A DNA stretch of 11,521 bases from Candidatus Bathyarchaeia archaeon (GTDB taxonomy: Archaea; Thermoproteota; Bathyarchaeia; Bathyarchaeales; Bathycorpusculaceae): the NCBI GenBank assembly GCA_038882655.1, contig JAVZNT010000022.1:1-11521 (forward strand), read 5' to 3'. A program made the translations under genes and the position numbers. The notes under the pieces are model-generated. The model made no database searches. It was not told where the DNA came from and was given only the letters and a program-made list of their open reading frames with translations. Below are positions 1 to 11,521 of this stretch, piece by piece. Position 1 is the stretch's first letter. The number at the start of each line of letters is the position of its first letter.

Positions 1-2
1 CA

Positions 3-968
3 AGGATGGCCAAGAAGCTCGGCGCCAAGGAGGTTATAATTCTTTATAGGCGGTCCCGTGAGGAAATGCCAGCACTCCCACATGAGGTGGAACTTGCCGA
101 GAAAGATGGGATAAAGTTCTATTTCTTGGTGGCCCCCAAACAGATTATAGGCGAGAATGGAAGGGTTAAGGCTGTTGAATGTCAAAGAATGCGTTTAGGC
201 GAGCCTGACGAGAGCGGAAGAAGGCGCCCAATCCCAATTGCCTTTTCAGAACATCAATACGAGGTGGACATGGTTATTCCAGCTCTAGGGCAAGTTGTTG
301 AAACATCGGTTTTGCCACAAGAGCTTATAAGCAAGGAAAAGCGGGGACCGCCGTTGCAAGTGGACCCACTAACACTGGAAACCAATGTTCCGGGAGTTTT
401 CGCCGGTGGGGATGTTGCCACCGGTCCGGCAAGCATTATTGAGGCTGTTGGTGCTGGGAAGCGTGCAGCAGTTTCTATACACCATTACTTGAGGGGTGAG
501 GATTTGCGGAAGGATAGGGAAGAAGAGAAGATTGAGGAGACTACTTGGGTTAAGAATTGGCGATTGTTGGACAAAAAGGAGCGCAGATATGACGCGCCGA
601 TAGAGAAGCCTCACCTAAGTTTTGAAGAGGCGAGGGAGTATCTTGAAAAGCTTAAGCGTCAAGCCAGATTTGAGGCTTTCCGCTGTCTTGGATGTGGACC
701 ATGTGCAGAGTGTCTTGCCAGCATGGACCTATGCGAGGGCGATAAGGCTGTTGTTGACGAGAGTAAATGTGTGGGCTGCAATGTCTGCGCAGTCGTCTGC
801 CCAGTAGAAGCTATTAAAAAGAATGAGAAGGGTGTAGCCCAAGTAAATGAAGAGCTTTGCAAAGGCTGTGGGCTTTGTGCAGCACGTTGTCCAGAAAGAG
901 CCATAACAATGAAGAAGCTTTCCAACGAGCAAATTCTCACAATGGTTTTAACAGCCTTGGAAAGGTGA
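3..968 (+). CDS. 5'-truncated FAD/NAD(P)H oxidoreductase: GltD/NfnB/SudA-like domain followed by an HdrA-type C-terminal 2x[4Fe-4S] domain (HdrL-like fusion)
   Basis: The frame is open to the left edge (AGG at 3-5 precedes ATG 6), and RMAKKLGAKEVIILYRRSREEMPA is an internal GltD-family segment, so ATG 6 is probably not the start. It has the second FAD motif GVFAGGDVATGPASIIEAVGAGKRAA and the Cys-rich EAFRCLGCGPCAEC. Two ferredoxin motifs follow (CVGCNVCAVVCP, CKGCGLCAARCP), and the tail AITMKKLSNEQILTMV parallels the HdrA tail [16 protein letters not shown] in this window. Confidence 0.85.
   Translation, partial: RMAKKLGAKEVIILYRRSREEMPALPHEVELAEKDGIKFYFLVAPKQIIGENGRVKAVECQRMRLGEPDESGRRRPIPIAFSEHQYEVDMVIPALGQVVETSVLPQELISKEKRGPPLQVDPLTLETNVPGVFAGGDVATGPASIIEAVGAGKRAAVSIHHYLRGEDLRKDREEEKIEETTWVKNWRLLDKKERRYDAPIEKPHLSFEEAREYLEKLKRQARFEAFRCLGCGPCAECLASMDLCEGDKAVVDESKCVGCNVCAVVCPVEAIKKNEKGVAQVNEELCKGCGLCAARCPERAITMKKLSNEQILTMVLTALER
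963..968 (+). promoter_or_regulatory. Shine-Dalgarno AGGTGA for the ORF at 975, overlapping the upstream stop codon
   Basis: AGGTGA at 963-968 lies 6 nt before ATG 975 and matches the archaeal GGAGGTGA consensus. Confidence 0.7.
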
Positions 969-974
969 AATGAA

Positions 975-1721
975 ATGGAGTCTTCTAACCCGCCAAAAAT
1001 TGTTTGTTTCATGTGTAACTGGGCCTTCTGCGAGGAGGAGATGCGTGTTCCCTACAATGTTGACATTATCCGCGTTATGTGCGTCGGGAGGATGGACCCG
1101 ACGCTGGTTCTGGAAACCTTTGCTGATGGAGCTGAGGGCGTGCTACTTGTTGGGTGTAAGCCCCCAGACTGCCACTTTGTAGACGGAAATCTCCACACTG
1201 AACGCGCCGTTAAAATGTTGAAGAAATTATTAGCTTTGGCTGGACTTGAGCCAGAAAGATTAAAGCTCTTGTTGGTCTCGCCGTTGGAGGACAAAAGCTT
1301 CAGTCACTATGCCAAAGAGTTTTCTGAAGAAGTTTGGAAGCTTGGAAACTCTCCGCTCAGCAAGGAAGAAATTATAGCCAATCTTACAGCGGCTAAGGAG
1401 GCGGCTTCAGCCTTTAGACTTCGCGTTTTGCTGGGAAGGGAGGAAGAGCTAACCGAATTCATGAACGCTTATGGCGAGAAAATATCAGAAGAAGAGTTTG
1501 ACGCTTTATTGGATGATATTGTCAAGGCTGAGTTTATTCGCTATAAAATTCACTATTTGACGAGGACTAAACCTCGCTCCGTTAAGGAGTTAGCCCAAAT
1601 TCTCGGGATAAAGCCGTCTGCTGTGCTTCGGCATATAACGAACATGAGGCGGAAGGGCATGATAGCCCTCGACCATGTTGAGGGTTATACGCCTTTGTAT
1701 AAGGCTTTGGAGGTGCGATAG
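975..1721 (+). CDS. mvhD: MvhD-like [2Fe-2S] hydrogenase iron-sulfur subunit fused to a helical linker and a C-terminal winged helix-turn-helix domain
   Basis: The N-terminal ~128 aa align with the canonical MvhD at 4753: PKIVCFMCNW, RVMCVGRMDP, GAEGVLLVGCKPPDCHFVDGN, GLEPERL, KLGNSPL. The C-terminal SVKELAQILGIKPSAVLRHITNMRRKGMI plus a beta-wing-like tail fits the ArsR/HTH_11-like wHTH pattern. Confidence 0.85.
   Translation: MESSNPPKIVCFMCNWAFCEEEMRVPYNVDIIRVMCVGRMDPTLVLETFADGAEGVLLVGCKPPDCHFVDGNLHTERAVKMLKKLLALAGLEPERLKLLLVSPLEDKSFSHYAKEFSEEVWKLGNSPLSKEEIIANLTAAKEAASAFRLRVLLGREEELTEFMNAYGEKISEEEFDALLDDIVKAEFIRYKIHYLTRTKPRSVKELAQILGIKPSAVLRHITNMRRKGMIALDHVEGYTPLYKALEVR
1709..1715 (+). promoter_or_regulatory. 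Shine-Dalgarno GGAGGTG for hdrA (GTG start at 1724)
   Basis: GGAGGTG at 1709-1715 lies 8 nt upstream of GTG 1724. Confidence 0.75.
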
Positions 1722-1723
1722 AA

Positions 1724-4700
1724 GTGGCTGAAGGTAAGGTTGGCGCAGTTCTCGTTGTCGGCGGCGGTGTTGCTGGAATACAAGCTGCTTTGGATTTGGC
1801 GGATTCTGGCTTTAAAGTGTATATGGTTGACCAGTCGCCAAGCATCGGCGGCGTCATGGCTCAGCTTGACAAGACTTTCCCAACAAACGATTGTTCCATG
1901 TGTATTCTGGCTCCTAAGCTTGTTGCCGCTGGACGGCATCCCAACATCTCGCTGATTACGAACAGCGAAGTGCTGGGCTTAAGCGGTGAAGCTGGAAACT
2001 TCGAAGTAAAGATTCGAAAACGCAGCCGCTACATAAACGAAGAAAAATGCAACGGCTGTGGGCTATGTGCACAAAAATGCCCAGTTGAAGCCATAGACAC
2101 CTACAACAAGGGCTTAACGGACAGAAGCGCAGTCTACGTGGAATTTCCGCAAGCGGTCCCATTACGCTTCAGGATAGACCGTGAAAAATGTATTGGTTGT
2201 AGGACATGCCAAGAGATTTGTAAGGCGAATGCCGTTGAATACGACCAAAAGGACAGCGAAATAATCCTCAACGTTGGCGCAGTGATTTTGGCTCCCGGCT
2301 TTGAGCCGTTTGACGCGCGGCTGAAAAGCGAGTATGGTTATGGACGGTATGCAAATGTTGTGACAAGCATAGAGTTCGAGCGCATTCTAAGCGCTTCTGG
2401 ACCATATGGCGGAATTGTTTTGAGGCCTTCGGACGGTGAGATTCCGCGGAAAATTGCCTTTGTTCAATGTGTTGGCTCTCGGGATGCTCAACTTGGGAAC
2501 AATTATTGTTCTGCGGCTTGTTGCATGTACAGCATTAAAGAAGCCATTATAGCCAAGGAGCACGTGCCAACAAAACTGGACTGCACGATTTTCTATATGG
2601 ATATAAGGGCTTATGGGAAGGAGTTTGACGACTATTACAAGCGTGCTCAAGAGGAGTATGGCATACGTTTTGTTCGTTCAAGGGTTGCAAGCATAACCGA
2701 AGACCCAGCTACTGGCAATTTGCTTGTTCATTATGTTGGCGAGGATGAAACTCCAAGAATTGAAGAGTTTGACATGGTTATATTGTCCACCGGGATGCAG
2801 CCGCCTAAAGACGTGGAGAAACTGGCTAAGGCTCTTGGAATAAAGCTTAACAAATACCGCTTCTGCGAAACCAACACCTTCACGCCCTTAGAAACTTCAA
2901 AATCCGGCGTATACGTTTGTGGAGCCTTCAACGCGCCAAAAGACATTCCGGAAAGTGTTGCCCAAGCAAGTGGCGCCGCAGCAAAAGCCATGGCAATAAT
3001 AGCCCCAGAACGTGGCAAGCTAATCACCGTTAAGGAGTATCCGCCTGAAAGGGACGTAAGCCAAGAGGAGCCACGCATAGGAGTTTTCATATGTCACTGT
3101 GGCATAAACATCGGCGGCATCGTGCGGGTTCCAGAAGTTGTTGAATATGCCAAGAAGCTTCCAAACGTTGTTTACGCTGAAGAAAACCTTTACACTTGTT
3201 CGGATGATACCCAAAAACGGATTAGGGAGAAGATTAAGGAGTACAACCTAAACCGTGTTGTTGTGGCTTCATGCACACCTAGAACTCATGAGCCGCTCTT
3301 CAGGGAGACTGCCCGAGAGGCTGGCTTAAACCCGTACCTATTTGAAATGGCAAACATCCGAGACCAGTGCAGCTGGGTACACATGCATGAGCCAGAAGAG
3401 GCTACAGAAAAGGCGAAGGACCTTGTCCGCTCCGTCGTCGCCAAGGCGAGGCTGCTGAAACCTTTGAAAAACCCAACAGTTAACGTCACCCCAGTAGCCC
3501 TTATTATTGGCGGTGGAGTTTCTGGAATGACTGCAGCGCTGGAACTAGCCAATCAAGGCTTCGAGGTTCACCTAGTAGAACGCGAGAAAGAGCTTGGCGG
3601 ACACTTAAGGAAAATCTATTACTTGCTTGAGGGTGAAGACCCGCAAAAGCACTTACAGAGGCTTGTTAAGGCTGTTATGGCGAACAAGCTTATCTACGTC
3701 TATTTGGGCGTAGAGGTTGTCGAGGTAAGCGGTTTTGTCGGCAACTTCAAGTCAAAAATAAGGCTGGACAGCGGTGAGGAAAAGGAAGTAGAACACGGCG
3801 TGGTTATTGTTGCAACTGGCGCCGTTGAGTACAAGCCAAAAGAGTATTTGTATGGCGTAGACCCCCGCGTTATGACCCAACACGAGTTAGAAGAGAAAAT
3901 AGCCAAAGGTGAATTCAAAGCTAAGAAATTTGTAATGATTCAATGTGTTGGCGCTAGAAACGAAGAGCGCCCCAACTGCGCGCGGATATGCTGTGGGCAA
4001 GCCATCAAAAACGCCTTAAAAATTAAGGAGTTAAACCCAGACGCTGACGTCTATGTTCTCTACAAGGATGTTAGAAGTTACGGCTTTAAGGAGGAGTACT
4101 ACCGTGAAGCAGCAGCCAAAGGCGTCATCTTCGTAAACTATTCTGATGAGAGAAAACCAAAAGTAACAAATGATGACGGGAAGCTGAAAGTAGCCTTCTA
4201 CGAGCCAGTGATAAAACAGGAAGTCCAGTTGGAGCCAGACTACGTCGTTTTAAGCGCTGCAACCATTCCGAATCCAGACAACAAGCGCATAGCCGAAATG
4301 CTAAAAGTGCCGCTGACAAAGGATGGCTTCTTCTTAGAAGCCCACATGAAGCTTCGCCCAGTGGACTTTCAAACAGACGGCGTTTTCCTATGCGGTATGG
4401 CTCATTCACCGAAATTCATTGATGAAAGCGTTTCCCAAGCGTGTGCAGCCGCAGCACGAGCGGCAACAATATTATCAAAGAAAGCCCTTGAAATGGAAGG
4501 AATTGTGGCAAGTGTGGATGAAGATTTATGTAGTGGATGCAGAATCTGTGAATTTCTATGCCCCTACGGCGCTATAGAAATGTTAGAGAAAAACGGCAAA
4601 ACAGTCGCACACGTGATTGAAGCCTTATGCAAGGGCTGCGGCGTATGCGGAACAGCATGCCCAACAAAAGCCATAACCCTCGGGCACTTCACTACAGAGG

Positions 4701-4756
4701 AAATCCTAGCCCAAGTTAGGGCAATATTGAAGGAGATGGAGGTGGCAGCCAAATGA
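1724..4756 (+). CDS. hdrA: Heterodisulfide reductase subunit A-like flavoprotein, tandem two-FAD type (1010 aa)
   Basis: Module 1: [21 protein letters not shown], inserted ferredoxin ([23 protein letters not shown]), EFER, QCVGSRD...[20 protein letters not shown]. Module 2: [47 protein letters not shown]...[16 protein letters not shown], and a C-terminal ferredoxin ([24 protein letters not shown]). Confidence 0.95.
4738..4744 (+). promoter_or_regulatory. Shine-Dalgarno GGAGGTG for mvhD
   Basis: GGAGGTG lies 8 nt before ATG 4753, whose ATGA overlaps the hdrA stop. Confidence 0.7.
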
Positions 4757-5193
4757 GCGAATCCCAAAAAGATTTTGAGCCAAAAATTGTTGGCTTTCTG
4801 TGTAACTGGTGTGCATATGCAGGTGCGGACTTAGCTGGTGTAAGCCGCATCCAATACCCGCCAAATATCCGTGTTATCCGTGTCATGTGCAGCGGCAGAA
4901 TAGACCCAGCTTTTATTCTTGAAGCTTTTAAAAATGGTGCTGACGGCGTTTTGGTGGCTGGCTGTCACCTGCCATCGGATTGCCACTATCTTAGTGGTAA
5001 TTTTAAGGCTTTGAGAAGGGTAACGCTATTAAAGAAGGTGCTTAAAGATTTTGGGATAGAACCTGAACGTGTGCGGCTGGAATGGGTCTCCGCCAGCGAG
5101 GGAGACAAATTCGCAGCCGTAGTCCGAGACATGGTTGAACAAATTAAGAAGCTTGGTCCAAACCCGTTGAAAATAGTGGAGGAGAAAAAATGA
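4753..5193 (+). CDS. mvhD: Methyl viologen-reducing hydrogenase delta subunit, [2Fe-2S] adaptor (canonical)
   Basis: Canonical motifs are present: [36 protein letters not shown]-x3-DCHY-x2-[21 protein letters not shown]. It overlaps hdrA by ATGA. Confidence 0.96.
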
Positions 5194-5759
5194 ATGAGAC
5201 AAAAAGTGAAGCCCGCGAATACGTTCCGCCAGTGATTAAGGCTGAGGAGCTTGACCCAAAGTTCAAGTATAAAATGAGCAAGATGCACGGCGCAGAAAAG
5301 GTGATGGTTTGCTTCCAGTGTGGAACATGCACAGCCGACTGCCCCATCGCAAGATTCAGCGAGTTTTACCGTCCACGCAGAATAGCCCGCATGGTTCAGC
5401 TAGGCTTGAAGGATAGGCTTTTACTGGACAAAGCTTTGTGGCTTTGTTCGTCATGCTTCACGTGTGTGGACCACTGTCCCCAAGGTGTGGAAATTGCAGG
5501 CATAGTTCGCGTTTTGCGGAACATGGCGGTGGCAGACAAAACCATTCTCCCACTGGTCTACAAGGAGTTAGCCACAAACCTCATGAAAAGCGGCTTTGTA
5601 TACGAGATTCCGGAATCAAGGCTTCAAAAACGGGTTGAGCAGGGATTGCCACCACTGCCTAAGCCAAACGTGAAAGAGGTTATGAAAATTTTTGAGGTTA
5701 CTGGCTCTGCGAGTTTGCTTGAGAAAGTTCAAACTATCGCAAAGGTGGAGAGCAGATGA
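5190..5759 (+). CDS. hdrC: Heterodisulfide reductase subunit C (2x[4Fe-4S])
   Basis: [12 protein letters not shown] and [18 protein letters not shown] motifs, plus [11 protein letters not shown] and LRNMA. It sits directly before hdrB, with GGAGG at 5178-5182 and an ATGA overlap. Confidence 0.93.
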
Positions 5760-6634
5760 GCAACCCAAAATATTTGTTGTTTCCAGGATGTGTAATCCCA
5801 TATAGGCTTTCAAGCTACGAAATATCTGCCAGAAAAGTGCTTGCCAAACTCGATGTGGAAATCGTTGAGATGCCAGAATACAACTGTTGTGGCTATCCAA
5901 TGGACGTTATAAACCATGACTTAATGCTGACGCTGGCGGCGAGAAACCTCTGCATAGCAGAAAAATTGGGCTTACCAATAATGGCGCTCTGCAACGGATG
6001 CTTCTGCAGCCTAAATGAAACCAACAAGATCCTAAAAGAGGACAAGAAGCTCCGCGAGAAGATTAACGGCTATTTGAAAGAGGTTAGCATGGAGTTTAAA
6101 GGCACAATAGAAGTTAAACATCTAATCTATGTGCTTTCAGAGGACGTGGGATACGAAAAGATAAAGAACGCCGTCAAAAAGCCTTTGGCTGGTGTCCGTG
6201 TAGCTCAACACAGCGGATGCCACGTTTTAAGACCCCGCAAATATGTGGGACGCGATGACCCAGAAAACCCAACAACACTTAAGGAGTTGATTAGGCTGAC
6301 AGGTGCCGAATGCCTAGACTATATGGATGAAACTGAGTGCTGCGGAAACCCAATAATTGGCGTTAATGAGGACGTGCCTTTCCAGATGGCTAAGGAGAAA
6401 CTTGACCACGTGCGGGCTGTGGGTGCCCAAGCGCTTGTAACTTGTTGTCCCTTCTGCCACATAATGTTCGACCTAAACCAACCCCGTATAGAAAGAGCCT
6501 TCAACGAAAAATTCAACATGCCAGTCCTCCACTACCCCCAGCTTCTAGGCTTAGCCATGGGCTTCTCGCCAGAAGAATTAGCCCTAAACGAGCTTAGAGT
6601 AAAACCAACAGAATTGTTAAACCGAATTAAATAG
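5756..6634 (+). CDS. hdrB: Heterodisulfide reductase subunit B (two CCG domains, non-cubane [4Fe-4S])
   Basis: Domain 1: FPGC, NCCG, LCNGC. Domain 2: HSGCH, ECCG, CCPFC. Also AARNL, QLLGLAMG and an ATGA overlap with hdrC. Confidence 0.95.
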   Translation: MSNPKYLLFPGCVIPYRLSSYEISARKVLAKLDVEIVEMPEYNCCGYPMDVINHDLMLTLAARNLCIAEKLGLPIMALCNGCFCSLNETNKILKEDKKLREKINGYLKEVSMEFKGTIEVKHLIYVLSEDVGYEKIKNAVKKPLAGVRVAQHSGCHVLRPRKYVGRDDPENPTTLKELIRLTGAECLDYMDETECCGNPIIGVNEDVPFQMAKEKLDHVRAVGAQALVTCCPFCHIMFDLNQPRIERAFNEKFNMPVLHYPQLLGLAMGFSPEELALNELRVKPTELLNRIK

Positions 6635-6645
6635 GTGTGAATTAT

Positions 6646-7629
6646 ATGGCAAAACAAAAATTGAAATTCGCCTTTTACTGGGCTGCAAGCTGTGGCGGAT
6701 GCGAAATCGCCGTCTTAGACATTAACGAGAAAATCTTGGATGTAGTACAAATTGCTGATATCGTGTTTTGGCCTGTTGCCATGGACATAAAATATAAAGA
6801 TGTTGAAGCCATGCCAGACAAATACATTGATGTATGCTTCTTTAATGGCGGAATCCGCAATAGCGAACAAGAGTATATGGCGAAACTTTTAAGGCAGAAG
6901 GCAAAAATCCTTGTAGCTTATGGTGCTTGTGCACATCTCGGCGGCGTTCCCGGGTTGGCTAATCTCCACAATAAGAAGGAAATCTTCGAACAAGTTTACG
7001 CTAAAACATTCTCAACAGATAACTCCAACAAGGTTTTCCCACAGCCGAAGGTGCATGTTAAAGAGGGCGAATTGGAGATTCCAGAGTTCTACGACACCGT
7101 GCGAACTCTAGACCAATCAGTGGATGTCGACTATTATGTTCCGGGCTGTCCGCCAGCGGTGGAGCGCACAATATTCGCTTTAGAAGCCGTAGCTAAAGGC
7201 GAGCTACCGCCGAAGGGCTCTGTTTTGGCGCCGTTAAAGTCTGTTTGTGACGAGTGCCCCAAAAAGAAGGAGAACAAGAAGATATCACGGATATACCGCG
7301 TCTACGAGAAGGCTCCAGACCCCGAAAAGTGCCTACTCGAGCAAGGCATTATATGCATGGGGCCAGCCACAAGGGGCGGATGTAGCGCCAGATGCTTGAA
7401 GGCTGACATGCCCTGCACCGGTTGTGGCGGACCATGTCCAAACGCTCCGGAGCAAGGCGCCGCCATGATAAGCGCTTTAGCCTCAATTCTTGGCTTAGAG
7501 GAGGAGAAGGAGAAATACACCGAGGAAGAAGTTGAAAAGCTTATAGACCAGATTAAGGATCCTGTTGGAACTTTCTACATGTATGGTTTACCAGCCTCAA
7601 TTTTGCGGAGGAAGGTGATTCGCACATGA
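6646..7629 (+). CDS. mvhG: Group 3c [NiFe]-hydrogenase small subunit
   Basis: ASCGGCE, YGACA, VPGCPP, SVCDECP, CLLEQGIICMGPAT, GGCSARC, PCTGCGGP. I place the start at ATG 6646 because AGGTGTGA (6633-6640) is an RBS that overlaps the GTG at 6637. Confidence 0.94.
   Translation: MAKQKLKFAFYWAASCGGCEIAVLDINEKILDVVQIADIVFWPVAMDIKYKDVEAMPDKYIDVCFFNGGIRNSEQEYMAKLLRQKAKILVAYGACAHLGGVPGLANLHNKKEIFEQVYAKTFSTDNSNKVFPQPKVHVKEGELEIPEFYDTVRTLDQSVDVDYYVPGCPPAVERTIFALEAVAKGELPPKGSVLAPLKSVCDECPKKKENKKISRIYRVYEKAPDPEKCLLEQGIICMGPATRGGCSARCLKADMPCTGCGGPCPNAPEQGAAMISALASILGLEEEKEKYTEEEVEKLIDQIKDPVGTFYMYGLPASILRRKVIRT
7613..7619 (+). promoter_or_regulatory. Shine-Dalgarno AGGTGAT for mvhA
   Basis: AGGTGAT lies 6 nt upstream of ATG 7626, whose ATGA overlaps the mvhG stop. 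Confidence 0.7.
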
Positions 7630-9080
7630 AAGAAATAATCATAGACCCAATAACAAGGCTTGAGGGTCACGGTAAAATAGCCATATTCCTAAACGATGCT
7701 GGCGAGGTGGAAAACGCCTACCTGCAGATTCCAGAGCTTCGTGGCTTCGAGAAATTCTGTATTGGGCGCAAAGCCGAGGATATGCCGCTTTTAACCAGCA
7801 GAATTTGCGGCGTTTGTCCAGTGGCGCATCACATGGCTGGAACAAAAGCTTTGGATGCCGCCTTCAACGTGGAGCCGCCATCGGCAGCTAAAAAGCTTCG
7901 GGAACTAATGTACTGTGGCTACTACATTTACGACCACACACTTCACTTCTATTATTTGGGCGGACCAGACTTTGTTGTTGGTCCAGATGCACCGCCAGAG
8001 AAGCGTAATATTCTTGGGGTTATTGAGAAGGCTGGCCTGGATGTTGCTAAGGAAGTAATTAAGCATAGGGCTTATGGACAGAGGATAGTTGAGCTGATAG
8101 GCGGAAAAGCTACTCACCCAGTCTGCGGGTTGCCGGGCGGAGTATCTAAGCCTTTGAGCGAGGAGAACCGGCAGGAAATTGAGAAGATGGTGACTTCTGC
8201 TGTTGAGTTTGCAAAGTTTTCTTTGAAGCTTTTCCATGATATTGTTTTGAAGAACACCAAATATGTTGAGCTGATTAAGAGCGACGCCTACACCTTGCGC
8301 ACTTACTATATGGGTTTGGTGGACGAGCACAACAAAGTTAACTTTTACGATGGAAGAATACGGGTTGTAGACCTCAACGGCAAAGAATTTGCAAAGTTTG
8401 AGGCTAAGGACTATTTGGAGCACATCGCCGAGCATGTGGAGCCATGGACCTACGTGAAACAGCCATACTTAAAGAAGGTTGGCTGGAAAGGCTTTGTCGA
8501 CGGTCCTGAAAGCGGGGCTTACCGCGTCGGTCCGCTGGGAAGACTTAACGCTGCTGACGGAATGGCAACACCACTAGCCCAAGCTGAATACGAGTTCATG
8601 TATAAGACCTTGGGCGGGAAGCCAGTGCATTCTACGTTGGCTTATCATTGGGCTAGGCTTATTGAGTTGTTGTATGCAGCTGAAAGGGCTGTTGAGCTGG
8701 TCAAAGACCCAGAAATAACAAGCACGAATGTAAGGAACAAGCCTGGCAAGCCTGGCGAAGGCGTGGGCGTCGTCGAAGCTGCTAGGGGTACGCTGATTCA
8801 CCATTATGTCTTGGACGAGAACGCCTTAATCAAGGATGTCAACTTGATTGTGGCTACTGTTAACAATGCGCCTTCGATTAATATGTCTGTTCGAAATGCG
8901 GCTAAGGGCTTTATTCACGGAGGCAAAGTTGACCATGGCTTGCTTAACATGGTGGAGATGGCTTTTAGGGCTTATGACCCATGCTTTGGATGCGCAACCC
9001 ACTTTGCTGTTGGACAACTGCCACTGACCGTGGAAATCTATAACAGCGAAGGAAAGCTCATTAAAAAAGTGCAAAGATAA
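7626..9080 (+). CDS. mvhA: Group 3c [NiFe]-hydrogenase large subunit
   Basis: [20 protein letters not shown]1 motif [19 protein letters not shown], and L2 motif [12 protein letters not shown] followed by a 25-aa cleavable C-terminal extension. All four Ni ligands are Cys codons, so there is no Sec. The mvhD-hdr context supports group 3c. Confidence 0.96.
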
Positions 9081-9082
9081 AG

Positions 9083-9105
9083 CCTTCCTTTTCCCTTTTA
9101 TTTTT
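9083..9105 (+). terminator. Putative archaeal-type pyrimidine/oligo-T terminator after mvhA
   Basis: CCTTCCTTTTCCCTTTTATTTTT starts 2 nt after the mvhA stop, in the only + strand intergenic gap longer than about a dozen nt. Confidence 0.5.
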
Positions 9106-9117
9106 GGAGAAAAGCCT

Positions 9118-9639
9118 TTGGCGCTGGAAGGTTCTTTCGAGAAGAAGTTGAGGGATTGGTTTTCCGGCGCTGAGAGGGTCGTTGTTGCTGGTATTGGTAG
9201 CCCTATTCGTATGGACGATTTTGTCGGTGTGAAGGTTGTCCGCGACTTGCAGGGTAAAGTTTCTGATAAGGTTTTGCTGATCGAATGTGAGACTGTTCCC
9301 GAAAGTTATCTTCAGCAGATAGCTGACTTTAAGCCGACACATGTCCTGCTTATTGACGCTGCTGTTATGGGCTTGGAGCCAGGCGAGTGTAGGCTTGTTA
9401 AGCCAGAGCACCTTCAAGTTTTCCCAGCCATTTCAACCCATATGCTTCCGCTGCGGGTGTTCTGTGACTACCTTGCCAAAACGGTGGGCGCAAAGATAGC
9501 TCTACTATTAATAGAGCCTAAAAACACGGATTTTGGTGAAGGCTTATCCCCGGAAATTGGCGAGGTTGAACAGAGGATTGTGAATTTTTTGCTGAAAATT
9601 CTTCCGTTAAACGGCAAACTTGTTGACGATATAATATAA
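9118..9639 (+). CDS. hycI: Hydrogenase maturation endopeptidase, HycI-like
   Basis: AGIGSPIRMDDFVG (variant of GxGNxxxxDDxxG), ECETVPES, LLIDAA, STHMLPL, FGEGLSPEI. TTG start with GGAG at 9106-9109, adjacent to mvhA. Confidence 0.9.
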   Translation: MALEGSFEKKLRDWFSGAERVVVAGIGSPIRMDDFVGVKVVRDLQGKVSDKVLLIECETVPESYLQQIADFKPTHVLLIDAAVMGLEPGECRLVKPEHLQVFPAISTHMLPLRVFCDYLAKTVGAKIALLLIEPKNTDFGEGLSPEIGEVEQRIVNFLLKILPLNGKLVDDII

Positions 9640-9657
9640 ATAAAAAGATGGGTGGAT
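9631..9657 (-). terminator. Putative oligo-T terminator of the aor-ferredoxin transcript
   Basis: The minus strand immediately after the ferredoxin stop reads ATCCACCCATCTTTTTATTTATATTAT, a C-rich then T-rich layout like the tract after mvhA. Confidence 0.45.
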
Positions 9658-10167
9658 TTAGGTCGGCGGTGCCACTTTTAGGGCTTCTTGGAAAAGCTTC
9701 TTTGTTGCCGTTATGCGAGCCTTCTGTGCCAGAACATCAGCTGTGACAAGGTCTAAGGCTTCTTCTGGGCACCACTTGACGCATTGTGGTCCGTCTGGCT
9801 TGTCCTTGCACAAGTCACAGATAAAAACTACCTTCTTTTCCGGATGGAGTGAAACCGCTCCATAGTCGCAAGCTTCAATGCACCATCCGCAGCCGTTGCA
9901 CTTGTCCTCATCCACAATTATTGTGCCATTCTCATCCGACTGGGTTAGGGCATCTCTTGGACAGGCGGCAACGCAAGGCGGGTCCTCGCAAAGCCTACAC
10001 GTAATAGAAATGTTAACGAGCGGGTTAAGCCTAACAACCCTGATCCTTGATTTTAAAGGATTAAAAGTCTTCTCCTTATTCCATGCGCATATGTATTCAC
10101 AGACTTGGCAGCCAACACACTTGTCTGGGTCGGCTGAAACGAATTTTCTTTCATGAATCTTAACCAT
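9658..10167 (-). CDS. 4x[4Fe-4S] electron-transfer protein (DmsB/CooF/HydN family), probable AOR small subunit
   Basis: 16 Cys in four groups: CVGCQVCEYIC, CRLCEDPPCVAAC, CNGCGWCIEAC, CDLC...PQCVKWC. Also SRIRV. It lies 14 nt downstream of aor with a strong RBS. Confidence 0.92.
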   Translation of the reverse strand: MVKIHERKFVSADPDKCVGCQVCEYICAWNKEKTFNPLKSRIRVVRLNPLVNISITCRLCEDPPCVAACPRDALTQSDENGTIIVDEDKCNGCGWCIEACDYGAVSLHPEKKVVFICDLCKDKPDGPQCVKWCPEEALDLVTADVLAQKARITATKKLFQEALKVAPPT

Positions 10168-10170
10168 TCA

Positions 10171-10181
10171 TCACGCCTCCT
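10171..10181 (-). promoter_or_regulatory. Shine-Dalgarno AGGAGGCGTGA for the ferredoxin-like gene
   Basis: The minus strand reads TAG-AGGAGGCGTGATGA-ATG between the aor stop and ATG 10167. Confidence 0.75.
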
Positions 10182-11521
10182 CTAAGCTTTTTGGACCTTT
10201 GCCTCCACAATTTGGATTAGGTCATCCATGCCCAACTGCTTAAGTTTCTCAAGTGTTGGTATGCCATCCCTAGTCCATCCCCGCGCTTCATAATAGTCGT
10301 CTAACATCATTTCCAGCTCCTCTTGGGTAACAAAAGCGCCCTTGGATGGGCCCTCATCCGGAATTGGGCAGTGCATAACCTTATAGGGCAGATGGTCGTC
10401 CTTTCTGCCTAAGCCCTCTCGTACGTTTATGATTCTTGCAAGATTGTTTATCCGCTCGCCCTTAACCCGCATGTCTTCTGGTGTTGTTTCAAAGCCTGTC
10501 ACGAGTGTGTAAAGCTTCGCCAAATCCTCAAACTCCTTGTAGTATGTGCCTCTGGAGAACTTGCATATTATCAGCGAATCGATAATAGTGTAGACATCTT
10601 CAATATCCTTGACAGCCTTCGCCCTACCCTTCTCGTACTTCAGCCTGTTAAACTTGCCCTTAACGTCAAAGGCGTAGGCTCCATGCCTATTGTGGTCGGC
10701 TCCACGGAAGGAAACAGCAAAGCCCAAAGCCGCCGTTTTAAGGCATCTTAAGTCGTAACCGGTAACCTCAACACCTTTAATATGTAGGGCAAATTTCTCC
10801 GTGCCCTTGCCAATTTTTTCTGCGGCAAACTTGACACCTTCAGCCAGAATGTCGCCTATGCCTTCTCGTTTGCCAATCTTTTCGATAAGCTTCACTAACG
10901 CCTCATGGTTGCCAAAACGGGCTTCGATGCCGTCCATATCTTTAGCGGTTAATATGCCGTTTTCAAAGCAGTCCATGGCGAAACCAACAATTACACCAGC
11001 ACTGATGGAGTCTATGCCGTAATAATTGCAAAGCTCGCTGCCCTTGATAACGGCGTCGAGGCGGTCAACCCCACAATAAGGTCCCATAGCCCATAAAGGC
11101 TCATATTCAACCCTAGCCATAGCCCCTTTATACGGGCCTTCGGTGACAACGCACACGTGCTCGCATCTCATGGCGCATGAGCTGCAGCCAATGATTTTCG
11201 CCACGTACCTCTCGTTCAAGTATTCGCCGCTAACTTTTTCCGCAGCCTCAAAATGGGCGTTATTATAGTTGCGAGTTGGCATGCAGTGCAAGGCGTTATG
11301 CACTAGAACGTTTTCAGGCGTGCCTAGTGTTCGGTACTTCTTTGTGGCTGGGCCCTTCATCCTCTCGTGAAATTCCTTAACAAACTCTAGGAACTCGTCC
11401 GGCTTCGCAACCGTAACATCACGCGTTCCACGGATAGCAACGGCCTTCAAATTCTTTGAACCCATAACAGCCCCAAGCCCACATCTGCCAGCAGCCCTCG
11501 ACTTCTCATTGATTATGCACG
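10182..11521 (-). CDS. aor: Tungstopterin aldehyde:ferredoxin oxidoreductase family protein (5' end outside the window)
   Basis: The frame stays open beyond 11465 to the edge, reading CIINEKSRAAGRCGLGAV-MGSKNLKA, a conserved AOR-family motif. Also the [4Fe-4S] motif CSSCAMRC with the distal DSLIICKF, plus EYE, GIDSIS, REGIGDILAEG, GYDLR, RGADH and YYEARGW...GIP. Confidence 0.93.
   Translation of the reverse strand, partial: CIINEKSRAAGRCGLGAVMGSKNLKAVAIRGTRDVTVAKPDEFLEFVKEFHERMKGPATKKYRTLGTPENVLVHNALHCMPTRNYNNAHFEAAEKVSGEYLNERYVAKIIGCSSCAMRCEHVCVVTEGPYKGAMARVEYEPLWAMGPYCGVDRLDAVIKGSELCNYYGIDSISAGVIVGFAMDCFENGILTAKDMDGIEARFGNHEALVKLIEKIGKREGIGDILAEGVKFAAEKIGKGTEKFALHIKGVEVTGYDLRCLKTAALGFAVSFRGADHNRHGAYAFDVKGKFNRLKYEKGRAKAVKDIEDVYTIIDSLIICKFSRGTYYKEFEDLAKLYTLVTGFETTPEDMRVKGERINNLARIINVREGLGRKDDHLPYKVMHCPIPDEGPSKGAFVTQEELEMMLDDYYEARGWTRDGIPTLEKLKQLGMDDLIQIVEAKVQKA

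Follow-up and report, generated by a model that had tools for sequence, protein, structure and literature searches.

The window, that is, the whole stretch of 11,521 nucleotides that was analysed, starts at base 1 of its contig and carries a row of redox genes on the + strand. The first is the 3' part of a gene for a GltD/NfnB-like NAD(P)H flavoprotein (3..968, 321 aa), its 5' end cut by the contig end. The product ends in an HdrA-type 2x[4Fe-4S] ferredoxin domain (HdrA2 profile positions 571–641, E 8.4e-16). A full-length form at another bathyarchaeal locus (L008) has 580 aa, is 98% identical to the 3..968 product and reaches 522.8 with NCBIfam PRK12771 'NAD(P)-binding protein', whose cut-off is 516. 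The second gene encodes a long MvhD (975..1721, ATG start, 248 aa plus stop; ORF list, Pfam and AlphaFold2 model) and lies mid-operon, 6 nt from the upstream gene and 2 nt from the next. A fused double HdrA follows (HdrAA; 1724..4756, 1010 aa), with two FAD-binding sites, a C-terminal ferredoxin domain and 1057.8 bits in three stretches against the HdrA2 profile. Its stop is overlapped by 4 nt by an ordinary MvhD (4753..5193, 146 aa, canonical CNWC, FlpD E 1.4e-57). Further genes are HdrC (5190..5759, Fer4_8 match, 4-nt overlap), HdrB (5756..6634, two CCG domains, 4-nt overlap), the MvhG-like small subunit (6637..7629, Oxidored_q6 match) and the MvhA-like large subunit (7626..9080, NiFeSe_Hases match) of a [NiFe] hydrogenase, and a hydrogenase maturation protease (9118..9639, HycI, E 7.4e-15). 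An aldehyde ferredoxin oxidoreductase (AOR) encoded nearby was considered as a BamB-type enzyme and rejected; its NCBIfam match is weak, generic and far below the cut-off, so a benzoyl-CoA reductase identity has no support. A survey of sequencing runs listed no RNA data set; two runs labelled as metatranscriptomes, but probably of DNA, contain 0.30 and 0.09 of the sampled sequence words.

The product of 975..1721 is the subject of an earlier note, which described an MvhD domain joined by an acidic linker to a winged helix-turn-helix, and a normal 146-aa MvhD encoded separately at 4753. The ORF is present exactly so, and the second MvhD is real. Near-length homologues of the 248-aa protein number 571 (218–260 aa among the 120 matches listed), and about 60 species-level bathyarchaeal genomes carry it. 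Given those 571 sequences, the union of MvhD and winged helix can be regarded as no chance fusion.

The MvhD/FlpD [2Fe-2S]-type domain covers residues 9–124 (999..1346, + strand; Pfam FlpD, PF02662, E 1.1e-32, 113.1 bits against a cut-off of 22.3, profile positions 1–123). The MvhD chain 5odc_D matches residues 6–131 by sequence (E 6.5e-24). It is also matched by the AlphaFold2 model of the long MvhD (pLDDT 93.1, pTM 0.90) in Foldseek (E 1.1e-9, TM on target 0.80, rmsd 2.5, 137 columns). The N-terminal motif is remodelled: aligned to 5odc_D, the protein has CNWAFC in place of canonical CNWC, and a 7-residue loop is deleted. Canonical MvhD has five invariant cysteines (CNWC, MCSG, GC, DCH). Four of them align in the long MvhD (C14, C36, C61, C66); the second cysteine of CNWC is replaced by A17, with C19 two residues further on. 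Across homologues C14 and C61 are invariant, C36 and C66 are conserved in at least 90%, and the second cysteine is wholly missing in nine relatives of the clade of the long MvhD. The remodelled domain may still hold an iron-sulfur cluster, as an adaptor role would need, but the replaced cysteine counts against this. No residue-level assignment of the [2Fe-2S] ligands of MvhD was found in the accessible part of the literature.

[quoted passage not shown] The adaptor role is proposed for the long MvhD as well. In the available text of the Hdr-Vhu-Fwd structure paper, VhuD takes part in attaching alternative input modules to HdrA, and two different ones can be attached at the same time. Canonical MvhD differs in being tailless, of about 130–146 aa, and followed by hdrC/B or mvhG/A; the long MvhD has 248 aa with a tail, is followed by hdrAA, and lacks both the second CNWC cysteine and the loop. 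Ferredoxin domain and then MvhD, the order at the 968/975 boundary, is also the order in HdrA::MvhD fusions (HdrA2 of Methanosarcina, NCBIfam NF040770). HdrL and HdrA-NfnB fusions (Desulfobacterium autotrophicum, PMC2702500; ANME-1 HdrA9–11, PMC9012536) combine GltD/NfnB-like NAD(P)H modules with HdrA-type cores; the accessible portions of these papers do not describe the winged-helix module. Unlike the Hdr fusions, the GltD-like unit of the window is a separate protein, keeping only the HdrA-type ferredoxin domain.

The state of the CNWC motif follows the upstream gene. Of 51 MvhD copies behind a gene of the upstream type seen here (GltD-Fd), 50 have it remodelled; of 38 copies that follow an HdrAA gene, 37 keep the canonical form, and the sole exception there is an ORF-extension artefact. 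The pattern holds even inside single operons (L053, L056). Docking of the MvhD domain on the upstream flavoprotein, suggested previously, thus gains support from two sides: the flavoprotein ends in the HdrA-type 2x[4Fe-4S] domain, and the N-terminal cysteine motif co-varies with the type of upstream protein. N-terminally short carriers had been considered as selenoproteins cut at a TGA, and this idea was dropped; the full-length cluster mates of these carriers have an ordinary CNWC.

[quoted passage not shown] Modelled helices are at 131–144, 147–161, 172–198, 203–210 and 214–226, the last being the 'recognition' helix; strands at 230–236 and 239–244 form a beta-hairpin wing (230–244). The former 'acidic linker' is helical, as had been stated. 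Far from being loose, it contains the tail's most conserved motif (R148, R150, G154, L159, N164, Y166, E168), a RxR...G...L...N-x-Y-G-E stretch recognised by conservation (residues 148–168; loop at nt 1461–1481, + strand). 'Linker' and winged helix are, to judge from the sequences, one conserved module of about 110 aa.

The winged-helix call at the C-terminus is right. Pfam HTH_5 (25.2 bits, cut-off 22) and HTH_24 (24.8 bits, cut-off 21.9) both match residues 194–231. Foldseek returns the ArsR/SmtB-type winged helices 3cuo_C, 3jth_A, 4omz_C and 1r23_A (E 5e-3 to 1.3e-2, probability 1.00, TM on target 0.5–0.59), and VIA-align places residues 129–248 on 1ku9_B (Z 9.1, rmsd 2.3, 85 aligned) and residues 145–248 on 2cwe_A (Z 8.9). 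The fold check named in the earlier note therefore found a winged helix. Residues ~180–248 share the fold of ArsR/SmtB and MarR-type factors (3cuo, HlyU 3jth, SmtB 1r23, MJ 1ku9, PH1932 2cwe), with weak sequence similarity (HTH_5, HTH_20; PH1932 E 0.008). The ArsR/MarR-like fold is genuine and the closest structural neighbours are DNA-binding proteins; the basic, conserved helix also fits DNA binding, and these points count against a docking role.

On this fold rests the reading of the protein as a redox-sensing transcription regulator or trigger enzyme, in which the [2Fe-2S] domain would sense whether the flavoprotein is oxidised or reduced and the winged helix would bind operator DNA, controlling the operon perhaps upon release from the complex. 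It is retained because the fold is a winged helix with two Pfam models above cut-off, and is considered very unlikely. Basic character speaks for it: the recognition helix RHITNMRRKG of bathyarchaeal and many HdrAA-linked forms is well conserved and carries +3 to +5, the wing is likewise basic and clade-conserved, the winged helix of these forms has a net charge of +4 to +10, and residues 190–248 of the long MvhD have +8. A second, ordinary MvhD within the same operon also fits, as do JGI automatic names of the form '.../predicted transcriptional regulator', which carry no independent weight because they restate the HTH match. Against it, the protein is acidic overall (-5, -7 and +8 in its three parts). 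Exposed positions of the recognition helix (helix 3) vary across the family (219, 223, 225–227), and helix 3 is neutral or acidic in distant members; conserved throughout are the buried core (V203, A207, V217, L224) and P240. A comparison of helix-3 charge by partner class was dropped, the pattern having located the helix in 19 of 29 HdrAA-followed and 2 of 7 NuoE-followed metagenome modules.

The usual mark of ArsR/SmtB-type regulators is a dimerisation helix after the wing (alpha5). The model of the long MvhD ends 4 residues past the second wing strand, with no helix after residue 244, so this helix is absent. The NCBIfam full-family model HTH_metalloreg gives 24.5 bits against a cut-off of 55, and no metal-sensing or ligand sites were identified in the winged helix of the long MvhD. 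A further difference from these factors is that the winged helix is fused or adjacent to MvhD in the contexts examined. The gene position, mid-operon with spacers of 2–6 nt, also disfavours a regulator. In three operons (L053, L056, L064) two long-MvhD genes are present, each ahead of its own HdrAA; one would expect such duplication of a subunit, whereas in a regulator it would be unusual.

The distribution of the tail was followed by an exhaustive search with residues 125–248, which gave 195 matches at E ≤ 1e-3; the 20 longer ones of 150 listed were scanned. An FlpD domain precedes the module in 19 of these 20 carriers and ends 1–17 residues before it. The module also occurs as a separate ORF beside MvhD, 1 nt after the MvhD ORF (L112, L120, L128), as stand-alone proteins of about 110–130 aa, and internally in redox polyproteins of 1227–1737 aa (HdrA-MvhD-module-HdrA/GltD). 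One polyprotein (P0250) has the order HdrA half (2–593), MvhD (598–720), module (737–838) and HdrA-like N-terminal half (876–1021), with a GltD-like insertion (1023–1543) within the HdrA-like part after the module. This order is colinear with the operon; two further polyproteins (P0238, P0266) are similar. Attachment to MvhD and internal position in polyproteins both weigh against the regulator.

Separate and stand-alone tails also fit poorly with a purely intramolecular cap, that is, a stabilising cap or spacer packed on the MvhD domain, for example replacing the contacts that MvhG makes on ordinary MvhD, with all partner binding left to the MvhD domain. The pTM of 0.90 is in its favour, since it predicts a fixed placement of the tail against the MvhD domain; so is the fact that the best-conserved tail residues lie in the helices close to where the two domains join. 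Such a cap, without an intermolecular role for the tail, is judged improbable; the tail loop, moreover, co-varies with the downstream partner, as set out below.

Gene order was compared in a bathyarchaeal set (the window and L007–L070) and in a metagenome set of 48 module-bearing MvhD, counting determinable cases only. HdrAA is the next gene in 61 of 61 determinable cases among 63 bathyarchaeal module-bearing MvhD (the other 2 are at contig ends), against 0 of 50 among 52 plain MvhD, which are followed by HdrC (48), another gene (1), a gene on the opposite strand (1) or a contig end (2). Metagenome frequencies are 29/42 for module-bearing and 7/47 for plain MvhD. There, 7 of 8 'other' genes downstream of module-bearing MvhD are NuoE-like (PF01257), in bamEFGHI-like clusters. 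The loop varies accordingly: N-x-Y/F-G-E is present in 29 of 29 HdrAA-followed and in 0 of 7 NuoE-followed metagenome modules. The module thus tracks the identity of the downstream redox module, which again does not support the regulator. In a tree, a single group contains 101 of the 107 module-bearing MvhD domains; the BamF-like set forms a clade of 9 members, and the GltD-linked set a clade of 56. Partner labels change at least 7 times, 4 of these forced by well-supported branches. The associations of gene order and motif therefore rest on few evolutionary events.

A docking arrangement with the contacts exchanged, the tail clamping the upstream GltD-like flavoprotein and the MvhD domain facing HdrAA, is unlikely, though still a reasonable candidate. 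It agrees with the GltD-like segment lying C-terminal of the module in fusion proteins, and with a GltD-Fd gene directly upstream in 56 of 63 bathyarchaeal copies. Across the family, however, the upstream protein varies (HdrAA, HdrA with GltD insertion, GltD-Fd), whereas HdrAA downstream is the constant neighbour. In the fusions the HdrA-like N-terminal half directly follows the module and the GltD insertion lies further on, and the motif that changes with the upstream protein is in the MvhD domain, not in the tail.

The nearest described system is BamF of the class II benzoyl-CoA reductase BamBCDEFGHI of Geobacter metallireducens. Its winged helix-turn-helix contacts the subunit BamI, as reported in the accessible text of a preprint (bioRxiv 10.64898/2026.04.10.717634); such a contact counts against both a regulator and a cap. 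By that text, BamF resembles the long MvhD in three respects: its MvhD domain is extended by more than 100 aa, with a winged helix-turn-helix at the end; its gene directly follows that of a fused double HdrA (BamE) or of a protein with the same ferredoxin domain at its C-terminus; and it links an NAD(P)H-type input module to an HdrA-type core. The long MvhD shows the corresponding layout, its MvhD domain being directly followed by the module of about 110 aa, helical and winged-helix, and the corresponding position, between a ferredoxin-ending gene and a redox module (GltD-Fd / long MvhD / HdrAA). Homology of the tails was judged with bamEFGHI-like metagenome loci standing in for the Geobacter BamF sequence, and the MvhD-module proteins of these clusters are homologous to the long MvhD over both halves. 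One locus (L111) has the order HdrAA, MvhD-module, NuoE-like, NuoF+GltD and 2Fe-2S/4Fe-4S protein; its MvhD-module aligns with residues 7–233 of the long MvhD (33% identity, E 2e-42), and its tail matches the module profile with 97% probability (hhalign). Differences exist. From the text available, BamF neighbours are NuoE/F-like BamGH and BamI, in place of GltD-like upstream and HdrAA downstream, and BamF has a selenocysteine near the cluster in the region remodelled to CNWAFC in the long MvhD. BamF-like tails of the metagenome loci are without the N-x-Y-G-E loop present in the long MvhD, so the analogy may be incomplete. In a search of mostly open-access main texts, the only description of the tailed-MvhD rule found is a single sentence about BamF in that 2026 preprint.

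The product of 975..1721 is best read as a long MvhD that serves as adaptor subunit in a heterodisulfide-reductase-type complex of several modules, its tail docking the next redox unit, and not as a transcription factor (probability roughly 0.7). This reading is based on the observed architecture and fold, the linkage of module and MvhD, the position in polyproteins, the gene-order rules and the homology to bam-like MvhD-module proteins. The upstream GltD/NfnB-like flavoprotein would offer its HdrA-type C-terminal ferredoxin domain as docking site for the MvhD domain, and the MvhD domain would relay single electrons via its iron-sulfur site. The C-terminal module, three helices with the N-x-Y-G-E loop and then the winged helix, would be a protein-protein docking arm clamping the NAD(P)H input module to the next redox unit, most likely the HdrAA encoded 2 nt downstream. 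That HdrAA would also bear the ordinary MvhD with the MvhAG hydrogenase, plus HdrBC, so that the operon would encode a single core served by two input/output arms, one using NAD(P)H and the other H2. Contact of the tail with a protein, the identity of the partner and the direction of electron flow are predictions. A purely structural docking module had been the fallback in the earlier note and is now the best-supported reading; the redox-sensing regulator that it preferred is not supported, the module being bound to MvhD, internal in polyproteins and matched to the next redox module.

A dual role in the bathyarchaeal GltD-linked clade is most improbable. Long MvhD freed on disassembly of the complex, or when the NAD(P)H arm is unengaged, would bind DNA via the RHITNMRRKG helix and tune the hdr/mvh operon, as a trigger-enzyme switch built from an electron-transfer adaptor.

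A tailed MvhD seems to be the mark of an adaptor that links an HdrA-type core with one more redox module other than a hydrogenase; this can be a second HdrAA, a module of NuoEF type or a GltD-like one for NAD(P)H. From the operon one would expect a complex in which NAD(P)H, H2, a disulfide-type substrate (through HdrBC) and probably ferredoxin meet on a single fused HdrA dimer. Such a complex would bear on energy conservation in Bathyarchaeia, abundant uncultured archaea of sediments and hot springs. Winged-helix matches on MvhD proteins yield automatic names such as 'predicted transcriptional regulator' and 'ArsR family regulator'; in the MvhD-tail family, what these matches indicate is more probably a structural docking arm.

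The long MvhD protein is encoded by the ORF at 975–1721 (plus strand) and comprises 248 aa. The MvhD/FlpD domain spans residues 9–124 (Pfam E 1.1e-32), and PDB 5odc_D matches the protein by sequence at E 6.5e-24. HTH_5 (25.2, cut-off 22) and HTH_24 (24.8, cut-off 21.9) are matched at residues 194–231. The AlphaFold2 model, with 43 homologues as input, is confident (pLDDT 93.1, pTM 0.90). Tail helices at 131–144, 147–161 and 172–198 are followed by a helix-turn-helix (203–210 and 214–226) and a two-stranded wing (230–236, 239–244). By Foldseek the first half resembles MvhD chains (5odc_D, TM on target 0.80), the second half winged helices of ArsR/SmtB type (probability 1.00; 0.5–0.59 for TM on target). 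VIA-align gives the tail Z 9.1 with 1ku9_B and Z 8.9 with 2cwe_A; non-DNA-binding winged helices (ESCRT-II, cullin, RPC62) score just slightly below the top matches. The description of the ORF as an MvhD domain joined to a winged helix-turn-helix (wHTH) is borne out by Pfam, the AlphaFold2 model, Foldseek and VIA-align, the winged-helix match being found by Pfam, Foldseek and VIA-align.

The earlier note proposed the protein as a candidate redox-sensing transcription regulator whose winged helix would bind DNA. In favour of DNA binding, the tail has a true winged-helix fold, with a recognition helix that carries basic charge and is conserved within the bathyarchaeal clade (net +4 to +10 for the wHTH, +3 to +5 for helix 3). 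Several features count against it: in distant family members helix 3 ranges from −2 to +5, exposed positions vary, and the conserved parts of the wHTH are the buried core and P240. A helix after the wing is absent from the AlphaFold2 model. The long MvhD is acidic overall.

The window starts at base 1 of the bathyarchaeal contig C22. First in the visible gene order is a GltD-like NAD(P)H flavoprotein with a C-terminal HdrA-type ferredoxin domain (3–968, 5' end cut); the full-length protein has 580 aa in a 98%-identical relative and scores above the NCBIfam PRK12771 cut-off. Downstream of the long MvhD lie a fused double HdrA (HdrAA) of 1010 aa (1724–4756), an ordinary MvhD (4753–5193) and, after 5193, HdrC, HdrB, MvhG, MvhA and a maturation protease, in that order. 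Spacers of 6 and 2 nt flank the long MvhD gene; the genes next in line overlap by 4 nt.

Residues 125–248 alone, searched against 1.84 billion representatives, gave 195 matches at E<=1e-3. Nearly all span query positions ~8–122, so linker and winged helix go together as one module. Matches are of four kinds: MvhD proteins of ~250 aa, proteins of 110–130 aa, a few of 300–800 aa, and giants of 1227–1737 aa. Among 20 of the 150 listed carriers scanned with Pfam, the longer ones, the FlpD domain ends 1–17 residues ahead of the module in 19, with P0137 the single exception. Some carriers that seem short at the N-terminus are truncated calls, with cluster mates of 257–259 aa and a canonical MvhD motif. 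At three metagenome loci (L112:568-915, L120:8418-8771, L128:8418-8768) the module is an ORF of its own, beginning 1 nt behind an MvhD ORF of plain length, either as a true split gene or through a frameshift; these form a divergent subgroup without the N-x-Y-G-E loop, and L112 has a second module-like ORF behind the first. The giants carry the module in their interior. P0250 consists of an HdrA unit (2–593), MvhD (598–720), the module (737–838), an HdrA-like N-terminal half (876–1021), a GltD-like insertion (1023–1543) and further HdrA; the insertion is 39% identical to the GltD-like protein of the window's operon (E 1e-106). P0238 is similar in architecture. A DNA-binding switch deep inside a redox polyprotein of 1737 aa is unlikely.

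ORFs were called in the window, 64 bathyarchaeal genome loci and 80 metagenome loci, and marked as MvhD, module (HMM from the module alignment A2), HdrAA, GltD, HdrB/C and MvhA/G; the neighbour tally covers every MvhD ORF. Bathyarchaeal module-bearing MvhD (n=63) is followed by HdrAA in 61 cases and by a contig end in 2; plain MvhD (n=52) never, being followed by HdrC (48), another gene (1), an opposite-strand gene (1) or an end (2). Among metagenome loci, HdrAA follows 29 of 48 module-bearing copies (remainder: 8 other genes, 3 opposite strand, 1 HdrC, 1 second module ORF, 6 contig ends) and 7 of 56 plain copies (15 HdrC, 13 MvhG, 7 other, 3 opposite strand, 1 far, 1 MvhD, 9 ends). The metagenome contrast, 29/13 vs 7/40, gives p = 3e-7 in Fisher's test, a value that ignores kinship and reflects few old events. 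Of these 8 other genes behind module-bearing copies, seven encode NuoE-family thioredoxin-like [2Fe-2S] ferredoxins. A protein ending in an HdrA-type ferredoxin domain lies upstream of long and plain MvhD alike; the long form is therefore marked by the downstream redox module. Three bathyarchaeal loci (L053, L056, L064) have two long MvhD genes per operon, each ahead of its own HdrAA. Their order is GltD-Fd (the GltD-like flavoprotein ending in the ferredoxin domain), long MvhD, HdrAA, long MvhD, HdrAA; the second long MvhD is 47–50% identical with canonical CNWC, and the GltD-like genes are shorter, e.g. 426 aa (L053) and 378 aa (L056). The module is tied to MvhD, internal in polyproteins and tracks the downstream redox module. 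The regulator reading is not supported and is highly improbable; the alternative in the earlier note, a wHTH serving as a docking module, is favoured.

The N-x-Y/F-G-E tail loop is present in 29/29 HdrAA-followed vs 0/7 NuoE-followed metagenome modules, and in 58/62 bathyarchaeal modules. The N-terminal MvhD motif is remodelled in 50/51 determinable copies after a GltD-Fd gene (41 CNW..C, 9 without the second Cys) and is canonical CNWC in 37/38 copies after an HdrAA gene, the remaining one being an ORF-extension artefact. L053 and L056 each combine a remodelled first copy with a canonical second one. The MvhD domain thus varies with the upstream protein and the tail with the downstream protein. 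In the window (975–1060, residues 11–19) the clade's CFMCNWAFC has three cysteines where canonical MvhD has CNWC, followed by a 7-residue deletion relative to canonical MvhD; nine relatives have CNW.FS, the second Cys absent. According to the preprint on class II benzoyl-CoA reductase, disulfide chemistry is carried out by a cysteine close to the MvhD cluster, which in BamF is a selenocysteine (bioRxiv 10.64898/2026.04.10.717634); this may or may not be the residue that the clade has lost.

A tree was built from 210 distinct MvhD domains; of the 107 that bear the module, 101 form one group (SH-aLRT 90). It includes a BamF-like clade of 9 (SH-aLRT 96); the window's GltD-linked set is a clade of 56 (SH-aLRT 98) nested among HdrAA-linked forms. 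The module label changes at least 7 times, 4 changes being forced by well-supported branches. With module-bearing domains so clustered and just 7 changes needed, the gene-order and motif tallies represent a few old events with many descendants, not many independent trials.

Metagenome locus L111 has the bamEFGHI arrangement: HdrAA, MvhD-module (255 aa), NuoE-like (150 aa), a 1029-aa fusion of NuoF-like and GltD-like parts, and a protein of 204 aa bearing 2Fe-2S and 4Fe-4S motifs. Its MvhD-module protein matches the window's long MvhD over residues 7–233 (33% identity, E 2e-42), its tail the module profile at 97% probability. According to the excerpted preprint, BamE is a fused HdrA dimer, and BamF is an adaptor homologous to MvhD that exceeds the length of other MvhD proteins by >100 aa and whose winged helix-turn-helix 'interfaces with BamI' (bioRxiv 10.64898/2026.04.10.717634). 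The window's long MvhD probably belongs to the BamF-type long MvhD adaptors, as a variant linked to GltD; at sequence level the link runs through bam-like metagenome loci, not BamF itself. In full-text literature on MvhD with a helix-turn-helix, winged helix or DNA-binding, mostly outside subscription journals and supplements, that preprint is the sole description of such a tail, and another may exist. The covered sections of the HdrL and ANME papers (PMC2702500, PMC9012536) mention no winged-helix tail.

Solved Mvh-Hdr and Vhu-Hdr complexes, in the portions covered, place MvhD/VhuD on the C-terminal ferredoxin domain of HdrA, helping to hold the input module. By analogy with these and with BamF, the MvhD domain would most likely dock at the GltD-like flavoprotein's ferredoxin domain, passing electrons on, and the tail would clamp the assembly onto the double HdrA. 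The same double HdrA would also carry HdrBC and, together with MvhAG, the ordinary MvhD, giving the complex one NAD(P)H arm and one H2 arm. Which subunits touch, which way electrons flow and what clusters are present are all inferred.

Further MvhD-domain matches in the own genome (G000) lie at C11:29152-29487 and C2:20077-20436, within open frames of 802 aa (C11) and 859 aa (C2; one in-frame TAG), presumably HdrA::MvhD fusions. Just query residues 6–133 align there, with no tail match. Convergent to the operon, an aldehyde:ferredoxin-oxidoreductase (AOR)-family gene and a 169-aa poly-ferredoxin gene occupy 9658–11519 (minus strand); two relatives have them upstream of the operon and on its strand (L029:599-2453, L034:563-2417). 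The AOR is not assigned as BamB, the NCBIfam match being weak and generic to AOR. Class II benzoyl-CoA reductase, in the excerpted preprint, likewise unites an AOR-type unit, double HdrA and long MvhD (bioRxiv 10.64898/2026.04.10.717634). Outside the window, immediately 5' of the GltD-like gene in the 98%-identical relative, a 196-aa protein (L008:3562-4152, plus strand) carries a glycine-cleavage H / lipoyl-carrier domain (E 2.8e-30); its N-terminus matches ribbon-helix-helix weakly (E 7.6e-4), short of the cut-off. A lipoyl carrier beside an Hdr-type operon may parallel the lipoate-binding proteins found with sulfur-oxidising Hdr-like systems.
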